A stretch of DNA of 64,000 nucleotides from a virus. How positions within the stretch are numbered: position 1 is the first letter of the stretch; each line of letters opens with the position of its first letter. The DNA is taken from positions 44,557 to 108,556 of IMG/VR virus record IMGVR_UViG_3300035670_000069. One strand, 5' to 3'. The notes under the pieces were generated by a model, which had not been told where the DNA came from, ran no database searches, and was given only the letters and a program-made list of their open reading frames with translations. Below are positions 1-64,000 of this stretch, piece by piece. The translations under genes were made by a program, and so were the position numbers.

Positions 1-2
1 CA

Positions 3-485
3 CCTAATCTACCAAGGCTAGTAATCCCAGAGTCCGTAGAAGTAAAAAATGTAAAGCCAGCAACCCCAGATGTAATTTTGTTTGATGATGAGTCTGTTCC
101 AATTGAGGTAATGACTGACCTTATATTTGAAAATATTGGAGGGCAGGAATTAATAAATATCGTAAGATCAGATATAGTAAATGGACAAGATGTAATATAT
201 CAGCCAATCAAGAATTTAAGTAGTGTATATTTTCAGTATAACCCACAAAATATATTAGGTCTTCAGGATATAGATTTTAATTATTTTAAAAAGTTTCCTA
301 TTAATTTTGCAAACAAGGTGCCAGAATGCGGAACTGGGCCAGACTGTTCTATAGTATATATTGACTCAGAAACGGGTAATTTGATAATAAATGTAGTGAA
401 TATGGCAAACGACGAACAGGTAGAGGTTTCAATAATAGCAGACGGGGCAGTGTTAGATGATACAATATACGAGGTGAATTTATGA
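3..485 (+). CDS. Virion structural (tail/baseplate region) protein, 5'-partial
   Basis: Frame stays open upstream of the listed TTG at 78 to the window edge; acidic protein coupled to downstream tail-like genes. Confidence 0.5.
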   Translation, partial: PNLPRLVIPESVEVKNVKPATPDVILFDDESVPIEVMTDLIFENIGGQELINIVRSDIVNGQDVIYQPIKNLSSVYFQYNPQNILGLQDIDFNYFKKFPINFANKVPECGTGPDCSIVYIDSETGNLIINVVNMANDEQVEVSIIADGAVLDDTIYEVNL

Positions 486-1600
486 TAACTAATACAGGCA
501 AAAGCATATTGGCAAAGTACTTAATTGGTCAGGCACCAGCATATGCCTCATATGTTGCCGTAGGCTGTGGAGCAAAACCTTTAGCAACAAATGAAGAATT
601 TGGAGACTATTCTGATAAAGAAACTTTAGATTTTGAAATGTTTCGAGTGCCAATTACATCTAGAGGATATGTAAATGATGCTGGAGTAAATAAAATTGTT
701 TTAACTGCAGAGTTGCCAACAGATGAAAGGTATGAGATTTCTGAAGTAGGTATTTATTCTGCGGGAGCAAACCCATCTGCTGGAGCATACGATAGCCGTT
801 CTCTGTTTGCCTTTACTGTAAATGAAAATTGGGAATATCACACGGAGGATACAGCAGTTGCCCTTCCAATCATATACGAACCATTGGACGGTGTTTTAGA
901 GGATGGAAATATAAACCAAACAGATTTAGTATTTCAAACAAATTCAGACAATAGATTATTTACTAATACAGATAGAATTGCAAGATACGAACGTGCTAGA
1001 TTTTTTAATAACATTGTAATGATGCGAGGAGATACATCAGAACTTAATGTATCTGGTGATCATTTAGAAATAGGAACAAATACAAACCACATTCATCTGC
1101 TTGGAACTGGATTAGACTTTAATAAAAATGCTCCAACAGATCAAATGAAGTTAGCATTTAATATTATAAATAAAGATCCAGACCCCTCAATAGTTCCTGA
1201 CGAAGTAAGAATTTTGTTAGAATTTGCAGAAAGTGATTCTCCAGGAACTGGGGAGTGGGCAAGGTTTGAAGTTATTATGGCAGCAGAAGATTATGATTTT
1301 GCTAATAATAGATATTATGTAATAACAAAAGAACTTCAAGAATTGTATAAAAGCACAGGCTTTACCTGGAACAATGTAAGTATTATAAAAATATACACAA
1401 CAATAATTAATGGCGGTGTGGCCTCAGAGGATTTTTATATTGGGCTAGATGCAATTAGATTTGAAAATGTTTCTACAACAAATCCAGTATATGGATTAAC
1501 TGGATATACAGTATTAAAAAATACAAATGCAGAAACTATTGTTAAGGCAGCAAATACAACAAACTATATAGAGTTTAGATTTGCGATGGATGTGCAATAG
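482..1600 (+). CDS. Tail/baseplate structural protein
   Basis: N-terminus MITNTGKSILAKYL..VAVGCG..EISEVGIYS resembles tail-collar/baseplate N-termini; ATGA overlap with upstream gene. Confidence 0.55.
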   Translation: MITNTGKSILAKYLIGQAPAYASYVAVGCGAKPLATNEEFGDYSDKETLDFEMFRVPITSRGYVNDAGVNKIVLTAELPTDERYEISEVGIYSAGANPSAGAYDSRSLFAFTVNENWEYHTEDTAVALPIIYEPLDGVLEDGNINQTDLVFQTNSDNRLFTNTDRIARYERARFFNNIVMMRGDTSELNVSGDHLEIGTNTNHIHLLGTGLDFNKNAPTDQMKLAFNIINKDPDPSIVPDEVRILLEFAESDSPGTGEWARFEVIMAAEDYDFANNRYYVITKELQELYKSTGFTWNNVSIIKIYTTIINGGVASEDFYIGLDAIRFENVSTTNPVYGLTGYTVLKNTNAETIVKAANTTNYIEFRFAMDVQ

Positions 1601-2040
1601 TGGCAACACCAGATCGTGGAATAAAAAAAATAATTATTCCTAAGTCTAGCCTACCTGGATTTTTTGGGGAAAATAAGCAATATATTTTGAGATATAGATT
1701 TGTGTCAGAAGATAAAAATAGGACCTCACATTGGTCTCCTGTTTATAAGATTATTGCCGAAGATACTCCAACAGAAATTTTAAATAGTATTATTATAGAT
1801 ACTTCTAATAGAGTTGTTAATTTAGCGTGGGAGCCACAAGAAAATTTACAGGAATACTTTATTTATGTACAGTGGAATAGCGGAGATTGGCAATATTATG
1901 CAAAAACATCTCAAACAAATTACTCTATAGTTTATGGAGTAGATAAAGAATACATAAATGTTGCAGTCCAAACAAACACTATCCCGCTTGAAAGATTTTC
2001 AAATGCTACATTATTTGAAAATGAGGGAAGTCTGATATAA
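1600..2040 (+). CDS. Hypothetical structural protein (beta-sandwich-like)
   Basis: 146 aa ORF coupled to upstream gene; YRFVS..SHWS and LAWEP patterns. Confidence 0.45.
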   Translation: MATPDRGIKKIIIPKSSLPGFFGENKQYILRYRFVSEDKNRTSHWSPVYKIIAEDTPTEILNSIIIDTSNRVVNLAWEPQENLQEYFIYVQWNSGDWQYYAKTSQTNYSIVYGVDKEYINVAVQTNTIPLERFSNATLFENEGSLI

Positions 2041-2056
2041 TTAGACAGGAGGAATT

Positions 2057-2500
2057 ATGGCAAAAATACCATTACCAGAACTAGGTCAACCAATAGATGT
2101 TTCTTATATCTATCAAATAGTAAACGCTATTAATGAGGTGTCTGTGCAGGTTTCTCCAGCCATCTATAAGTATGTTACAGTTGACGTCCCTAATGGCGTA
2201 CAACAAAGCGCAAAGGCCTCAGAGACCCGTTTTATAGGCGGGTATGTAGATGTAGTCAAAAGTTCGAACCAAAGCGTAGGAAGCCAACAAGCATTTACCT
2301 ATAATTTTCCAGCAGATTTTAAGTTTGTTCCAATAGTAACTGCAACCCCAGTTAATATCGGCGGAACAGAGGCTGGTAAAAATGTTTCAGTTGTATTGAA
2401 ATCAGTAACGACATCAAAGGTAGATGGAGTGGTAAACTTTAATTCTGGCGGAGATGTTTCAATCGGCGTTAATATAATTATCGTCGGCATACCTAATTAA
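2057..2500 (+). CDS. Tail-fibre-associated protein (H-type-lectin-like C-terminus)
   Basis: AGGAGG RBS; FPADFKFVPIVTATP..VNIIIVG pattern typical of fibre tip domains. Confidence 0.5.
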   Translation: MAKIPLPELGQPIDVSYIYQIVNAINEVSVQVSPAIYKYVTVDVPNGVQQSAKASETRFIGGYVDVVKSSNQSVGSQQAFTYNFPADFKFVPIVTATPVNIGGTEAGKNVSVVLKSVTTSKVDGVVNFNSGGDVSIGVNIIIVGIPN

Positions 2501-2691
2501 TGATCAAGTGCAAAAAATGCAAAAGAAATATGATGGTAGACAGGGTTTATACATCGATATCTCATTTAGAAATTTATTGTTTGACTTGTGGCTCAAGGAG
2601 GTTTTTTCATCCACCCTCAGATTCGGAGGAAGGTAGATGGCTACTCGTAAAGGAAATAAAACGATCGAAGAGTACAACAGCGCCCCTGTAA
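2500..2691 (+). CDS. Small zinc-ribbon protein
   Basis: CKKC...CLTC. Confidence 0.6.
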   Translation: MIKCKKCKRNMMVDRVYTSISHLEIYCLTCGSRRFFHPPSDSEEGRWLLVKEIKRSKSTTAPL

Positions 2692-3179
2692 TTCCTGGTA
2701 ATAAAAAAGTTTGGTTTTTGAACGGGGACTTAGTAAGAGTTCATCATTTAAATAAATCTAATGGAATTATGTCTGTATATAATATTACAAAAGATCAGAT
2801 TGAAAGTTGTTTAATAAACGATTTTAAAAATAAAAGAGAAAGAGCATACACTGTTGGAGAAACAGCAGACCTTGTTAACAGACATAAAAAATATATGCCA
2901 TCATTAATGAAACGTGGAATTATACCATTTCCAACGGGATCACAAAAGGGCGGAGCAAGAGGTTGGCAAGTTAGATCTTATTATTCTGAGTCGCAAGTAA
3001 AAGACATACGTGATATACTGGCAACGTACCATATTGGTAGGCCACGCAAAGATAAGTTAATAACAAATGATATAACGCCTACAAAGGCTGAGTTGACACG
3101 AAGAATGGGCGATGGTATACTTACATATACGAGAACTGAAGATGGTAGATTTATACCGATTTGGTCAGAATCAATTTAG
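2637..3179 (+). CDS. MerR-like helix-turn-helix DNA-binding protein
   Basis: YTVGETADLVNRH...GII...RSYYSESQV winged-HTH pattern; GGAGG RBS. Confidence 0.6.
   Translation: MATRKGNKTIEEYNSAPVIPGNKKVWFLNGDLVRVHHLNKSNGIMSVYNITKDQIESCLINDFKNKRERAYTVGETADLVNRHKKYMPSLMKRGIIPFPTGSQKGGARGWQVRSYYSESQVKDIRDILATYHIGRPRKDKLITNDITPTKAELTRRMGDGILTYTRTEDGRFIPIWSESI
3093..3121 (+). promoter_or_regulatory. Sigma-A/70-type promoter inside the HTH gene
   Basis: TTGACA-N17-TATACT. Confidence 0.6.
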
Positions 3180-3193
3180 CAGAAGGGTATGAA

Positions 3194-3400
3194 ATGGAAG
3201 ATACAAAAGTATCTGTAACACTTGGATATACACTTAATCTTGGAAACTTTCAATCGCTTAGATTAGATCTAGGCGTAACAGATTCAAAGCGTGATGGAGA
3301 AAATACAGATCAGGCCTTTGAACGTGTATACAAGTTTGTTGAAGAAAAACTAACTAACAAAATCACAGAAGCCAAAGCGGAACTAGAAGAAAGCGAATAG
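3194..3400 (+). CDS. Hypothetical phage protein
   Basis: VSVTLGYTLNLGNFQSLRLD motif; start moved to MEDTK. Confidence 0.65.
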   Translation: MEDTKVSVTLGYTLNLGNFQSLRLDLGVTDSKRDGENTDQAFERVYKFVEEKLTNKITEAKAELEESE

Positions 3401-3401
3401 T

Positions 3402-3710
3402 GTGACCGATAAACAGAAGCGATTGGCTCTGTTAAGTAGGTTTGATAAACACTATAAGTTTAAATTCGGACAGGCGCCAAAGTATAACAAGTGGGTAGAA
3501 CAGTGGTCTGCTGATGCTTTAATAGAATCATATGGTCTCGATGGTTGTTATGAATTGTTAGAATATTATTTTGAAGTTACGGAAAATCCAACCTGGAATC
3601 ATTTCTCATATATAGCACATGATATACTGGAAGCAATACAGGCACAAAGCAAAGATTTAAAAGAAAGACTAGAGCGTAGACAGAAGGCAAAGGAATGGCT
3701 AAGTGAATAA
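3402..3710 (+). CDS. Hypothetical protein upstream of helicase (possible loader)
   Basis: 102 aa ORF overlapping the helicase start; function from position only. Confidence 0.5.
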   Translation: MTDKQKRLALLSRFDKHYKFKFGQAPKYNKWVEQWSADALIESYGLDGCYELLEYYFEVTENPTWNHFSYIAHDILEAIQAQSKDLKERLERRQKAKEWLSE

Positions 3711-4929
3711 TACAGAGTCTAAGTTAATATCAGCCGTCCTTAAAGATAAGCAAGCACATGTAATGCTTCAGGCCAACGTCGATGGAATATTAAAAACTCA
3801 CTTAGATGTATGGCAGTTTATTAGAAAATACTATGAGACTAATGGGACAGTTCCGCCAACAGATCTGGTGGTTGAAAAGTTTAGGGACTTTGAGCCAGCA
3901 GATGGTGTAGGTGCCACCAAACATCATCTTGAAGAGTTACAGTCTGAATATTTAGTAAATAGTTTAAAAGATATCATTCGTGCTGCAGCAACAGATGTTC
4001 AGGGTGGTTTGGGAGTAGAGGCGCTAGAGACATTAATTACTAAAACTGCAGAATTAAGAAAAAATACTGCAGCAATTAGGGACATTGATGTAACAGATTT
4101 AGACTCTGCAATCGGGTATTTTGAAAATCTAAAAAAACAACAAGAGGCTGGTGCACTTGGAATTAAAACTGGCTTGCCAGGATTTGACAACTATTTACCA
4201 TCTGGAATCATGCCAGGACAGTTAGGAGTTTTTCTTGCATATCCAGGCATAGGAAAGTCATGGCTGTCTCTCTATTTCGCCGTACAGGCTTGGAAACAGG
4301 GTCGTAGCCCAATGATCATAAGCCTTGAGATGTCTGAGGTTGAAGTTAGAAATCGTGTCTTTGCTATTATGGGCGAAGGAGTTTGGTCACATAGAAAATT
4401 AAGTGCTGGACAGATTGAACTAGATATGCTTAAGTCGTGGCACGAAAAACATGTTAAGGGTAAGCCAGAGTTTCATATTATATCTAATGATACAGGTGGA
4501 GACATTACTCCTTTAGTTTTAAGGGGAAAGATAGATCAATATAAACCAGATTTTGTTATTGTAGATTACCTACAACTTATGTCTCCAAACCAAAAGTCTG
4601 ATAATGAAACGATTAGAATGAAAAATTTATCTCGTGAACTAAAGTTAATGGCAATTTCAGAAGAAGTTCCTATTATTGCTATTTCTTCTGCTACTCCTGA
4701 TGATGTAACTAAACTTGAAACCGTTCCAACTCTTGGTCAAACTGCATGGTCAAGACAGATTGCCTACGATGCTGACTGGGTATTAGCATTAGGTCGTGGC
4801 ACAAATAGTGATATTATAGAGTGTGTTTTTAGAAAGAATCGTAATGGTTTTATGGGAGAATTCTTAGTCCAGGCCGATTTTGATAAGGGATATTACAGAT
4901 ATAAAGATTATGAAGATAAGTCAGTATAA
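3703..4929 (+). CDS. dnaB: Replicative DNA helicase, DnaB family
   Basis: Walker A AYPGIGKS, SLEMS, VIVDYLQLM, DAD and KNRNG motifs. Confidence 0.95.
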   Translation: MNNTESKLISAVLKDKQAHVMLQANVDGILKTHLDVWQFIRKYYETNGTVPPTDLVVEKFRDFEPADGVGATKHHLEELQSEYLVNSLKDIIRAAATDVQGGLGVEALETLITKTAELRKNTAAIRDIDVTDLDSAIGYFENLKKQQEAGALGIKTGLPGFDNYLPSGIMPGQLGVFLAYPGIGKSWLSLYFAVQAWKQGRSPMIISLEMSEVEVRNRVFAIMGEGVWSHRKLSAGQIELDMLKSWHEKHVKGKPEFHIISNDTGGDITPLVLRGKIDQYKPDFVIVDYLQLMSPNQKSDNETIRMKNLSRELKLMAISEEVPIIAISSATPDDVTKLETVPTLGQTAWSRQIAYDADWVLALGRGTNSDIIECVFRKNRNGFMGEFLVQADFDKGYYRYKDYEDKSV

Positions 4930-4937
4930 TATGTTCC

Positions 4938-5264
4938 ATGGAAATGTATCAGCACAAGCCTATAAAAAGGTTTGGTTTGGATGGGGTAATTTATGATGAC
5001 TCATCCATATATAGATTACAGCAAGAATATATTAGGCTTGTTGTTATGGAAATGCGTCTATCTGGATATGTTCCAAGACTTGACATTGATCCACAATTTA
5101 CGATAGAATATAATGAGAATAAAAACACATATAACTTTACATTAAGCATATATGGAATATATACAGGGAGAAAAAAGAGCGAATGTATAATAGGGATAGA
5201 CGGAACGAGACCAATATATACACAGCCAATCAAATTAAAAGAGTACTCGCAGGATCTGGCATAA
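4938..5264 (+). CDS. Hypothetical protein
   Basis: 108 aa ORF; TATAAT 7 nt upstream suggests a leaderless start. Confidence 0.6.
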   Translation: MEMYQHKPIKRFGLDGVIYDDSSIYRLQQEYIRLVVMEMRLSGYVPRLDIDPQFTIEYNENKNTYNFTLSIYGIYTGRKKSECIIGIDGTRPIYTQPIKLKEYSQDLA

Positions 5265-6127
5265 CTGTTGAAAAAGAAACAGAGTCAGAGTATATAGTAT
5301 TTTGTCCCTTTCATTCAAATCACAGAACCCCTGCTGGAGAAATAAATAAGTTTTCTGGATTATTTTTTTGTTTTTCATGTAGCAAAACTGCAGACCTAAT
5401 TGAACTTGTCATGCATTTTTCTAATAGAACATATTTTGAATCTATAAGATTTATTAAGAGTAAAGAGGTAGAGATAGATATAATTGCTGACATTTCTTCA
5501 AAGTTAAAAGATAAAGAAGAGTGGTCTGAATTTGATAGTAATACAATTAATAGGCTATGCGATCAGGCAATACACAGTGCTAGGGCAGTTGATTATTTTA
5601 AGATTAGAAAAATCTCTTTAGACTCAATCAAAAACTTTAAACTTGGTTATTCAGAAACACAAGATATGGTAACTGTGCCAGTTCATAATCATGAGGGGGT
5701 ATGTGTTGGATTTGTTGCAAGATCTATTGAGGGAAAAGATTTTAAGAATACTCCAGGTTTGCCAAAATCTAAAATATTATTTAATTTAAATCGTGTAAAA
5801 AATGCCAGCAGGGTCTATGTTGTAGAATCCTCTTTTGATGCTATTAGGCTTGACCAAGTTGGTATGCCAGCAGTAGCAACTCTTGGCGCTAATATATCGT
5901 TAAAGCAAACTGATTTGCTTAAAAGGTACTTTAGTGATATAATAATTATTGCTGATAATGATGAGGCTGGGGGTAACATGAAAGACAAAATAATCGAAAG
6001 ATTAGGCTCAAGTGTTACTGTTGTAAATATAGACAAGCAGTACAAAGATATTGGCGATATGGAAGATAAGTCAATAAAAGAACTGGATTTACAGTTTGAC
6101 AAATCAATAGTTTCCATGCTAAACTAG
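5183..6127 (+). CDS. dnaG: DNA primase (zinc finger + TOPRIM)
   Basis: CPFH...CFSC zinc-binding domain; VVESSFDA and DNDEAG TOPRIM motifs. Confidence 0.92.
   Translation: MYNRDRRNETNIYTANQIKRVLAGSGITVEKETESEYIVFCPFHSNHRTPAGEINKFSGLFFCFSCSKTADLIELVMHFSNRTYFESIRFIKSKEVEIDIIADISSKLKDKEEWSEFDSNTINRLCDQAIHSARAVDYFKIRKISLDSIKNFKLGYSETQDMVTVPVHNHEGVCVGFVARSIEGKDFKNTPGLPKSKILFNLNRVKNASRVYVVESSFDAIRLDQVGMPAVATLGANISLKQTDLLKRYFSDIIIIADNDEAGGNMKDKIIERLGSSVTVVNIDKQYKDIGDMEDKSIKELDLQFDKSIVSMLN
6096..6125 (+). promoter_or_regulatory. Promoter for SSB/polymerase genes, in the primase 3' end
   Basis: TTGACA-N18-TAAACT with extended TG. Confidence 0.6.
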
Positions 6128-6146
6128 AAAAAACAAAGGAGAAAAA

Positions 6147-6806
6147 ATGAGCGTTATTAAAGGACTAAAGAATATCAATGCCTTGCTCGATAAGAAAAAT
6201 GATGAAGGCGCACCAAAGGTAAAGTGGCTAAAGTTGGCAGATGGTCAGTCTGTAAAGATTAGATTCATCGAAGAATTAGACGAAGACTCTGCACACTACA
6301 ATGCAGATCGTGGACTTGCTCTTGTTGTTAAAGAGCATACAAATCCAAAAGATTATAAGCGTAAGGCTGTAGATACAATGGATGCTGAGGGTCGTGACTG
6401 GGCAGAGGAAATGTACCGAAAAGATCCAAAGGGAAATAGCGGATGGCGTGGCCGTCTTCGTTTCTATTGCAACGTTTTGGTTGATGACGGAATTGAGTCA
6501 CCATATGTGGCAATTTGGTCAATGGGTGTAAGTAAGCAATCAGCATTTAATACTATTCGTGAATATGCACTTGAGACTGGAAGCATTTCTAATCTTCAGT
6601 GGAAGTTAAAGCGAAACGGTCAGGGAACAGAAACATCATATACCCTTATCCCATCTGCTCCAGACAAGGAGCCTTTTACATGGGAAGGTATTGAACCATA
6701 TCCACTAGAGAAGGCATTACGTCGTGTGCCTTATGCAGAACAAGAAGCGTTCTATCTAGGATTTGATTCTCCATCTACTACATCAGCGACTAACATCGAC
6801 TGGTAG
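6147..6806 (+). CDS. Phage single-stranded DNA-binding protein
   Basis: Between primase and polymerase; LKLADGQSVKIRF and KRNGQGTETSYTLIP motifs; C-terminal IDW. Confidence 0.65.
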   Translation: MSVIKGLKNINALLDKKNDEGAPKVKWLKLADGQSVKIRFIEELDEDSAHYNADRGLALVVKEHTNPKDYKRKAVDTMDAEGRDWAEEMYRKDPKGNSGWRGRLRFYCNVLVDDGIESPYVAIWSMGVSKQSAFNTIREYALETGSISNLQWKLKRNGQGTETSYTLIPSAPDKEPFTWEGIEPYPLEKALRRVPYAEQEAFYLGFDSPSTTSATNIDW

Positions 6807-6809
6807 TAG

Positions 6810-9800
6810 ATGAACTACGTCCCATTACATTTACATACTCACTTTTCATTATTCGATGGTATTGGGTTGCCATCTGAATATGTTGAACGTGCTACAAAGT
6901 TGGGCATGCCTGCAATAGCGATTACTGATCATGGCTCACTTTCTGGTCATAGAGAAATGTATCGTGTTGCTAAATCTAATGGGATAAAGCCTATTCTTGG
7001 CATAGAAGGGTACATGTGCGAAGATAGATTTGATCAGCGAGATAAAGCAGATCGAACTACTCCACTTGATATGGTTTATAATCATATTATCCTTCTTGCC
7101 AAGAATAAACAGGGATTAGAAAATCTTAATAAATTAAATGAAATAGCATGGACAGAAGGCTATTATAAAAAACCAAGAATAGATTTTGAGATTCTCTCAA
7201 AGTATAAAGAAGGAATTATTGTTTCATCTGCTTGCCCAAGTGGAATTATTGCCAAGTCAATCGAACTTGGCGAACTTGGCATGGCAAAAAAATATATTAA
7301 ATGGTTTAAAGAAGAGTTTGGCGATGACTATTACCTTGAGGTAATGCCACACAATAATGAATCAATAAATAGTACCATATTACAACTAGCAGACGAGTTT
7401 AAGATTAAGCCTATAGTTACTCCAGACTGCCACCATGTTGATTCATCACAAAAAGAAATACAAGAATTAAAATTAATTCTAAATACTTATTCTAATAAGA
7501 TTCAAAAAGATGCTACATATGAGAAGTCGAAAAAGCAAGGGGATCTAATGAAACGCCTTGACTATCTATATGGTGCAGATAGGCAAATGTCATTTAATAA
7601 GTTTGATATTCATTTGTTGTCATATGAAGAAATCCAGGCTGCTATGGAAAAACAAGCAATTTTCAGAACAGATATTTACGAAAACACAATTGACCTTGCC
7701 AACAAGATTGAAGACTATGATATTAAAGATAATCTAAATCTATTACCTGTTCAATACAAAAATCCAGACAAGCAATTGTCAGATCTTGCTTATCAAGGAT
7801 TAAAAGATAAAGGCCTTGCAGATAATAAAGAATATATAGATAGGCTTGAAGAAGAACTAAAGGTTATCAAAGATAAAAAATTTGGTCCATACTTTCTTGT
7901 TGTTCAAAGTATGATATCTTGGGCTAAAAAAGAGGGGATTATGGTAGGCCCAGGCCGTGGATCGTCTGCTGGATCCTTGCTCTGCTACACCCTTGGAATT
8001 ACAGATATTGATCCAATAGAGAACGGTCTTTTGTTTTTTCGATTTATTAACCCAGAGCGTAATGACTTTCCTGATATTGATACAGACATTCAAGATACAC
8101 GTCGTGATGAAGTAAAAGACTACTTAATAAGACAGTACAAGCATGTTGCTTCTATTGCAACATTTTTAGAATTTAAAGATAAAGGCGTAGTGCGAGATGT
8201 TGCTCGTGCTTTAAATATTCCATTGGCAGATGTTAACAAGGTTCTTAAGTTGGTTGACACTTGGGATGAATACTGCACTTCAAAAACAACTGCATGGTTT
8301 AGAGAGAAATATCCAGAGGTAGAACAATATGGAGAACAATTACGTGGTCGTATTAGAGGTACTGGCATACACGCTGCTGGTGTTGTCACTAGTAAAAATC
8401 CTATTTTTAGGTACGCACCGTTGGAGACACGCTCTTCTCCTGGTTCCGATGACCGCATACCTGTTGTGGCGGTGGACATGGAAGAGGCTGAAAAAATCGG
8501 GCTTATCAAGATAGATGCCCTTGGTCTTAAGACTCTTAGTGTTATTAATGATACATTAAAAATTATTAAAGAAAGAGAGGGCACATCTATAGACTTGCTT
8601 AATATAGATATGTCTGATCAAAAGGTTTATCAAATGCTTTCAGAAGGATATACAAAGGGAGTCTTTCAGTGTGAAGCAACACCATATACCAACCTTTTGG
8701 TAAAGATGGGCGTAAAGAGTTTAGCAGAACTTTCAGCATCAAATGCGCTTGTTCGTCCAGGAGCAATGAATACTATTGGGAAAGACTATATTGATCGTAA
8801 GCACGGCAGACAGGCGGTAAATTACCTTCATCAGACCATGAAGCCTTTCACAGAAGAAACATATGGGTGTATCCTATACCAAGAGCAGGTTATGCAGGCT
8901 TGCGTCGAGTTGGGAGGGATGTCTTGGTCTGAAGCCGATAAGGTTCGTAAGATTATTGGTAAAAAGAAAGATGCGAGAGAATTTGATGCGTTCCAGGAAC
9001 AGTTTGTTAAAGGTGCTTCTAGGTTTATTAGTCCTAACCAGGCTCGTGATTTATGGCATGACTTTGAAGCGCATGCGGGATATTCGTTCAACAAGAGTCA
9101 TGCGGTTGCTTATTCTACGCTCTCGTATTGGACGGCATGGCTAAAATACTATTATCCAATTGAGTTTATGTATTCACTATTAAAAAATGAAAAGGACAAA
9201 GATGCACGAACTGAATATCTTATTGAAGCGAAAAGAATGGGGATTAGCATTAAACTACCTCATGTTAATGATTCGGATATTGATTTTAAGATTGAGGGTA
9301 AAGGTATTCGGTTTGGACTCTCAGGGATCAAGTTTATCTCTGATAAGATTGCAGAACGATATATATCAGCACGACCTTTTAAGTCTTTTGAGGAACTTAG
9401 AGAGTTTACATTCACAAAAGGTAATGGAGTAAACAGCAGAGCCTTAGAAGCATTGAGACTTATAGGTGCTGCAACATTTCCAGATAATCCAAGAAATGAT
9501 AATGAAATTAGAGATAATCTATATGAGTATCTAGGATTACCTGAATTTACTCAAACTGTTCCATCACACTATCATGCATTTATTAATCCAGTAGAAGATT
9601 TCGAAGAAAAAGGTTCGTTTATTCTTATGGGTATGGTTAAGGGAATTAAACGAGGCAAGGGTTGGTCTCGTGTAGAGATATTAGATAAGACTGGAAGCAT
9701 AGGAGTATTTGATGAAGAGCAAACAACAATTGAGGCTGGACGAAGTTATATTGCACTCTGTTCTGATAATAGAATTGTTAGTGCTGTTCCTGTAGATGAA

Positions 9801-10085
9801 ATAAAAGGATCAGACTCTGCCTTAATTAAATTCTTAAATTATAGAATGTTGCCATACAAAGACGATGAACTTTTTGTGGTATCATTTAAGCCTAGAATAA
9901 CTAAAGCAGGAAAGAAGATGGCTTCATTAACATTAGCAGATACATCAAGAGAACTTCATCCTGTAACTGTATTTCCTACAGCATTTGCTAAAGCATATAT
10001 GAAAATTGAAGAGGGTAATGCATATAAATTTGAATTAGGAAAAACAAAAGACGGAACTGTTATATTGGAGGATATAAATGTTTGA
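6810..10085 (+). CDS. dnaE: DNA polymerase III alpha subunit (family C)
   Basis: PHP motifs HLHTHFS and TDHG; GPGRGSSAGS; PDIDTD; YSFNKSHA. Confidence 0.97.
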   Translation: MNYVPLHLHTHFSLFDGIGLPSEYVERATKLGMPAIAITDHGSLSGHREMYRVAKSNGIKPILGIEGYMCEDRFDQRDKADRTTPLDMVYNHIILLAKNKQGLENLNKLNEIAWTEGYYKKPRIDFEILSKYKEGIIVSSACPSGIIAKSIELGELGMAKKYIKWFKEEFGDDYYLEVMPHNNESINSTILQLADEFKIKPIVTPDCHHVDSSQKEIQELKLILNTYSNKIQKDATYEKSKKQGDLMKRLDYLYGADRQMSFNKFDIHLLSYEEIQAAMEKQAIFRTDIYENTIDLANKIEDYDIKDNLNLLPVQYKNPDKQLSDLAYQGLKDKGLADNKEYIDRLEEELKVIKDKKFGPYFLVVQSMISWAKKEGIMVGPGRGSSAGSLLCYTLGITDIDPIENGLLFFRFINPERNDFPDIDTDIQDTRRDEVKDYLIRQYKHVASIATFLEFKDKGVVRDVARALNIPLADVNKVLKLVDTWDEYCTSKTTAWFREKYPEVEQYGEQLRGRIRGTGIHAAGVVTSKNPIFRYAPLETRSSPGSDDRIPVVAVDMEEAEKIGLIKIDALGLKTLSVINDTLKIIKEREGTSIDLLNIDMSDQKVYQMLSEGYTKGVFQCEATPYTNLLVKMGVKSLAELSASNALVRPGAMNTIGKDYIDRKHGRQAVNYLHQTMKPFTEETYGCILYQEQVMQACVELGGMSWSEADKVRKIIGKKKDAREFDAFQEQFVKGASRFISPNQARDLWHDFEAHAGYSFNKSHAVAYSTLSYWTAWLKYYYPIEFMYSLLKNEKDKDARTEYLIEAKRMGISIKLPHVNDSDIDFKIEGKGIRFGLSGIKFISDKIAERYISARPFKSFEELREFTFTKGNGVNSRALEALRLIGAATFPDNPRNDNEIRDNLYEYLGLPEFTQTVPSHYHAFINPVEDFEEKGSFILMGMVKGIKRGKGWSRVEILDKTGSIGVFDEEQTTIEAGRSYIALCSDNRIVSAVPVDEIKGSDSALIKFLNYRMLPYKDDELFVVSFKPRITKAGKKMASLTLADTSRELHPVTVFPTAFAKAYMKIEEGNAYKFELGKTKDGTVILEDINV

Positions 10086-10395
10086 TGAGTTGGCAGAAGA
10101 AATACATAAAAACGCTATAGATAAAGGATTTTGGGATAGAACTGTAGATCCAATTTTTATAGCAAAACAGATGATGATGATTGTTTCTGAGGTATCAGAG
10201 GCAATGGAAGCGCTTCGTAAGGAGATGGATCCAGAGCAAATATCAGATGAGTTTGCAGATATTCTTATCCGTACCTTAGATTTATACGCAGGCATAGCAG
10301 AAGCAGGGTATGTAACAAAATCATTAGACTATGCAGTAAAAGAAAAGATGGAGAAGAACTCTAAAAGACCAATGAGGCATGGGGTGAGATTCTAA
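10078..10395 (+). CDS. MazG-like nucleotide pyrophosphohydrolase
   Basis: SEVSEAMEA...DEFADILIR. Confidence 0.85.
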   Translation: MFDELAEEIHKNAIDKGFWDRTVDPIFIAKQMMMIVSEVSEAMEALRKEMDPEQISDEFADILIRTLDLYAGIAEAGYVTKSLDYAVKEKMEKNSKRPMRHGVRF

Positions 10396-11408
10396 TGACA
10401 GTTTCAGTAGAAGATGTAATTGCTCAACTTAATCCAAAGTTAAGAAAAAGCATATTAGTTGGAGATGCTGTTCCTAAAACAGAGTATGCTCCAACGCCAA
10501 GTTATGGATTAAATAGAGCACTAAATGGTGGTCTTCCGTATGGACGCCAAGTTCTTATTTGGGGAAGCAAATCTAGCGCAAAGTCTTCTCTATGTTTGCA
10601 AACAATAGGTCTCGCACAAAAAGAAGGAAAGATCTGCGCTTGGATTGATGCAGAAATGTCTTATGACAAAGCATGGGCAGAAAGTCTTGGCGTTGACACC
10701 TCAAAGTTAATTGTTTCACAGGCAAGAACAATTAATGAGATGGTTGAGGTTGGGGTTAGTTTAATCGAGGCGGGAGTAGATATAATTGTTATTGATTCTA
10801 TAACATCACTGCTTCCAGCGATATATTTTGAAAAAGATTCTGATGAATTAAAGGCTCTTGAAAACACAAAACAGATTGGCGCAGAATCTAGAGATTTTAG
10901 TAATGCTTGGAAAATGCTTAACTATGCAAATAATAAAGTTAAGCCTACACTATTAATACTTATTTCTCAGTCTCGTAATAATATTAATGCAATGTATACT
11001 AGCCAGCAACCAACTGGTGGTCAGGCTACAAAGTTTTACTCATCTACAGTTGTTAAGTTGTTTTCTTCTGAATCAGATAACCAAGCCTTGAAGGGAAAGA
11101 TATATGTTGGCGACAAGGCTATTGAAGAAAAGGTTGGAAGAAAAGTTAGATGGGAACTCCAGTTTAGTAAAACCAGTCCTGCCTTTCAGTCTGGTGAATA
11201 TGATTTCTATTTTAGAGGCGATAACCTGGGCATCGATGGGGTCGCTGATCTTGTTGATACTGCTGAGTTAATGGGTATAGTTGAACGTACTGGCGCTTGG
11301 TATTTGCTTCCAGATGGCTCAAAGGTTCAGGGTAGAGAAGGATTTGTCAATAGAGTAAGAGAGGACCTTGATCTACAAGACATGATTAAGAACAAAATCA
11401 GTGGATAA
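10395..11408 (+). CDS. recA: RecA-like recombinase
   Basis: GGLPYGR, WIDAE, IVIDSI, SQSR, TGGQATKFYSS, GAWY motifs. Confidence 0.93.
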   Translation: MTVSVEDVIAQLNPKLRKSILVGDAVPKTEYAPTPSYGLNRALNGGLPYGRQVLIWGSKSSAKSSLCLQTIGLAQKEGKICAWIDAEMSYDKAWAESLGVDTSKLIVSQARTINEMVEVGVSLIEAGVDIIVIDSITSLLPAIYFEKDSDELKALENTKQIGAESRDFSNAWKMLNYANNKVKPTLLILISQSRNNINAMYTSQQPTGGQATKFYSSTVVKLFSSESDNQALKGKIYVGDKAIEEKVGRKVRWELQFSKTSPAFQSGEYDFYFRGDNLGIDGVADLVDTAELMGIVERTGAWYLLPDGSKVQGREGFVNRVREDLDLQDMIKNKISG

Positions 11409-11586
11409 GTATACAATTTACGAAGGTCAGTTTCCTTGTAAAGTATGTAAGAAAGAGGTTAGAACAATAAGACTGTATGCAAAAACTGGAATGGCTTCTT
11501 GGATGTGTCCAGACAAACATTTATCAGAGGTGTTATTATTTAAAGTAGGTTATAAAAAGAAGCAGGGCAATGAGCGAAAAGAGTGA
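11401..11586 (+). CDS. Small Cys/His-containing protein
   Basis: CKVC...CPDKH. Confidence 0.55.
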   Translation: MDKYTIYEGQFPCKVCKKEVRTIRLYAKTGMASWMCPDKHLSEVLLFKVGYKKKQGNERKE

Positions 11587-11869
11587 AAGTAAAAGATTAG
11601 GTGCTAGTCAGCATAAAAACTCTGGAAGAAATACCAAAAAGGGTGATGCTACTTGGCAAAACTTTACTGTAGATTTTAAAGAAGTCAAAAAATCATTTAC
11701 CATTAATCAAGACATATGGGCAAAAGCAGTTACTGATGCAATTAAAAATAATAATGATCCAGCAGTAGTTTTAATTATTGGGGAGGGTAACAAAAAAATT
11801 AGACTTGCACTTTTAGAATTAGACTTATTAGAAAATATTTTGGGGTATAATAATGTATATGATAAATAA
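11570..11869 (+). CDS. PD-(D/E)xK nuclease, Holliday-junction-resolvase-like
   Basis: E..NSG..KGD..VDFKE arrangement, downstream of recA. Confidence 0.6.
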   Translation: MSEKSESKRLGASQHKNSGRNTKKGDATWQNFTVDFKEVKKSFTINQDIWAKAVTDAIKNNNDPAVVLIIGEGNKKIRLALLELDLLENILGYNNVYDK

Positions 11870-12479
11870 TAAACTTAAAGATGTTTTTACGAAAAATGAA
11901 AGGGCTGAGATTTATTCCTCTATTAATAAAGAGTTGTCCTCAAGAGAAACTGTAGAGTGGGATGATGCCTCAATGGGGGGGACTCACAAAGAAAACCTTA
12001 TAAGAATTAAAAGAAAAGGACTGGGCAGACTAGAGATTAACAATCTTCCATTGCCAAATACAATTATTCAAAAAATATTTAGAATAAGCCAACAAATTTA
12101 TCAGTTGGATGTTTCATACCCTAAAAATATAAGTGGAATTACCTATGTAGAATATAATCCAAAATATGGAGAGCCAGTTTTAAATGTTCATAAAGATAAC
12201 GGCACATGCGGATTAATATTAGACTATCAATTAGAATCTAATACATCCTGGGAATTCGGAGTAGAAAAAACGCTTTATACTCTAGAAGATAATGAATTAA
12301 TTGCAATGTACCCAATAACTCATTATCATTGGAGACCAAAAAAGGTTTGGAACGAGGGCGAATATATAAAATTAATATTTTTTGAATTCTTTACTCCAAA
12401 ATTAGAAAAGTTAGAAGATGAAAGTTTAAAAAATGAAATTATAAACTTTTCAAAGGAGTACTTACAAAATGAATTATAA
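11853..12479 (+). CDS. 2OG-Fe(II) oxygenase-like protein (HWR type), copy 1
   Basis: HKD..LDYQL..N..W..HWR; HxD...H triad. Confidence 0.65.
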   Translation: MYMINNKLKDVFTKNERAEIYSSINKELSSRETVEWDDASMGGTHKENLIRIKRKGLGRLEINNLPLPNTIIQKIFRISQQIYQLDVSYPKNISGITYVEYNPKYGEPVLNVHKDNGTCGLILDYQLESNTSWEFGVEKTLYTLEDNELIAMYPITHYHWRPKKVWNEGEYIKLIFFEFFTPKLEKLEDESLKNEIINFSKEYLQNEL

Positions 12480-13125
12480 TGAATTTAAAAAAGACTCTGG
12501 TTTTGTAGAAAATGAAAACTTTAATCCTATTATTGTTAAAGATATTTTTTCTGCAGATCAAATTAAAAGAATATATGATGCAGTTAATAATACCAAAATT
12601 GAAAATACTCATTTACAAAAATGGGCAGGACACAGGGCTTGGGATACAAAATTTGATAAAGATATTGAAGACTCTATAACTGAAAAAGCAAAAGAGCATT
12701 TTGGAGATAATATATCGCTGTGCGGAGACTATTCATTTGCAAGATATTCTCCAAGTTACGGATATGTATGTAAATTATTTCCACATTATGATACAAGAGA
12801 CTACCAAAGAATTACATTTGACATTCAGTTAAATGCCTCAGAAGAATGGGCTATTGTTGTTGAGGGCAATCGTTATGTTCTTGAAAACAATCAAGCCTTA
12901 ATGTTTGCTGGAACACAGCAGATACATTGGCGAGAGAACAAGCAAATTAACCAGGAGGCTTCTATAGACATGATATTTTGTCATCTTCAGTATGTTCCAA
13001 ACAAAGAAATAGAAAATGGGCAAAATGAAATTTTAACAAAAAGGGCTAACTTTTTAATAGAAGAAACAGGCATTTCAAATGAAGAAATTGAAATAGGGTA
13101 TAATATACTAGGAGGCAAATTATGA
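12469..13125 (+). CDS. 2OG-Fe(II) oxygenase-like protein, copy 2
   Basis: LFPHYD..TFDIQL..NQALMFAGTQQIHWR. Confidence 0.7.
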   Translation: MNYNEFKKDSGFVENENFNPIIVKDIFSADQIKRIYDAVNNTKIENTHLQKWAGHRAWDTKFDKDIEDSITEKAKEHFGDNISLCGDYSFARYSPSYGYVCKLFPHYDTRDYQRITFDIQLNASEEWAIVVEGNRYVLENNQALMFAGTQQIHWRENKQINQEASIDMIFCHLQYVPNKEIENGQNEILTKRANFLIEETGISNEEIEIGYNILGGKL

Positions 13126-13736
13126 AATATGATGAAATAAATACAGTAGTTGAGCAAGTTTTTACCAGTGATGAAATTAGTGATATCTATAAGGCAATAG
13201 AGAATAATGTTGGGGGAGACTTTGTAAAAGTACATTCTCAAGCCAATACATTTATTTCTTTACCAGAAAATATATTAAATAAGGTTAGAGATAAATCAAG
13301 AGAACTTTCAGGAAATAACAATTTAGAAATAACCGAATATTGTCATGCAAGATATAACAATGTTACAAGTAATTGTGGACAGTTTCATTTTAAGCCATCC
13401 TTGTTCCCACACTATGATGAAACATTTAAGCAGCCTAGATTTACTTTTGACTATCAACTTAATTCAAATATAGACTGGGCTTTAGTTGTTGAACCAGATA
13501 AAGAGTTTATCTTAAAAGATAACGAGGCTCTAACATTTAGCGGGACACATCAAATACATTGGAGAAAACCTACACATTTTGAAGATGATCAATATGTAGA
13601 GATGTTATTCTTTCATTTATCTGATCCAAACTCTGGACCCAAGGGCGAGGATGTAAATAAAATTATGAATGAAAAAGCAAATTATTATAAAGAAATATTT
13701 TATGCAAATGGTGGATTTAGTAATTTGGATAAATAA
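13122..13736 (+). CDS. 2OG-Fe(II) oxygenase-like protein, copy 3
   Basis: LFPHYD..TFDYQL..NEALTFSGTHQIHWR. Confidence 0.7.
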   Translation: MKYDEINTVVEQVFTSDEISDIYKAIENNVGGDFVKVHSQANTFISLPENILNKVRDKSRELSGNNNLEITEYCHARYNNVTSNCGQFHFKPSLFPHYDETFKQPRFTFDYQLNSNIDWALVVEPDKEFILKDNEALTFSGTHQIHWRKPTHFEDDQYVEMLFFHLSDPNSGPKGEDVNKIMNEKANYYKEIFYANGGFSNLDK

Positions 13737-14398
13737 TGAAAAAATCAGCATTTGAGTATAAATATTTAAATGGTTCAAAAAATTTTAAAAAGCAGGTTCC
13801 ATTTTATATTGATAACTTTTTAACAAATCAAGAAATTGTTGATTTAAAAAAAGCAATATTGGATGGCAAGGACACGTCTGTAAATAAAAATGGGACAGAT
13901 TATGTTAACTTTATTTGCCCAGATAGCATTGAAAAAAAATCAACTGAAATAGGAAATGACGTATATGATTTAGAATTAAAACTTTTACATAAATCATATA
14001 TTGCGTATAAATATAATTCTGAACAAGAAACAATTTTGTCTCCACACATAGATAATACAGAAAATATAATTACTATAGATTATTGCTTAGATACAAATAT
14101 AGATTGGCCTATAACTATATGTGATATAGATAATAATTTTGATTGTAATGATTTTTCTATAAGGCCAAACCAAGCACTAGTTTTTAGCGGAATAAATCAG
14201 GTTCATTGGAGGCCAAAAAGAATTTTTTCTGAGGGCGAATTTTGCGACATTGTTGTTTTATCATTATCTTCTATAGAAGCGGATATAGAAAAAGATAACA
14301 ATTCCAAAGTAAATCATGTTTTAAAATATTTAGAAATAAACAAAAGACCAGAAATAATTGATGCTTTTAAAAAATATAATGGGGGTAGCCTTGGCTGA
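13736..14398 (+). CDS. 2OG-Fe(II) oxygenase-like protein, copy 4
   Basis: LSPHID..TIDYCL..NQALVFSGINQVHWR. Confidence 0.7.
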   Translation: MKKSAFEYKYLNGSKNFKKQVPFYIDNFLTNQEIVDLKKAILDGKDTSVNKNGTDYVNFICPDSIEKKSTEIGNDVYDLELKLLHKSYIAYKYNSEQETILSPHIDNTENIITIDYCLDTNIDWPITICDIDNNFDCNDFSIRPNQALVFSGINQVHWRPKRIFSEGEFCDIVVLSLSSIEADIEKDNNSKVNHVLKYLEINKRPEIIDAFKKYNGGSLG

Positions 14399-15179
14399 AT
14401 TACACAAATACTTAACTGGGTTTGATCAATATAATAAGGATTTGCCATTTTATATTGATGATTTATTTTCAGAAGATCAGGCTACAAGAATTAAAAACTT
14501 GATAGAAAAAAATAGAAAAATTGAACCTTTTATAATTGGGGATAGAATTGAAGATGGTTATATTAGGACATCAACTTTTAGAAGTAGGTATCAGCCAAAA
14601 ATTGCTAAAAATATGTCTAGAACATTGATTGAATTTGATATGCCAGAAGATTGTGAAAAACGACTAGATGAAATAGCAAAACCACTATATAAAGAAGATA
14701 TAGCGCTATGTCATTGGAATTATATAGATTATAATTTAAAGTATGGGTATGGAGACAACAGTCCAGCGCTTCCGCCACATTTAGATGCAGATGAAAATTT
14801 AGTAACAATAAATTATTGCCTTGACACTAATATAGAATGGGATTTGTATGTGGGGAACTGGAATGATACTGGGAATTTTACTAAATATACTTTGGGTGCA
14901 GGACAAACAATTGTATTTAGTGCTGTTAATCAAATTCACTGGAGACCAAAACGTAAGTTTAAAGATGGTGAATTCTGTGAAATTATAAGCATGGATTATT
15001 GTAGACTAAGCAGTTATAGATTTACTGGAGAAAAAAATCCAATAGATCCAGAGCATTTTCCAGAAAAAAGAAAAGAATATTTGGATAAGTTACAGTCTAG
15101 GCCAGACATGATTTCTGCTTTTAATTTATGGAATTCCGAAGGAATAAAAAATAACATACCTATAGAATCGATGGGATAA
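14391..15179 (+). CDS. 2OG-Fe(II) oxygenase-like protein, copy 5
   Basis: LPPHLD..TINYCL..FSAVNQIHWR; TTG start after GGGGG. Confidence 0.7.
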   Translation: MAELHKYLTGFDQYNKDLPFYIDDLFSEDQATRIKNLIEKNRKIEPFIIGDRIEDGYIRTSTFRSRYQPKIAKNMSRTLIEFDMPEDCEKRLDEIAKPLYKEDIALCHWNYIDYNLKYGYGDNSPALPPHLDADENLVTINYCLDTNIEWDLYVGNWNDTGNFTKYTLGAGQTIVFSAVNQIHWRPKRKFKDGEFCEIISMDYCRLSSYRFTGEKNPIDPEHFPEKRKEYLDKLQSRPDMISAFNLWNSEGIKNNIPIESMG

Positions 15180-15484
15180 TGGAAAATCAACAAACAACAA
15201 TAGAAATGATTAATGGTTTATCTGAAATATCTGAGTATATGGAAGATGAAGAACTTACGTCAGCACTAACAACAATAGCAAAACTTATTTTAAAGCCAGA
15301 CATTCCAATGAATGTAGCAACTCTTGAAATAGTTAGGCTTCAGGCAATTGCTGCAAAAATGTCACTAAAGGCTACGTGGATGGCTAATGTTGATAAAAGC
15401 AATAGGGGTAAAAAGAATATTTATTATACAGCAGCAGAGGCAATTAATAATCTTGTATCTGCTCTTAAATACATCACTCGCTGA
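15179..15484 (+). CDS. Hypothetical helical protein
   Basis: 101 aa ORF directly upstream of the exonuclease. Confidence 0.65.
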   Translation: MENQQTTIEMINGLSEISEYMEDEELTSALTTIAKLILKPDIPMNVATLEIVRLQAIAAKMSLKATWMANVDKSNRGKKNIYYTAAEAINNLVSALKYITR

Positions 15485-15519
15485 TTTCTGATATAATAGT
15501 TAAAACTTAAAGGATACTT

Positions 15520-16380
15520 ATGACAAAAAACTTGTTAAAAGAAGTAATGATTAAAAAAGAAAAGAAGCCAGAAATTGTCAAGCATGAAGTGTTTGATGTA
15601 GAAGGAATGATTGAAAAAATACAGTCTGGATACCTTGTTGGGCGTGAGCCAAAACAAGAAAAAAAGAAAACCTTTGCTCCATCAACTTTGGCGTACGGCC
15701 AAGGAGAATGTCCTAGATATTGGTATTTAGCATTTGAAGGTGGAATGTTTGAGAAAAATGACACACCATATGGCGTAGCCAATATGACTTCTGGAACATT
15801 ATCTCATGACAGGATTCAGGATGCTATGCTTAAATCTGGCATAGCAAAATCTTTCTTGGATGAGAAAGAAACAGAAAAGCAGGGTAAAGAGGTTTATACT
15901 ACAGAGTTTAAGGTTATAAATAATGATCCACCAATCTTTGGATATGGCGATGCTATGATCCTGTGGAATGATGAAGAGATTGTTGGAGAAATTAAAACAA
16001 TGCCTAATGATGCATTCGAATATTTTAAAACTGTACAAAAGCCTAAAAAGGGTCATGTTATTCAGTTATTAATATATATGAAGGTATTAGATAAAGCAAA
16101 AGGTGTTTTAATTTATGAAAATAAAAATAATCATGAATTATTAACATTTCCAATACAAGTAAACAGTCACTATATTCGGTGGGTAAATCAAACATTTGAC
16201 TGGTTGCGTGAGACAAGAAAGGCATGGGTTGACAAAACCTTGCCCAAGAAAAATTATAGATCTAATTCAAAGGTCTGTAAGGTATGTCCATTGCAACAGG
16301 CATGTGCTGATGCTGGGGACGGAACTATAAAAATCAAATCCCTGGAGCCACTAGAAGATGAAACATTGCCAATGGTGTGA
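15520..16380 (+). CDS. Cas4/RecB-like PD-(D/E)xK exonuclease
   Basis: N-terminal CPR, GTLSH, GDA..EIK, QLLIY and C-terminal CKVC...C. Confidence 0.85.
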   Translation: MTKNLLKEVMIKKEKKPEIVKHEVFDVEGMIEKIQSGYLVGREPKQEKKKTFAPSTLAYGQGECPRYWYLAFEGGMFEKNDTPYGVANMTSGTLSHDRIQDAMLKSGIAKSFLDEKETEKQGKEVYTTEFKVINNDPPIFGYGDAMILWNDEEIVGEIKTMPNDAFEYFKTVQKPKKGHVIQLLIYMKVLDKAKGVLIYENKNNHELLTFPIQVNSHYIRWVNQTFDWLRETRKAWVDKTLPKKNYRSNSKVCKVCPLQQACADAGDGTIKIKSLEPLEDETLPMV

Positions 16381-16648
16381 TAAAGAGTTTGAATCAAAGA
16401 TATCTTATCAGATCTATTGTTCTGAAGAATGCAGAGATGCTGCAACTAAAGAAAAAATAGCACAAAGGTATATTCAAACAAGAAGGCAAAAACGAAAGGG
16501 AAAGCATAGGGTTTGCAAACAATGTGGAGAAAAATTGTCTATATATAATGACGATCCACTATGCGTTAAATGTAATATTCATCCAGGAGACGTAAAAAAA
16601 GCATTAAAAGAAATAAAAGGAATGACAAATGCTAAACGAAAAAAGTGA
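16358..16648 (+). CDS. Cys-rich zinc-binding protein
   Basis: CQWC, YCSEEC, CKQC, CVKC. Confidence 0.65.
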   Translation: MKHCQWCDKEFESKISYQIYCSEECRDAATKEKIAQRYIQTRRQKRKGKHRVCKQCGEKLSIYNDDPLCVKCNIHPGDVKKALKEIKGMTNAKRKK

Positions 16649-17192
16649 AATATATAATATTTGTGCAATAGATGCAAGCACAAATAGTTTAGCCTTTGCT
16701 ATTTATTCTCACGGCAAGTTAGCAAAATATGGAAAGATAAACTTTGAAGGCAAAGATGTATACGAAAAAATAATTGACGCATGCAAAAAATCTAAAGCAC
16801 TGTTTACTTATTATAATTGCATGCAGGCTATAGTAATTGAGCATACTGTTTTTATGAATTCCCCCAAAACAGCAGCAGACCTAGCACTTGTTCAAGGTGC
16901 AATTCTTGGAGGTGCTGGTATGGCGGGGATTAATAAAATAGGCAAGGTCTCGCCAATAACCTGGCAAAGTTATCTGGGTAACAAAAAATTAACTAAAGAA
17001 GAACAATTACAGATAAGGTCCGCCAACCCAGGCAAATCTATTTCTTGGTATAAAACCTACGAAAGAGATTTTAGAAAGAAAAGAACCATCAAGTTATTAG
17101 ATATTATTTATGATAAAAAAATAGATGACTATGACGTAGCAGACGCCTGCGGTATAGGTCATTGGGCAGTCAATAATTTGGAGAAGGCATGA
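16629..17192 (+). CDS. RuvC-like Holliday junction resolvase
   Basis: AIDAS, IVIE, DVADA acidic triad. Confidence 0.8.
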   Translation: MLNEKSEIYNICAIDASTNSLAFAIYSHGKLAKYGKINFEGKDVYEKIIDACKKSKALFTYYNCMQAIVIEHTVFMNSPKTAADLALVQGAILGGAGMAGINKIGKVSPITWQSYLGNKKLTKEEQLQIRSANPGKSISWYKTYERDFRKKRTIKLLDIIYDKKIDDYDVADACGIGHWAVNNLEKA

Positions 17193-17425
17193 ATAAGGCT
17201 GAACTTAAAGTAGAAATGTTGATGGAACATCTTTTGCTACAAAATGCAATAGAGGTTGAGGGGTTTGACAAAAGCACTGGGGAGACGGTATACTCTATTA
17301 CAGACAAACTAAAAGAGGTGGCCCCAGAAATGTATGCTGACTTAAACAAACAATTCACCGCTCACATGCTGGCCCTAATTGATGAGGGGCCAAAAACAAT
17401 GAGGTGGAAAATAAATAATGCCTAA
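17189..17425 (+). CDS. Hypothetical protein, paralogue of 37170..37490
   Basis: DKSTGETVYSITDKLKEVAPE vs DKDTGEVLYSFTSKLEEVSPE. Confidence 0.65.
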   Translation: MNKAELKVEMLMEHLLLQNAIEVEGFDKSTGETVYSITDKLKEVAPEMYADLNKQFTAHMLALIDEGPKTMRWKINNA

Positions 17426-17573
17426 TAAATTTTATACTAACTCTGATTGGCTGCGTAAAAGATATGCTGTAGATAAAAGATCTCCACAAGATATTGCAAA
17501 AGAGTGTGGTGTATCCGTAGAAACAATATATGTATATTTGGCAAAATTTGGATTAAGGAAATCAAAGCGATGA
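17418..17573 (+). CDS. Small HTH DNA-binding protein (not in ORF track)
   Basis: MPNKFYTNSDWLRKRYAVDKRSPQDIAKECGVSVETIYVYLAKFGLRKSKR, 51 aa. Confidence 0.75.
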   Translation: MPNKFYTNSDWLRKRYAVDKRSPQDIAKECGVSVETIYVYLAKFGLRKSKR

Positions 17574-17815
17574 CAGAAAAATTTAATATTACAGTTGATC
17601 AGGTAAATCATCCAACTCATTACACCTCAGATCCTTCAGGTGTTGAGTGTATTCAAATTACAAGACATAGAAACTTTAATATAGGAAATGCCTTTAAATA
17701 TCTTTGGAGAGCGGGATTAAAAAACCAAGACACTCAAATTGAAGATTTAAAAAAGGCTATCTTTTATATTCAGGATGAAATTAAAAGACTAGAGGGCAGA
17801 CATGTCAACGACTGA
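17570..17815 (+). CDS. DUF3310/SaV-like protein
   Basis: VNHPTHY..ECI..GNAFKYLWRAG.K..EDLKKA.FY. Confidence 0.88.
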   Translation: MTEKFNITVDQVNHPTHYTSDPSGVECIQITRHRNFNIGNAFKYLWRAGLKNQDTQIEDLKKAIFYIQDEIKRLEGRHVND

Positions 17816-18338
17816 AGAAGACTTAACCAAACACTTAGATGAGATTAACACCGTTGTTGGAGAATATCTAAAAGGTAATGACGCTACCAAAATATCTAAA
17901 GATCTTGCTATACCAAGAACCCGTGTAGTACAGCATATCAATGAGTGGAAAGTTATGGCCTCTGCCAATGATGCAATTCGTGCACGTGCAAAAGAAGCCC
18001 TTGCTGTTGCAGATACACATTATAATAAATTAATATCTAGATCATACGAAGTAATTGACGAGGCATCTCTTACTAATAATCTAAGTGCTAAGACTGCAGC
18101 AATTAAATTAGTAATGGATATTGAATCTAAAAGAATTGATATGTTACAAAAGGCAGGTTTGTTAGAGAACAAAGAACTGGCAGAAGAAATGCTGCAAATA
18201 GAAAAGAAGCAAGATATTCTCATGGGTATTTTAAAAGATATAGCATCAGAATATCCTCAAATACGTGATGAGATTATGCGTAGGCTATCTGATATTTCTA
18301 AAAAGGATGAAGTGATTACAATTGTCCATGATGTTTGA
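17802..18338 (+). CDS. Probable terminase small subunit
   Basis: N-terminal HTH-like segment plus helices, overlapping the large-subunit gene. Confidence 0.55.
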   Translation: MSTTEEDLTKHLDEINTVVGEYLKGNDATKISKDLAIPRTRVVQHINEWKVMASANDAIRARAKEALAVADTHYNKLISRSYEVIDEASLTNNLSAKTAAIKLVMDIESKRIDMLQKAGLLENKELAEEMLQIEKKQDILMGILKDIASEYPQIRDEIMRRLSDISKKDEVITIVHDV

Positions 18339-20106
18339 TGATTTTTTAGAGGCCCTTGCTGATAATCATTTTGAAGAAACTCCAGTAGATGCAAAAACTT
18401 TTGTTGAGTCTCCAGATTATTTGGGACAGCCAGCACTTTCTGATATTCAATACGACATTGTAGAAGCAATGAGTCAAATTTATCGCAAAGAAGATCTTCA
18501 AACAATTATGGGAGAAGAGGAAGGAGCAAGATATTATGAAAAATACACAAAGAACGAAATTATTCTTCAACTTGGGAAGGGCAGTGGGAAGGACTTTACC
18601 TCTACTGTTGCCTGCTCTTATATTGTATATAAGTTATTATGTCTTAAAGACCCTGCAAGATATTTCGGAAAACCAAGTGGAGATGCAATAGATCTTATCA
18701 ATGTTGCTATTAATGCACAGCAGGCTAAGAATGTTTTCTTTAAAGGCTTTAAATCAAAAATAGAAAGATCACCTTGGTTCGCTGGCAAGTATGAAGCAAA
18801 GGTAGATTCTATTAGTTTTGACAAATCAATTACAGTTTATTCTGGACACTCAGAAAGAGAGTCTCATGAGGGCCTTAATCTTTTATTAGCAGTTCTTGAC
18901 GAGATTTCTGGTTTTGCATCAGAGGTGGCAACAGGAAATGAACAAGGAAAGACTGCTGACAATATCTATAAAGCATTTCGTGGATCAGTTGACTCTCGCT
19001 TCCCTGATCTTGGCAAAGTAGTTCTTCTTTCGTTCCCAAGATATAACGGAGACTTTATTTCTGAGCGGTACGAATCAGTAATTGCAGATAAAGAAGTTAT
19101 AAGCAAAACACATAGGTTTATTATTAATCCATTATTACCAGAGGATGATAAAGATAATTGGTTTGATATTGCTTGGGATGAAGATCATATTAAATCATAT
19201 AAATACCCTGGAGTATTTGCATTAAAAAGACCAACATGGGAAGTTAATCCTACAAGAAAAATTGATGATTTTAAGATTGCCTTTATGACTGACCTTGGAG
19301 ATGCAATGATGCGTTTTGCTTGTGTGCCAACATATGCTTCTGATGCATTTTTTAAGCAGGCTGACAAAGTAAGGGCATGTATGACTATTAGAAATCCTCT
19401 TGATGCCTTTAGAAGATTTGAGGAAAACTTTAAGCCAGACCCAGAAAAAATTTATTATGTTCATGCCGACCTTGCACAAAAGCATGACAAGTGTGCTGTT
19501 GCTATCGCCCATGTTGAGAAATGGGTTAATGTTCAAGTAATTAAGGACTATGAACAAATATCCCCAATTGTTGTTGTCGATGCCGTTGCTTGGTGGGAGC
19601 CAAAAGTAGAGGGTCCAGTTAATCTATCTGAAGTGAAGCAGTGGATACAAAATCTAAGAAGGCTTGGATTTAATATAGGATTAGTTACATTTGACCGTTG
19701 GCAATCGTTTGATATTCAAAATGAATTGCAGGCGGTAGGCATGAGAACAGAAACAGTATCAGTAGCAAAGAAGCACTATGAGGACATGGCCATGCTTGTG
19801 TATGAAGAACGACTCGCTATGCCTGCTATAGAACTTTTGTTTGAAGAATTAACTGAACTTAAGATTATGAAAAATGATAAGGTTGACCACCCCCGTAAAA
19901 AATCTAAGGACTTGGCAGATGCTGTGTGTGGTTCTATTTTTGGTGCAATATCCCATACCCCACGAGATCAAAACCTTGAAGTAGAAGTTCATACTTTTAA
20001 GGATAGGCCTAAACGAGTTGACACGCTCCCTGAGAACGTGATACAATATAAACCTAGTCAAATAGAAGACATAAAAGACTATTTGGATAGACTTAAAACA
20101 ATATAA
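18322..20106 (+). CDS. terL: Terminase large subunit
   Basis: GKGSGKD Walker A, LAVLDE Walker B, HADLA, FDRWQ, VDHP..SKDLADA nuclease motifs. Confidence 0.92.
   Translation: MSMMFDDFLEALADNHFEETPVDAKTFVESPDYLGQPALSDIQYDIVEAMSQIYRKEDLQTIMGEEEGARYYEKYTKNEIILQLGKGSGKDFTSTVACSYIVYKLLCLKDPARYFGKPSGDAIDLINVAINAQQAKNVFFKGFKSKIERSPWFAGKYEAKVDSISFDKSITVYSGHSERESHEGLNLLLAVLDEISGFASEVATGNEQGKTADNIYKAFRGSVDSRFPDLGKVVLLSFPRYNGDFISERYESVIADKEVISKTHRFIINPLLPEDDKDNWFDIAWDEDHIKSYKYPGVFALKRPTWEVNPTRKIDDFKIAFMTDLGDAMMRFACVPTYASDAFFKQADKVRACMTIRNPLDAFRRFEENFKPDPEKIYYVHADLAQKHDKCAVAIAHVEKWVNVQVIKDYEQISPIVVVDAVAWWEPKVEGPVNLSEVKQWIQNLRRLGFNIGLVTFDRWQSFDIQNELQAVGMRTETVSVAKKHYEDMAMLVYEERLAMPAIELLFEELTELKIMKNDKVDHPRKKSKDLADAVCGSIFGAISHTPRDQNLEVEVHTFKDRPKRVDTLPENVIQYKPSQIEDIKDYLDRLKTI
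20018..20047 (+). promoter_or_regulatory. Promoter in the terminase 3' end
   Basis: TTGACA-N18-TACAAT with extended TG. Confidence 0.55.
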
Positions 20107-20129
20107 GAAATGAATATAAAAGGAGAAAA

Positions 20130-21281
20130 ATGAATTCATTGAAGAAAATCGCTCTAGCCGTGGTTGCAGCCATGACTATGGGCACACTTGTCGCAACACC
20201 TGCAAGTGCTGCTGTCATGACAGTTGCTGTAGATTTGAACTCAGTTGCTAATACAACTGCTTCATCTTCTGCAACACCTGCTGCGCTACCAGTACCAGCC
20301 GATAACACTATCGATGCTACTGACGCACTACGTTTTGTTGCAACAGTTGATACGGGAACAGCCGTAACTGTAACTGCAACAAACGCAACTATCGTAACAG
20401 CACTACATACAGTTGCTGCACCAGTATCAGCAAGTTCTGGATCATCCAGCATTACAATTGCTACTGGCACAGGTACAACCGCAACGTTCTATGTATATAC
20501 TAAAACGACTGCCGTTGGTACCGTTGTTGTTACCAATCAAGGAACAACTCTAACATATTATGTACAAGGTACTGCAGGTTTAATTAATAACCTTACAGTT
20601 TCTGCTCCAGCAAATGGTGCTGCAGGAACTAAGCAGGACATTGTTGTAACTGCAACAGACGTATTTGGAAACAAGATTTCTGGTAAGTCTCTAACCGCTA
20701 CAGTATTTGCTGGTCTTGGAACACTTGATTCCGCAACAGCGACAACTGGTGCAACACTATCTGACTTCGGTCAGGCAAAGTTTAAGTTGACACTTCCAAC
20801 AACTGGAACTCGTTCACTCGTAACATTTGCTCCAACTACAGCAGGAGAGGCTACTTCTGCAGATGTAACTGGTCTAACAGCACGTACACTATCTCCATTT
20901 GCTGAGATTGCAGTTCGTGATCTTTTGACAGAGTTGGCTTCTGCAAATGCTGCACTTGCTGCAGAAAAGGCTGCTCGTGAGGCTGATAAGGTTGCTGCTG
21001 CTAAGGCTGCTTCTGATGCAAAGTTGCTTGCTGATACAGAAGTTCTTTCTCTCAAGTCAGAGATTGTAACTCTTAAGGCTGATGCAGTAACCGCTAAGGT
21101 CGCTGCAGATAAGGCTCTTGCTGATGCTCTTGCTGCTGCTAAGGTTGCTTCCGATGCAGAACTTGCAAAGGTAAAGGCTGATAATGATGCCTCTATGGCA
21201 GCATTGAAGAAGGCATTTAATTCTCTTGCTCGTAAGTGGAACAAGAAGAATCCAAAGGCTAAGGTAGCACTTATTAAGTAA
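20130..21281 (+). CDS. Secreted Thr/Ala-rich surface protein with C-terminal coiled coil
   Basis: Sec signal peptide MNSLKKIALAVVAAM...ASA; Ala/Lys-rich helical tail; AAGGAG RBS. Confidence 0.7.
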   Translation: MNSLKKIALAVVAAMTMGTLVATPASAAVMTVAVDLNSVANTTASSSATPAALPVPADNTIDATDALRFVATVDTGTAVTVTATNATIVTALHTVAAPVSASSGSSSITIATGTGTTATFYVYTKTTAVGTVVVTNQGTTLTYYVQGTAGLINNLTVSAPANGAAGTKQDIVVTATDVFGNKISGKSLTATVFAGLGTLDSATATTGATLSDFGQAKFKLTLPTTGTRSLVTFAPTTAGEATSADVTGLTARTLSPFAEIAVRDLLTELASANAALAAEKAAREADKVAAAKAASDAKLLADTEVLSLKSEIVTLKADAVTAKVAADKALADALAAAKVASDAELAKVKADNDASMAALKKAFNSLARKWNKKNPKAKVALIK

Positions 21282-21303
21282 TTAACTTAAATAGTGTTAA
21301 TAT

Positions 21304-21340
21304 AGGGGGAGAGGGGAAACCTTCTCCCTCTAACTATTTA
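21304..21340 (+). terminator. Hairpin, probable intrinsic terminator
   Basis: GGGGAGAGG-GGAAA-CCTTCTCCCC after the surface-protein gene; weak U tail. Confidence 0.5.
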
Positions 21341-21354
21341 AGGAAGTGATTTAA

Positions 21355-21777
21355 TTGGTAAACCCAGTTCCAGGTAAGAAAATTACCTCAAAATATCGTA
21401 TTCCAGGAAAGCATTGGTCTTGTGGATATCATACTGGAGTAGATTATGCAGCACCTACGGGTACAGAGGTTGTTGCTTGTAAAAGCGGTAAAGTATTAGA
21501 AGCAAAAAACGGAGTATCGTTTGGACCTTCATATGGACTAGCAGTAATAATCGATCATGGAGATGGTATGAAAGCAGTATATGCACATCTATCAAAGATT
21601 GATGTAAAGGCTGGAGACAGAGTGCGATCAGGAGATAAGATAGGTGAAGTTGGTTCAACTGGCAATAGTACAGGACCACATTTACATCTTGAAGTAAGAA
21701 TATCTCCTTGGAAGTATGCAAATAAAGATATTGATCCAAGCATTATCATAAACCATAAGCCACAAAAACTAAAATAA
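21355..21777 (+). CDS. M23 family peptidase
   Basis: HTGVD, YAHL, GSTGNSTGPHLHLE. Confidence 0.93.
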   Translation: MVNPVPGKKITSKYRIPGKHWSCGYHTGVDYAAPTGTEVVACKSGKVLEAKNGVSFGPSYGLAVIIDHGDGMKAVYAHLSKIDVKAGDRVRSGDKIGEVGSTGNSTGPHLHLEVRISPWKYANKDIDPSIIINHKPQKLK

Positions 21778-21784
21778 TGTTATA

Positions 21785-23908
21785 ATGTCTTTGTATGGAA
21801 ACATGCATTGGAGAAAGGAAATTAAACATAACTTATTTAGAATAATTCTTTCAGTTATATTTGCGCTAGGGTGGACATTTTCAACGGCATCTCAAGCAGA
21901 TTCTGACTCATTAATACAAGCGTATGAAGATATTCAACAACTACAATCAGATATCAATAAATTAAATGACAAGGCAAAAACTCAAGAATTATTAGATATA
22001 GCAATAGATAAGTATAACTATGCAGTACAGTCAAAATATAACTTAGAAGAATCTGAACAAGAATATAATACGGCGGTAGAGCAGGAGTCCTTGGCATTAG
22101 AGGCTAAAACTCTTGCTCTATCTGCTGTAGATGGTCAAACAGTTACTGTGGCTACCGCATTAGAAGATAAGGATCAAGCATTACAAGATAAAAATAATGC
22201 ACAGGATCAACTTGATATTGCCAATATAAATCTTCAGACGACACAATTGACAATTCAAAACTCAGGAAATCAAGGATGGCAATTTACAGCCTATACCCTT
22301 AACAGAAGTGGTGATTTTGCTTATGCTGGAACAGCATATTGTTCTGGTGTAATAACACAGGCATATCAAGGTATGCCAGTATGTGGCAGGTATGAAAACT
22401 TATTTGTGGTTTATTCTGGAAAAATAACAGCACCTGAAGGTGTTAACTTGGTTTCTTTTGCAGGGTATACGGATGATGGATTTAGAATGTATGTAGATGG
22501 TCAATTGGTTATTGATCAGTGGGTAGATCAAGGATCAACATGGAGTCCATATTATTATCATACCTTTACAGCCGAAGATAGGGTTATAGATGTAGTATTT
22601 CATTATTTTAATGGTGGGGGTCCAGGTGTATTTCATGTAGGATGGGGGCATAGTGGTATCTGGACTGGAGTAGCCTCAAGTGCAATGTCTTATGGACAAG
22701 GAGCAACACAGGCACAGATAGACGCATACAATCAGGCTGTATCAGATCAAGCCCAGGCACAACAAGACTATAACTCTATGGCTGAGATTTATAATAATAA
22801 ACTATCTTATTACAATGAACAGAACTCTATATTATTAGCATACCAACAAACTCTTTCTGAGGCAGAAGCAAACCTAACACAGGCTCAAGAAAGCCTAACA
22901 CTTGCATTAGAAAACCTTACACAAGATCAAAATGAATATGAGGTTTCAATACCAGACATGCAGCAAGCAATACTAAATGCTCAAACTGAGTATAACAAAC
23001 AATGGCAATTTGAAGAAAATCAAAGGGTGGCTGCAGCAATTGCACAGGCTATAGCAAACCAGCCACAACCAATGCCAGAGCCAGAACCAATCCCCACGCC
23101 AGAAGAAAGTACACAGCCAACTCCAGAGCCAACCCCAGAGACAGAGCCAGAACCTTCCATAGAGCCTTCACCAGAGCCTACCCCAAATCCTGAGCCATCG
23201 CCTGAGCAAACAGAACCAGATTTCCCCAATCCTCAGCCAACCGATCAAACAGATGATGAATCATCCGTAACTCCAGACCCTGAGCCTGAGATATCTCCAG
23301 AGCCTCAGCCAGAGCCAACACCTCAGCAAACGGATATAGATCCTCTTCCCACTCCAAGTCCTCAACCAGAGAAATCTCCCGTAGCACCTTCTCCAAAACC
23401 ATCACCACCTAATAATACCACCATTGACTTAACTAGCGTTATTGCTAACCTAACTAGCAAAGATAATATTATTGTTAAATTAACACCAGAACAAATGTCT
23501 GCTGTTGGTCAATCTTTGACTACCCTGGCTCCAGAGGCTAAGGTTGAACTAGCACAAGATCTTGGAGTAAAGACAAATGAGATAGCAATACTTGCAGAAG
23601 AAGCACAAGATAATCCTGCAGTCGCTGCTGCCATCGTAACATTTGCTGAAAAGGCAGAGGAAAACGCTGATGCTCCTATGCCATATACAATTGCAGACGC
23701 TATTACTGAGGCTGCTGCTGAGTTATTTTTAGAGGATCCCTTGGCGGTATTTAATAATATAGATTTAGAAGAATTATCTGACCCTACTCAATGGGGCAAA
23801 GATATGACAGATGATCAGAGAGAAAAGGCACAAGAGGTAATTGTTCCAGTTATTCTTGTTTCTAATATAATTTCTTCTGTGGCTTCTGCGTTAACAAGGA
23901 GGGTATAA
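21785..23908 (+). CDS. Secreted/membrane-anchored PA14-domain protein with coiled coils and Pro/Glu linker
   Basis: Signal-like N-terminus; TDDGFRMYVDG..IDQW.DQG PA14 motif; PEP repeats about 23060-23410; hydrophobic C-terminus. Confidence 0.75.
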   Translation: MSLYGNMHWRKEIKHNLFRIILSVIFALGWTFSTASQADSDSLIQAYEDIQQLQSDINKLNDKAKTQELLDIAIDKYNYAVQSKYNLEESEQEYNTAVEQESLALEAKTLALSAVDGQTVTVATALEDKDQALQDKNNAQDQLDIANINLQTTQLTIQNSGNQGWQFTAYTLNRSGDFAYAGTAYCSGVITQAYQGMPVCGRYENLFVVYSGKITAPEGVNLVSFAGYTDDGFRMYVDGQLVIDQWVDQGSTWSPYYYHTFTAEDRVIDVVFHYFNGGGPGVFHVGWGHSGIWTGVASSAMSYGQGATQAQIDAYNQAVSDQAQAQQDYNSMAEIYNNKLSYYNEQNSILLAYQQTLSEAEANLTQAQESLTLALENLTQDQNEYEVSIPDMQQAILNAQTEYNKQWQFEENQRVAAAIAQAIANQPQPMPEPEPIPTPEESTQPTPEPTPETEPEPSIEPSPEPTPNPEPSPEQTEPDFPNPQPTDQTDDESSVTPDPEPEISPEPQPEPTPQQTDIDPLPTPSPQPEKSPVAPSPKPSPPNNTTIDLTSVIANLTSKDNIIVKLTPEQMSAVGQSLTTLAPEAKVELAQDLGVKTNEIAILAEEAQDNPAVAAAIVTFAEKAEENADAPMPYTIADAITEAAAELFLEDPLAVFNNIDLEELSDPTQWGKDMTDDQREKAQEVIVPVILVSNIISSVASALTRRV

Positions 23909-23915
23909 TACGATC

Positions 23916-24185
23916 ATGACAAAACTTAAGACTATTTTATCTAAAATAAAAGTGGTCAATGCTTTAAGGAAGGCTATAGAATGGCTTTTAAAGGGCGTAA
24001 AAGGGCTTCTGAGGTGGTTTGGTAAGGCCATTAAGGAGAGCATCGCACAGGTGTGGACATTGCTTGGATTCTTCATTGCATGGCTTACCCTAACTGGTAC
24101 TGCCCAACAAATTGTGGGTATAGCAACAGTAGCAGCCACAGTATTATGGCTTATAACAATACCGCTTAGAGAGGAAAAAGAATAG
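23916..24185 (+). CDS. Two-TM membrane protein
   Basis: Two hydrophobic segments; TATAAT 6 nt upstream. Confidence 0.65.
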   Translation: MTKLKTILSKIKVVNALRKAIEWLLKGVKGLLRWFGKAIKESIAQVWTLLGFFIAWLTLTGTAQQIVGIATVAATVLWLITIPLREEKE

Positions 24186-24198
24186 TATAATGTCAATA

Positions 24199-24537
24199 AT
24201 GAAGACCATAGCATCTATATTTTCTGCCCTTCTATTGGTTATTGGATTAACCGCATGTGGTGTTTTTGAAGGCAAGTATAGGTATGAATGCCAAGACCCA
24301 GAAAATTGGGGCACCCCTGGATGTACAAAACCACTATGTACAAGTTACTGCACAGAAGATCTGCTTGGATATGATCCAACCGAAGGTAAAGAAGAAATAT
24401 CAGAAATGCCAGAAATGTTAGATGAACCACAAGAAGAAACAACTTCTGATATAATTGAAGAACCAAAGAGTGCGCCAGCACCAGAGAATGTAGATGAGAT
24501 TAACCAAATGGTTGATGACTTATCGAAAGGAAACTAA
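24199..24537 (+). CDS. Lipoprotein
   Basis: Signal II with lipobox LTAC; Cys-rich YRYECQDPENW..CTKPLC; acidic tail. Confidence 0.7.
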   Translation: MKTIASIFSALLLVIGLTACGVFEGKYRYECQDPENWGTPGCTKPLCTSYCTEDLLGYDPTEGKEEISEMPEMLDEPQEETTSDIIEEPKSAPAPENVDEINQMVDDLSKGN

Positions 24538-24906
24538 GTGAGTACAAAAGTTAGATATACACCAGCAGAATTAGATTCAAGGCTAAAGTTTATATTGGCA
24601 ATTATGTTGGGAGCAATGGTTTTTTTGATTGTTGCAGGTAACTTGTACGCATTAATTTTTGTTGAGCAGCCTATTGGGGCACAAGCAGAGAACGATAAAA
24701 TGTTTTTTAATCTTTTAAATTCTATTGCTACTTTTATTACTGGTACTCTTGCAGGCATATTAATTGGTAAAACTAATTCTGGATCGTCAGAAGAAACATC
24801 TGTAGCAATTTCTGAAGATGTAGTTGAAGAGCAAATATCTGAAGGAAAGCCTGAAGGTGAGATGCCAGAAGAAACTGAAATTGATGAAGATTGGGATAAA
24901 GACTAA
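24538..24906 (+). CDS. Two-TM membrane protein, holin candidate
   Basis: Two TM segments, acidic tail, directly upstream of endolysin. Confidence 0.55.
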   Translation: MSTKVRYTPAELDSRLKFILAIMLGAMVFLIVAGNLYALIFVEQPIGAQAENDKMFFNLLNSIATFITGTLAGILIGKTNSGSSEETSVAISEDVVEEQISEGKPEGEMPEETEIDEDWDKD

Positions 24907-25526
24907 TGGCAGAACTTGGTACAGCAGCCAAACTTATTGAGGTTGCTAAAGGCGAATTAGGAACTATTGAAGGCCCCAAAGATAACGAAACAAAATATGG
25001 AAAGTTTATGAAGGCCAACTTTCAGCCATGGTGTGGTTCATTTGTTAACTGGTGTGCTGTTCAGGCTGAAGTTAAGATTCCTAATACAGTATATACTCCA
25101 TCAGGCGCAGCAGCATTTAAGAAGGCTGGTCGTTGGTATGACGCACAAGTTTGTGATCCAGAACCAGGCGATATAGCCTATTTTGATTTTCCAGCAGATG
25201 GTGTTGATAGAATTTCTCATGTTGGAATTGTAATCAAAGATAATGAAGATGGAACTGTTTGGTGTATTGAAGGAAATACCACTAACCGTAAAGGCGGAAG
25301 CCAGCGTAATGGCGGAGAAGTTTGTAAACAACTTCGTGCCTATAAGAAAAATAAAAAGGGCGTAATGATTTCTATTGTTGGATTTGGTCGTCCTAAATTT
25401 AAAAATGAATCTAAGAATAAAGTTAAAGAAACCCCTGTTTCAGAAAACAAAATATGTCCAACATGTGGACAAAATATGCCCAAAAAGTTGACAGGCGGAG
25501 GCGGAACTGGTACACTAATTCAATAG
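24906..25526 (+). CDS. CHAP-domain endolysin
   Basis: PWCGSFV, PGDI, HVGIV, IEGN. Confidence 0.85.
   Translation: MAELGTAAKLIEVAKGELGTIEGPKDNETKYGKFMKANFQPWCGSFVNWCAVQAEVKIPNTVYTPSGAAAFKKAGRWYDAQVCDPEPGDIAYFDFPADGVDRISHVGIVIKDNEDGTVWCIEGNTTNRKGGSQRNGGEVCKQLRAYKKNKKGVMISIVGFGRPKFKNESKNKVKETPVSENKICPTCGQNMPKKLTGGGGTGTLIQ
25488..25516 (+). promoter_or_regulatory. Promoter in the endolysin 3' end
   Basis: TTGACA-N17-TACACT. Confidence 0.6.
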
Positions 25527-25542
25527 CATAGAAAGGCTTTGA

Positions 25543-26076
25543 ATGACTTGCATTGCGGTAGTTCGTGATAAAGTAAATAATAAAATTTGGATGGCTGGAG
25601 ATCGTGGTGTCTCTGATGATAATACGATTAATGTTTGTTCTAGTCCAAAGATATGGAAAAAAGAAGGATACCTTTTTGGCTATGCTGGCTCAATGGACGG
25701 GGACAGAATAAAGCACTTATTCGTACCCCCACAACCAGAACCTAGAGTAAACATAGATAAGTTTATGTATAGTAAATTTCTTAAAGCCCTTAGAACATTT
25801 TACGAAAATTGGTGGGTAGATACTTCCACATCGTCAGATTTTGGAATGATTATATGCATTAAAGGAAAAATATACGAGCACAATGCTGGAGACATGTCTT
25901 TGACTCAATATGAACAAGACTATTTAGCAATGGGTTCTGGCGGAGATTTGGCTTTAGGATCTTTATACTCTACACAAAAACAAAAAGATTCTAGAAAAAG
26001 GGCGGTACTTGCTGTAAATGCTGCAATAAATCATTCAACAACCTGTAAGGGTCCTATTGACATATTAAGTATTTAG
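25543..26076 (+). CDS. Ntn-hydrolase, proteasome-beta/HslV-like protease
   Basis: N-terminal M-TCI, AGD, KI, GYAG, AMGSG motifs. Confidence 0.8.
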   Translation: MTCIAVVRDKVNNKIWMAGDRGVSDDNTINVCSSPKIWKKEGYLFGYAGSMDGDRIKHLFVPPQPEPRVNIDKFMYSKFLKALRTFYENWWVDTSTSSDFGMIICIKGKIYEHNAGDMSLTQYEQDYLAMGSGGDLALGSLYSTQKQKDSRKRAVLAVNAAINHSTTCKGPIDILSI

Positions 26077-26085
26077 GTATATACT
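26057..26085 (+). promoter_or_regulatory. Promoter for leaderless gene at 26092
   Basis: TTGACA-N17-TATACT, then 6 nt to ATG. Confidence 0.7.
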
Positions 26086-26091
26086 AAATAT

Positions 26092-27489
26092 ATGAGAGAC
26101 ATTCGTAAAGCCTTTATTGTAACCTTTTCAATATTTTTGCTATATATCTATACACCACAATCACTTGCCAATGATAATATCAATTACTCTTTTACAAAAA
26201 AGCCTTGTTCTAAAAATAAACTAAATACAATAGTAAAAAATAAAATATGCCTAAAGAATGGAAAGGTTTATAGATGGGCTGTATTAGATAATAAACAATC
26301 CGTTTCTGAGACTAATTCAGTTGATAATATGTCTCCAAAACATTATTACGATACTAATTTTTTAAATTATAACGAGTGCAATGTTAACTTTCCTTATTGG
26401 GAAAATAGAGATGGTAGATTTAATTCTTCTTATAAAATTAAAGTTATACCATTTCAAACAGAGGACTATAAATCTTCTAAATCCCCTAAAGAAGAATGGG
26501 GTGAATTTTTTACATATTTTCACCAGACATTAAAAAACCTTTCAGATGTTAAAACAAATCATGTTATTGATATTGAAAATAAATATATTGATTTACCAAT
26601 TAATCTAAAATCATTGGATCTAGGCTCAAAGTATGACCATGGAGACATTAGCGTAAGGCCTCGTACTACTAAACTATTTAGCCTTGCTGTACAAAAATTA
26701 GATCCCGATATTGATTTTTCTAAATATGATGCCATTTGGCTGGTTCCACCAATATCTGTACCGACAACAGTTTTATCTAATTTTATTATTGAGGGGCCAG
26801 TTTTAACACAGGGAAAAAGATTTATGGTTGGTCTTTATTTAGGTTCAAGGCCTAATGATTTTTTTGATAAGGGAATAGATAATAAAAGTTTGCCACTAAT
26901 AGTTCATGAATGGCTGGTTCATGTTACCAGTAGTTTAGATGATACATATGGAGATATGCATTATTATAATGGCGTCGGCAATTATGGGACAGGGCTATGG
27001 TCAAATACTTCTAACTTTTCAGTAGATTTTTTAGGTTATAATAAATGGCAACTTGGAATGTTAAGCAACTCACAAATAAGTTGTGTGGACAAAAATAAAA
27101 CTTATTTTGTTTGGTTAAACCCACTACAGTCGACGAACACATCAAATAAATTGGGAATAATAAAAGTTGACAAATATGTTGCAATTACTATTCAATCTAT
27201 GAGATCTTTAGGTTACAATTATAAGTTGCCAATAAACCAAAATGGTGTTCTTGTTTCTGAAATTAATACAGAAAAAATGTATGATAATAATGTTCATGGA
27301 GATGGACAATATGTTATATGCCCGAACAGAGGCAATGAAGCAAAAATTCATGGTGGTTGCAAAACAAAAGAATTATATGATGCAGCACTTAAACTAAATG
27401 AAACAGTATCGTATAAAGGTTACAAAATAACTGTTGTTGATTCTGGAGATTTTGGAGATGTTGTTAAGATAGAATATATTGGTCTGTAG
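26092..27489 (+). CDS. Secreted M6-like metallopeptidase-type protein
   Basis: Signal peptide; DPDIDFSKYD; HEWLVH..LDDTY; KWQLG; GVLV. Confidence 0.55.
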   Translation: MRDIRKAFIVTFSIFLLYIYTPQSLANDNINYSFTKKPCSKNKLNTIVKNKICLKNGKVYRWAVLDNKQSVSETNSVDNMSPKHYYDTNFLNYNECNVNFPYWENRDGRFNSSYKIKVIPFQTEDYKSSKSPKEEWGEFFTYFHQTLKNLSDVKTNHVIDIENKYIDLPINLKSLDLGSKYDHGDISVRPRTTKLFSLAVQKLDPDIDFSKYDAIWLVPPISVPTTVLSNFIIEGPVLTQGKRFMVGLYLGSRPNDFFDKGIDNKSLPLIVHEWLVHVTSSLDDTYGDMHYYNGVGNYGTGLWSNTSNFSVDFLGYNKWQLGMLSNSQISCVDKNKTYFVWLNPLQSTNTSNKLGIIKVDKYVAITIQSMRSLGYNYKLPINQNGVLVSEINTEKMYDNNVHGDGQYVICPNRGNEAKIHGGCKTKELYDAALKLNETVSYKGYKITVVDSGDFGDVVKIEYIGL

Positions 27490-27551
27490 TTCAATGGCAG
27501 AACAATCGGCTGTTAACCGATGGGTTGTAGGTTCGAATCCTACCAGACCAG
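27480..27551 (+). tRNA. tRNA-Asn(GTT)
   Basis: TGGTCTG/CAGACCA acceptor, ATCGG-CTGTTAA-CCGAT anticodon arm, TTCGAAT T-loop. Confidence 0.95.
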
Positions 27552-27572
27552 CGAATGCTATAATAAAAGTAA

Positions 27573-27646
27573 GGTCCGTTAGTTCAGTTGGTTAGAACGC
27601 TACCCTGTCACGGTAGAGGTCGTCGGTTCAAGTCCGATACGGATCG
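27573..27646 (+). tRNA. tRNA-Asp(GTC)
   Basis: GGTCCGT/ACGGATC acceptor, CTACC-CTGTCAC-GGTAG; TGCTATAAT just upstream. Confidence 0.95.
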
Positions 27647-27689
27647 CTCACCAAATTGGTGAATTATAAATCGAGGAAGGGAGTTCAAA

Positions 27690-28043
27690 TTGAACCCTAA
27701 GATAACACTAGTTGGTCGTATTGGACAGGAACCAGAAGCAATCGGCACTGGTATTCGTTTCAGAATGGCCACAAACGATAGAGTAAAAAATGAAAACGGA
27801 GACTGGGAAGATAAAGATACTTCTTGGTTCACTGTTAAGGCTTGGAAAACTTTAGCAGAGCATTCAAAAAATAACCTTAAAAAGGGTAATGAGGTAATAG
27901 TTGTTGGAGTTATGCGTGAAGAAAATTGGACAGATAATGAGGGTAAAAAGAGAACATCTTTTGAAGTAGTTGCTGAGTCAATTGGAGTTACAACAAAAAC
28001 TTTAAACAAAAATACTTCTGCACAACCAAGTAATTGGTTATAA
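27690..28043 (+). CDS. ssb: Single-stranded DNA-binding protein (bacterial SSB fold)
   Basis: ITLVGRI..W..LAE..LKKGNEVIVVG..W..EGKKR..EVVA. Confidence 0.9.
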   Translation: MNPKITLVGRIGQEPEAIGTGIRFRMATNDRVKNENGDWEDKDTSWFTVKAWKTLAEHSKNNLKKGNEVIVVGVMREENWTDNEGKKRTSFEVVAESIGVTTKTLNKNTSAQPSNWL

Positions 28044-28054
28044 CTAGTAGTATT

Positions 28055-28126
28055 GGCACTATCGTCTATCGGTTAGGACATCGCCCTTTCACGGCGAAAA
28101 GACGGGTTCGATTCCCGTTAGTGCTA
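28055..28126 (+). tRNA. tRNA-Glu(TTC)
   Basis: GGCACTA/TAGTGCT acceptor, TCGCC-CTTTCAC-GGCGA. Confidence 0.95.
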
Positions 28127-28127
28127 C

Positions 28128-28199
28128 GCCTCCTTAACTCAGGGGTAGAGTACCCGCCTTGTAAGCGGGTTGTCGTAGGTTCAAATCCTACAGGAGGCT
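28128..28199 (+). tRNA. tRNA-Thr(TGT)
   Basis: GCCTCCT/AGGAGGC acceptor, CCCGC-CTTGTAA-GCGGG. Confidence 0.95.
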
Positions 28200-28220
28200 C
28201 GAAGGGTGTATAATTAAAAT

Positions 28221-28901
28221 ATGAAAAATCCTAAAATGCTTCATGACATGAATTATAATTTTAATATATGGTATGAAACAAATGATCCAATTTTTTCTGA
28301 TATTAGTTTAAATTCTAGATTACCCGCAAAGTGGGTTGAATTTAAATATGTTGAAAATTACAAAGATTCTATAATTAAACCGATAAATAAATATGTTGAA
28401 GCATTATATCCACCACCCAAATTAATATCAATAGAAGGAAATAACATTAGATTAAGGCAAGGGAATCATGCGGAATTTTTCTTGTTAACTAATCCAGATG
28501 GATCTTTTTATAATTTAGATAGACCATGGATGAGACAATATTACAATACATCTCATCAAATACAAGAGCCAGATGACTGTTTCCCTGGGACTTATATTTT
28601 TTATACACCATGGTATGTAGACGCTAACGTAAAGGTATTTTATGAAAAGCCAGAAAAAGAAACCACCTTTTTTGTTTATAGCAATGTGTCAATTCATAAA
28701 GAGTTTAATGACAGTGATACATATCTAGAACCAGATTTTATAAGGTTTCATTTTAAAAAAGAAGGAGATCATATGGATAGACCAGGATTTGGCAAAATAC
28801 CTAGGCAAAGTCCAATGTTTGATATTGTTTTTGAATGCGATGATATAATGTTAAATAGAGTAAAGGAGTTTTATGAACAAGATAAAGTTTTATCCTTTTA
28901 A
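28221..28901 (+). CDS. Hypothetical protein, possibly distant relative of the next two genes
   Basis: Leaderless; TPWY and GKIPRQSPMFDI weakly echo the GxIKxGTPxxQ motif. Confidence 0.55.
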   Translation: MKNPKMLHDMNYNFNIWYETNDPIFSDISLNSRLPAKWVEFKYVENYKDSIIKPINKYVEALYPPPKLISIEGNNIRLRQGNHAEFFLLTNPDGSFYNLDRPWMRQYYNTSHQIQEPDDCFPGTYIFYTPWYVDANVKVFYEKPEKETTFFVYSNVSIHKEFNDSDTYLEPDFIRFHFKKEGDHMDRPGFGKIPRQSPMFDIVFECDDIMLNRVKEFYEQDKVLSF

Positions 28902-29601
28902 TAATAAAACGATAGAATTTGCACCAAGTCCGTATCCAGCATCAAAAAATATACCAGATTGGTATAAAAAGCAACCAGGAAATGTTCCAGAAAAAGAACA
29001 ATTTTCAATGATGAACGGGGCAAGCACTTCTACAATAAAAAGATGTATGCCTATTTTTGATATAATGACTGCTGGCTATATTATACCAATTCCATGCGAT
29101 ATATACATAGATGCTACAAATCCAGAAAAAATAACTTGGTCAGTTCCACTTGGAGTTAAAATTTTTGGATCCGATATGGTGTCTCATCATTCTAGAGAAC
29201 AATACTCTCATTATCCAATTAATACTGATAAATATCATAAAGACCTGTTTAGAATAATGCCATTCTGGTCTGTAAAAACAGAAGAAGGCTATAGTTCTTT
29301 ATTTATAAACCCAATACACAAAGATGAAGTACCATTTTGGACCTTTGGTGGATTAATAGATACCGATAAGTTTATAACTGATGGACATATATCAATGTTG
29401 ATTGAAAAAGACTTTAAGGGTGTAATTAAACAGGGTACACCATTTGTTCAGGTAATTCCTTTTAAAAGAGAAGAGTGGGAAATGGAAACCATTAGCCCAG
29501 ATGATGCACAAAAAGAAGTTGTTAAGCAAAGATTAAGCCTTAGAAGTGTATTTGTAAATGGTTATAAAAATAAAATGAGAACAAAAAAAGTATGGAACTA
29601 G
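28873..29601 (+). CDS. DUF6065-like (dUTPase-fold-like) protein
   Basis: IPDWYK..KRCMPIFD..GY..GLIDTD..IKQGTPFVQVIPFKRE. Confidence 0.6.
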   Translation: MNKIKFYPFNNKTIEFAPSPYPASKNIPDWYKKQPGNVPEKEQFSMMNGASTSTIKRCMPIFDIMTAGYIIPIPCDIYIDATNPEKITWSVPLGVKIFGSDMVSHHSREQYSHYPINTDKYHKDLFRIMPFWSVKTEEGYSSLFINPIHKDEVPFWTFGGLIDTDKFITDGHISMLIEKDFKGVIKQGTPFVQVIPFKREEWEMETISPDDAQKEVVKQRLSLRSVFVNGYKNKMRTKKVWN

Positions 29602-30362
29602 CAAACAAGATATCTTTTATTCCAGCATTCACTGGACATTCTGGACTATTAACTCCTCCAATGCCAGCAACAAAAAATGTGCCAGAATGGTATAAAAGTT
29701 TGGCCAAATTTGATAAATCTAATGATGACATAACTTTAGGAGTTAAGAATAGTATAGGAACTGACGGCGCCCTAGTTTCTACTAAAATGTGTATGCCATT
29801 TTTTGATGCATTAACTGGAGGGTATCATTATGTTTTAGAAGATGATGTTCATGTCGATTTAGATAAAAACGGTAAACCGATTCTCACCTGGGATGGAAAC
29901 GTAATGATGGTTGATAAAAGACCAATCATAGACATTCCAGTTCCAGACAACTGCCACCCAGTTCACTATGGCTGGAGAATGAATTGGTATTATGAAACTC
30001 CGCCAGGATATTCTGTTTTAATTACACATCCAATGAATAGATACGACCTACCATTTTATACAATGTCTGGTATTGTAGAGTCAGATATTTGGGGACTCCC
30101 CGTTTTCACGGCATTTTTCTTAAAAAGAAACTTTATAGGCACAATTAAAAAAGGCACTCCAATATTTCAAATATTTCCTTTTAAAAGAGAATCTTGGGAG
30201 TTAGAAGAAAAGGAAACAGAGCATGATCTAGATAGACACGAACTCATGGCTGAAAATAGAAGGTCAAGGCTATATGGATATTATAAACAAACAGCGTGGC
30301 GCAAAAAAATATTTGGTGTAAGTGGCAAAAATAATAAAGAGATTAATCATGACGATGAATAA
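29592..30362 (+). CDS. DUF6065-like protein, paralogue of 28873
   Basis: VPEWYK..KMCMPFFD..GY..TPPGYS..IKKGTPIFQIFPFKRE. Confidence 0.6.
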   Translation: MELANKISFIPAFTGHSGLLTPPMPATKNVPEWYKSLAKFDKSNDDITLGVKNSIGTDGALVSTKMCMPFFDALTGGYHYVLEDDVHVDLDKNGKPILTWDGNVMMVDKRPIIDIPVPDNCHPVHYGWRMNWYYETPPGYSVLITHPMNRYDLPFYTMSGIVESDIWGLPVFTAFFLKRNFIGTIKKGTPIFQIFPFKRESWELEEKETEHDLDRHELMAENRRSRLYGYYKQTAWRKKIFGVSGKNNKEINHDDE

Positions 30363-31209
30363 TGTTTTAGTTTGCATTTATTCCTATAAAGGAAAATATT
30401 TAAAAGATGTTGTATATCAGTTAAGGGAAACTCAAAGTAATAATAATAATATAAAAGTTGTTATTTGGGATCAAAATCCCTTAGATAGATCAAAATTTTT
30501 TCCTGATGAAAATTATAATCATGTTTTATGGGATCAAATAATTAGTCCATCTGTTTATAAAAATTTATGCATTAAAGATAATTTTGATTATATCTTATTT
30601 ATATCTGATGAAATTTTATTAAATGAAAGTTGGGATGAAAAATTAATTAATTTAATTAAAGATAAAGATATAGTTTTATCTGGAAATAAAAAAATAAAAA
30701 TAAAATCAAAAAATTTATTTTATCTAGACAAAGAATATTTTGAAAATATTGAAGAGTTGTCCCTAACAAACTTTATAGATAGATCTTTTGTTTTTGCATC
30801 AAAAGATATTATAAATAAAATAAAGTTTCCAGAATATATAAAATATCATGGAGAAGAAGAAATTCTTTCATTAAAAATTTTTTCTAAAAAAATAAATGTA
30901 TATTCTGTTTCACAAGAAATATACTCTAAGCATTTTGAAAATAGTTTTATTTCAAAATATGTACCATTTTCTTTAGATCATAACTATAATGATGCAATAG
31001 ACCTTCTTAGGCATGGCTATAATAGATGGGAAAATTTAGGGATGGGTAAAAAAATATGTGAGGAATTTTCTCAGTTTCATGATTTTAATTTTAAACAAAT
31101 AGAATATTTACCATTTTTAAAGAATGACGTAGAATATGACCCCTATATGCTTAATTTTGACAGGGTAGACTCAAGAAGATTTGTGGCTAGGACAAAGGCT
31201 ATACACTAG
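30349..31209 (+). CDS. Glycosyltransferase-like protein (GT-A fold)
   Basis: DYILFISD..WDEKLI..YHGEEEILSL; DxD motif degenerate. Confidence 0.5.
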   Translation: MTMNNVLVCIYSYKGKYLKDVVYQLRETQSNNNNIKVVIWDQNPLDRSKFFPDENYNHVLWDQIISPSVYKNLCIKDNFDYILFISDEILLNESWDEKLINLIKDKDIVLSGNKKIKIKSKNLFYLDKEYFENIEELSLTNFIDRSFVFASKDIINKIKFPEYIKYHGEEEILSLKIFSKKINVYSVSQEIYSKHFENSFISKYVPFSLDHNYNDAIDLLRHGYNRWENLGMGKKICEEFSQFHDFNFKQIEYLPFLKNDVEYDPYMLNFDRVDSRRFVARTKAIH

Positions 31210-31234
31210 TGTATAATATAAAGAGGAGGAATAT

Positions 31235-31912
31235 ATGAATGAAGTAAAACCAGTAGAACCACTAAGTAATGAAACATGGCACGGACATAAAATTTTCATA
31301 GTTAAAAATTTTATAGACCCACAAGATGCAGAATTATTAATTCAAGAAATGAGAAATCCAAGCGAACAAAACGAATATCCATCATATTATAAAGATAGAT
31401 ATGGCGGAACTTCTCTTCCATATAATAAAAAAGTAATGGATATAATGATTAAGTATGGACACAAATCTAACGAAATGCATAAAAAAATAAATGGATTTGT
31501 TAATGATATTTATGTTTTTAAAGGATTTGGCTCCTGGTGGACAACTGGTACTAAGGGGGACCTACATATTGATGCACAAGGACCAGAACCCTGGATTGAA
31601 TGGAGCACTATTATGTATTTAAATGGTGATGAAAACCCTGGGGAAGAATTAGAAACTAGAGAAGATTACAAGTTTACTGGGGGTCAGATATATTTTCCAA
31701 ATCAAAACTTTGTATATAGCCCACGAAGATATTCTGCTGTATTTTTTCAAAGTGCTGGAACGGAATATATACATGGAATAACTAAAGTAAAAAGTGGAAA
31801 TAGATATACTGCGCTATATATGCATACGAGTTTACCAGATCATGCAGATCCAGATTTTCACCCTGGTCCGTTGCAATGGAAAGCAAGGAATTATCCATTA
31901 AACTATGTTTGA
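31235..31912 (+). CDS. Prolyl-4-hydroxylase-like 2OG-Fe(II) oxygenase
   Basis: HID, IMYLN, FTGGQIYFP, HGI..V.SG.RY. Confidence 0.88.
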   Translation: MNEVKPVEPLSNETWHGHKIFIVKNFIDPQDAELLIQEMRNPSEQNEYPSYYKDRYGGTSLPYNKKVMDIMIKYGHKSNEMHKKINGFVNDIYVFKGFGSWWTTGTKGDLHIDAQGPEPWIEWSTIMYLNGDENPGEELETREDYKFTGGQIYFPNQNFVYSPRRYSAVFFQSAGTEYIHGITKVKSGNRYTALYMHTSLPDHADPDFHPGPLQWKARNYPLNYV

Positions 31913-32567
31913 TTATGAAGTCTTAGATTTAGGATTAGTATATTACAAAAATATACTAAAAAATCCAAACTCTTTAATTGAAAAAATTGAAGAATTAGAC
32001 GCCAGATGGCATAAAGATTCCCCTAAACCATATGAAACTAGTGTAAAGCCATGGGTGCCGTGGAAAAATGATAATGGATCTGAAGAGATATTTAATTATC
32101 AAAAATTTATTCCACAGGTAAAACATATAGCCCCTTGGGATAAATATAAAGAAGAGCAAACTCTTATCTCGTCTGAATTATTTGGAGCATTAGATGTAAC
32201 TTTAGAACATTATTCCACAGAACTTTATCCTTTTGCAAAAAAAAATATTAAATCAAGAGAGGCAACAATGCATCTTTTGAGATATGATAAAACAGGTCAT
32301 TTGCCAGCACACCAAGATCAAGGGGTAAGCACAAGGGTGTTGTCTGTATTATTATATTTAAATGATAACTACGATGGCGGAGAGATTGAGTTTAGACACT
32401 CTAATGTAAAAATTAAGCCTGAGCCTGGTAGTGTTTTATTTTTTCCTTCTAATTTCTTATATGTTCATGAAGTCTATCCAGTAACTAAGGGACCAAGATA
32501 TGCTTTGCCAAATTGGTACCATAATGTTGCTGGAGATGAGTTTAGAAATTCTACGGGGCAAGAATGA
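31905..32567 (+). CDS. Prolyl-4-hydroxylase-like 2OG-Fe(II) oxygenase
   Basis: HQD, LYLNDNYDGGEIEF, FFPSNFLYVHEV..G.RY. Confidence 0.9.
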   Translation: MFDYEVLDLGLVYYKNILKNPNSLIEKIEELDARWHKDSPKPYETSVKPWVPWKNDNGSEEIFNYQKFIPQVKHIAPWDKYKEEQTLISSELFGALDVTLEHYSTELYPFAKKNIKSREATMHLLRYDKTGHLPAHQDQGVSTRVLSVLLYLNDNYDGGEIEFRHSNVKIKPEPGSVLFFPSNFLYVHEVYPVTKGPRYALPNWYHNVAGDEFRNSTGQE

Positions 32568-33997
32568 AAATTTTAGGAATTAACGAAACAACACACGATG
32601 CATCAATATCCTTAATAGAAAATGGGAACATATTGTTTGCTGGACATGCAGAAAGATATAGTAAGAAAAAAAATGATTGGTTCACTAATAATGAACTTAT
32701 TGATGAGGCTTTGAGTTATGGAAAACCAGATAGAATAGCCTATTATGAAAATAGATGGCTAAAAAAATCTAGAATTGTTACCCGTGGTGGATTTGGTGGA
32801 GGTAAGCCATACTATTTAGAAAGAAAAGATCTCAGGTGGATTCCTAGAGAATCTTTTAGCCATCATCACTCTCATGCAGCAGCAGGCTATTACACTAGCA
32901 AATTTGATGATGCGGTGGTTGTTGTGCTTGATGCAATTGGTGAATACAACACTTCAACAATTTGGATAGGCGAGGGAAGTAATTTAAAAAGAGTATACGC
33001 AAAAAATTATCCATTTAGTTTTGGATTATTTTATTCTGCATTTACACAATTAGTAGGGTTAAAGCCAAATGAAGAAGAATACATTTTTATGGGAATGGCA
33101 GCGTATGGAGATTGGACAAAGTTTTACCTTACAGTAAAAAAATATTTTCCAGATATTAATACTCAAAAATATAATTTTCATAAAGGTATAAGGGACTGGG
33201 GCCTGATAACAGAACAAGATAAATTTGATATTGCAGCAGCAGTTCAAAAAGTATATGAAGAAAGATTAGTTAATTTTATGGCTATGGCCAAACAAATAAC
33301 TGGTAAAAGAAATCTTGTTTTTATGGGTGGGTGTGCTCTTAATTGTGCAGCAAATACAATGCTCTGGAGGATGTTTGATGATGTCTGGATTATGCCAAAC
33401 CCAGGAGATGCTGGATCGTCTCTAGGAGCGGCTGCTGCAGCCTATGGAGAGCATTTAAAATGGGAGCATCCATATCTTGGCCATGATTTAGGCGGGGAAT
33501 ATCCAGTAAAATCTATTATGACAGAATTAATCAGAAATAAAATTGCTGCAGTAGCAACAGGAAGAGCAGAATATGGGCCAAGGGCACTGGGAAATAGAAG
33601 TATACTAGCAGATCCAAGAGATCCCAACATTAAAGATAAGGTTAATTTAATTAAAAAAAGAGAAATGTTTAGGCCATTTGCCCCAGTAATATTAGAGGAG
33701 CATGCAGGAAAATGGTTTGATATGAAATATACATCACCATATATGCAATATACTCCAAAATGTTTAAAGCCTGATTTAATACCATCAGTGGTTCACAAAG
33801 ACGGCACCTCTAGAGTTCAAACAGTAAATAAAAATCAGCATCCAGGACTTTACAATTTGCTTTCAGAGTGGTATGCTATAACAGGTGTTCCTATATTATT
33901 AAATACCAGCCTAAATATTAAGGGACAGCCACTTTTAAATGATCAAGAAGATATTAAAAATTGGGAAGGCCTATATGGAACCAGAATCATATCCTGA
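32564..33997 (+). CDS. Carbamoyltransferase, NodU/CmcH family
   Basis: HDAS, ERYSKKK, HHHSHAA, GGCALNC, GDAG, EYGPRALGNRS, RPFAP, NTSLN. Confidence 0.95.
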   Translation: MKILGINETTHDASISLIENGNILFAGHAERYSKKKNDWFTNNELIDEALSYGKPDRIAYYENRWLKKSRIVTRGGFGGGKPYYLERKDLRWIPRESFSHHHSHAAAGYYTSKFDDAVVVVLDAIGEYNTSTIWIGEGSNLKRVYAKNYPFSFGLFYSAFTQLVGLKPNEEEYIFMGMAAYGDWTKFYLTVKKYFPDINTQKYNFHKGIRDWGLITEQDKFDIAAAVQKVYEERLVNFMAMAKQITGKRNLVFMGGCALNCAANTMLWRMFDDVWIMPNPGDAGSSLGAAAAAYGEHLKWEHPYLGHDLGGEYPVKSIMTELIRNKIAAVATGRAEYGPRALGNRSILADPRDPNIKDKVNLIKKREMFRPFAPVILEEHAGKWFDMKYTSPYMQYTPKCLKPDLIPSVVHKDGTSRVQTVNKNQHPGLYNLLSEWYAITGVPILLNTSLNIKGQPLLNDQEDIKNWEGLYGTRIIS

Positions 33998-34913
33998 TAG
34001 GGGAACTATTTGGGACAATTGGGAAATAACCATTGATTCTATTTATAGTACATCCGAAAAAATGGTAAAAAAAATAGGAAATCCTAAATCTATATTTGAT
34101 GACAATACAAAAAGTTTATTTGAATATAAACTAAATTCACATGGATTTAGATCTAATGAATTTGTTGAAAATAATAAAAATCCACAAATACTTTTTGCGG
34201 GATGTTCAGAAACTTTTGGACAGGGAGATACTTTAGAAAATTCTTGGCCTGAAATGTTTTTCAAAATGTTTGAAAATCATAAAAGTGGATATGAAGTATA
34301 TAATTTGAGTGTACCAGGACATGGATTTCAATTAATAATAAATTCAGTTTTACAATATATTAAAAAATTTGGCACACCAGAATATATTTTTATATTATTC
34401 CCTGATTTTCAAAGAGAAATTATTTGGCAGTATAAAGATAAAAATAAAAAAAGTTTTTCGCCTCTTGGGGCAGAAGAGGATTTTAAAAATGGAAATTGGA
34501 CACTTGTCCATCAAAGGTTAATAGATAAAAGAAAAAAAGATTTTTCATTTTTTCTTGCAGGAACTGATATAGAGATAGATCCATTAAATTCTTTTTCTTT
34601 TTTTTATTCATGTATATTGTTTTTGGACCTGTTAGAAGAATTATGCATGGCAAAAAATATAAAGTTATTTTGGACGACTTGGGATAGCCTTACTGATTAT
34701 GTTATTCGAACATTAAAATTAAAAAATGAGAATTTATTTAAAAACTATTTTAATTTATTAAATTATGATGAAAAAGATGTTTTAGAAATAATAAATACCG
34801 ATCCTAAAAAATACAATCTTAAGAAAGAAGATGGACATAAGGGGTCTGCAATTCATTATTTATGGGCCAAGGCCTTTTATGATGAATTAATAAGTAAGGA
34901 TGCTATAATATAA
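33975..34913 (+). CDS. SGNH-hydrolase-like protein
   Basis: NSHGFRS..FAGCSETFG.G..SW..NL..PG; C-terminal DGH. Confidence 0.6.
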   Translation: MEPESYPDRGTIWDNWEITIDSIYSTSEKMVKKIGNPKSIFDDNTKSLFEYKLNSHGFRSNEFVENNKNPQILFAGCSETFGQGDTLENSWPEMFFKMFENHKSGYEVYNLSVPGHGFQLIINSVLQYIKKFGTPEYIFILFPDFQREIIWQYKDKNKKSFSPLGAEEDFKNGNWTLVHQRLIDKRKKDFSFFLAGTDIEIDPLNSFSFFYSCILFLDLLEELCMAKNIKLFWTTWDSLTDYVIRTLKLKNENLFKNYFNLLNYDEKDVLEIINTDPKKYNLKKEDGHKGSAIHYLWAKAFYDELISKDAII

Positions 34914-34925
34914 AAAGGAGGAAAA

Positions 34926-35144
34926 ATGGAATCTAAAAAGAAAAGTCTTTTAAAAACACTGAGTTGGGAAACTTTTCACCTTGTCGGTGTTGCTGGTGTT
35001 ATTGCTGTTATAACTTACATTATGACAGGAGAAGTCGAATATGAGTATGCCACATTGGGAGCACTCGTATATATTTTGTGGGAAGCGCTAGGATATTTTT
35101 TGCACGAAAGAGTTTGGGCCAAATTTGGCAAAGGGGTAAAATAA
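34926..35144 (+). CDS. DUF2061-like membrane protein
   Basis: KSLLKTLSW...YFLHERVW. Confidence 0.8.
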   Translation: MESKKKSLLKTLSWETFHLVGVAGVIAVITYIMTGEVEYEYATLGALVYILWEALGYFLHERVWAKFGKGVK

Positions 35145-35254
35145 TGAGAATTAAAATTATTAAATTTGTTGTAAAACTATTAGGATATGAATGGTCTGGA
35201 GACAATGTAAATCTTCCAGTTTGGCAGGTTAAAGCAAAAAAGAAGGCAAAGTAA
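35144..35254 (+). CDS. Small basic hypothetical protein (not in ORF track)
   Basis: 36 aa, TAATG coupling at both ends. Confidence 0.55.
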   Translation: MRIKIIKFVVKLLGYEWSGDNVNLPVWQVKAKKKAK

Positions 35255-35439
35255 TGCCATCATATGAATATGATTGTATGCCTTGTGGCAGAAGGTATAC
35301 AAAAGTGCGTTCTATGTCAGACAATGATCCAGGATATTTATGCGATACTTGCAATAAACCCTTGGTTCGTGTATACTCTAATGTAGGGGCTGTTTTTAAT
35401 GGTCCTGGTTTTTATACAACTGATAATAGAAAGGTATAA
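35254..35439 (+). CDS. FmdB-like zinc-ribbon protein
   Basis: MPSYEYDC..C...C..C...FNGPGFYTTD. Confidence 0.88.
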   Translation: MPSYEYDCMPCGRRYTKVRSMSDNDPGYLCDTCNKPLVRVYSNVGAVFNGPGFYTTDNRKV

Positions 35440-35441
35440 TT

Positions 35442-35699
35442 ATGTTTAAGATGTTAGAACAAAAACAAGATGAAGTTTGGTTGCTAGATGCAACAGATAG
35501 ATGTGATCGTTGTGGGGCACAAGCCTATATTAAAGTTATTGGAAAAGATAATAACGATCTGCTTTTTTGTGCACATCATTATAACAAGATTATGGACAAT
35601 GCTGTGGGTTATGACAAAATGATGAAATTTGCTCTTGAGGTTATAGACGAACGAGATAGGCTTGTAGAAAATAAATTAAAAGGAGAGTCATACTCTTGA
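35442..35699 (+). CDS. Small metal-binding protein of a type common in Actinobacteria
   Basis: DRCDRCGAQAY...LLFCAHH. Confidence 0.7.
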   Translation: MFKMLEQKQDEVWLLDATDRCDRCGAQAYIKVIGKDNNDLLFCAHHYNKIMDNAVGYDKMMKFALEVIDERDRLVENKLKGESYS

Positions 35700-36217
35700 T
35701 TATTCAAATGTTTGGCATGGACGTATCTACAAGAGAAAAGGTTGGTAGAGAAATTGCTAAAAGATTAGATGCTTGGTATCTCGATAGTAGAGATCTCCCC
35801 ATGGGACACACACAGCCACAACAGGCCAGATGGCTTCGTGTTGTTGCAAAAGCATTTGACAGAAACTATCATGGAGATATAATTACAAGCGGATACTTTG
35901 CTACTGCTGAGGCAAGAGAACAATATAGGATAGAGCCAGGAAGACAAATTCCAGATTTTTCTGTTTTTATAGATACTATACCCCATGATCAATTCCATAC
36001 AATACCTGGATATCTAGAAAGAAAAATACAATTAGTTGATAGCCATTCAGAAAATGAAATGCAGGAATTAAGTTATTGGGAAGAAACATTAGAAAGCGAC
36101 TATGATATTCGTATAACAGAAAATAATGGTATATATGAAATGGCCACCTTTATTATTGATAAATATCAAGAAAAAATGAAAAACTATAAGGTGGAATATA
36201 AATATGAGCAAGGCTAA
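35696..36217 (+). CDS. Adenylylsulfate-kinase-like fold with degenerate P-loop
   Basis: MIIQMFG..IAKRLDA..QARWLR..PDFSVFIDT; no GxxGxGK. Confidence 0.4.
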   Translation: MIIQMFGMDVSTREKVGREIAKRLDAWYLDSRDLPMGHTQPQQARWLRVVAKAFDRNYHGDIITSGYFATAEAREQYRIEPGRQIPDFSVFIDTIPHDQFHTIPGYLERKIQLVDSHSENEMQELSYWEETLESDYDIRITENNGIYEMATFIIDKYQEKMKNYKVEYKYEQG

Positions 36218-36773
36218 AGAAAGTTTTAATTTTATATTCCATGGCAATTTTAATATAAGTCCAATAGTTGAGCATTTAAAAAAATATAATTCAGAATGGT
36301 TTTTAAATACAACAAGGCAAGATGCTTTTGGAGTTCATAAATATACCAATTCTATTTTTATATATGATCATGACGCAAATTGGAAAAAAAATACTAAATA
36401 TTCTATAGAAAAAGCAACAAATGATGAAGATATGTTAAATCTTATAAGTCCAATAATTAAAGTTTTAGAAGAAAAGCACAATGGTAAAGTTGGAAAAGTC
36501 TTATTTATAAGACTATCTTCGTCAAAAAATATTGATAAGCATGTAGATGTTGGCGATTATTTGGAATCTATAAGAAGGCATCATGTTCCAATTATTACAA
36601 ATGATAATGTTTCTTTTGTTGTAGGTAATGAAACAAAAACTATGCGTATAGGTGAAATTTGGGAGGTAAATAACAATAAAATGCATGAAGTATTAAACGC
36701 TGGAGATGATGAAAGAGTACATCTCTTAATTGACATTATCCCAAATAATTATATTGGAGAAGACAATGTATGA
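36204..36773 (+). CDS. Aspartyl/asparaginyl beta-hydroxylase-like oxygenase
   Basis: HVD..RHHVPIITN..GEIWEVNN..HEV.N....RVHLLID. Confidence 0.88.
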   Translation: MSKAKESFNFIFHGNFNISPIVEHLKKYNSEWFLNTTRQDAFGVHKYTNSIFIYDHDANWKKNTKYSIEKATNDEDMLNLISPIIKVLEEKHNGKVGKVLFIRLSSSKNIDKHVDVGDYLESIRRHHVPIITNDNVSFVVGNETKTMRIGEIWEVNNNKMHEVLNAGDDERVHLLIDIIPNNYIGEDNV

Positions 36774-37173
36774 ATATAGAGTAAAAAACATTACAAAAGT
36801 TGTAGACGGTGACACAATTGATGTTGATATAGACCTTGGATTTAATATATCCTATTCTCAAAGAGTTAGGCTTGCTGGAATAGATACACCAGAATCAAGA
36901 ACTTCTGACAAAGCAGAAAAGATTTTGGGGCTTGAGTCTAAAGAGTATTTGAAATCTAAACTAAAAGATGCTAAACTTATAGTAATAAAAACAGAAAAGC
37001 CAGACTCTTCTGAAAAATATGGCCGTATTTTAGGATGGCTATATGTTAATGGAGATACAATTTCTATAAACGATCATATGATAGAGGATGGTTATGCTTG
37101 GGGATACCTTGGAGATACTAAGGTAAAAGACTTTGCTGCACTTGCTGCACAAAGAGAAAAGGCAAAAAAATGA
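36766..37173 (+). CDS. Thermonuclease (SNase-like)
   Basis: KVVDGDT..RVRLAGIDTPE..KYGRIL. Confidence 0.92.
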   Translation: MYEYRVKNITKVVDGDTIDVDIDLGFNISYSQRVRLAGIDTPESRTSDKAEKILGLESKEYLKSKLKDAKLIVIKTEKPDSSEKYGRILGWLYVNGDTISINDHMIEDGYAWGYLGDTKVKDFAALAAQREKAKK

Positions 37174-37490
37174 ATGAGCCGACAGATGTTGAAAAATTAA
37201 TACTGGCTGGAGCCTTAGAGCCTGCTGCAATAGATAAAGATACTGGAGAAGTTTTATATAGTTTTACTTCAAAACTAGAGGAAGTAAGCCCAGAACTTCA
37301 CAAGAAATTAACTAACTCTATTATGTCTGCAACTATGCACCTATGGGAGTTAGGATTTTTAAATATGGATTTAACTAATCCAGATCCTATCATTTCTTTG
37401 ACTGAAAAGGCTTATGATGAAAATGAATTGTCAAAACTAGATTTTGATTTAAGAAGATTTTTAGAAGATGCGAGGCGAGGTTTAGAATAA
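37170..37490 (+). CDS. Hypothetical protein, paralogue of 17189..17425
   Basis: Shared DKxTGExxYSxTxKLxEVxPE. Confidence 0.65.
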   Translation: MNEPTDVEKLILAGALEPAAIDKDTGEVLYSFTSKLEEVSPELHKKLTNSIMSATMHLWELGFLNMDLTNPDPIISLTEKAYDENELSKLDFDLRRFLEDARRGLE

Positions 37491-37504
37491 CAAAGTAGTA
37501 TAAT

Positions 37505-37942
37505 GTGTATACTATGCAATATTTAGCAGGATTTATATTTGCTTATTTTATTTTGTATGTTATTTTTAAATTTCAAAATAAAAATAACGTCCTAAAAGAA
37601 CCGACAATAAAGCCTATTAGATATAGTCAAAGCCACTTACATTCTTTGATCTATCCCCTATTGCCTAAAAATAAAAAAATAAAACCAAATAGAAAGTCTC
37701 AGTCTACTATCCATGAAGCAAAAACAAATATAAGGGTAATTATTATGAATAATGTGGCCTATTGGATCAAAGATACCGCTTTTTATATGGCTGAGGTAAA
37801 CCTTGATGGCACTGTAAATAAAGATACAACACAAAGAGTTGACACAGCCACCATGGATAAGGTACAATTAGATAAGATGCTGTTCATTGTAGATAAACTT
37901 AGGGAAGGGACTTTTGATGATAGTGGGAGTGCAGGGAACTAG
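37505..37942 (+). CDS. Membrane-anchored hypothetical protein
   Basis: N-terminal TM segment. Confidence 0.6.
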   Translation: MYTMQYLAGFIFAYFILYVIFKFQNKNNVLKEPTIKPIRYSQSHLHSLIYPLLPKNKKIKPNRKSQSTIHEAKTNIRVIIMNNVAYWIKDTAFYMAEVNLDGTVNKDTTQRVDTATMDKVQLDKMLFIVDKLREGTFDDSGSAGN

Positions 37943-38267
37943 TAGTTTTAAAGACTACAATGTTTTCCTTAGAGCAATGGGGGTTGCTCTTTCTAGTCTT
38001 CCAGAAAACGATAAATATTTTTATATTTATAGCGCTGGCCCAGCAGCAACCAACTCTATGGCTATGGAGTTTGTAAACGTTTCTGAACGTAATATGAAAT
38101 CCCGTGGGATAAAAATAAAATTATATAAAGTTCCACCTTCCTGGATTAGTGAGAACATGCATGAAATAAACTATTTTGCTTTTTTATCAAATGAAAAAGA
38201 GCAAGTTTCAAAGTTAGTAAAAGATGCCGAACTTCAAAACATTGAAGTTGGAATATTTAGATACTGA
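37914..38267 (+). CDS. SLOG/YspA-like small protein
   Basis: MIVGVQGTSSFKDY N-terminus. Confidence 0.45.
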   Translation: MMIVGVQGTSSFKDYNVFLRAMGVALSSLPENDKYFYIYSAGPAATNSMAMEFVNVSERNMKSRGIKIKLYKVPPSWISENMHEINYFAFLSNEKEQVSKLVKDAELQNIEVGIFRY

Positions 38268-38273
38268 GGGAAT

Positions 38274-38486
38274 ATGAATATCACATCAATTGAAAAAATG
38301 GAAACAATCGTAAACAATAATAAGTCCTTGTCTTGGGATGGCTGGACAGTTGTAAATAAATATAAAAGTGAAAAGGGTAGAACATCCAAATATGGCAAGT
38401 ATATTGACGGTGCTTGGTATATGACTAGAAGATTTGTGCCAGGTAAAAATGGGTGGGAAATACCAGAAAGATTTACAGATGCATAA
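38274..38486 (+). CDS. Hypothetical protein
   Basis: 70 aa, GAGG RBS, Trp-rich. Confidence 0.6.
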   Translation: MNITSIEKMETIVNNNKSLSWDGWTVVNKYKSEKGRTSKYGKYIDGAWYMTRRFVPGKNGWEIPERFTDA

Positions 38487-38766
38487 ACTTAAATGGAAAG
38501 ACAACGCATCATGTATAGATTACGATACAAATATATTTTTTGAAAAGTATGAAGACGATGAAGGTTTAAGGCCAGCAATAGACAATCTTTGTCAGGCCTG
38601 CCCCGTAGTAAAAACATGTTTTGCTGTAGGAGTTTCTAGTAAAGAATGGGGCGTTTGGGGAGGGGTCTACCTTGAAAGTGGAAATATTTCAAAAGAATAT
38701 AACTCTCATAAAAAAGATTCAGATTGGTCAAACATTTGGCAAATTTTAACATTGGATAGAGATTAA
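38479..38766 (+). CDS. whiB: WhiB-family transcription factor
   Basis: W...A.C...IFF...C..CPV..TC...GVWGG; four Cys. Confidence 0.9.
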   Translation: MHKLKWKDNASCIDYDTNIFFEKYEDDEGLRPAIDNLCQACPVVKTCFAVGVSSKEWGVWGGVYLESGNISKEYNSHKKDSDWSNIWQILTLDRD

Positions 38767-39671
38767 TGTTTGTGCTTGGAACAGAACAGGAACCATCAAA
38801 ATTTTTTGGAACCTATAAAATATCTGTAGAAAAAAGTAATCAACTTAATTTTACAAAAATTTCAGATGATAAAAATGAAATTGAAAATTTAGTTATTATA
38901 CTTAATAGTAGATTTTATCATACAATGATCGAAGTATTAGGTACAATTTTAAATATTTATGAAAAAAATAATCAATTTCATTTTAATATAATAATGACAA
39001 AATTTGAACAATATTATGATTCTCCACATACAAAATTTTTATTTAAAATATTAAAAGATAATAACATTAATTATACAATTTATGATGAAAGAAATAATAA
39101 TAAAGAAATTATTGTTAGTAACTTTATTTATTATGGAAATTTTATAAGGATTAATGATAATGCAATAAACAATATATATAAGTATTGTTTGCCATATGTA
39201 AAGCAAAAAAAATATGCTGCAGACAATAAGGTTTATTTAAGCAGGAAAAAAACAACATATCAAACTGGGGAGCCAATACTTGGCTTTGATAAAAACAAAT
39301 ACGCCTCTTTACCATTTAAAGATGACCTGAGAGTTGACAACGAAGAAATTTTAGAAGAATATTTTAAAAATAAAAAATATAAAATTGTATATCCTGAAGA
39401 TTTTGATAACTTTGAAGATCAAATAAATTATTTCTATAATGTAAAAAATCTTGTATCTTTGAGTGGTGCGGGGCTAACTAATCAATGCCTTATGCAGCCA
39501 GGGGCCAATGTTGTAGAAATATCAACGCCTTTGATGGTTATGGGTGAAACCGAATTACATACTTTATATTTTTGTATGGCATGGGCAAAGGACCATAACT
39601 ACTACTCTATTCCCAGTTTAAGAAAGTCCAAAGAAATAATAAACAGGTTAGAAAGGTCTGGGATAATATAA
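38766..39671 (+). CDS. GT61/DUF563-like glycosyltransferase
   Basis: FYH, KVYLSRK, R.V.NEE, PED..F.DQ, GAGLTN..M.PG. Confidence 0.78.
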   Translation: MFVLGTEQEPSKFFGTYKISVEKSNQLNFTKISDDKNEIENLVIILNSRFYHTMIEVLGTILNIYEKNNQFHFNIIMTKFEQYYDSPHTKFLFKILKDNNINYTIYDERNNNKEIIVSNFIYYGNFIRINDNAINNIYKYCLPYVKQKKYAADNKVYLSRKKTTYQTGEPILGFDKNKYASLPFKDDLRVDNEEILEEYFKNKKYKIVYPEDFDNFEDQINYFYNVKNLVSLSGAGLTNQCLMQPGANVVEISTPLMVMGETELHTLYFCMAWAKDHNYYSIPSLRKSKEIINRLERSGII

Positions 39672-39673
39672 TT

Positions 39674-40648
39674 ATGACATTAAAATTTAACGATGACGAT
39701 AGATATCCAACTAAAAACAATGGATTTCATTCTATAGAATTAAACACATTAGATGTACACAAAAGACTTTCGCCAAAACTATTACAAGAAACCGAAATTA
39801 TTAGTTTAAAAAATATAATAAATATTGATACAGACAATAAAGAAATATACTATGTTGAATTACAAGATTCATTCTTTCATTTTTTATTAGAGGACATGTC
39901 AAATATATTGTATAATTTTAATTTAAATAAAGACATTGTCTTTATTCTTAATGCACACAATGTCTTAACATCTAATCAACCGCAGGTACCATGGCTTTTA
40001 AAATTATTTAAATTTTTAGATATTAATTTTATCTTATTAAATTTTGAAAAAGGTAAAAATTTAATAATAAAAGACTTTTATTCAACGAATAACGATAGCC
40101 TATATTATGATCATGTGGATAATTTTTATCATATTATACAAAGATATAAAGACAGGTATGGATTAATAAATCATGTTGGTCCATATAGAAAAGTTTATTT
40201 GAGTAGAAAAAAAATATCAGACAAAAGTAAACAGATTATGTTTAGTAACAATAATCCAGATAACTATAATTTTCAAGATGATATTCGTGTTGACAATGAA
40301 GAAAAAATAGAACAATATTTTAGTAATTTTGGATTTGAAATTATTTATCCCGAAGAGTTTCATAATTTTGATGATCAAATAGACTATTTTGATACTGTAA
40401 AAACTCTTGTTTCTTTAACGAGTGCTGGACTGAGTAATGCTTTGTTTATGAGGCCAGGACAAATGCTAGTAGAGTTATCCGTTCCATTAATTGTTGACGG
40501 CAGAGAATCTATTCACACTCACTATCAAGGGCTATCTTTTGCAAAAAACCATCGATATATATCAATTCCAAGCATGAGAAATTCTGATGATATAATTGGA
40601 CATATAGAAAATAACCTAAAACTAAAAGAGTTGATATCAAATGGATAA
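39674..40648 (+). CDS. GT61/DUF563-like glycosyltransferase
   Basis: FFH, KVYLSRK, RVDNEE, SAGLSNALFMRPG. Confidence 0.78.
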   Translation: MTLKFNDDDRYPTKNNGFHSIELNTLDVHKRLSPKLLQETEIISLKNIINIDTDNKEIYYVELQDSFFHFLLEDMSNILYNFNLNKDIVFILNAHNVLTSNQPQVPWLLKLFKFLDINFILLNFEKGKNLIIKDFYSTNNDSLYYDHVDNFYHIIQRYKDRYGLINHVGPYRKVYLSRKKISDKSKQIMFSNNNPDNYNFQDDIRVDNEEKIEQYFSNFGFEIIYPEEFHNFDDQIDYFDTVKTLVSLTSAGLSNALFMRPGQMLVELSVPLIVDGRESIHTHYQGLSFAKNHRYISIPSMRNSDDIIGHIENNLKLKELISNG

Positions 40649-42002
40649 ATTAATTATTTTTGATTTAGATGGAGTATTAATTGATAGTAAAACTTTACAC
40701 TTTGATGCATTTAATTTAGCATTAAAAGAAGCAGATCCATCTTATGTTATATCAAAAGAAGATCATAAAAATATTTATGAAGGTCTTCCAACTACCGAAA
40801 AATTAAAAATTTTAACAATCCAAAAAAATCTTCCAGAGTCAATGTATCAAAAAATTTGGGATATTAAACAAAAGCATACAATGAAAATGCTTGAAGATAT
40901 TTCTGAAGATCAAGAATTAAAGACAATAATTAGTTTTATAAAAGAAAATAATTTTAAAGTTGCAGTTGCAAGCAACAGCATAAAAGAAACTATTATAACT
41001 GTATTAAAAAAAATAGGAATTTTTAACGATATAGATTTTATAGTTGGAAATGAAGATGTTTTGCATCCCAAGCCACACCCAGAAATGTATTGGAAGTGCA
41101 TGTCTTATTTTAATACGGTGCCAGATAGCACTATAATTTTTGAAGATAGCGTTGTTGGCAAAGTTGCTGTTTATAATAGTAAAGCAAAATTAGTTCACGT
41201 AGAAAATAGAAAAGATTTAACGCTTAAAAAAGTTTCTGATTCAATTGAAACTATTAAAAATAGCCCAATTTCTATAATTGATAAAACAATAAACATACTT
41301 ATTCCAATGGCTGGTGCTGGCAGTCGTTTTGCTGATGCTGGATATTCGTTTCCAAAACCCCTAATTGATATCAATGGGAAAACAATGATTGAACTAGTTG
41401 TTAAAAATTTAGGAATTAAGGGAAATTACATTTTTTTAGTACAAAAAGAACATTACAACAAATATAACTTACAAGAAACTTTAGAATTAATTTCCCCTAA
41501 TTGTAAAATTGTTCAGGTGGACTCATTAACAGAAGGTGCAGCCTGCACCTCACTATTAGCAAAAAATTTAATTGATAATGACAATCCGCTTATTATTGCA
41601 AATTCAGATCAGTATGTGGAGTGGGATAATAGGGAATTTTTATATAATAGTTTAATAAAAAATACCGACGGATCAATTTTATTATTTAAATCATCACATC
41701 CGAAATGGTCTTATGCAAAACTAAATGATTTTGGGCTTGTGTCAGAGGTAGCAGAAAAAAAACCAATTAGCGATAACGCAACTGTTGGTATTTATTTTTG
41801 GTCTAAAGGATCAGACTATGTCAAATATGCAGAACAGATGATAAATAAAGATATTAGAACAAATAATGAATTTTATATTTGCCCCGTTTATAACGAAGCC
41901 ATTGAAGATGGTAAAAAAATTGGATCATTTTTTGCAAATGCAATGTGGGGACTTGGCACTCCTGAAGATTTAAATTTATTTTTAAGGAACAAAAATGATT
42001 AA
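40641..42002 (+). CDS. Bifunctional HAD phosphatase / nucleotidyltransferase
   Basis: FDLDGVL, KPHPE, FEDS fused to IPMAGAGSRF..PKPLI..ANSDQ..GLGTPEDL. Confidence 0.9.
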   Translation: MDKLIIFDLDGVLIDSKTLHFDAFNLALKEADPSYVISKEDHKNIYEGLPTTEKLKILTIQKNLPESMYQKIWDIKQKHTMKMLEDISEDQELKTIISFIKENNFKVAVASNSIKETIITVLKKIGIFNDIDFIVGNEDVLHPKPHPEMYWKCMSYFNTVPDSTIIFEDSVVGKVAVYNSKAKLVHVENRKDLTLKKVSDSIETIKNSPISIIDKTINILIPMAGAGSRFADAGYSFPKPLIDINGKTMIELVVKNLGIKGNYIFLVQKEHYNKYNLQETLELISPNCKIVQVDSLTEGAACTSLLAKNLIDNDNPLIIANSDQYVEWDNREFLYNSLIKNTDGSILLFKSSHPKWSYAKLNDFGLVSEVAEKKPISDNATVGIYFWSKGSDYVKYAEQMINKDIRTNNEFYICPVYNEAIEDGKKIGSFFANAMWGLGTPEDLNLFLRNKND

Positions 42003-42435
42003 AATTTCTCATAGAGGCAACCTGCATGGTCCTAATCTTAATGACGAAAACAATCCAGACTATATCTATGAAGCCATTAAGTCTGGGTATAATGTCGAAA
42101 TTGATTTTTGGGTAGTTGATCGTAACTTATATTTTGGACACGAAGAGCCTACCTATAAGGTTAATGATTATTTTTTACATTATAATATAAAAAACATATG
42201 GCTTCATTGTAAAAATTTAGAAGCATTAGATTTTGTTTTGACAGTGCCAAAATATTATAAAGCATTTTGGCATCAGGAAGACTCTTACACAATAACAACT
42301 AATAACTATATATGGACATATCCTGGAATGCCAGTCACCGATAAAAGTATTTTGGTGCATAAGGATATGCCAACAAAGGATGTTTTATCTTTAAATATGG
42401 CTGGGATTTGTAGTGACTATATAGGCAAAATATGA
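41995..42435 (+). CDS. Glycerophosphodiester-phosphodiesterase-like protein
   Basis: ISHRGN..EN..VEID..GH..GICSD. Confidence 0.78.
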   Translation: MIKISHRGNLHGPNLNDENNPDYIYEAIKSGYNVEIDFWVVDRNLYFGHEEPTYKVNDYFLHYNIKNIWLHCKNLEALDFVLTVPKYYKAFWHQEDSYTITTNNYIWTYPGMPVTDKSILVHKDMPTKDVLSLNMAGICSDYIGKI

Positions 42436-43349
42436 TTTTTTACGATAATACTACTGAAGGTAAGTTTTATCAAGGAATTTATAAATTAACTAATTCTGGA
42501 AACTCTTTGGTTGTAGAAAAATCTAACCTAATTGTTAACGGGGTTTTTACAGAAAAAAACAAACCGAAAGTTTTCTTATTTATTAAGGATAGATTTTATC
42601 ACCAAATAGTAGAAACATTTGCAATAATTTTATTTTCTATAAAGGAAGATCCAGATACAATTTTTATATTAGATTTAACCCAACAGCCTAGACTAAACGA
42701 ATTAGACTTTTTGTTTAAATATTTAGATGAAAACAATATCAAATACTACATAACTAATTTAAGAAAAAGTGGTCCCCTATATGTTTCTGATTTTAAAACA
42801 TACATAAACTATCAAATTCATAAAAAATGTGTAGATGTCTTATACGAAATGTCTCAAAAGTTTGTCAAGAATCATAAACCATTTCGAAAGGTATATATTA
42901 GTAGGGCAAAAACCATTAATCATAGCGAAATAGCAATGTTTGGTCCAAATAATGATTCGTCTAAATTTAATTTTAACAATGATATAAGGCTAGATAATGA
43001 TAAAAAAATGGAATCTTATTTTTCATCTTTGGGCTTTGAAATTATTTATCCAGAAGACTTTTTAAATTTTAATGATCAATTAATATTTTTTAATGAAGTA
43101 AAAATAATTGCAGGGGTTACCAATGCTGGCCTTTTGAATTCTATATTTATGCAGCCAGGGGGAATTGTATTAGAATTAACTGTCCCATTGATAGTGTATG
43201 GAACAGAAAAAATTCATCATCAATACAAAGGACTTGCAGATGTTAAGGAGCACATGTATTTATCATTATTTAGTATGAGAAAAGTCGATGATTTTATTGA
43301 CAAAATAGAAAATAATAAAATGATAAAAGAATTGCTTTTAAGTAGTTAG
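42432..43349 (+). CDS. GT61/DUF563-like glycosyltransferase
   Basis: FYH, KVYISR, PEDF.NF.DQ, AGLLNSIFMQPG. Confidence 0.78.
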   Translation: MIFYDNTTEGKFYQGIYKLTNSGNSLVVEKSNLIVNGVFTEKNKPKVFLFIKDRFYHQIVETFAIILFSIKEDPDTIFILDLTQQPRLNELDFLFKYLDENNIKYYITNLRKSGPLYVSDFKTYINYQIHKKCVDVLYEMSQKFVKNHKPFRKVYISRAKTINHSEIAMFGPNNDSSKFNFNNDIRLDNDKKMESYFSSLGFEIIYPEDFLNFNDQLIFFNEVKIIAGVTNAGLLNSIFMQPGGIVLELTVPLIVYGTEKIHHQYKGLADVKEHMYLSLFSMRKVDDFIDKIENNKMIKELLLSS

Positions 43350-43366
43350 TCTGATATAATAAAATA

Positions 43367-43606
43367 ATGTATACTACAAAAATGTCAAAAGCCTTTAGGT
43401 CTTTAGATCATTTTTGCCCAAAAGGATTCCAAGTAGAATTAATAGACAATGAACATTTTATTACCATCCGTGCTTCTGAAAAATCCTTCATGTCTTTACT
43501 TGACACAGACAAGAGACGTGCTGTAGAATATATGGTAAGGGTTAAAAAAGCCCTTGAAGACAATGGCGCCATTGTTTTGTTAGTTCGTGAAGGCGGTAAA
43601 GAATAA
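43367..43606 (+). CDS. Hypothetical protein
   Basis: Leaderless (TGATATAAT-N6-ATG). Confidence 0.65.
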   Translation: MYTTKMSKAFRSLDHFCPKGFQVELIDNEHFITIRASEKSFMSLLDTDKRRAVEYMVRVKKALEDNGAIVLLVREGGKE

Positions 43607-44103
43607 TGCAAACATTCTTAACATCTACCAACAGTCTTGAATGTGCACAAAATCTTGACAATAAAAGATTAAACAAGCAGATACTTGAAGGCTATCAAAT
43701 TCTTAATGTATTATCTGGCAGATCAAAGACTGGCGGATGGCGTAATCATCCTGCTGTGCTTATGTGGAAAGGTTATGAACATGGACTTTGGTCATATATT
43801 GAAAGCATGGTACAAATTGCTAATCTTCGTGGCATTAAAACAGAAAATAATGTAAAGAATTTAAATGCTTTATATGCAGAGTGCTATGAAGACTGGGGTA
43901 ATGAGCATCCAGCGTTTTGGCGGGATGATAATAAAATAATGCGTATCATTACTACTCACCGTGCTAATCTATTTAAAAAAGATCCACTTTACTATGCTAA
44001 GTATCAATATGCAGTAAATAGCCCACATAACGTTCCTTGCTGTCCAGATCGTAAAGAGCCTTGCAAATATTATTGGCCAACACATGAGGTCTCTAATGCT
44101 TGA
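43606..44103 (+). CDS. Pyrimidine-dimer DNA glycosylase family protein
   Basis: MQTFL..LDNKRL.KQ..E..QIL..GWRNHPAV.MW.GYE..HR.NL..KDP. Confidence 0.82.
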   Translation: MQTFLTSTNSLECAQNLDNKRLNKQILEGYQILNVLSGRSKTGGWRNHPAVLMWKGYEHGLWSYIESMVQIANLRGIKTENNVKNLNALYAECYEDWGNEHPAFWRDDNKIMRIITTHRANLFKKDPLYYAKYQYAVNSPHNVPCCPDRKEPCKYYWPTHEVSNA

Positions 44104-44500
44104 TTTGTTAATATTTATAGTGGTTGTTGTTGTAATCGTAGGCGCTGTATTAGAAAACATTAGATTGAAAAACAATAATACAGAATTACTATTTTTATTG
44201 GCCCAGTCAAATATTGATAATTCTTTAATAAAGAAAAAAATAACAACAGAACAAGATATAGAAAAAGACCACCTAATAAAATTTTTATCAGATTCTAGAG
44301 ATTCCTCATATCAATATATAGAAGATGTTCAAAATGAATTAAAAAATTTTAAAAATGATTTAGAGCGTCACGTTGCATATTTTGATTCATACGGAATGCT
44401 TGCAGAGCCATATGATGTGCACTATGACATGTCCGTAAAGTTTGTAGAATATTATAAAAAATTAATTAGTTTTATTCCAAAGGACGAAAATGGCAATTGA
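44096..44500 (+). CDS. Membrane-anchored hypothetical protein
   Basis: N-terminal TM plus helical body. Confidence 0.6.
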   Translation: MLDLLIFIVVVVVIVGAVLENIRLKNNNTELLFLLAQSNIDNSLIKKKITTEQDIEKDHLIKFLSDSRDSSYQYIEDVQNELKNFKNDLERHVAYFDSYGMLAEPYDVHYDMSVKFVEYYKKLISFIPKDENGN

Positions 44501-44693
44501 CTTTAGAGGAATACCAACAACGGCATGTCCAATATGTGGTTGTAAAACTTTTAACATAAAGGCAGAATTTGATCCAACAGACTATGAAATAGGATTATAT
44601 TATTTAGATGGAAATTGTTCACAATGTGGTACACTATTAACAGTGCCAACACCACTAGACCATCCAAGTAATAGGGAGAAAAATGGATTATAA
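44490..44693 (+). CDS. Zinc-ribbon protein
   Basis: CPIC...CSQC. Confidence 0.65.
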   Translation: MAIDFRGIPTTACPICGCKTFNIKAEFDPTDYEIGLYYLDGNCSQCGTLLTVPTPLDHPSNREKNGL

Positions 44694-45270
44694 AGAATTA
44701 GCAACTGGGATAGTAGTCGTAAATGATATAGGAAACGGCAAAAAATATTTAGAAGAAATAGAATCTTATGTTGATAAAAAAATATTATCTTGGGTTCCTC
44801 ATGATCAAAAAAAGATTGACGAAGATCTTAATCGTAAAGCAATGAATACAATGTATATTAAAAATATTCGCAGATGGGGTTTTGGCAAAACTCCAACTCC
44901 AAGTCAAATCATACATGATTATTTTTTTGATAGATTTGAAAGAGATTTTCATGAAGCCTATGAGAAATATACCCAAGATTTTCATGTTCCATATAGCCAA
45001 AAAGAGGACTACGAAATATTAAAATATGGACCAGGAAACTTTTTTATAGATCATATAGATGATGGACTATTTATGACAAGAAGGGTTTCTGTTGTATATT
45101 ATTTTAATGATGACTATAAAGGGGGAGAAATAATTTTTCCAAGATTTGATTTAGAAATTAAACCGAAAGCAAACCAACTTTTGCTTTTCCCAGCAAACTA
45201 TATATATAATCATAATGTAAACGAAGTTACGGAAGGCACCAGATATTCTATGGTGAATTGGTTAAAATAA
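44683..45270 (+). CDS. Prolyl-4-hydroxylase-like 2OG-Fe(II) oxygenase
   Basis: HID, NDDYKGGE, FPANYIYNH.V..G.RY. Confidence 0.9.
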   Translation: MDYKELATGIVVVNDIGNGKKYLEEIESYVDKKILSWVPHDQKKIDEDLNRKAMNTMYIKNIRRWGFGKTPTPSQIIHDYFFDRFERDFHEAYEKYTQDFHVPYSQKEDYEILKYGPGNFFIDHIDDGLFMTRRVSVVYYFNDDYKGGEIIFPRFDLEIKPKANQLLLFPANYIYNHNVNEVTEGTRYSMVNWLK

Positions 45271-45428
45271 TGAGAGAGATACTGTTATCAATAATTACTG
45301 GTTTTGGCTGTGGCGTAATATTTGCAGCGTTTAAACTACCAGTTCCAGCACCACCAGTGTTTGCTGGAGTTGCTGGTATAATAGGGTTATGGCTTGGTTA
45401 TGATGTCATAACTAGAGTCATATCCTAG
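45270..45428 (+). CDS. XapX/DUF1427-like small membrane protein (not in ORF track)
   Basis: 52 aa, G...G.IFA.FKLPVPAPP.FAG..GI.G..LG. Confidence 0.8.
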   Translation: MREILLSIITGFGCGVIFAAFKLPVPAPPVFAGVAGIIGLWLGYDVITRVIS

Positions 45429-45436
45429 GAGGAAAA

Positions 45437-45730
45437 ATGAATATGTTAAAAGAAGAACACAAGAAAATGATTGCGTCTTATGGACGATCTGTTCTTGCTG
45501 GTGTTGCAGCGCTTTATGTTGCTGGTGTCACTGATCCAAAAGAACTTTGGGCAGCACTTGTAGCAGCGATTGCCCCAGTAGCATTAAGAGCGTTGAATCC
45601 AAATGATCCAGCGTTTGGCCGTCTTCCTGCAGCAAAGGCTGTAGAAGAGGCAATGAAGGCAGTTAAGAAGCCAGTAAAGAAGGTTGCAAAGAAATCTTCT
45701 GGTGGTGGATCTAACCACAATATGGCTTAG
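45437..45730 (+). CDS. Holin-like membrane protein
   Basis: Two hydrophobic segments, RALNPNDPAFG, basic tail; AGGAGG RBS. Confidence 0.55.
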   Translation: MNMLKEEHKKMIASYGRSVLAGVAALYVAGVTDPKELWAALVAAIAPVALRALNPNDPAFGRLPAAKAVEEAMKAVKKPVKKVAKKSSGGGSNHNMA

Positions 45731-45747
45731 TTCATGCTATAAGAATT

Positions 45748-45776
45748 TGGGGGCCGAAAGGCCCCCTTATTTTTTA
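45748..45776. terminator. Intrinsic terminator between convergent genes
   Basis: GGGGCC-GAAA-GGCCCC followed by TTATTTTTT. Confidence 0.8.
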
Positions 45777-46445
45777 ATCTTGTAAATGCGGTGGCCTTAA
45801 AAAATATTTAAATTTTGGTTCATAAGGGAAATCTATAGAGTCAAGCCTATGCTGTCTTTCTTCTTCTGTTATCTCACATCCAAAAAAAACTATAGTATAT
45901 CTAGTATTGCCACCAGTTTTTGAATGTATTTTATGTTGATATGAATAAGCAGAAGGGAAAATTATAAATTGTCCTGCTTTGGGTTTATACTTAATTCCAA
46001 AATGCACAAACTCTAACTCTCCTCCTTCATAATCATCATTTGGATAATGAACAAAAGAAACAGTCCTTGGCGTTCCATAAGAATCGTCAGGATGCATAGA
46101 AAAGAATTCACCATCTTCAAATTTTGTAACTCTATATGCTTCCCTAGTAATTGGGGCTATGTCCCACATTTGACAATACGAATCTACAATTTCCTCAAAA
46201 GCCTCACACATATCATCATTTTCATAAATCCATGTTGTGCTTGCCTTTTTCCCAATCTCTTCATCGTAATAATCTTCTCTTTCAAATTTCCCAGAATCTT
46301 CAAGTTTTTTCATGAGATCCATTGCACCTGAAAAAACATTGTCATATACATGTATTGCTGGGCCAAGTTCTGTAAATTTAAACTCGTTACCCTTCCTGCT
46401 TCTGGTTATGCGATTTTCTTTTAATGATAATTTTTCTTTATCCAT
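45774..46445 (-). CDS. Prolyl-4-hydroxylase-like 2OG-Fe(II) oxygenase
   Basis: HPD, NDDYEGGELEF, FPSAYSYQH..RY. Confidence 0.88.
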   Translation of the reverse strand: MDKEKLSLKENRITRSRKGNEFKFTELGPAIHVYDNVFSGAMDLMKKLEDSGKFEREDYYDEEIGKKASTTWIYENDDMCEAFEEIVDSYCQMWDIAPITREAYRVTKFEDGEFFSMHPDDSYGTPRTVSFVHYPNDDYEGGELEFVHFGIKYKPKAGQFIIFPSAYSYQHKIHSKTGGNTRYTIVFFGCEITEEERQHRLDSIDFPYEPKFKYFLRPPHLQD

Positions 46446-46492
46446 ATTTCTCCTTAGACTATACAATTATACCACCTTGTGGTATACTTATA

Positions 46493-46549
46493 TTATACCT
46501 GCCCAAAGGGGGGTATAAACTGAACTCGCTTAACAAGGAGGAAATAATG
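46493..46549 (+). promoter_or_regulatory. ROSE-like RNA thermometer candidate in hsp20 5' UTR
   Basis: TATACT at 46483; hairpin TTATACCT/GGGTATAA; CTCGCTT pairs with the SD AAGGAG leaving a bulged G. Confidence 0.6.
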
Positions 46550-46963
46550 GTAAGTTCATTTAGTCTGGATCTATTTAAGGATCCATTTTTTATTGGTTTC
46601 AACAAAGAGTTGGACCGTCTTTCAAACATCCATCGTGAGGCAACTCGTCAATCCTATCCACCATATGATGTGGTAAGAATTGATGAAGATACTTATAGAT
46701 TATCTTTGGCTATTGCTGGCTTTAATAAAGATGAGATTGAGGTATCTGTTGAAAACGGAAGTCTAATTATCAAGGGCGAAAAGGCTGAAGAAGAATTAGA
46801 CTATCTTCATAAAGGCATTGCAACCAGAAAGTTCACAAGAACATTTGCTCTTGGAGAACACATGGAAGTAGATCGTGCTGAGGCTGAAGATGGAATTCTG
46901 CATGTTGTTATTTTACGCAACATCCCAGAAGAAAAGAAACCAAAAACAATCAAAATAAAATAA
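46547..46963 (+). CDS. Small heat-shock protein, Hsp20/IbpA-like
   Basis: DPFFIGF, YPPYD, AIAGF, YLHKGIATRKF.R.F.L, DGIL, PEEKKP..I.I. Confidence 0.95.
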   Translation: MVSSFSLDLFKDPFFIGFNKELDRLSNIHREATRQSYPPYDVVRIDEDTYRLSLAIAGFNKDEIEVSVENGSLIIKGEKAEEELDYLHKGIATRKFTRTFALGEHMEVDRAEAEDGILHVVILRNIPEEKKPKTIKIK

Positions 46964-46983
46964 ACTGATATGATATAGTCAGG

Positions 46984-47059
46984 TCCCCTGCAGGACCTTG
47001 GGATGATTAGTTACCATCTTATTAACCTGGGCCTTCGTGCCTGAATTTCCTGCGGGGGA
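46984..47059 (+). ncRNA. Structured small RNA candidate, family unknown
   Basis: 12-bp closing stem TCCCCTGCAGGA/TCCTGCGGGGGA enclosing two hairpins; TGATATAGT immediately upstream. Confidence 0.55.
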
Positions 47060-47089
47060 TTTATAATGTCCAGTATAATTATCCTATCT

Positions 47090-47362
47090 ATGACAGACAA
47101 AGAACTTCATAGGCAAAAGCAGGCTTATAAACAAAGACTGACAGAAATAAAACAGTCTAGTGGATGTGTAGACTGCGGAGAAAATAATCCAATAGTATTA
47201 GACTTTGATCATCTTAAAGATAAAAAATACAATGTATCCAGAATGATTCACGATGGTTTTTCCTGGAAATCAATTAAAAAAGAAATAGCAAAGTGCGAGG
47301 TTGTATGTGCTAATTGCCACAGGATAAGAACTCATAACAGGTTTATTGAAAATGCTAGTTAG
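47090..47362 (+). CDS. HNH endonuclease
   Basis: CVDC..LDFDH..VCANCHRIRT. Confidence 0.85.
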   Translation: MTDKELHRQKQAYKQRLTEIKQSSGCVDCGENNPIVLDFDHLKDKKYNVSRMIHDGFSWKSIKKEIAKCEVVCANCHRIRTHNRFIENAS

Positions 47363-47538
47363 ATATTTTTAATGTGGTTGATTATGGCATCTGATAAATT
47401 TTTATCAAAATGGTGATGGCCAGTTGCTAATTTTTCTAATTGTGGTTGCAAAGAAAGTACTATCTTTTCTTTAGTGGCCTGCATAATTTGATGAGTCAGT
47501 ATTTCTGCTTTTTGTTCTGTAGTTAATGATTCTTCCAT
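47359..47538 (-). CDS. Hypothetical protein (not in ORF track)
   Basis: 59 aa MEESLTTEQK...; TAAAAT-N6-ATG leaderless signal. Confidence 0.55.
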   Translation of the reverse strand: MEESLTTEQKAEILTHQIMQATKEKIVLSLQPQLEKLATGHHHFDKNLSDAIINHIKNI

Positions 47539-47575
47539 ACCTTAATTTTACCATAACATATGATATACTATTTCT

Positions 47576-48661
47576 ATGCCATATCATGTAGGTGCTAAAG
47601 GGTCATACGGGTGTTCTGGATACCCTGCCTTAAAAGACACAGGAGAGGTTATGGGGTGCCATAAGACTCGCCGTGAGGCAGCAGCACAGATCTATGCTAT
47701 AAACCGCTCTGAGGGCAATATAGGCAAGGCTATGGTCAAAGAGGGCGATATGGTGATGGCCCCACACGAAGAAGAAATGTATGTTGGCCGTGTAGTTCAT
47801 GTAATGACAGAAGGTATGCTTGGAATGCCAGGATCAGAATATAGTATTGAGGCTACTTCAACAGAGCCTGCTATACTTATCCAACTGTTTGAAATGGAAG
47901 AAGGCGGTCTTGAAGAGACTGAATATTTCGTTGGAGCAAAAGCATCGGAGGTAATGGTAATGCCATCATTAGAAGAAAACGTAGGCATGGATAAAGCATA
48001 CGAAGGATGCGGATGTCCAATGTGTAAAGAATTAGATGTAACTTGTGACCAATGCCCACAATGTCAGTCTGGAGATATGAAATCGGATTGTTGTGGTAGT
48101 GTTGAAAAGAAATCGCCATGTTGGGAAGGATATGTACAGCGTGGAATGAAGCCAGGTAAAAATGGTAGCATGGTTCCTAATTGTGTCCCTGTTAAAAAAG
48201 CAGATGATCTTTGGGAAGATGATGATACAGTTGTTTACGAAACAGAATCGATGTTAAAGGCTGAAGGATATTCTCCACCAGCAGGTGCTCGTGCAGCAGC
48301 ACGTAAAGCGATTAGATTTAAAGAACAAGGTAAGGCAAAAGGTGCGGGTACATCAGTAGGATGGACTCGTGCAGGACAGTTAGCAAGAGGAGAATCACTT
48401 TCTCTAAGCACTGTTAAAAGAATGTACTCTTATTTTTCTCGTCACGAGGTTGATAAAAAGGGGAAGGATTGGGCTAATCAATCAAATCCGTCTAATGGGT
48501 ACATAATGTGGTTAGCATGGGGTGGGGATGCTGGCTATTCTTGGTCACGTCGTATCGTGAATGCAGAAAAAGATAAGGCATTGTTTGCTGATACCTTTAA
48601 TACAATAGAAAAACAAAGCAAGAAAATTCGTGGTAGCGGTAATGTCTTCTGGCAAATATAA
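47576..48661 (+). CDS. Modular head-associated protein candidate
   Basis: Modules MPY..CH, CWEGY..GMK..VPNCVP and GTSVGWTRA.QLA..KRMYSYFSRH..WGGDAG, recalled from phage head-related proteins. Confidence 0.55.
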   Translation: MPYHVGAKGSYGCSGYPALKDTGEVMGCHKTRREAAAQIYAINRSEGNIGKAMVKEGDMVMAPHEEEMYVGRVVHVMTEGMLGMPGSEYSIEATSTEPAILIQLFEMEEGGLEETEYFVGAKASEVMVMPSLEENVGMDKAYEGCGCPMCKELDVTCDQCPQCQSGDMKSDCCGSVEKKSPCWEGYVQRGMKPGKNGSMVPNCVPVKKADDLWEDDDTVVYETESMLKAEGYSPPAGARAAARKAIRFKEQGKAKGAGTSVGWTRAGQLARGESLSLSTVKRMYSYFSRHEVDKKGKDWANQSNPSNGYIMWLAWGGDAGYSWSRRIVNAEKDKALFADTFNTIEKQSKKIRGSGNVFWQI

Positions 48662-48782
48662 AAGACACGATAAGTTTAACCCAATTCAAATTAAAGATGG
48701 AATGGTTGTTCGTCTAAGAAAAGATGGAACTATAAAAGCAATACTTGGTAAATATGGAGAATACAAAAAAAATACTAAATAA
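48642..48782 (+). CDS. Small basic hypothetical protein (not in ORF track)
   Basis: 46 aa MSSGKYKRHDKFNPIQIKDG... Confidence 0.5.
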   Translation: MSSGKYKRHDKFNPIQIKDGMVVRLRKDGTIKAILGKYGEYKKNTK

Positions 48783-49554
48783 TTTTAGAAATTTTGCCAT
48801 CAATTACTATACAGCAATTTCCAGGTAATCTTTCATTGTTTTTAACAAAATCATATAAATACTTTAATGTTCCCCTAAACACAGATTGTGGATGACCATA
48901 ATCTTCTGAAGTTAAATTATACATCAAAACGGCCTTTCTGTTTTCTCCAAATGTTTCCATTGCTTCTTCCATTAATTCAAAAATGTGATCGCTATATGGG
49001 CCAGGTAAATCTGGTATAACATTTCTTTCTCTGTTTTTAATTAAAAAAACCATTGGGTTAACTCTATTTTTTAACTCTTTCCATTCATGGCCTCTGTCCC
49101 AACTATCAAAAGACAAAAACCCTTCAAAAGAAAATTTATGCAAACATCCAGCAATAGCAACAGCAGAAAGTACAACTGAAGGTCCAGGTGTAGCATATAT
49201 ATTTATATCATTTTTTATTGCTTCTCTTATTAGAAGTTCTCCTGGATCTGCTATTCCTGGCATTCCCTCATCAGAAACTAAATAAACATCTTCTCCATTT
49301 TTTAAAATATTTATAATTTTATCTAAATTTTCTAACTCTAAAGATTTTCCTGGCTCTCCAGCCAAAGAGACATATTCGATTGGGATTAATTCTCCAGTTG
49401 GATTTGGCGCATTAAATTTTTTTAACTGATCAAATAAAATATCTATCTGCTCTACAACTAAATATTTTGCTTTTTGTATAGACTCTATAAAAAATGGCGA
49501 TGCATCTTTTTTATTTCCGATTGGCCCACCAACTATGTACAAAGTTCCGCTCAT
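48775..49554 (-). CDS. RsmI-like (tetrapyrrole-methylase fold) methyltransferase
   Basis: TLYIVG.PIGN..D, LVSDEGMPGIADPG, PGPS, F.FEGFL. Confidence 0.82.
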   Translation of the reverse strand: MSGTLYIVGGPIGNKKDASPFFIESIQKAKYLVVEQIDILFDQLKKFNAPNPTGELIPIEYVSLAGEPGKSLELENLDKIINILKNGEDVYLVSDEGMPGIADPGELLIREAIKNDINIYATPGPSVVLSAVAIAGCLHKFSFEGFLSFDSWDRGHEWKELKNRVNPMVFLIKNRERNVIPDLPGPYSDHIFELMEEAMETFGENRKAVLMYNLTSEDYGHPQSVFRGTLKYLYDFVKNNERLPGNCCIVIDGKISKII

Positions 49555-49634
49555 TAGTATATATATCCTTTAGGTTTTTTTAATTCTTTTTTAATTTTTC
49601 TAATTAAAAGCCACTGTTTTATTTTTTTAATCAT
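49554..49634 (-). CDS. Tiny basic peptide (not in ORF track)
   Basis: MIKKIKQWLLIRKIKKELKKPKGYIY fills the gap with overlaps at both ends. Confidence 0.4.
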   Translation of the reverse strand: MIKKIKQWLLIRKIKKELKKPKGYIY

Positions 49635-50643
49635 GTTCTATCCATCCCCTTTTTACTAATTGGTCATAATATTGTTCTGCCCAATCATTCTGTAATAATC
49701 TTCCAGGATGTCTATCTCTAAAACTTATATCATCATGTTTTAGGGTGAGTCCATTTTTTATAACGTTTTGTGCCAAGTCTGTAGCAGATACTGGCTTTAA
49801 ATAGAAAAAGGTTTCTGTAAATAAACTTGAACAATGTATATTGATTGACTCTATATAATGCCAGGTAGTCCATAATAATTTTGTACCTATTGAATTGCAA
49901 TACTCTTGAAAAAGCATCATGGCAGTTAGAAAAACTGGAAAATGAACTCTGTGCATTTGCAGATCAGATTCTTCATAGTTAGTTTTTATTACATTATCTC
50001 CATATGGAACTTTTTGATGATATATCCAATCACTTTCCCAAAACCTTAGTATATTTGGCATATGAATTACTAATATATCTGGCGCTCCATAATTAACCAC
50101 GTATTCTCTAAAATTATGTACAATCTTATGCCAGCCACTTCCACCCCTACCTAAATTATAATATCCACTAACATTATTTTTTTCTTTAATTTTATTGTAT
50201 AAGATATGGCTCCAAGTGTCTTCTATGTTTCCCCCAACCCCTTCTGTGTTTGAACATCCAGAAAAAACAATATGTAGCCCGTCATGGTTTTTAGAAAATT
50301 CGTCACATCTAAACCAATCAGAGTTATACTCATATCTAACTTTCCATGTTTTTCTATCTTCTTCTATATAAGATAACTCAGGAGGAATAAAATCTAAAAC
50401 ATGCTTATTGTTTTCTAATCTATAATTTGTCTCATGCCCCAAGATATCTATTATTTCTAAATTTTCTCGTCCCATATAGGCAGCCTCAGCCCACGTTCTA
50501 TCAAAAGTATAAAATGGCAATGATAAAAAATTTTGATAATTAATTATATATGGTGATCTGGAATCTTTAGAATAAACAGAATGTGATTGAGAAATATCAT
50601 TAAAATTTGATTCACATAGCCTTAAATAATCATCATGCTTCAT
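49627..50643 (-). CDS. SGNH-hydrolase-like protein, paralogue of 33975
   Basis: YNSDWFRCDEF..FSGCSNTEG.G..TW..YNLG; DRHPG. Confidence 0.6.
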   Translation of the reverse strand: MKHDDYLRLCESNFNDISQSHSVYSKDSRSPYIINYQNFLSLPFYTFDRTWAEAAYMGRENLEIIDILGHETNYRLENNKHVLDFIPPELSYIEEDRKTWKVRYEYNSDWFRCDEFSKNHDGLHIVFSGCSNTEGVGGNIEDTWSHILYNKIKEKNNVSGYYNLGRGGSGWHKIVHNFREYVVNYGAPDILVIHMPNILRFWESDWIYHQKVPYGDNVIKTNYEESDLQMHRVHFPVFLTAMMLFQEYCNSIGTKLLWTTWHYIESINIHCSSLFTETFFYLKPVSATDLAQNVIKNGLTLKHDDISFRDRHPGRLLQNDWAEQYYDQLVKRGWIEHD

Positions 50644-51337
50644 TGTTTTTCCTTATATATATATCATAAAATCCTAAATTATGCAATGCAATTGCATCTA
50701 CAGACCAATTTTTATTTTTATCTAAAAACTCATTCACTGTTTGAAAAGTCCCGTATGGCATATCTTCAATTATACCATCATAGATTAGATAATCATTTAA
50801 ACCTATAATGCCACCAACATCTACTAAATTGGCACAGTGTTTTATACATTCCCTGGTTTGATATCTATCATTGCTAATATCAATATATATAAAGTCATAT
50901 TTTTTATTTAAAGATGGAAGGATATCTAATGCGTCACCTTTGACGGTGTTTACGTTTTTTCTATCTTTAAATAAATCAATTATATATTTTTCATGAGTTT
51001 CTGGTGTATATAAAAGTTCATGCTTAAAGCCTTCACACTGACAACTGCCAAATTTTCTCCAAGACCAACATTTTAAATCTTGATTGTATAAGTCTAATAA
51101 GTCTGCCGATGAAGCATCAGATTCTTCTATAAACATTTTTGCCGAATAGCCCCAAGCAACTCCTACCTCTAAATACTTAATTCCCCTTTTTAGACTTTTA
51201 GCATATTCTTCTCTAGAACTAAAAAGTTTTGCACCCAATAATTGGTTTTGAGATATTTTTGGGCTATCCTCTATTTGATCATTATTGATAATTTTAATTT
51301 CGTTTTCATTAAATGGAGGAACTGGTTTTTTAGGCAT
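50633..51337 (-). CDS. Class I SAM-dependent methyltransferase
   Basis: YLEVGVAWGYS, YDFIYID, GGIIGLNDY. Confidence 0.82.
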   Translation of the reverse strand: MPKKPVPPFNENEIKIINNDQIEDSPKISQNQLLGAKLFSSREEYAKSLKRGIKYLEVGVAWGYSAKMFIEESDASSADLLDLYNQDLKCWSWRKFGSCQCEGFKHELLYTPETHEKYIIDLFKDRKNVNTVKGDALDILPSLNKKYDFIYIDISNDRYQTRECIKHCANLVDVGGIIGLNDYLIYDGIIEDMPYGTFQTVNEFLDKNKNWSVDAIALHNLGFYDIYIRKNNEA

Positions 51338-52006
51338 TTATGTATTCCTTAAAATTAAATCACGACAGGATAAATATTTTGAATGCAAATCTTTAAAAAT
51401 ACTAAAAGAGTTTACCATTTCTTTTGCTTCATAATATACATCTGGCTTAGTCTCTACTGGTACAGCATTGTTATATCCAATATGTCCTTTATTATGAATA
51501 ATGATTCTGTCTTTTGCTAACCTAATTAATTCTTCTATGTCTGAATTATTTGCATCGACGTTTATAAGTTTTTTTACAACCAAAGATATATCTTGAGTAA
51601 CCTGTTCAAATGTAAATGGATATAAATTTTCAAAATTATTCTCTATTCCATACATGTATCTTTCATAAACCTCTGCTTGATCAAAAACTAATGTTCTAAG
51701 ATCTGGAACATTGTGTTCATGTGGCATTGGTATATTTGAAGTAATAGTATTACCCATACCACCCATTGTTTTGGTAACAATTGATGGGATTATGTCATAA
51801 GGATTTCTTAATATTACGGTTTGTTTGATATCCTCAAATTTTGATAATAAAAAAACAGGAGAGTTGGCTCTAATTATAAAATTTTTTCTATTAACTTCTC
51901 CTATACTAATATTTTCATCATATCCTTTATAATGATAAAGTATAAACTGAAGCCACGCATGAGCGCTTCTAGGCTCAGAATTAATTACTATTCTTACTGG
52001 ATCCAT
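51338..52006 (-). CDS. Sulfotransferase-like protein
   Basis: PRSAH N-terminal motif, LRNPYD..S, FEQV. Confidence 0.55.
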   Translation of the reverse strand: MDPVRIVINSEPRSAHAWLQFILYHYKGYDENISIGEVNRKNFIIRANSPVFLLSKFEDIKQTVILRNPYDIIPSIVTKTMGGMGNTITSNIPMPHEHNVPDLRTLVFDQAEVYERYMYGIENNFENLYPFTFEQVTQDISLVVKKLINVDANNSDIEELIRLAKDRIIIHNKGHIGYNNAVPVETKPDVYYEAKEMVNSFSIFKDLHSKYLSCRDLILRNT

Positions 52007-52166
52007 TAGAACCTTCCTTTAATATTTTAATTATACCACTAACTATTTCCGAATAGTCTATATCTAATATCATATTTTTATCTTTTAAAGTATAAATTTT
52101 AATATCTTTCATTGCATTAAATAGATATAATTCTATTTTTTTTGCAATATCATCATAATTAATCAA
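51981..52166 (-). CDS. Hypothetical protein
   Basis: TTG start overlapping the upstream stop. Confidence 0.45.
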   Translation of the reverse strand: MINYDDIAKKIELYLFNAMKDIKIYTLKDKNMILDIDYSEIVSGIIKILKEGSNGSSKNSN

Positions 52167-52722
52167 AACTAAGCCTCGATTTATTTTTTGTTTTTGTTCC
52201 CCAAACTGGAATGGCATATCTAAATCCAGAAATTATTTCTTTTATTTCATGAATATAGGGAGATGGAAAAATTACTAAACTACCACGCTTAGGTTTATAA
52301 CAATAACTTAATTCTGGAAAACATAATTCTCCTCCAGAAAAATTATCATTTAAATATATTACCCCACTTAACGATATTGCTTCAGCCCCTTTATGATTGT
52401 CTGGATGAGGACCCAACATTGTCTGTGGACCCATTACTGAAATCCATATTGCATAAGGAAAAATTTCTTCTTTTATAGAATAAAAAGATAATGCCTCATC
52501 TATAAATTTTTCATAATATTTTTTTAAAATATGAATAATTTCAGCATGCTCTTTTATATCGTGGTTTTCTGGTGGTTGTGAATCCCACCTATCTCTTCTA
52601 TTAGACTTTCTAAATTTTTTATTATTGTTTTTGTTAGCGTCAATATAATTAATTAAAATATTGATATCATCTTCTGAAATAAAATCAGGAATTTCTTTAA
52701 TGCATTCTAGAGTGTGATCCAT
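52159..52722 (-). CDS. Prolyl-4-hydroxylase-like 2OG-Fe(II) oxygenase
   Basis: HPD, IYLNDNFSGGELCF, FPS..HEI..G.RY. Confidence 0.88.
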   Translation of the reverse strand: MDHTLECIKEIPDFISEDDINILINYIDANKNNNKKFRKSNRRDRWDSQPPENHDIKEHAEIIHILKKYYEKFIDEALSFYSIKEEIFPYAIWISVMGPQTMLGPHPDNHKGAEAISLSGVIYLNDNFSGGELCFPELSYCYKPKRGSLVIFPSPYIHEIKEIISGFRYAIPVWGTKTKNKSRLSFD

Positions 52723-52918
52723 CACAAAATGGTGCCCTCCCAGATTGACCACAAACACATTTCTTTTTCCATTTAAGTTGTTCTTTATTTAAATCAATAT
52801 TAATAGAGCCTTTTAAAATAAAAACTTTATAGATATCATCATTAATTTCTTGTATTTCTGCAGCATAACCATTGTACAATTCATGGTTTTGTATTAAAAC
52901 ATAATCTCCTATTTTCAT
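52697..52918 (-). CDS. CDGSH iron-sulfur protein with KOW-like N-terminus
   Basis: CVCGQSGRAPFCDGSH; AGGAG RBS before MKIGD. Confidence 0.82.
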   Translation of the reverse strand: MKIGDYVLIQNHELYNGYAAEIQEINDDIYKVFILKGSINIDLNKEQLKWKKKCVCGQSGRAPFCDGSHSRMH

Positions 52919-52945
52919 GATTCTCCTTTTGTAACTATTATACAG

Positions 52946-53018
52946 TACCCCTGGTTGGATTCGAACCAACGCTGTCACGATTTTAAGTCGTGTGCCTCTA
53001 CCACTGGGCTACAAGGGC
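52946..53018 (-). tRNA. tRNA-Leu(TAA), short variable loop
   Basis: GCCCTTG/CAGGGGT acceptor, CACGA-CTTAAAA-TCGTG, TTCGAAT. Confidence 0.9.
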
Positions 53019-53022
53019 AAAG

Positions 53023-53096
53023 TAGAGCAGGTAGGACTTGAACCTACGATAGCCGAATTATGAGTTCGGGGCCTTGACCAACTTGGCTACTGCTCC
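53023..53096 (-). tRNA. tRNA(CAT): elongator Met or Ile2
   Basis: GGAGCAG/CTGCTCT acceptor, CCGAA-CTCATAA-TTCGG; lacks initiator GGG/CCC. Confidence 0.9.
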
Positions 53097-53130
53097 TTAG
53101 TCTTTTAACCATTACAGGGACATGCCCAGG

Positions 53131-53610
53131 TCACTCTTTATCTTTCTTAAACCATCCACCTACATTTGGATCTAAGGCTTTACCGTCTAATTGAAGCCCA
53201 TCAGGATATACTGTATGAAATACTCCATCCATAAGGCTACCCTCTTGTTCAACAACAAAACCATTTTCTCTATCAAATAATTGATATTCCATAGAGTGAA
53301 TATTGAACGCTTTTCCTAAGATATAAAATACTTTTTGAACATCCAAAGATCCGCAGGTATATAAATCAAACTGTAATAGTCCTGGATCAACTTCATCCCA
53401 TATATGAAAAGCAATATGGCTAGTCTCAATCATAACAATAGCCGTCAATCCTTTGTTTCCATCCTTATCTACATAAGATGAAAATGGCCCTTTAATAATC
53501 TTCATGTCAATTTCTTGTACTAAATTAGTTAAAAAATCAATAGCCTCTTGTTCGGACTGCATAGGATTTTTAACTTTAGCGTTTACTAATAAGTGCTTGT
53601 GATATATCAT
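53131..53610 (-). CDS. speD: S-adenosylmethionine decarboxylase proenzyme
   Basis: KHLLV, GLTAIVMIETSHIAFHIW, DLYTCG. Confidence 0.88.
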   Translation of the reverse strand: MIYHKHLLVNAKVKNPMQSEQEAIDFLTNLVQEIDMKIIKGPFSSYVDKDGNKGLTAIVMIETSHIAFHIWDEVDPGLLQFDLYTCGSLDVQKVFYILGKAFNIHSMEYQLFDRENGFVVEQEGSLMDGVFHTVYPDGLQLDGKALDPNVGGWFKKDKE

Positions 53611-53688
53611 TTTAATATGCCCTTCCTTGTAGGTAAGCGAGATAGTTAAGTATACCAAACATTAAAAATATCAATCCTATAGCCCATT

Positions 53689-54048
53689 TCATTTATTTAT
53701 AATCCTAAACGCATCGCCTGTTTCTTCATCTTCATAATCCCAAACATAAGCATTGATAAACTCTGGCTTTTCCCAGTATGGGACTCCATCTGAATCGTAA
53801 TCATTCCATCCATCTCCACTCATATCAAAACTCCATTCATAGAATGAACCAAACTTATAATATACTGGCCATGTAATCTTCCAAATAATTGAATGTAATT
53901 TATACCGCCATCCAAAATCTTCTAATTCATCCTGATATGAGATACGCATAATTGCCCATCCTGAGATATCTCCACACATGTTGGCAAACCATCGTAATGG
54001 TGGGCGGGACTTATGAATCTTAATACTAGTTTCTATTTGGTCCACCAC
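53689..54048 (-). CDS. Hypothetical Trp-rich protein
   Basis: 119 aa ORF in minus-strand run. Confidence 0.55.
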   Translation of the reverse strand: MVDQIETSIKIHKSRPPLRWFANMCGDISGWAIMRISYQDELEDFGWRYKLHSIIWKITWPVYYKFGSFYEWSFDMSGDGWNDYDSDGVPYWEKPEFINAYVWDYEDEETGDAFRIINK

Positions 54049-54196
54049 GAACTAACTCCCATTCCCCAGTTTCTTTAGCAACATATACATCTCCTGTTTG
54101 TCTATCAACTAAGATATATTTTTCAGGGCATTTAGTTTTAAGTGTTACAACCACAGATTTTTCTAATTCTGCAAACTCAATAGACTTTCTACTCAT
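54026..54196 (-). CDS. Hypothetical protein
   Basis: MSRKS start coupled to upstream TGA. Confidence 0.55.
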   Translation of the reverse strand: MSRKSIEFAELEKSVVVTLKTKCPEKYILVDRQTGDVYVAKETGEWELVRGGPNRN

Positions 54197-54342
54197 ATTG
54201 CAACTCCAATTAAAATTCCGATAATAAAAGATCCAATTGCCACCGACCAATAAAAAGTGCGTTGAATGTAATTCCTTTCAATTTCTCTTCTGATACTGCG
54301 AGGTATTTGAAAGTCAACATCATAATCATCAATATAAGTCAT
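54193..54342 (-). CDS. Small membrane protein (not in ORF track)
   Basis: 49 aa with C-terminal TM; ATGA overlaps both ends. Confidence 0.55.
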   Translation of the reverse strand: MTYIDDYDVDFQIPRSIRREIERNYIQRTFYWSVAIGSFIIGILIGVAI

Positions 54343-54449
54343 TTATGCTCTTTCTTCACATGTCTATCCATTGTATCATGGGCAAAAATGCCCCATCTTA
54401 ACTCTATGTTTTTGCCACAGATGTTACAAATAACAAATCTTTCTGTCAT
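54339..54449 (-). CDS. Small C2H2-zinc-finger-like peptide (not in ORF track)
   Basis: MTERFVICNICGKNIELRWGIFAHDTMDRHVKKEHK; TATACT-N6-ATG. Confidence 0.55.
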   Translation of the reverse strand: MTERFVICNICGKNIELRWGIFAHDTMDRHVKKEHK

Positions 54450-54472
54450 ACATTAAGTATACCTTAAAATCA

Positions 54473-55030
54473 TCATTTTGTAAAATCTTTAATGCACATT
54501 GAGTCTAAATCATTATAAAAATCTTCAAATATTTTTAAATCAACATTGTTTATTTTTTCTAAGACAGAATTATACTGTAATACATTTTTGCTGCTAACCA
54601 AATGCCTAGAATCTGGGTTATCGATTATAGTATTTGTAAAATTATTATTTTTTATATTAACTTTAAGTTCTTTTGATAAAAATAATATAATCTTTTTAGG
54701 ATTGTCTATCAAATCTAAATATTGTATAAAAATATCTATATTTTTTTTAGCATAATTATAAAATAAAGCATATTCTTTTTTTGCAGCCTCTAAATAAAAA
54801 TCTAATGTTTGTTTTTTTCTTGTTGGATCAATTTCTTCATAATATAATTCCATGCTTATCCAAGATGCCATAGCCTCTTTTGGGTCTCTTATAATTGTTA
54901 TTGTTTTATCAAAATCATGTTTTTTTAAAAGGGAATGGGTCCATCCACATTCAACATCAAGCATTTGTAATATATGTTCTCTTAATAGATGCTGGCCAGA
55001 TCTTGGATAGGTTATAAGTAACACACTCAT
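54473..55030 (-). CDS. Sulfotransferase-like protein
   Basis: TYPRSGQH, IIRDPKEAMAS, YLDLI. Confidence 0.6.
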   Translation of the reverse strand: MSVLLITYPRSGQHLLREHILQMLDVECGWTHSLLKKHDFDKTITIIRDPKEAMASWISMELYYEEIDPTRKKQTLDFYLEAAKKEYALFYNYAKKNIDIFIQYLDLIDNPKKIILFLSKELKVNIKNNNFTNTIIDNPDSRHLVSSKNVLQYNSVLEKINNVDLKIFEDFYNDLDSMCIKDFTK

Positions 55031-55298
55031 AATATAAATGATATCATATTAAATAAGTATTAAAGTTCGGCGCAAAATAGAAATGTTTAACTCCTTATGA
55101 CCTACACGGTCAATAAAGTTTAATATTCTTAATATATGCCGTTGCAGTCAGGACGGCTGTAGAGACTCATATCCACATCTAGCGCACAAAGTGCGGGTAT
55201 ATGAATTATCGTCTATTACAACCTCTATGACAGATACGAATGAACTATGTAAATGCACAATGGATTATTTTACAACCATTTAATGTTACTGGTTAGTA

Positions 55299-55400
55299 TC
55301 AGATAAGTGTAAAGAATACGGCTGCTGCAATAAGAACTAGTGCTGAAAGGACAATCTTCTGCTTTGTTTCCTTAGACCATTCTTTAGTATCAATCGCCAT
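55299..55400 (-). CDS. Small membrane peptide (not in ORF track)
   Basis: 33 aa, AGGAGA RBS, C-terminal TM. Confidence 0.55.
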   Translation of the reverse strand: MAIDTKEWSKETKQKIVLSALVLIAAAVFFTLI

Positions 55401-55408
55401 GATATCTC

Positions 55409-55528
55409 CTATCCCATATGCCTAAATGTAAAATGCTTTGAGCAGACATCAATAATCTTGCCAGTGTCTTTTTCTGGCTGAGTAAATTCTGCCTTAGCAT
55501 CACAGTAATAACATTTATTGTTTGTCAT
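55409..55528 (-). CDS. Small Cys/His peptide (not in ORF track)
   Basis: 39 aa CYYC...CSKH; TATAAT upstream. Confidence 0.5.
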   Translation of the reverse strand: MTNNKCYYCDAKAEFTQPEKDTGKIIDVCSKHFTFRHMG

Positions 55529-55544
55529 AATATTTTATTATACA

Positions 55545-55700
55545 CTATCCGTGAACATACCAAGTAGGTGGTTCTTGTAAATCCAAAGCATCTATAATTT
55601 GTTCTGCAAGATCTTTGGACAATTTGTCCTTGTGCTTGCCTTTAATATAATCGTATATTATTTCTGAGATTATCTCAATCTGGGATTCTTTAGATAGCAT
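55545..55700 (-). CDS. Hypothetical protein (not in ORF track)
   Basis: MLSKESQIEIISE...WYVHG; TATAAT-N7-ATG. Confidence 0.5.
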   Translation of the reverse strand: MLSKESQIEIISEIIYDYIKGKHKDKLSKDLAEQIIDALDLQEPPTWYVHG

Positions 55701-55742
55701 GATGTCCATTATACGGGGTATTTGCGAGGGTATAATAAAGCC

Positions 55743-56060
55743 ATGGACCCCACTATCCTATATATAATATATCACCCCCAATATAATGCCATAAAGGTAG
55801 GAATAGGGGATATTTCTGGGAAAAGGTTTAAAGCCCATAGGACCAAAGGATGGGAATTAGTAGCATATTGGTATTTTCAAGATCGGCGGGGAGCCAGAAG
55901 AGTAGAATCTATAGTAGTAAATACACTAAGGGATAAATATGGACATTTCCTCAATAAGGATAATATGCCATATGGAGGATATACGGAGACATTTAATGCC
56001 AAGAAGATATCCAAAAAGAGATTAATGGCTATGGTCAATAAGGCTATAAAGGGGCTTTAA
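55743..56060 (+). CDS. GIY-YIG-like nuclease
   Basis: LYII..IKVGI..RF..H..E..GYTETF; leaderless. Confidence 0.65.
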   Translation: MDPTILYIIYHPQYNAIKVGIGDISGKRFKAHRTKGWELVAYWYFQDRRGARRVESIVVNTLRDKYGHFLNKDNMPYGGYTETFNAKKISKKRLMAMVNKAIKGL

Positions 56061-56061
56061 T

Positions 56062-56595
56062 CTACCCCGCCTTATGCACAAATATCTGTAGAGTTATCCT
56101 AAAATCTGATTGAACAGGAGATACTCCATGAGGAGTACCTTCCTCAACTAATACTGCAGTGTTGAATGTTGGTGCAATAGCATTCCAGGAATCTCCATCC
56201 TTCCAATGAAAAATACCACCATCATTATATTTCCAATTCGGATTTAAATATACGGTTATTGCCTTGCTATATCCAGTATCTGGATGAGAGGTTATTAATG
56301 ATCCCCTGCCCCATATATTTACTGTGGTTGCTGTTGTGGTTATAGGTTTTTCAATTGTAAAATCTAATACCCCTTTTTCAACCAATATATTTTCTATTTC
56401 TTTTTCCATTTCTTCAGTAGGCCTTATGCATAAAACAAGACCACTGCCAATTCTTAATGGACTAGGCCAAGCAAGATTAGTTGAGATATGCCTTATAGGC
56501 TCTTTTATTTCTTCACCTTTGGCAATAGACAAACCATACTCATATAGCCTATTTGCTAAATCATCTGATATTAATTTGTCGTATTTTGTAATCAT
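56062..56595 (-). CDS. 2OG-Fe(II) oxygenase
   Basis: HPD, TVYLN..W...GG.F, HGVSPV..RITLQ.F. Confidence 0.85.
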   Translation of the reverse strand: MITKYDKLISDDLANRLYEYGLSIAKGEEIKEPIRHISTNLAWPSPLRIGSGLVLCIRPTEEMEKEIENILVEKGVLDFTIEKPITTTATTVNIWGRGSLITSHPDTGYSKAITVYLNPNWKYNDGGIFHWKDGDSWNAIAPTFNTAVLVEEGTPHGVSPVQSDFRITLQIFVHKAG

Positions 56596-56616
56596 AATTT
56601 AATTATACATCATGAA

Positions 56617-57447
56617 TTATCCACAGAAAAATCTTACTGATTATATTTCTAAATAGTCCTAAAGTGGAGTGAAGTGGAGGATAGTGGAGGATGGAGCGTT
56701 TTCGAAGGGGGCGCCGTAAAAACCATAAACCTTCAAACCATATATCCTCATATACCATATATGCCCAATATTGTCAAACCATATATCGTTGGGCATTATA
56801 CATGCAATATAATGGTTTGTCAAATTGGATATATGCATGAATATGCCCATAATGTTTCAGGGATTTTTATCGAAATATCGTAATAAGTTTTAAATAAATC
56901 CAAAAAAGATTTAAAAGGTTTGAAAAAGTTTTAAAACCAAGGAATATGGTTTGTTATTGCTTATTAGGGGTATTTGTGTTATGATCGTAATCTTTTTTAT
57001 TCCCCGCCTGGTGCTGCGCCCGCCATTCGGCCCTGTCAAAAAGCGGCGGGGTAAAAGAAAAATACTTTCCTAATCCAATAACCTTAGTAAAAGCAACAAA
57101 GGCATTATGTAAACCAATATCATCTTCATTTGCTGCTTTTGGAAAATTCATTCTATAAAAATGTCTTGGCATAATATAATCATAACACCATTTATATGGT
57201 TTGAAAATATTTCAGGGATTTTTAATGTTTGATCGTAATACCTTTTTTCAAAATTCTGTTGTATTTTCCCCCCCGAATATTGCGGGGTATAAAAAAGATA
57301 CCCAATACCCTATATACAATAAACCATTATACATTCAATACATATGGTTTGACAAATAGAAAATTATTTGATATATGGTTTGAAGGATATTTCAGGGATA
57401 TCGTAATATTCTTCGTAATAAGATATTTGGAAATTATGGTTTGAAAT
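56617..57447. repeat. Repeat-rich, mostly non-coding region with DnaA box
   Basis: TTATCCACA at 56617; AGTGGAG x3 at 10-bp period; about 8 ATGGTTTG copies in both orientations; TTTCAGGGAT-N12-WTCGTAAT copies. Confidence 0.75.
56954..57172 (-). CDS. Hypothetical protein
   Basis: 72 aa; TATGAT-N6-ATG; lies inside the repeat region. Confidence 0.4.
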   Translation of the reverse strand: MPRHFYRMNFPKAANEDDIGLHNAFVAFTKVIGLGKYFSFTPPLFDRAEWRAQHQAGNKKDYDHNTNTPNKQ

Positions 57448-57462
57448 AGGTCCCGAGAAATC

Positions 57463-57765
57463 TCAGTCGAAACTACCTGCTTCAAACAAAAGATCATCTA
57501 ATGTTTCATAGTATTTTGTATTGTCCACCTGTAGTGTTTCACATAGTAGATCCCAGGCTTCGTTTATATATGCCTCTGCTGTTTCTGTTGACTTGACTAT
57601 CCCCTCGTTTATTGCAAAAGCAAGGGGTAGTGCAAGATCACAATAATCTACATAAGATTCAAATGCTTCTTCATCTCTATAGTCCATCCAGAATTTATCT
57701 AATATCTCACACTTCTTAGAAAAGTCTATAGTGGGTTTGTCTGAAGTCACTGCTCTCCTTTTCAT
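57463..57765 (-). CDS. Hypothetical acidic early protein
   Basis: ORF in minus-strand cluster; start uncertain. Confidence 0.6.
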   Translation of the reverse strand: MKRRAVTSDKPTIDFSKKCEILDKFWMDYRDEEAFESYVDYCDLALPLAFAINEGIVKSTETAEAYINEAWDLLCETLQVDNTKYYETLDDLLFEAGSFD

Positions 57766-57928
57766 GTTGCGCTGATTCAACAATTTCTACAAGCCTATTA
57801 TACGGCACACTTGGACTTGTTCTAGCCAAATAAACACCAACAAGGTCTAAGTCAATTCTAACATCAGAAACAATGTCAGATAATCTTTTGGCTATCTTTT
57901 CTTCAGGAGTCATTATTCGTCTAAGCAT
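57716..57928 (-). CDS. Hypothetical early protein
   Basis: GGAGG RBS, TAATG coupling. Confidence 0.6.
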   Translation of the reverse strand: MLRRIMTPEEKIAKRLSDIVSDVRIDLDLVGVYLARTSPSVPYNRLVEIVESAQHEKESSDFRQTHYRLF

Positions 57929-58077
57929 TACTTACCTCCAATAAAGTTGATAGCACCCTCTAAAGCCTCTAGTGCGCCTGTGAGGTATTCTGTTTGATAC
58001 CCTTCGTTCTCAGCAAGGACATCACGGATTTCGTCTGCCTCAGTAATCAAATAATCTAGTATCTGTTGTGTATTCAT
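57928..58077 (-). CDS. Hypothetical early protein
   Basis: GAGGAG RBS before MNTQQ. Confidence 0.6.
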   Translation of the reverse strand: MNTQQILDYLITEADEIRDVLAENEGYQTEYLTGALEALEGAINFIGGK

Positions 58078-58094
58078 AGTTCTCCTCATTGTAT

Positions 58095-58149
58095 CAAAAA
58101 AGTGGTGACAGCGCAAGGGCAAGAAAGGATTAGAGCCTGCGCTGCCACC
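58095..58149 (-). terminator. Long hairpin plus U-tract with anti-SD loop, overlapping the next promoter
   Basis: GGTGGCAGCGCAGG/CTTGCGCTGTCACC then ACTTTTTT; TTGCGC-N17-TACAAT overlaps. Confidence 0.7.
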
Positions 58150-58171
58150 TGGACGGGGATGACCAGTCCCC

Positions 58172-58537
58172 TTATGAAGTAGCCGTCGCTACTAAATTAT
58201 GGTAATTAATAAAATCTTTAATAGAGTGTTCTCCACCAACCCTACTATCGACAGTATTATTTACAAGATTAATTATGATTGGCTCGTCCATAAAACCTAG
58301 GTCATTAGGATTACAAGCATAGATACCAAAGCCTGTCTCATCTAAAATGCTATCTTTAATTAAATAACTAATAGCCATACGAGTAGCATATGCATGGTCT
58401 CTCATCTCAATACGTGGCATTGCATGCTGCAGGGCTGCTGCCAGGTCTTCATACATGTCATATTCACCCCAGTGGCTGTATAAGGCCACAGCCTGGTCTT
58501 TTGACTGCTTAAAAACGAATGTACAACGTGCTCCCAT
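58172..58537 (-). CDS. Hypothetical early protein
   Basis: MGAR..LYSHWG; promoter TTGACA-N17-TACACT at 58570-58598; GAAAGGA RBS. Confidence 0.7.
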   Translation of the reverse strand: MGARCTFVFKQSKDQAVALYSHWGEYDMYEDLAAALQHAMPRIEMRDHAYATRMAISYLIKDSILDETGFGIYACNPNDLGFMDEPIIINLVNNTVDSRVGGEHSIKDFINYHNLVATATS

Positions 58538-58609
58538 TGTGGGTCCTTTCGATAGTTGGGTTTTCTTCTAGTGTATCAAATTGTAGGTCTAATGTCAACT
58601 GTTCGTACA

Positions 58610-58888
58610 TTATTCCTTCAGATCTGCAATTGCAAATGATAGTTGGTATGTCAATCTGTAGAGGTCTGCTAGTGCCTCCATATACCCTGACAGCCATAGT
58701 CTATCTACAGTATCTGAGTAGTCTTCATCTGAGCCAATCTCTTCTGATTGCTGCAGCAATGGATTTAGTTCTTGTTCTGTTTCATACATCCAGTTCTTAA
58801 GTTCACCATGGATGATATCAAGACCTGATATGCCTGCTTGAACAGACTTAATTAGATTATCTGATAATTCATTTGGCTTGGGCTGCAT
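58610..58888 (-). CDS. Hypothetical early protein
   Basis: GGAG RBS before MQPKP. Confidence 0.6.
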   Translation of the reverse strand: MQPKPNELSDNLIKSVQAGISGLDIIHGELKNWMYETEQELNPLLQQSEEIGSDEDYSDTVDRLWLSGYMEALADLYRLTYQLSFAIADLKE

Positions 58889-59078
58889 GCTCTTCTCCAA
58901 TCTGTATAAAATGGCGGGTAGCAATAATCTGTCCTGCCAACCAGTTGTATTCAAACTCTAGGTCTCTATAGTCTTTAGAATTCTCATCTAGTTTTTCCAT
59001 TTCTTCAGCAACTTCTGCTTGGTCCTGCTCAATAGATACAAGATGTATCTTCATATACTCTAATAAATAATCAGACAT
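58869..59078 (-). CDS. Hypothetical acidic early protein
   Basis: 69 aa, overlaps both neighbours. Confidence 0.6.
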   Translation of the reverse strand: MSDYLLEYMKIHLVSIEQDQAEVAEEMEKLDENSKDYRDLEFEYNWLAGQIIATRHFIQIGEEHAAQAK

Positions 59079-59790
59079 TTATCTCATCCATTCTATAGTC
59101 TGGTACATACTCTTCAGTCAAGTATACTTTATGCTCCTCGCATTCTGCAACTGCTTCTAAATCTGCCTCGCCTAAATAGTGACAAGAATCACAGATTTCT
59201 CCACAATCGTTATCACAATACTGTAATGTGTTGAGTGAATCACAGTCCCTGCATTTATTATCGTAGGATTCTGTTTCCATAGATTCGCCATTCTCTATGA
59301 CTACCTCGCCACCCCAACCAGTCTCTTCCTCAAAGGATAGAGTAAATACTAGATTAGGATACTGCTCAGATAGTTTGACGATAGCCTCAACAGGTGGGGA
59401 CCATGCTGTATTGAAGCGGTATGAAATAAAGTCCTGACCTTCATCAGTCAACTCAGTCTCAGGATACTTATCATCCTCATTGACACATACATCCCATTTA
59501 GTTCCCCAGTTACGCACATTCCAGTCATACCAGTGGTCTGAATCAAAGGATAGGCCCTTAGATAAGTCTGTCTCAGGTTGTGGGCCATAGTAGGCTTCTA
59601 GGTTTGTTGGCTTGACAATGTTCCAGAATGCAAATACAGGGTTGGGATAGTGAAACAGTTTCTTTTCCATTTGTCCTGTTTCTCTATTGTAAGTATCATG
59701 CATTACCTCAAAGGGGGTATTGAGTTGGGCTTTGAGAGCAGATACGTCTCCACCTGAAATGTCTAGGTGGTTGTAACACCAATTGGGCAT
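59071..59790 (-). CDS. DUF1281/YubB-like protein
   Basis: MPNWCYN..WYDW...NWGTKWD..FNTAWSPP..YP.L.F..EE; Cys-rich tail. Confidence 0.8.
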   Translation of the reverse strand: MPNWCYNHLDISGGDVSALKAQLNTPFEVMHDTYNRETGQMEKKLFHYPNPVFAFWNIVKPTNLEAYYGPQPETDLSKGLSFDSDHWYDWNVRNWGTKWDVCVNEDDKYPETELTDEGQDFISYRFNTAWSPPVEAIVKLSEQYPNLVFTLSFEEETGWGGEVVIENGESMETESYDNKCRDCDSLNTLQYCDNDCGEICDSCHYLGEADLEAVAECEEHKVYLTEEYVPDYRMDEINV

Positions 59791-59818
59791 TGGATTCCTT
59801 TCTATAGGTCTTTGTATA

Positions 59819-59847
59819 ATTCTAGCAAAATCTTATGGGGTTGTCAA
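59819..59847 (-). promoter_or_regulatory. Early-type promoter
   Basis: TTGACA-N17-TAGAAT with extended TG. Confidence 0.75.
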
Positions 59848-60003
59848 CTATTGAAAGTGTCCCTCTACTATTAATCCTTGTAAGAAGTCAAAGGCTTTGT
59901 ATAGATCCCGTTTGGTTTCAGGGTCATCGGCGGGTATATATTTAGTAGCCTCATTAATAGAGATCTGCATATCTACTACATCTGTAATGGTATAGCCTAA
60001 CAT
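59848..60003 (-). CDS. Hypothetical early protein (not in ORF track)
   Basis: 51 aa MLGYTITDVV...; AGAAAGGA RBS. Confidence 0.65.
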   Translation of the reverse strand: MLGYTITDVVDMQISINEATKYIPADDPETKRDLYKAFDFLQGLIVEGHFQ

Positions 60004-60024
60004 ATTTTCCTTTCTGTTATATTT

Positions 60025-60053
60025 ATTATAGCAATTTCAGGGATTTAAGTCAA
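60025..60053 (-). promoter_or_regulatory. Early-type promoter
   Basis: TTGACT-N17-TATAAT with extended TG. Confidence 0.8.
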
Positions 60054-60101
60054 GTCATCGTAATTAATTTCTGGAAAAATCTAATTAATATCTTAATCAG
60101 G

Positions 60102-60117
60102 TGTGAGAAAAATCACA
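60102..60117. promoter_or_regulatory. CRP/GlxR-consensus site
   Basis: TGTGA-GAAAAA-TCACA, perfect consensus. Confidence 0.55.
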
Positions 60118-60150
60118 TGCTCGGGGGATTTTTTTGATCAATAAAAAATA

Positions 60151-60177
60151 GAGCAGTTTAGACTCATGCTCAGGAGT
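60151..60177 (-). ncRNA. Pseudoknot motif, copy A
   Basis: ACTC-CTGAGCAT-GAGT-CTAAAC-TGCTC. Confidence 0.7.
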
Positions 60178-60186
60178 TGAATTAGA

Positions 60187-61188
60187 TTAAACTAATTCTA
60201 GAGTTGAATTAACAACTTGCAACAAGCGATTTTTTTCTGCTGTGATAGCAGGGTCAAAACCACTTGAACCCATTAGGATTGATTCAGTAAGACCACGCTT
60301 ACCTCCACGATACCAATCGATTCTTTCTGTAAGTGCATTCCAAGCACCCCAAGCAGAACCAGCAATCATGCCATTGAATTGACCTGTGTAGATGTCATTG
60401 ATAGTGTCGATTTTATTCTCCCACTTTTTCAATGCACCCTTTTTGGTTTCATCAGGCTTTGGATACGCAGCAAGAACAATATCATTGAATTGTTGCGCTG
60501 TGATTTCTTTCTGAATCATCAACTGAGCCATTTTAGAAAACTCGTCCATGTATGCATTAGCAACACCTAGAGCCTCACGTGCTTGTTGCACTTTACCGTC
60601 AGCAGATTGGGTGTGACGAATCTTGAATGATTGCTTTACGCCACGCTTACCTCTACCAAGAGCAACGGCAAGAGTGTTAGCACACACAACACGAACTGGG
60701 GTCACACTTGCTTGAATAGCAACTGAACCATCGTGTGATGTATTGACAAGAAGATAAGTCTTGACAACATCTGCAACACCGCTAGGGTCTAGAACGGTTT
60801 CACGCTCAAGAGCAAGAGAGCCGAAAACTACACGACCACCCTTGAGAGAGCCAGCAGTCTCCCAACGACCTCCACCATCAAGAATTGCATCACCAAAAGT
60901 GAATAGGTCTTCATTTTGTAGTGGAACATAACGCTCACCTACAACACCCAAAACATCTGTCTGAGAATTATCAAACGGATTAGTGCGAACAACATATTGA
61001 TAAGATTTATCTGATGAGAGATTTTCTGGAATCACTACATCTTCTAATCTAACATTCCAATTCTGGAGATTAGCAAGAGACAACATTTCTGATGTTGAAA
61101 CTTCCTCATTAAATACGGTTCCTAAACCATGCCAAGCAGGTTCACGGAAACTAGCGAATGACTTTTCTGATTCTAATTCATGAGCCAT
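60187..61188 (-). CDS. DUF932 family phage/plasmid protein
   Basis: PAWHGLG, LGVVGERY.P.QN, ETAGSLKGG, NTSHDGS, RVVCANTL, IRHT. Confidence 0.9.
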   Translation of the reverse strand: MAHELESEKSFASFREPAWHGLGTVFNEEVSTSEMLSLANLQNWNVRLEDVVIPENLSSDKSYQYVVRTNPFDNSQTDVLGVVGERYVPLQNEDLFTFGDAILDGGGRWETAGSLKGGRVVFGSLALERETVLDPSGVADVVKTYLLVNTSHDGSVAIQASVTPVRVVCANTLAVALGRGKRGVKQSFKIRHTQSADGKVQQAREALGVANAYMDEFSKMAQLMIQKEITAQQFNDIVLAAYPKPDETKKGALKKWENKIDTINDIYTGQFNGMIAGSAWGAWNALTERIDWYRGGKRGLTESILMGSSGFDPAITAEKNRLLQVVNSTLELV

Positions 61189-61220
61189 TTTTTCTTCCTT
61201 TCTGTTTGTTTATTATCTAA

Positions 61221-61249
61221 AGTTTAGCACAATGGACTGACAAAAGCAA
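61221..61249 (-). promoter_or_regulatory. Early-type promoter
   Basis: TTGCTT-N17-TAAACT with extended TG. Confidence 0.7.
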
Positions 61250-61325
61250 ATCCTGGAATTCGTGATCTTTTTCTTAAACTTCTTAAAACGGACATATAGT
61301 ACAAAAGCCCCTCGGGAAATTTTTA

Positions 61326-61354
61326 GAGCAGTTTACATGGACGTGCTCAGGTCC
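61326..61354 (-). ncRNA. Pseudoknot motif, copy B
   Basis: GGAC-CTGAGCAC-GTCC-ATGTAAAC-TGCTC. Confidence 0.7.
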
Positions 61355-61435
61355 CTCACGGTCTCTTTGAAAGAAAGGATGAAAGAAGAGAGCCGTGCAC
61401 ATTGCGGGGCCTTTCATGATCCCCGCAAATTTTAT

Positions 61436-61846
61436 TTAGATGTCAACACTGTCGACACTAGATGAAACATGTGTGACATGGTCCGTGTCATATACAATTG
61501 CGTCGAAATCAATATCATTGATTATGTCTTCAGCATTCTCACCTGCAGGCACATTCAATGTTATATAGTAAGTTACAGAGACTTCAGCCTCTACTTCTTT
61601 TGTTAGTTCGAATCCACCAATCTCTGCCAGTTCCAAGGCCTGCGCCTCGTTGATGGCAATATTCTCTAGATTCTCTATGGTCCAATCACGTAGTGATTCT
61701 GACATTGCATTCAATGCAGCAGATGTACTAAAGTCACGCTGCACGACACGAGCATGAGACTCTTCTACAGTCTTTACTCGCTCCTCTAATTCGGTAATTC
61801 TATTACGAAGGAATTCCTCCGTCATATGTATTTCATTAGTTTCCAT
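61436..61846 (-). CDS. Hypothetical acidic early protein
   Basis: GAAAGGA RBS; very acidic. Confidence 0.7.
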   Translation of the reverse strand: METNEIHMTEEFLRNRITELEERVKTVEESHARVVQRDFSTSAALNAMSESLRDWTIENLENIAINEAQALELAEIGGFELTKEVEAEVSVTYYITLNVPAGENAEDIINDIDFDAIVYDTDHVTHVSSSVDSVDI

Positions 61847-62108
61847 TTGTTATATCCTTTCCAAGTTCATCAAATTCTTTGATATCATCAATCATAGCGT
61901 CCATTTGTTCTTCTGTCAATAGGACATTAGTGACAAGTGTTGCTGTTAGTGATGAGAGTAGAGCAGAATACTCAAACAATGCTCTTGCGAAATCATTATC
62001 TGACATTTCATTTCTTGTGTGAAATAAGTGAGAAGCGATGCCCATTGTCATTTCGTCATGAACTGCTTCTGCTGTTGCTTGTTGTATTGCTATAGCGGTT
62101 GCTATCAT
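61836..62108 (-). CDS. Hypothetical early protein
   Basis: AGAAAGGA RBS before MIATA. Confidence 0.7.
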   Translation of the reverse strand: MIATAIAIQQATAEAVHDEMTMGIASHLFHTRNEMSDNDFARALFEYSALLSSLTATLVTNVLLTEEQMDAMIDDIKEFDELGKDITNGN

Positions 62109-62133
62109 CTTAGTTCCTTTCTTTCTAATTCTA

Positions 62134-62163
62134 AGTTTAGCATTTGGGTCTGACATTTGTCAA
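62134..62163 (-). promoter_or_regulatory. Early-type promoter
   Basis: TTGACA-N18-TAAACT with extended TG. Confidence 0.75.
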
Positions 62164-62174
62164 GTTAGGAGGTG

Positions 62175-62200
62175 GAGCAGTTTAGAGTCATGCTCAGGAC
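62175..62200 (-). ncRNA. Pseudoknot motif, copy C
   Basis: GTC-CTGAGCAT-GAC-TCTAAAC-TGCTC. Confidence 0.7.
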
Positions 62201-62277
62201 GATCCCCAGGGGACACTTGCTATAAATAGCGTGGAACGCAGGGGATAGAGAGAGGGGCTTTTACACCCCTCCCAATT

Positions 62278-62700
62278 TTACAAGTATCTTGCGATAGCGT
62301 TGTAAGTAGAAGTAGAAACTACTTCCTCGTCTGTCATCTTGAGAATACGGACAGCGTTCTCAATTTCCTCAATCATTTCCTTATACTGCCAATCATGGTA
62401 AGTAGTAAAATCCTTTTGAGGTTCATCAGGTAGTTCAATACTTCCAGCAGGTAAGCAGAAAGATACTTGGATTTCGCCATTGTATCTCTTGTGAGCAGAT
62501 AAGTCAGTTGCCTTAGAGATAGCAGATACCGCAAGTTTTGCGACTTCCTTGTTATGCTTCTCCTCAAGTTTCTTGAACTTAGCCTCGTTGCTTGCTTGAT
62601 TAGCCTTATCTTTGTTGATTTGGGCTAACTTAGTTTCTAATGCCTTGATTACTTTGGTTGTAGCAATCTTGACATTTATGGCTTTTCCATTTCTTGCCAT
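62278..62700 (-). CDS. Hypothetical early protein
   Basis: AGAAAGGA RBS; own promoter. Confidence 0.75.
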   Translation of the reverse strand: MARNGKAINVKIATTKVIKALETKLAQINKDKANQASNEAKFKKLEEKHNKEVAKLAVSAISKATDLSAHKRYNGEIQVSFCLPAGSIELPDEPQKDFTTYHDWQYKEMIEEIENAVRILKMTDEEVVSTSTYNAIARYL

Positions 62701-62731
62701 TGTTATCCTTTCTTAGTGGGTTGTTATTTAT

Positions 62732-62760
62732 AGTCTAGCATTTTTACTGCTAGAAATCAA
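62732..62760 (-). promoter_or_regulatory. Early-type promoter
   Basis: TTGATT-N17-TAGACT with extended TG. Confidence 0.75.
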
Positions 62761-62762
62761 GT

Positions 62763-62791
62763 GAGCAGTTTTAGTAGTCATGCTCAGGACT
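62763..62791 (-). ncRNA. Pseudoknot motif, copy D
   Basis: AGTC-CTGAGCAT-GACT-ACTAAAAC-TGCTC. Confidence 0.7.
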
Positions 62792-62807
62792 TTTCCTGTA
62801 TTAGGAA

Positions 62808-62975
62808 TTACTTTGCTGTCCAAGTTGTCCAGCGTGGTGTGCCATTGACATCAAGTTTTACACGAACTGTTGTTCCGTCTGTGTTTGGCTTGATTTCTGT
62901 GATAACACCTGTCACCTTTGACTTTTGTGAGGTGTAGGTGTCGCCTACCTTGTAAGTTGCTGTTGCTACTGCCAT
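62808..62975 (-). CDS. Small SH3/KOW-like protein (not in ORF track)
   Basis: 55 aa MAVATATYKVGDTYTSQKSKVTGVITEI...; GAAAGGA RBS; TTGACA promoter at 63015-63043. Confidence 0.7.
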   Translation of the reverse strand: MAVATATYKVGDTYTSQKSKVTGVITEIKPNTDGTTVRVKLDVNGTPRWTTWTAK

Positions 62976-63074
62976 TTGTATTTCCTTTCAGTTGGTTGTT
63001 TTGCTTACTGTATTATTATTACATTTTGTAGAGAAAATGTCAAGTTTGACCCTGACATTTCTCACATTTTGAGA

Positions 63075-63242
63075 TTAGTAGGTTTTGACCATAGCAAATC
63101 TAGTCTGATTATTAGACAAGCGAAGCATAACCTTAGTTACATTTTGACGCATTGGAACGAACTTCTCAATACGACCTGTAACACCTGTTTTGCTAGTAGT
63201 GAATAAATCGCCTACCTGATAAGTGTATCCGCCTAGTGTCAT
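63075..63242 (-). CDS. Small SH3/KOW-like protein, paralogue of 62808
   Basis: TYQVGDLFTTSKTGVTGRI; AGAAAGGA RBS; TTGTAT-N17-TAAACT at 63274-63302. Confidence 0.7.
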   Translation of the reverse strand: MTLGGYTYQVGDLFTTSKTGVTGRIEKFVPMRQNVTKVMLRLSNNQTRFAMVKTY

Positions 63243-63467
63243 TTGTTTTCCTTTCTGTTTGGGTCTTAGTATTAGTTTAGCAGAAAAATACCAAAAATAC
63301 AATTCAGGGAGAGTTTCTAGGACATTTTTAATGTGATCTTAATTACACTCTCTTAATTAGTACAAAACGGACATTTCGCCCCCTCGGGATTTTTGCGGGG
63401 GATCACTGCAAAAAGAACATGCACATGGCCCACCACAAAAAGAAAATAAGAAACTTACTTAGTTCCA

Positions 63468-63998
63468 TTATTTTTTACTCGCACTAAATACGATATCTGC
63501 TTTGTTATATACACACAATCCACATGACACACATGCACTACCGTTAGTAGAAATAAGTGGAATGCGCTTTGCATTTTCAGGACACTTAGCACCAGGCTTA
63601 GAAATTAATTCTTTCAATTGGTCTTGTCCCATTTTGAAATTCTGAGCAAGGTATGCCATGCGGACACCATATTCTTGTTTTAATTCTACGGCTGTTTTGA
63701 TATTCTCACTATCTGCAGAGAAATATAAACTAAGATTATCCATATTTTTTAGAATGATAGCAGCAGATTTTACACGTGTATATACCCAAAATTGAACATC
63801 AGGATTATTTAACACAATATGCTTCCATACGAATGCGTACTCATCGCTAAAGAAATCCCCATCCCAGTGAATACGGAATAACTTAGGCGCATTACGCTTA
63901 TCGCAATCTTTCTTGAAATCATCAATCATATCTTGCAATAATGCTTCCATAGTGTCATGGTCTGCGTCTTTTAGTAAATTCCAATTATGGAGTAGAGT
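63468..63998 (-). CDS. Gp88-like protein, 5'-partial
   Basis: FRIHWDGDF..FWVYTR..NL...S.D..CP..C..C..C; frame open to the window edge. Confidence 0.72.
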   Translation of the reverse strand, partial: TLLHNWNLLKDADHDTMEALLQDMIDDFKKDCDKRNAPKLFRIHWDGDFFSDEYAFVWKHIVLNNPDVQFWVYTRVKSAAIILKNMDNLSLYFSADSENIKTAVELKQEYGVRMAYLAQNFKMGQDQLKELISKPGAKCPENAKRIPLISTNGSACVSCGLCVYNKADIVFSASKK

Positions 63999-64000
63999 AT

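Follow-up and report, generated by a model that had tools for sequence, protein, structure and literature searches.

In a 108.5-kb phage genome, two intergenic hairpins with unrelated stems, H1 and H2 (Table 1), display in their loops the complement of a Shine-Dalgarno (SD) sequence used by genes of the same region. We take the phage to be an uncultured freshwater one; its WhiB gene shows that the host is actinobacterial. The window is the 64,000-nucleotide stretch of this genome that was analysed.

Shared loop motif and two Shine-Dalgarno classes

The motif AUCCUUUCUU has only two copies on the minus (gene) strand of the genome, at 58121-58130 and 61371-61380, and both are loop positions of H1 and H2. 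The third copy, on the plus strand (62705-62714), coincides with the ribosome-binding site (RBS) for the gene starting at 62700. In shuffled sequence, a total of 0.44 copies was expected by chance. The original prediction had placed one loop motif in two different-stem minus-strand hairpins, at about 58104-58149 and 61357-61397, and had described the loops as complementary to the RBS of at least six genes. Both statements were borne out: of the nine genomic copies of AGAAAGGA, six are those minus-strand RBSs, and two of the other three are complements of the H1 and H2 loops. The display of an RBS complement by the two loops is confirmed as a real observation beyond chance, because the H2 loop is invariant with covarying stems and CCUUUC is enriched in hairpin loops, as described below.

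GAAAGGA is used by three more genes of the block, with starts at 58537, 61846 and 62975. Altogether, GAAAGG-type SDs were found at 13 genes, nine of them in the minus-strand block at 58.5-63.3 kb, while GGAGG-type SDs were found at 18 genes outside this block. In relatives, sense-strand GAAAGG was an RBS in nearly every case, and the only non-RBS copy on the sense strand of the region is AUGAAAGG in the loop of a third hairpin, H0. A genome-wide duplex scan for longer, specific targets of the loops returned RBSs only; the best sense-strand match of the H2 loop was the GAAAGAAAGGA RBS of the gene starting at 62108 (-17 kcal/mol).

Table 1. Minus-strand hairpins, start regions and associated features (positions in the window)
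Feature	Positions	Strand	Evidence or remark
H1, GC-rich hairpin with 14-nt open loop	58104-58149	minus	folding energy; homologous hairpins in all relatives
H1 loop with AUCCUUUCUU (58121-58130), anti-SD motif	58121-58134	minus	unpaired probability 0.8-1.0
U-run (58095-58100), then extended -10 box TGnTACAAT (58087-58095) of next promoter	58087-58100	minus	kept in relatives
Hairpin A, between stop codon and H1	58155-58171	minus	folding
121-aa gene (phrog_31860), SD GAAAGGA at 58544-58550, H1 in 3′ UTR	58172-58537	minus	ORF, PHROGs
RBS AGAAAGGA of gene starting 59790	59796-59803	minus	same-class RBSs at 60008-60015 and 63249-63256
RBS AGAAAGGA of DUF932 gene (60187-61188)	61196-61203	minus	about 180 nt downstream of H2
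Pseudoknot copy B	61326-61355	minus	1-3 nt past H2 in every homologue
H2, hairpin with 18-nt loop (61368-61385) containing CUUUCAUCCUUUCUU	61357-61397	minus	invariant loop, covarying stem, G·U pairs
H0, hairpin with loop containing AUGAAAGG	61402-61428	minus	stem covaries, three stem types; loop conserved
Start region GGAAAGGAU (61854-61862) of 136-aa gene, 9-bp pairing with H2 loop	gene 61436-61846	minus	H0, H2 and pseudoknot form its 3′ UTR
RBS GAAAGAAAGGA of first gene (start 62108) in same operon as 136-aa gene	62115-62125	minus	11 contiguous bp with H2 loop
RBS AAGAAAGGAU of gene starting 62700	62705-62714	minus	exact 10-nt complement of both loops

At GAAAGG start regions the loops gave predicted duplexes of -10.5 and -10.9 kcal/mol, versus -9.7 for the 16S tail; at GGAGG start regions the order was reversed, with -7.3 for the loops versus -11.6 for the 16S tail. 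The loops match specifically the GAAAGG-type SD class of the block, not the GGAGG class. The original prediction had proposed 16S-tail mimics that mask RBSs. Complementarity to one RBS class stood up (about -10.7 versus -7.3 kcal/mol for GGAGG), but general mimicry and masking of host SDs did not: the loops have no CCUCC core and would therefore be poor mimics of the 16S tail in general and poor masks of ordinary host SDs. Phage early mRNAs are likelier targets than host SDs.

H2 and its 3′-untranslated module

Loop conservation with stem covariation, the check named for the original prediction, was found at H2. About 35 distinct homologues, one set of which was anchored solely on H0 and the pseudoknot, all had the same 15 loop bases, while the stem, which consists of helices of 5 and 6 bp, had compensatory, two-sided changes at 11 of 11 pairs. 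The covariation amounted to 110 cells versus 37 in shuffles, and none of 500 shuffles was equally high. In a second register, the stem was 97.8% paired with compensatory changes at eight of nine pairs. The RNA was assigned to the gene strand because of its G·U pairs, 12 of which were found on the sense strand of the homologues versus about one on the antisense strand. H2 is thus, as judged from this pattern of substitution, a selected sense-strand RNA hairpin.

Together with H0 and the pseudoknot, H2 forms a conserved 3′-UTR module of the 136-aa gene. The H0 loop complements the 5′ half of the loop of H2 and could take up part of that loop. The 61.4-kb hairpin indeed adjoins pseudoknot copy B (Table 1), and copy C is followed by CACCUCCU, both as originally described; among relatives, CCUCC followed the pseudoknot in 17 of 327 contexts. 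No U-run follows the H2 stem, as an intrinsic terminator would have; the pseudoknot follows instead. When a 151-nt context was folded thermodynamically, an alternative helix took up half of the H2 loop; this helix is not conserved and clashes with the pseudoknot. Loop detection based on minimum free energy under-calls H2 owing to this helix. That H2 regulates the DUF932 RBS in cis was rejected; this type of RBS is common without H2, which is missing in many phages whose DUF932 gene bears the same RBS.

In clade A, the start region of the 136-aa gene reads GGAAAGGAU and the 3′ loop AUCCUUUCU. In the sister clade B, at 13 of 17 loci, the start region of the gene reads GGCCCCC(A)AUG, and a hairpin beginning at the stop codon has a GGGGGC loop. 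In L013 and L014, start region and 3′ loop pair via a G·U. The start region and the 3′ loop therefore appear to have changed jointly between the clades, in two to three independent events only. Such a joint change favours RNA-RNA pairing, either as a fold-back like that of icaR (see below) or as a class-wide antisense, over a protein decoy resembling the 16S tail. With C5 in the start region and G5 in the loop of clade B, the common principle would be complementarity to start regions of the same or a neighbouring message rather than likeness to 16S rRNA.

H1 as a probable terminator-promoter junction

The main role of H1 is probably that of a terminator, fused to a promoter. Its GC-rich stem of 12+3 bp lies 22 nt after the stop codon of the 121-aa gene and is followed, three bases past the stem, by T6 (58095-58100). 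With the GC-rich stem, the immediate U-run and the upstream stop codon, H1 has the textbook features of an intrinsic (Rho-independent) terminator, probably that of the 121-aa gene, overlapping the next promoter. The TTG of the -35 box is part of the 3′ arm of H1, and this TTG, the T-tract and the -10 box were conserved across relatives. A simple terminator scanner gave no match at H1, the loop being longer than 8 nt. Folding was stronger for the minus strand (-25.7 kcal/mol versus -20.6 for the plus strand) and the stem has one G·U pair, in agreement with the earlier proposal that G-U pairs favour the minus strand there. The 116-nt region of H1 had a folding z of -4.1.

Conservation of the loop, seen at H2, failed at H1: the anti-SD loop was kept in only about 7 of 25 lineages, not in most homologues. 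Relatives L025, L233 and L260 had the same start region but no anti-SD loop. The variants of the H1 loop co-varied with their own start regions only inconsistently. In L195, ACCUUUCU of the H1 loop exactly complements AGAAAGGU of its own start region; in the present genome, H1 and the RBS of the gene starting at 58537 can form 7 bp. For the neighbouring hairpin A, the loop found in relatives, UUGGGUCC, complements a GGACCCA that the 121-aa and 239-aa genes have in their start regions; the window has only a weak match of this kind.

Recurrence of the loop motif

SD and anti-SD are both bound to the 16S sequence, and complementarity by itself is weak evidence. The first broad pattern scans gave mostly chance matches, which were filtered away. 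On the sense strand, CCUUUC was in a hairpin loop in 25 of 80 contexts, compared with 38 of 1073 for other permutations of C3U3, a 9-fold enrichment (Fisher p = 8e-15, with contexts that are phylogenetically non-independent). The loops belong to at least five non-homologous hairpins: H2, H1 (with three variants of the loop), a hairpin at the 121-aa ORF end, a tandem pair in L035 and a single hairpin in L403. At the H1 position, at least six lineages had independently different loops containing CCUUUC, and in eight further lineages UCCUUUC was carried by the adjacent ORF-end hairpin, whose stem covaries. In an unbiased search for 6-mers enriched in loops, CCUUUC had the highest ratio (23x); family-specific loops were similar, so that this ranking is not decisive alone.

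Proposed mechanism

H1 and H2 are sense-strand hairpins of the 3′-untranslated portions of putative early messages. Both H0/H2 and H1 follow stop codons, inside mRNA 3′ ends, and no promoter-like site was found directly upstream of either; a small RNA processed from these ends is conceivable. Each hairpin holds a single-stranded pyrimidine loop, the complement of the (A)AGAAAGGA(U) SD region of the block, which would base-pair with start regions in rivalry with the 16S tail. Translation of the GAAAGG class, and perhaps also its stability, would be lowered, and genes of the GGAGG type and leaderless genes would be spared. H1 would in addition end transcription, overlapping the next promoter. 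We consider it an even question whether the loops pair with SD regions of the GAAAGG class and damp their translation.

Two modes are conceivable. In one, a message would fold back on itself as in icaR; the putative H2 transcript has matches of 11 bp and 9 bp. In the other, the loops would act in trans on other messages of the GAAAGG class. Anti-SD motif and complementary SD lie on one putative transcript for H2 with the starts at 62108 and 61846 and for H1 with that at 58537, as judged from the positions of promoters and terminators. A more far-reaching possibility, which we find doubtful, is a protein-free translational timer in this phage group. The start regions of each temporal gene class would bear a "barcode" of their own (GAAAGGA, or SD plus C5), met by an anti-barcode in 3′-end loops of the same messages; the build-up of early RNA, or terminating ribosomes that melt the hairpin at the stop codon, would shut off the hairpin's own class while GGAGG-led and leaderless genes go on.

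Alternative explanations

The loops might instead serve structure or stability. H0 and H2 could kiss via AUGAAAG/CUUUCAU and stack on the pseudoknot in a nuclease-resistant or processing-defining fold at message boundaries, the SD complementarity being a by-product. The conserved H0 loop with its complementarity to H2 and the consistently short spacing between H2 and the pseudoknot fit this explanation. It is nevertheless unlikely: the L007-type H2 homologues (n = 10) have no H0 and keep an identical loop, the remaining three pseudoknot copies are without H2, the motif is borne by H1, the ORF-end hairpin and the L035 hairpins without a partner or pseudoknot, and the G5 loop and C5 start region of clade B are left unexplained. 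Another explanation is that the loops imitate the ribosomal tail as decoys for a tail-recognising protein, such as ribosomal protein S1, a maturation factor or a toxin of the MazF-mt3 type, a kind that cuts the anti-SD. The actinobacterial 16S tail has a terminal CU, and UCCUUUCU corresponds to the last eight bases but one of this tail. The anti-SD of Actinomycetia is listed as CCUCCUUU (PMC10783764). H1 variants CACCUUUCUU and H2 UCAUCCUUUCU resemble the tail minus two to three core bases, and CCUCC follows some pseudoknot copies. A mimic of the tail would, however, have a CCUCC core and a UUUCU tail, whereas the core is missing from every loop and UCCUUUCU is all that the loops share. At the corresponding position, clade B has GGGGGC, which is unlike 16S and complementary to its own start region, the flanking genes yielded no candidate binding protein, and a bS21 gene was looked for and is absent. 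We regard a decoy as very unlikely.

For H1 alone, the loop may be incidental to a terminator-promoter junction and drifting, its identity with the H2 loop being due to chance or to recent convergence without function. Most homologues have a G-rich loop of the GUUUGUGGUGGGC type at the same place, and the overlapping -35 box accounts for the sequence conservation of the stem. We think this somewhat improbable, as independently different CCUUUC loops in at least six lineages, with eight more carrying UCCUUUC in the ORF-end hairpin, and the near absence of other C3U3 permutations from loops argue against drift, and 14 nt is unusually large for a terminator loop. A function of the plus strand or of the DNA itself, with AAGAAAGGA as the RBS of a plus-strand ORF or the inverted repeats as operators, is scarcely credible. 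An ATG follows the motif immediately (61379) and a 67-aa plus-strand ORF is present (61262-61465), but motif and ATG are 0 nt apart, the antisense ORFs of homologues have lengths of 4-65 codons and shifting frames, and 15 of 48 homologues have no sense ORF. Covarying arms around a fixed spacer are the reverse of an operator pattern, and the G·U pairs point to the minus strand. Neither strand has a conserved ORF that uses the motif; a translated plus-strand ORF with the motif as its RBS had been named as a finding that would contradict the original prediction. Coding as the cause of the invariant loop was likewise rejected, because neither the 44-aa sense ORF (61283-61417) nor the antisense ORF is conserved.

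Relation to known systems

At the Rfam gathering score, only tRNAs were found. At E <= 5, the 57.8-63.6 kb region gave only chance-level snoRNA and RAGATH matches and none to a small-RNA family with anti-SD loops. A phage database gave only distant matches to Streptomyces BE-cluster phages, in the DUF932 gene only, and no RNA-binding or other function was found for the 121-aa and 136-aa proteins in Pfam, PHROGs and a protein atlas.

If the pairing of loops and start regions is real, it would be a compact, RNA-only form of post-transcriptional control over a whole temporal gene class. It would account for the unusual SD of the putative early block, which pairs with the extreme 3′ end of 16S rRNA, versus GGAGG elsewhere, and would extend to phage gene classes a 3′-UTR-to-SD pairing known for single bacterial genes. 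A loop that complements a class-specific start region would also be a simple sequence signature for finding such regulators in uncultured phages. A literature search for this combination returned, among the matches listed, no title or abstract describing it. To our knowledge, the host phylum lacks Hfq and ProQ.

In icaR of Staphylococcus aureus, initiation is blocked when a short pyrimidine motif of the 3′ UTR base-pairs with the mRNA's own SD (PMC3868564). The H2 transcript resembles it in its 9-bp and 11-bp SD matches and in the joint change of start region and 3′ loop between clades. It differs in belonging to a phage of an actinobacterial host, in having the motif in a hairpin loop with covarying stems, and in matching a whole gene class rather than one gene; evidence from RNase III and translation pertains to icaR, while the present case is known from sequence.

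Like small RNAs with anti-SD loops (of the cuckoo/CcsR, 6C and RsaE type), the present hairpins combine a conserved C/U-rich loop motif with variable stems. Cuckoo RNAs (CcsR/alpha-r14) of Alphaproteobacteria have two to four hairpins with a common C/U-rich, anti-SD-like loop on freely varying stems (PMC4615179). They are, however, stand-alone small-RNA genes with CCUCCUCCC loops, whereas the loops here carry UCCUUUCU without a CCUCC core or an Rfam match, on hairpins scattered in mRNA 3′ ends, apparently without a promoter of their own. The 6C sRNA of actinobacteria binds RBSs through C-rich loops without a chaperone (PMC6486639). The host phylum is the same, and the present hairpins would share with 6C the direct pairing of C-rich loops with purine-rich RBSs, with no help from Hfq or ProQ. 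As a small-RNA gene of the chromosome, 6C has C-rich loops that act on G-rich sites, and it is unrelated to H1 and H2 in sequence and in Rfam. The endoribonuclease RegB of T4 inactivates early phage mRNAs in a class-specific way, by their SD motif GGAG (PMC1702504). RegB is a protein nuclease aided by S1, whereas the agent proposed here would be RNA pairing.

Genome, host and gene block

The virus record comprises 108,556 bp with 35% GC and is complete according to CheckV; the window is its right 64 kb. The host was treated as an uncultured actinobacterium because a WhiB protein is encoded in the record, the closest relatives with a name are Streptomyces BE-cluster phages (with a match in the DUF932 gene only), and metagenome assemblies contain dozens of close relatives. 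From 57.9 to 64 kb, every gene is encoded on the minus strand, with strong sigma-70-like promoters in front, and this block is presumably 'early'. Across the relatives, the DUF932 protein is retained very widely, with 73-97% identity.

Coordinates of the features discussed
Feature	Position	Strand	Description
WhiB-family gene	38494-38667	+	PF02467, 43.9 bits; marker of actinobacterial phages
H1	58104-58149	-	15-bp GC-rich stem, one G.U pair, 14-nt loop predicted open
Hairpin A	58155-58171	-	between 121-aa gene and H1
Api92-like ferredoxin-like domain protein gene	59071-59790	-	PF18406
DUF932 protein gene	60187-61188	-	PF06067, phrog_1221
Pseudoknot copies	60151-60177, 61326-61355 (copy B), 62175-62200, 62763-62791	-	window
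H2	61357-61397	-	5-bp and 6-bp helices, 18-nt loop
H0	61402-61428	-	loop AUGAAAGG
Clade B hairpin and start region	~4385-4440 and ~3950-4000		L006, L009-L012, L015-L023

Conservation of H2

Downstream of the 136-aa gene lie the hairpins H0 and H2 and pseudoknot copy B, in this order, 180-235 nt upstream of the DUF932 start. Pattern scans of viral and metagenome collections yielded about 35 distinct H2 sequences. Fifteen loop bases were invariant, and they stayed so in a set for which H0 and the pseudoknot were the only anchors and no loop match was required. The stems differed widely, with two-sided changes at 11 of 11 pairs in alignment A1 of the H2 homologues. Cells with two-sided changes numbered 110 there compared with 37 in shuffles (0 of 500 shuffles as high), and the covariation score was 0.67 versus 0.24. 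In the other alignment, A3, 97.8% of the cells were paired and compensatory changes were found at 8 of 9 pairs. Twelve G.U pairs were counted for RNA of the gene strand and about one for RNA of the opposite strand. The check originally proposed, loop conservation together with stem covariation, was passed by H2. A conserved ORF across the H2 loop was sought in sense and antisense, and neither was conserved among the homologues. The invariant loop, the covarying stems, the G.U strand bias and the lack of a conserved ORF show that H2 is a selected sense-strand RNA hairpin and that its loop sequence matters.

When a longer stretch is folded, part of the H2 loop can be drawn into a helix; this helix is not conserved. 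H2 is restricted to one clade (clade A), and its putative targets are spread wider.

A pairing of 7-8 bp is possible between the H0 loop and the 5′ half of the H2 loop, and the H0 loop might serve as a built-in competitor of real SDs. Ten H2 homologues lack H0. In this region the H0 loop is the sole sense-strand GAAAGG other than the RBSs.

Two SD classes and predicted loop pairing

A limit on any argument from complementarity is that SD and anti-SD alike depend on the 16S sequence. The whole genome has two sharply partitioned SD classes: GAAAGG-type SDs precede 13 genes, of which nine belong to the minus-strand block (58.5-63.3 kb), and GGAGG-type SDs precede 18 genes, nearly all outside this block and on the plus strand. 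Practically every sense-strand GAAAGG in the relatives is an RBS, the H0 loop being the sole regular exception. With GAAAGG start regions, the predicted duplexes of the two loops (-10.5 and -10.9 kcal/mol) equalled those of the 16S tail (-9.7 kcal/mol) in strength; with GGAGG start regions, the loop duplexes were weak (-7.3 kcal/mol, versus -11.6 kcal/mol for the tail).

The best predicted sense-strand partner of H2 is the RBS of gene 62108 (11 bp). H2 is also predicted to pair over 9 bp with GGAAAGGAU, the RBS of the 136-aa gene itself; the AU at the end of this RBS is particular to the gene and has its match in the AU of the H2 loop. These best partners probably share H2's own transcript. 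The RBS of gene 62700 is an exact 10-nt complement of both the H1 and H2 loops.

As had been noticed, both loops contain AUCCUUUCUU; on the minus strand this motif occurs nowhere but at 58121-58130 and 61371-61380. Its counterpart AGAAAGGA has 9 copies in the genome; six are the RBSs originally named, and of the remaining three, two are complementary to the H1 and H2 loops. In loci not selected for the motif, 25 of the 80 distinct contexts of sense-strand CCUUUC placed it within a hairpin loop, compared with 38 of 1073 for the other nineteen C3U3 permutations pooled (Fisher p = 8e-15; the contexts are not independent). These CCUUUC loops belong to at least five non-homologous hairpin families: H2, H1, an ORF-end hairpin, two tandem hairpins in locus L035 and a single hairpin in L403.

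Start region and 3′ loop in the sister clade

Seventeen loci carry homologues of the 136-aa gene without H2 (clade B). In 13 of these, the start region consists of an SD, GGCCCCC and AUG, and in the same 13 a hairpin starting at the stop codon displays a GGGGGC loop, the exact complement of this start region. Start region and loop pair through a G.U in two further loci. Since the two elements in clade B are complementary to each other and both unlike those of clade A, start region and 3′ loop appear to have changed together between the clades, although in two or three independent events only. It is mainly this joint change that leads us to prefer RNA-RNA pairing over a protein decoy. From these sequences we conclude that what the clades have in common is a loop complementary to the start region rather than a loop resembling 16S rRNA. 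The original observation holds and has been extended, and its interpretation is supported in part: the hairpins are complementary to GAAAGG-class start regions, but mimicry of the 16S tail as the principle does not accommodate the GGGGGC loop.

C5 runs directly 5′ of AUG form a start-region class in clade B, where 15 of 42 C5 runs fall within the spacers of start regions. Such runs precede 2-3 genes per 8 kb.

Comparison with known systems

An Rfam search assigned the H1/H2 region to no family. Cuckoo RNAs follow an equal design principle, in which one anti-SD-like loop recurs on hairpins whose stems are free to vary (PMC4615179). In actinobacteria, loops of the 6C sRNA bind an RBS with no chaperone involved (PMC6486639), which resembles the pairing predicted for H1 and H2. 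The fold-back of the icaR 3′-UTR onto its SD is alike in location and co-change (PMC3868564). T4 RegB would be a functional analogue through class-wide inactivation of early SDs (PMC1702504).

H1 and its surroundings

The folding energy of H1 is -25.7 kcal/mol for the minus strand and -20.6 kcal/mol for the plus strand. On its 3′ side are T6 and then an extended -10 box, and its 3′ arm holds a TTG at the position expected for a -35 box. As TTG, T-tract and -10 box are retained in all relatives, H1 is best read as an intrinsic terminator fused to the next promoter, and the overlap with that promoter explains the conservation of the stem sequence. Conservation does not extend to the loop, which is G-rich in most relatives. 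A CCUUUC-containing H1 loop was found in about seven distinct lineages (this window, L001 type, L004, L035, L135, L186 and L195), in several different sequence contexts. In another eight lineages, UCCUUUC lies instead in the loop of the adjacent hairpin, where the 121-aa ORF ends, and the stems of this hairpin covary.

In eleven loci (L040, L042-L046, L055-L058 and L065), the promoter after H1 lies ~130-150 nt after the 121-aa gene, with its -10 box positioned 6 nt upstream of the following gene's ATG, so that a leaderless message is expected in these relatives. The counterpart gene in the window (start 58077) retains GAGGAG between -10 box and ATG.

The loop of hairpin A is UUGGGUCC in most relatives (L001, L002, L025, L186 and others). 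This is the complement of GGACCCA in GAAAGGACCCAC, the start region of the 121-aa and 239-aa genes; in this window the match of hairpin A to GGACCCA is 4 bp only.

Dispersed pseudoknot

A U-run follows copy A of the pseudoknot in the window, so its second helix may be a terminator hairpin. Among 327 distinct contexts in the relatives, a U-run comes after the pseudoknot in 96, and CCUCC does so in 17.

Follow-up and report, generated by a model that had tools for sequence, protein, structure and literature searches.

A small RNA pseudoknot family placed at gene ends in phages and some bacteria

A short motif recurs four times between predicted early genes in a 64,000-nt stretch of viral DNA (positions 44,557 to 108,556 of the IMG/VR record IMGVR_UViG_3300035670_000069; referred to here as the window). 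Two questions arise: whether these repeats are copies of a genuine RNA fold and, if so, what such a fold could do between genes. The original prediction described a four-copy H-type pseudoknot lying downstream of stop codons and upstream of the next promoter, and offered three functions: a cis antitermination element like HK022 put, an exonuclease-blocking or processing signal for early mRNAs, or a decoy for a host defence protein (ToxI-like). It also suggested a possible match to the STAXI motif.

Four copies of one fold in the window

The observation was confirmed. The pattern CTGAGCAY-N4-9-AAACTGCTC matched exactly four times in the window, each time on the minus strand, whereas none of 100 dinucleotide shuffles gave any match (0 expected by chance). 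These are the only copies in the whole 108,556-bp virus record. All four are intergenic and sense to the minus-strand genes, 0.6-1.2 kb apart and one per intergenic region, and the stems given in the original prediction were found in the sequence (Table 1). The promoter-like site following copy D was read by eye; it scores 8/12 and falls below the listing threshold of the promoter scan.

Table 1 Pseudoknot copies and related features (window coordinates)
Feature	Position (strand)	Pattern match	S1 / S1'	L1	S2 5' / 3'	L2	L3	Upstream stop and distance	Other features	Score
Copy A	60151-60177 (-)	60151-60173	ACTC 60177-74 / GAGT 60165-62	CU 60173-72	GAGCA 60171-67 / UGCUC 60155-51	U 60166	CUAAAC 60161-56	60187-89 (TAA of the DUF932 gene, 60187-61188), 9 nt	followed by UAUUUUUUAU	47.1 bits, E 4.7e-12
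Copy B	61326-61354 (-)	61326-61350	GGAC 61354-51 / GUCC 61342-39		3' strand 61330-26	C 61343	AUGUAAAC	61436-38, 81 nt	GC-rich hairpin between stop and knot	24.2 bits, E 2.8e-5
Copy C	62175-62200 (-)	62175-62197	GUC 62200-198 / GAC 62189-87		62195-91 / 62179-75			62278-80, 77 nt	11 nt before the -35 of the promoter-like site TTGACA-18-TAAACT, 62163-62134	34.2 bits
Copy D	62763-62791 (-)	62763-62787	AGUC 62791-88 / GACU 62779-76		62785-81 / 62767-63		ACUAAAAC	62808-10, 16 nt	2 nt before TTGATT-17-TAGACT	35.4 bits
Hairpin half near the tRNAs	53119-53132							 	no S2 partner; rejected as a fifth copy	

The motif is about 27 nt long and consists of a stem S1 of 3-7 bp closed by a C-G pair, CU, RRRYA (GAGCA), one non-G base, S1', a loop ending in AAAC, and URYYY (UGCUC). 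Both helices covary. S1 has at least 3 bp in 139/144 hits of a pattern that did not ask for pairing, and in 103/124 hits in cellular genomes. Of 38 hits that depart from GAGCA/UGCUC, 33 keep S2 fully paired; 16 of these are compensated on both sides and 17 are one-sided changes rescued by G.U. In an alignment of 148 distinct sequences derived with a model that did not impose S2, S2 is paired in all of them, with 15 cells changed on both sides and 15 being G.U, and the covariation score is 0.48 against 0.12 in shuffles. Changes on both sides occur in 4/4 pairs of S1 and in 4/5 pairs of S2. The loop GAGCA and its partner TGCTC, which had been taken as invariant, are so only within this genome and covary in others.

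The element is thus an H-type RNA pseudoknot, a structured single-stranded element as originally predicted and not a dsDNA operator. That one-sided changes in S2 are nearly all G.U points to RNA, and an ssDNA element is further disfavoured by the ribosome-scale spacing from stop codons and the strict sense orientation described below. Nested folding with ViennaRNA showed only S2 as a weak hairpin (z-scores of 0 to -1.35) and is uninformative for a pseudoknot.

Distribution and genomic context

The motif occurs in at least 120 IMG/VR contigs, in about 100 bacterial genomes or MAGs of many phyla and in cultured phages such as Roseophage SIO1, Lentibacter phage ICBM1, cobaviruses, Synechococcus phage S-SM2 and the streptococcal prophage Javan271. 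In SIO1 the knot lies at 22199-22225, after the ribonucleotide reductase gene. The motif is found in very many unrelated phages and in phages of every lifestyle, usually as a single copy. It matched nothing in Rfam 15: at gathering thresholds the window gave only 6 tRNAs, at E<=10 over 59800-63200 no family matched at any of the four sites, and 20 cellular loci carrying the motif gave no hit at the motif. Literature searches on the motif, on DUF932 together with pseudoknots, on structured phage RNAs and on 3' stabilisers gave nothing relevant, and we found no paper describing it. A megablast search of the region against cultured phages gave no match, Streptomyces phage NootNoot (a distant relative identified through its DUF932 gene and its DnaE polymerase) has no copy, and E. 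coli genomes gave no match with the copy-C stem.

The knot is always sense to genes and is tied to the upstream stop codon. The spacer between the stop and S1 has a sharp onset at 4-5 nt and a mode of 5-6 nt, and 113/200 spacers lie within 4-12 nt. In intergenic regions of 150 nt or more, 53/127 copies lie within 15 nt of the stop and only 7/127 within 35 nt of the next start. Thirty-eight copies sit tail-to-tail with a convergent gene, in several cases in gaps of only about 40 nt that leave no room for another structure, and in 16 copies a tRNA gene starts 3-14 nt after the knot. The 3' flank has A at +1 (62%) and is G-poor up to about +8. However, compact phage genomes would push any intergenic element close to a stop codon.

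This placement argues against a riboswitch, which would sit in the 5' leader of a coherent set of regulated genes, with an expression platform. The downstream genes are unrelated to one another and fall into 130 clusters for 188 ORFs, with no coherent family. A ligand-binding mini-aptamer in the style of preQ1-I, or a very small self-cleaving ribozyme, is therefore very unlikely, although the size and architecture (a short S1, an A-rich L3 and a single junction base) resemble the preQ1-I aptamer, the loop bases are highly conserved, and multi-copy, phage-borne, tRNA-adjacent contexts resemble those of small ribozymes. Besides the position, the occurrence in convergent gaps, the lack of any Rfam aptamer or ribozyme match at E<=10 and the presence of U, C or A at L2 within a single genome speak against it.

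HK022 put-like antitermination is not supported either. The put RNA is a two-stem RNA transcribed just downstream of a promoter and acts on terminators further downstream, whereas this element lies at gene ends, upstream of promoters, and occurs in convergent gaps where there is nothing downstream to antiterminate. Similarly, a ToxI-like decoy is not supported. Type III antitoxins are tandem arrays of 34-36 nt direct repeats next to a ToxN-type endoribonuclease gene, but the copies here are dispersed, the neighbouring ORFs scanned have no ToxN-like Pfam match, and the motif also occurs in bacterial chromosomes behind a small conserved ORF. The multi-copy occurrence in an early, probably host-takeover region beside DUF932 (the family was assigned on an orthologue) and Api92-like genes is in favour of these two options, which we nevertheless consider very unlikely.

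Possible functions of the knot

The functional part of the original prediction was partly supported: of its three proposals, the exonuclease-blocking or processing signal fits the context statistics best. Our analysis shows that the fold is under selection as RNA, that it is always sense to genes, that it is anchored to the upstream stop codon and not to the next start, and that it starts no closer than 4-5 nt after the stop, which by ribosome and frameshift-site geometry is the nearest position at which a structure stays folded while a ribosome sits on the stop codon. What we infer, from position alone and tentatively, is that the knot, transcribed as the tail of the upstream gene, is a 3'-boundary element capping the upstream cistron. 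In this view, after termination, or after a cut in the G-poor, U-rich tail or at an adjacent tRNA (tRNA 5' processing would leave the knot at a 3' end), 3'-to-5' exonucleases would trim back to the knot and stall there, giving each early message a defined, protected end with almost no naked RNA behind the last ribosome. The invariant loop bases (CU in L1, AAAC in L3, the closing C-G pair and non-G at L2) would then be tertiary contacts that make so small a fold mechanically tough.

Some observations do not agree with this view. In about 30 cellular cases a conserved ORF of 18-26 aa or a longer ORF ends inside the knot, which the ribosome must melt there, and in several cellular cases an ordinary hairpin-plus-U terminator, which would already protect the 3' end, follows within 5-25 nt. 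In the window, copies B and C lie about 80 nt after the stop and behind GC-rich hairpins; if those hairpins terminate, little transcript would reach the knot. Moreover, nine base pairs is modest stability for a roadblock, and conservation of loop sequence across phyla could instead reflect recognition by a universal factor. If the reading holds, one of the smallest and most widely spread structured RNA motifs of phages and bacteria has gone uncatalogued, with covariation of textbook quality and an unusually precise placement relative to the stop codon. It would show how phages set the ends and lifetimes of individual early messages without hairpin terminators, give annotators a marker for gene ends, and could serve as a 27-nt portable part for stabilising or insulating cistrons in many hosts. 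Its function is open to direct testing since cultured phages carry it.

An atypical intrinsic terminator or pause signal seems unlikely. Formation of S2 behind RNA polymerase, followed by a weak G-poor, U-rich hybrid, would release the transcript and keep read-through from occluding the next early promoter. In agreement with this, the knot occupies the place of a bidirectional terminator in tight convergent gaps and lies 2-11 nt before promoters in this window and in related contigs. The flank from +2 to +10 holds a mean of 3.2 U against 2.4 expected, with G depleted only over about 8 nt, roughly one hybrid length, and copy A and 25/299 copies carry a true U-run. However, a canonical terminator is a GC-rich hairpin followed directly by a U-tract, and most copies have no U-tract: only 25/299 copies have at least 7 U in the next 10 nt. 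Hairpin-plus-U sites are not enriched downstream of the knot (17/299 against 122/2562 at control ORF ends), and U-richness is the same whether or not a gene follows within 45 nt. Many copies are operon-internal, 15-35 nt before the next start, where termination would be harmful. A plain hairpin would also serve as a terminator, and the conserved loop bases are not explained.

Coupling to translation termination also appears unlikely. Lodged at the mRNA entrance of a ribosome sitting on the stop codon, the knot would modulate termination or recycling, block post-termination sliding and re-initiation, or report whether the upstream ORF is being translated. The spacer geometry is the same as that of frameshift and read-through stimulators relative to the A-site codon. 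Positions between -6 and +3 are avoided, but a second class of ORFs stops exactly at the loop UGA, and the small conserved ORF keeps its stop inside the knot even when the stop codon moves. On the other hand, about 40% of copies, including B and C, lie more than 12 nt from any stop, and there is no stop-codon preference beyond the TAA bias of AT-rich genomes. The loop UGA has no preferred frame relative to the ORF (41/54/36 across the three frames), and no ORF is consistently open beyond the stop, in contrast to a programmed frameshift or read-through stimulator, which has a slippery site or leaky stop and an ORF continuing through and beyond the structure. The small ORF was not found in NCBIfam and its neighbours were not informative. 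A more far-reaching possibility, which is not excluded but which we regard as improbable, is that the knot is not a passive plug but a sequence-specific fold recognised by a universal machine, most plausibly the ribosome at the stop codon or a 3' exonuclease. This would make it a new class of termination-coupled, xrRNA-like element in prokaryotes, shared by phages, plasmids and bacterial chromosomes across phyla, with the conserved 20-aa ORF that stops inside the knot as its cellular prototype.

The adjacency of several copies to tRNA genes is also in keeping with a tRNA-acceptor-like mimic, comparable to the TYMV 3' pseudoknot, cut by RNase P at CU|G or acted on by another tRNA enzyme and so punctuating polycistronic early RNA. 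The topology matches, in that a hairpin loop pairs with the 3' strand and a single-stranded tail, starting with A in 62% of copies, follows. In addition, U precedes the first S2 base and the first S2 pair is G-C in about 90% of copies. This reading is nevertheless very doubtful. The coaxial stack is 8-10 bp and not 12, there is no T-loop analogue, and ACCA follows S2 in only 12/299 copies. A cut between U and G would destroy the UGA that at least 25 ORFs use as their stop. The element is tied to the upstream gene, and such a cut would leave that gene's message unprotected.

Relation to other small RNA elements

The architecture is that of luteovirus-type compact H-type pseudoknots such as the BWYV frameshift knot: a short S1, a 2-nt L1 starting with C, one unpaired base at the helix junction, an A-rich L3 that presumably lies in the S1 minor groove, and placement 5-9 nt after the A-site codon. 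The present knot, however, follows a stop codon and not a slippery site, no overlapping ORF continues through it, S2 is 5 bp rather than 3, and it is found in DNA phages and bacteria. The preQ1-I aptamer (RF00522) is likewise an H-type knot of about 30 nt with an A-rich 3' loop, but the element is not in 5' leaders of queuosine genes and lacks the long L2 that carries the ligand-binding C. Unlike the TYMV-type acceptor knot, it has no T or D arm, CCA is rare and it is internal to transcripts. STAXI is pseudoknot-based and found near antirestriction-type genes of mobile elements, but it is a tandem of 2-3 knots and did not match here even at E<=10.

The 3' stabilisers and processing signals of bacterial and phage mRNAs (T7 early RNase III sites, REP hairpins and terminator hairpins) share the intercistronic or gene-end position, the sense strand, the repetition between early genes and the proposed role of giving the upstream message a protected 3' end. 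Those elements are long hairpins defined by structure alone, and RNase III needs about 20 bp of duplex, whereas this element is a 9-bp pseudoknot with conserved loop bases shared across phyla. The xrRNAs of eukaryotic RNA viruses are also small pseudoknotted folds proposed to stop a processive exonuclease, but they block the 5'-to-3' enzyme Xrn1 and protect downstream RNA, while the block inferred here would be 3'-to-5'; there is no sequence or model similarity. Finally, the arrangement in the window, a structure followed directly by an early promoter and repeated between small early genes, is similar to the PeSL cassettes (promoter-early stem-loops) of T4-type phages. PeSL stem-loops are ordinary hairpins specific to one phage group, whereas this knot occurs widely without any adjacent promoter.

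Occurrence and anatomy of the motif

The pattern CTGAGCAY-N4-9-AAACTGCTC was found four times on the minus strand (copies A to D in the table below), whereas none of 100 dinucleotide shuffles gave a match. Reading of the sequence confirms the four occurrences described in the original prediction, together with their stems ACTC/GAGT, GGAC/GTCC, GTC/GAC and AGTC/GACT and the complementarity of the loop GAGCA to the downstream UGCUC. Both the pattern and a covariance model detected only these four copies in the complete 108,556-bp IMG/VR virus record, of which the window is the last 64 kb. A weak fifth hit, GAC-CUGGGCAU-GUC, represents only the hairpin half of the motif. It lies directly after a TGA stop and 22 nt before tRNA-Met and has no S2 partner (UGCCC) downstream; it may be a decayed copy or a plain hairpin variant. 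Copy C ends 11 nt before a TTGACA-18-TAAACT site and copy D ends 2 nt before TTGATT-17-TAGACT, the latter being assigned by visual inspection.

Coordinates of the pseudoknot copies and of other features noted in the window and in other loci
Feature	Position	Strand	Remark
Copy A (pattern match)	60151-73	-	9 nt after the stop of a minus-strand ORF
Copy B (pattern match)	61326-50	-	81 nt after the stop of a minus-strand ORF
Copy C (pattern match)	62175-97	-	77 nt after the stop of a minus-strand ORF
Copy D (pattern match)	62763-87	-	16 nt after the stop of a minus-strand ORF
Half-motif	53119-53132	-	hairpin half only
Box downstream of copy B	61311-61324	-	AAAAAT[TC][TC]CCCGAG
Box downstream of copy A	60120-60133	-	AAAAAT[TC][TC]CCCGAG
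GC-rich hairpin between stop and copy B	61401-61423	-	GCGGGG...CCCCGC, no U-tract
GC-rich hairpin between stop and copy C	62246-62268	-	GGAGGGG...CCCCTC, no U-tract
DUF932 gene	60187-61188	-	54% identical to proteins of Streptomyces BE-cluster phages
DUF1281/Api92-like gene	59071-59790	-	ferredoxin-like domain
Conserved small ORF, locus L132	109-168
Conserved small ORF, locus L241	1126-1185
Conserved small ORF, locus L203	1149-1208
Pseudoknot in Acinetobacter baumannii plasmid p86G, locus L254	2497-2531		NZ_CP139209.1 2936-2974

The motif belongs to a large family and is not a private repeat of this genome. The same pattern, which did not include stem 1 (S1), hit at least 120 IMG/VR contigs, and yet 139 of 144 instances have a stem of 3-7 bp flanking CUGAGCAY, with dozens of different stem sequences, although only about 5% would be expected by chance. 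A slightly tighter pattern hit at least 120 GTDB contigs, and 103 of 124 instances have an S1 of at least 3 bp. The phyla include Saccharibacteria, Chloroflexota, Clostridia, Desulfobacterota and Acidobacteriota; two Methanobrevibacter bins also appeared, but some bins may contain phage contigs. A BLAST search with copy C found the motif in intergenic DNA of cultured phages: Roseophage SIO1, just after the ribonucleotide reductase gene, and its cobavirus relatives, Synechococcus phages S-SM2, S-CRM01 and S-EIVl, Bacillus phages Edson and WH1, Streptococcus prophages Javan271 and Javan383, and Paracoccus, Nostoc, Microcystis, Mycobacterium and Arthrobacter phages. One full pseudoknot, with a G.U pair in S2, was also found in the small A. 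baumannii plasmid p86G, in a long non-coding stretch about 650 nt upstream of repM.

The element consists, in order, of S1 of 3-7 bp (most commonly 4 bp) closed by C-G, loop L1 (CU), the S2 5' strand RRRYA (GAGCA), a single L2 base (U in 72%, C in 18%, A in 10% and G once), the S1 3' strand, loop L3 ending in AAAC and the S2 3' strand URYYY (UGCUC). It is followed by A at +1 (62%) and by a flank which is G-poor and U-rich up to about +8. The S1 3' strand and L3 together total exactly 10 nt in 249/299 copies. These frequencies are partly inflated by ascertainment since the loci were fetched with the canonical pattern. The motif does not correspond to a catalogued family: cmscan against Rfam 15 detected only tRNAs at gathering thresholds and nothing at the four sites at E<=10, twenty cellular loci also gave nothing at the motif, and full-text literature searches found no description of it.

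Covariation of both helices

A search in which only the closing C-G pair, CU, AAAC and a 4-bp S1 were fixed, whereas both S2 strands were left free, gave 196 hits. Of these, 38 depart from GAGCA/UGCUC on at least one strand, and 33 of the 38 remain fully paired. Sixteen are compensated on both sides, for example AAGCA/UGCUU, GGACA/UGUCC, AGACA/UGUCU, GAACA/UGUUC, GAGUA/UACUC and GGGCG/CGCCC, the last of which replaces the otherwise invariant A-U, and 17 of the 18 one-sided changes create G.U. A covariance model (R1) built with S1 as its only pairs aligned 150 hits from 98 viral loci. In this alignment, S2 is paired in 100% of cells for 148 distinct sequences, and 4 of 5 S2 pairs and 4 of 4 S1 pairs show changes on both sides. 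The covariation score is 0.48, compared with 0.12 in shuffles and at most 0.075 for slid partners. The tolerance of G.U, the strict sense orientation and the ribosome-scale spacing from stops all argue for RNA rather than ssDNA. The interpretation offered in the original prediction was partly supported: the element is a structured single-stranded one, but a put-like RNA or a decoy, which were also suggested, both seem very unlikely.

Genomic context and the overlapping small ORF

The context was examined using ORF-based approximations of gene calls. The motif is sense to its neighbours, and 204 of 237 intergenic copies have a same-strand upstream gene. The first base of the stop peaks at -12 relative to the loop start (35 cases), followed by -13 (20) and -14 (14), and almost nothing lies between -10 and 0. 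The stop-to-S1 spacer therefore begins sharply at 4-5 nt with a mode of 5-6 nt, and 113/200 spacers are 4-12 nt. In intergenic regions of at least 150 nt, 53/127 copies are within 15 nt of the stop and only 7/127 are within 35 nt of the next start. In our window only copies A and D are stop-proximal, whereas B and C lie about 80 nt from the stop behind GC-rich hairpins, which may be U-less terminators of the actinobacterial type. A termination-coupled ribosome element was considered as an alternative function, but an unlikely one.

Thirty-eight copies are tail-to-tail with a convergent gene, and several of these gaps are about 40 nt and contain nothing else. Sixteen copies are followed 3-14 nt later by a same-strand tRNA gene; many of these are tRNA-Asp after DUF932 in related phages and are therefore not independent. 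The flanking genes are diverse. Upstream genes include DUF932 (the largest cluster, 23), which is the commonest gene directly upstream of the knot in related phages, HSP20 and ribonucleotide reductase, and downstream genes include a staphylococcal-type nuclease and a zinc-ribbon protein. Canonical hairpin-plus-U terminators are not enriched downstream, and the mild U-richness of the flank is the same whether or not a gene follows closely. An atypical terminator, although the foremost of the alternatives, is likewise considered unlikely.

In bacterial chromosomes and MAGs of several phyla, the knot overlaps the end of a conserved ORF of 18-26 aa with the consensus MKRFMVPRVAHCKxGCxxxS and a strong Shine-Dalgarno sequence (loci L132, L241, L203, L190, L163 and others in the alignment of these ORFs), a candidate cellular prototype of the arrangement. 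Its stop is the UGA in the loop CUGAGCA. The ORF is not in NCBIfam and may encode an undescribed small protein with invariant H, C, G and C residues. A profile search for the peptide alone found four more ORFs among 151 genomes of one phylum, three of which carry a full knot with covarying S2 (GGGCA/UGCCC). In two of them the stop has moved to a TAG that overlaps the S1 5' strand, and in the third the loop reads UGG and the frame stays open through the knot. The fourth ORF has only a degenerate hairpin and no S2 partner. An ordinary terminator often follows. Ribosomes can therefore melt the knot, and the link between the knot and translation termination is conserved. The use of this UGA as the stop of many ORFs also weakens the possibility of a tRNA-like RNase P site, since the predicted cut would destroy it, and this reading appears very unlikely. 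In Saccharibacteria MAGs (loci L127, L161, L166, L184 and L195), an upstream ORF reads through S1, L1 and S2 (...PEHD) and stops at the UAA inside L3, and a 138-aa gene with no Pfam match starts 22 nt after the knot; this arrangement is conserved in several MAGs.

Inferred function and the surrounding phage region

The analysis itself establishes that the element is an RNA pseudoknot under selection, that it is sense-oriented, that it is anchored to the upstream stop at the minimal distance and that it is present at the ends of transcription units. From established ribosome geometry, with a codon in the A site, downstream duplex stays paired from about +11/+12, which is why frameshift stimulators sit 5-9 nt after the slippery site. 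A 5-nt spacer is thus the closest position at which the knot survives a terminating ribosome. What the knot does is only inferred. We tentatively propose, with less than even confidence, that it is a 3'-boundary element which caps the upstream cistron against 3'-to-5' decay after termination or a downstream cut, and that the conserved loop bases would act as tertiary contacts. An aptamer or ribozyme was also considered and seems very unlikely.

The phage genome encodes a DnaE-type polymerase 55% identical to those of Streptomyces BE/BK-cluster phages, a DnaB helicase, a terminase and six tRNAs. The knots sit in a leftward block of small genes with sigma-70-like promoters at the right end of the record, which looks like an early, host-takeover-type region that includes the DUF932 and Api92-like genes. 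The box AAAAAT[TC][TC]CCCGAG lies 2-18 nt downstream of copies B and A, and similar boxes follow the knot in related contigs (L196, L078, L041, L006 and L121); it could be a phage-specific regulatory or promoter element.
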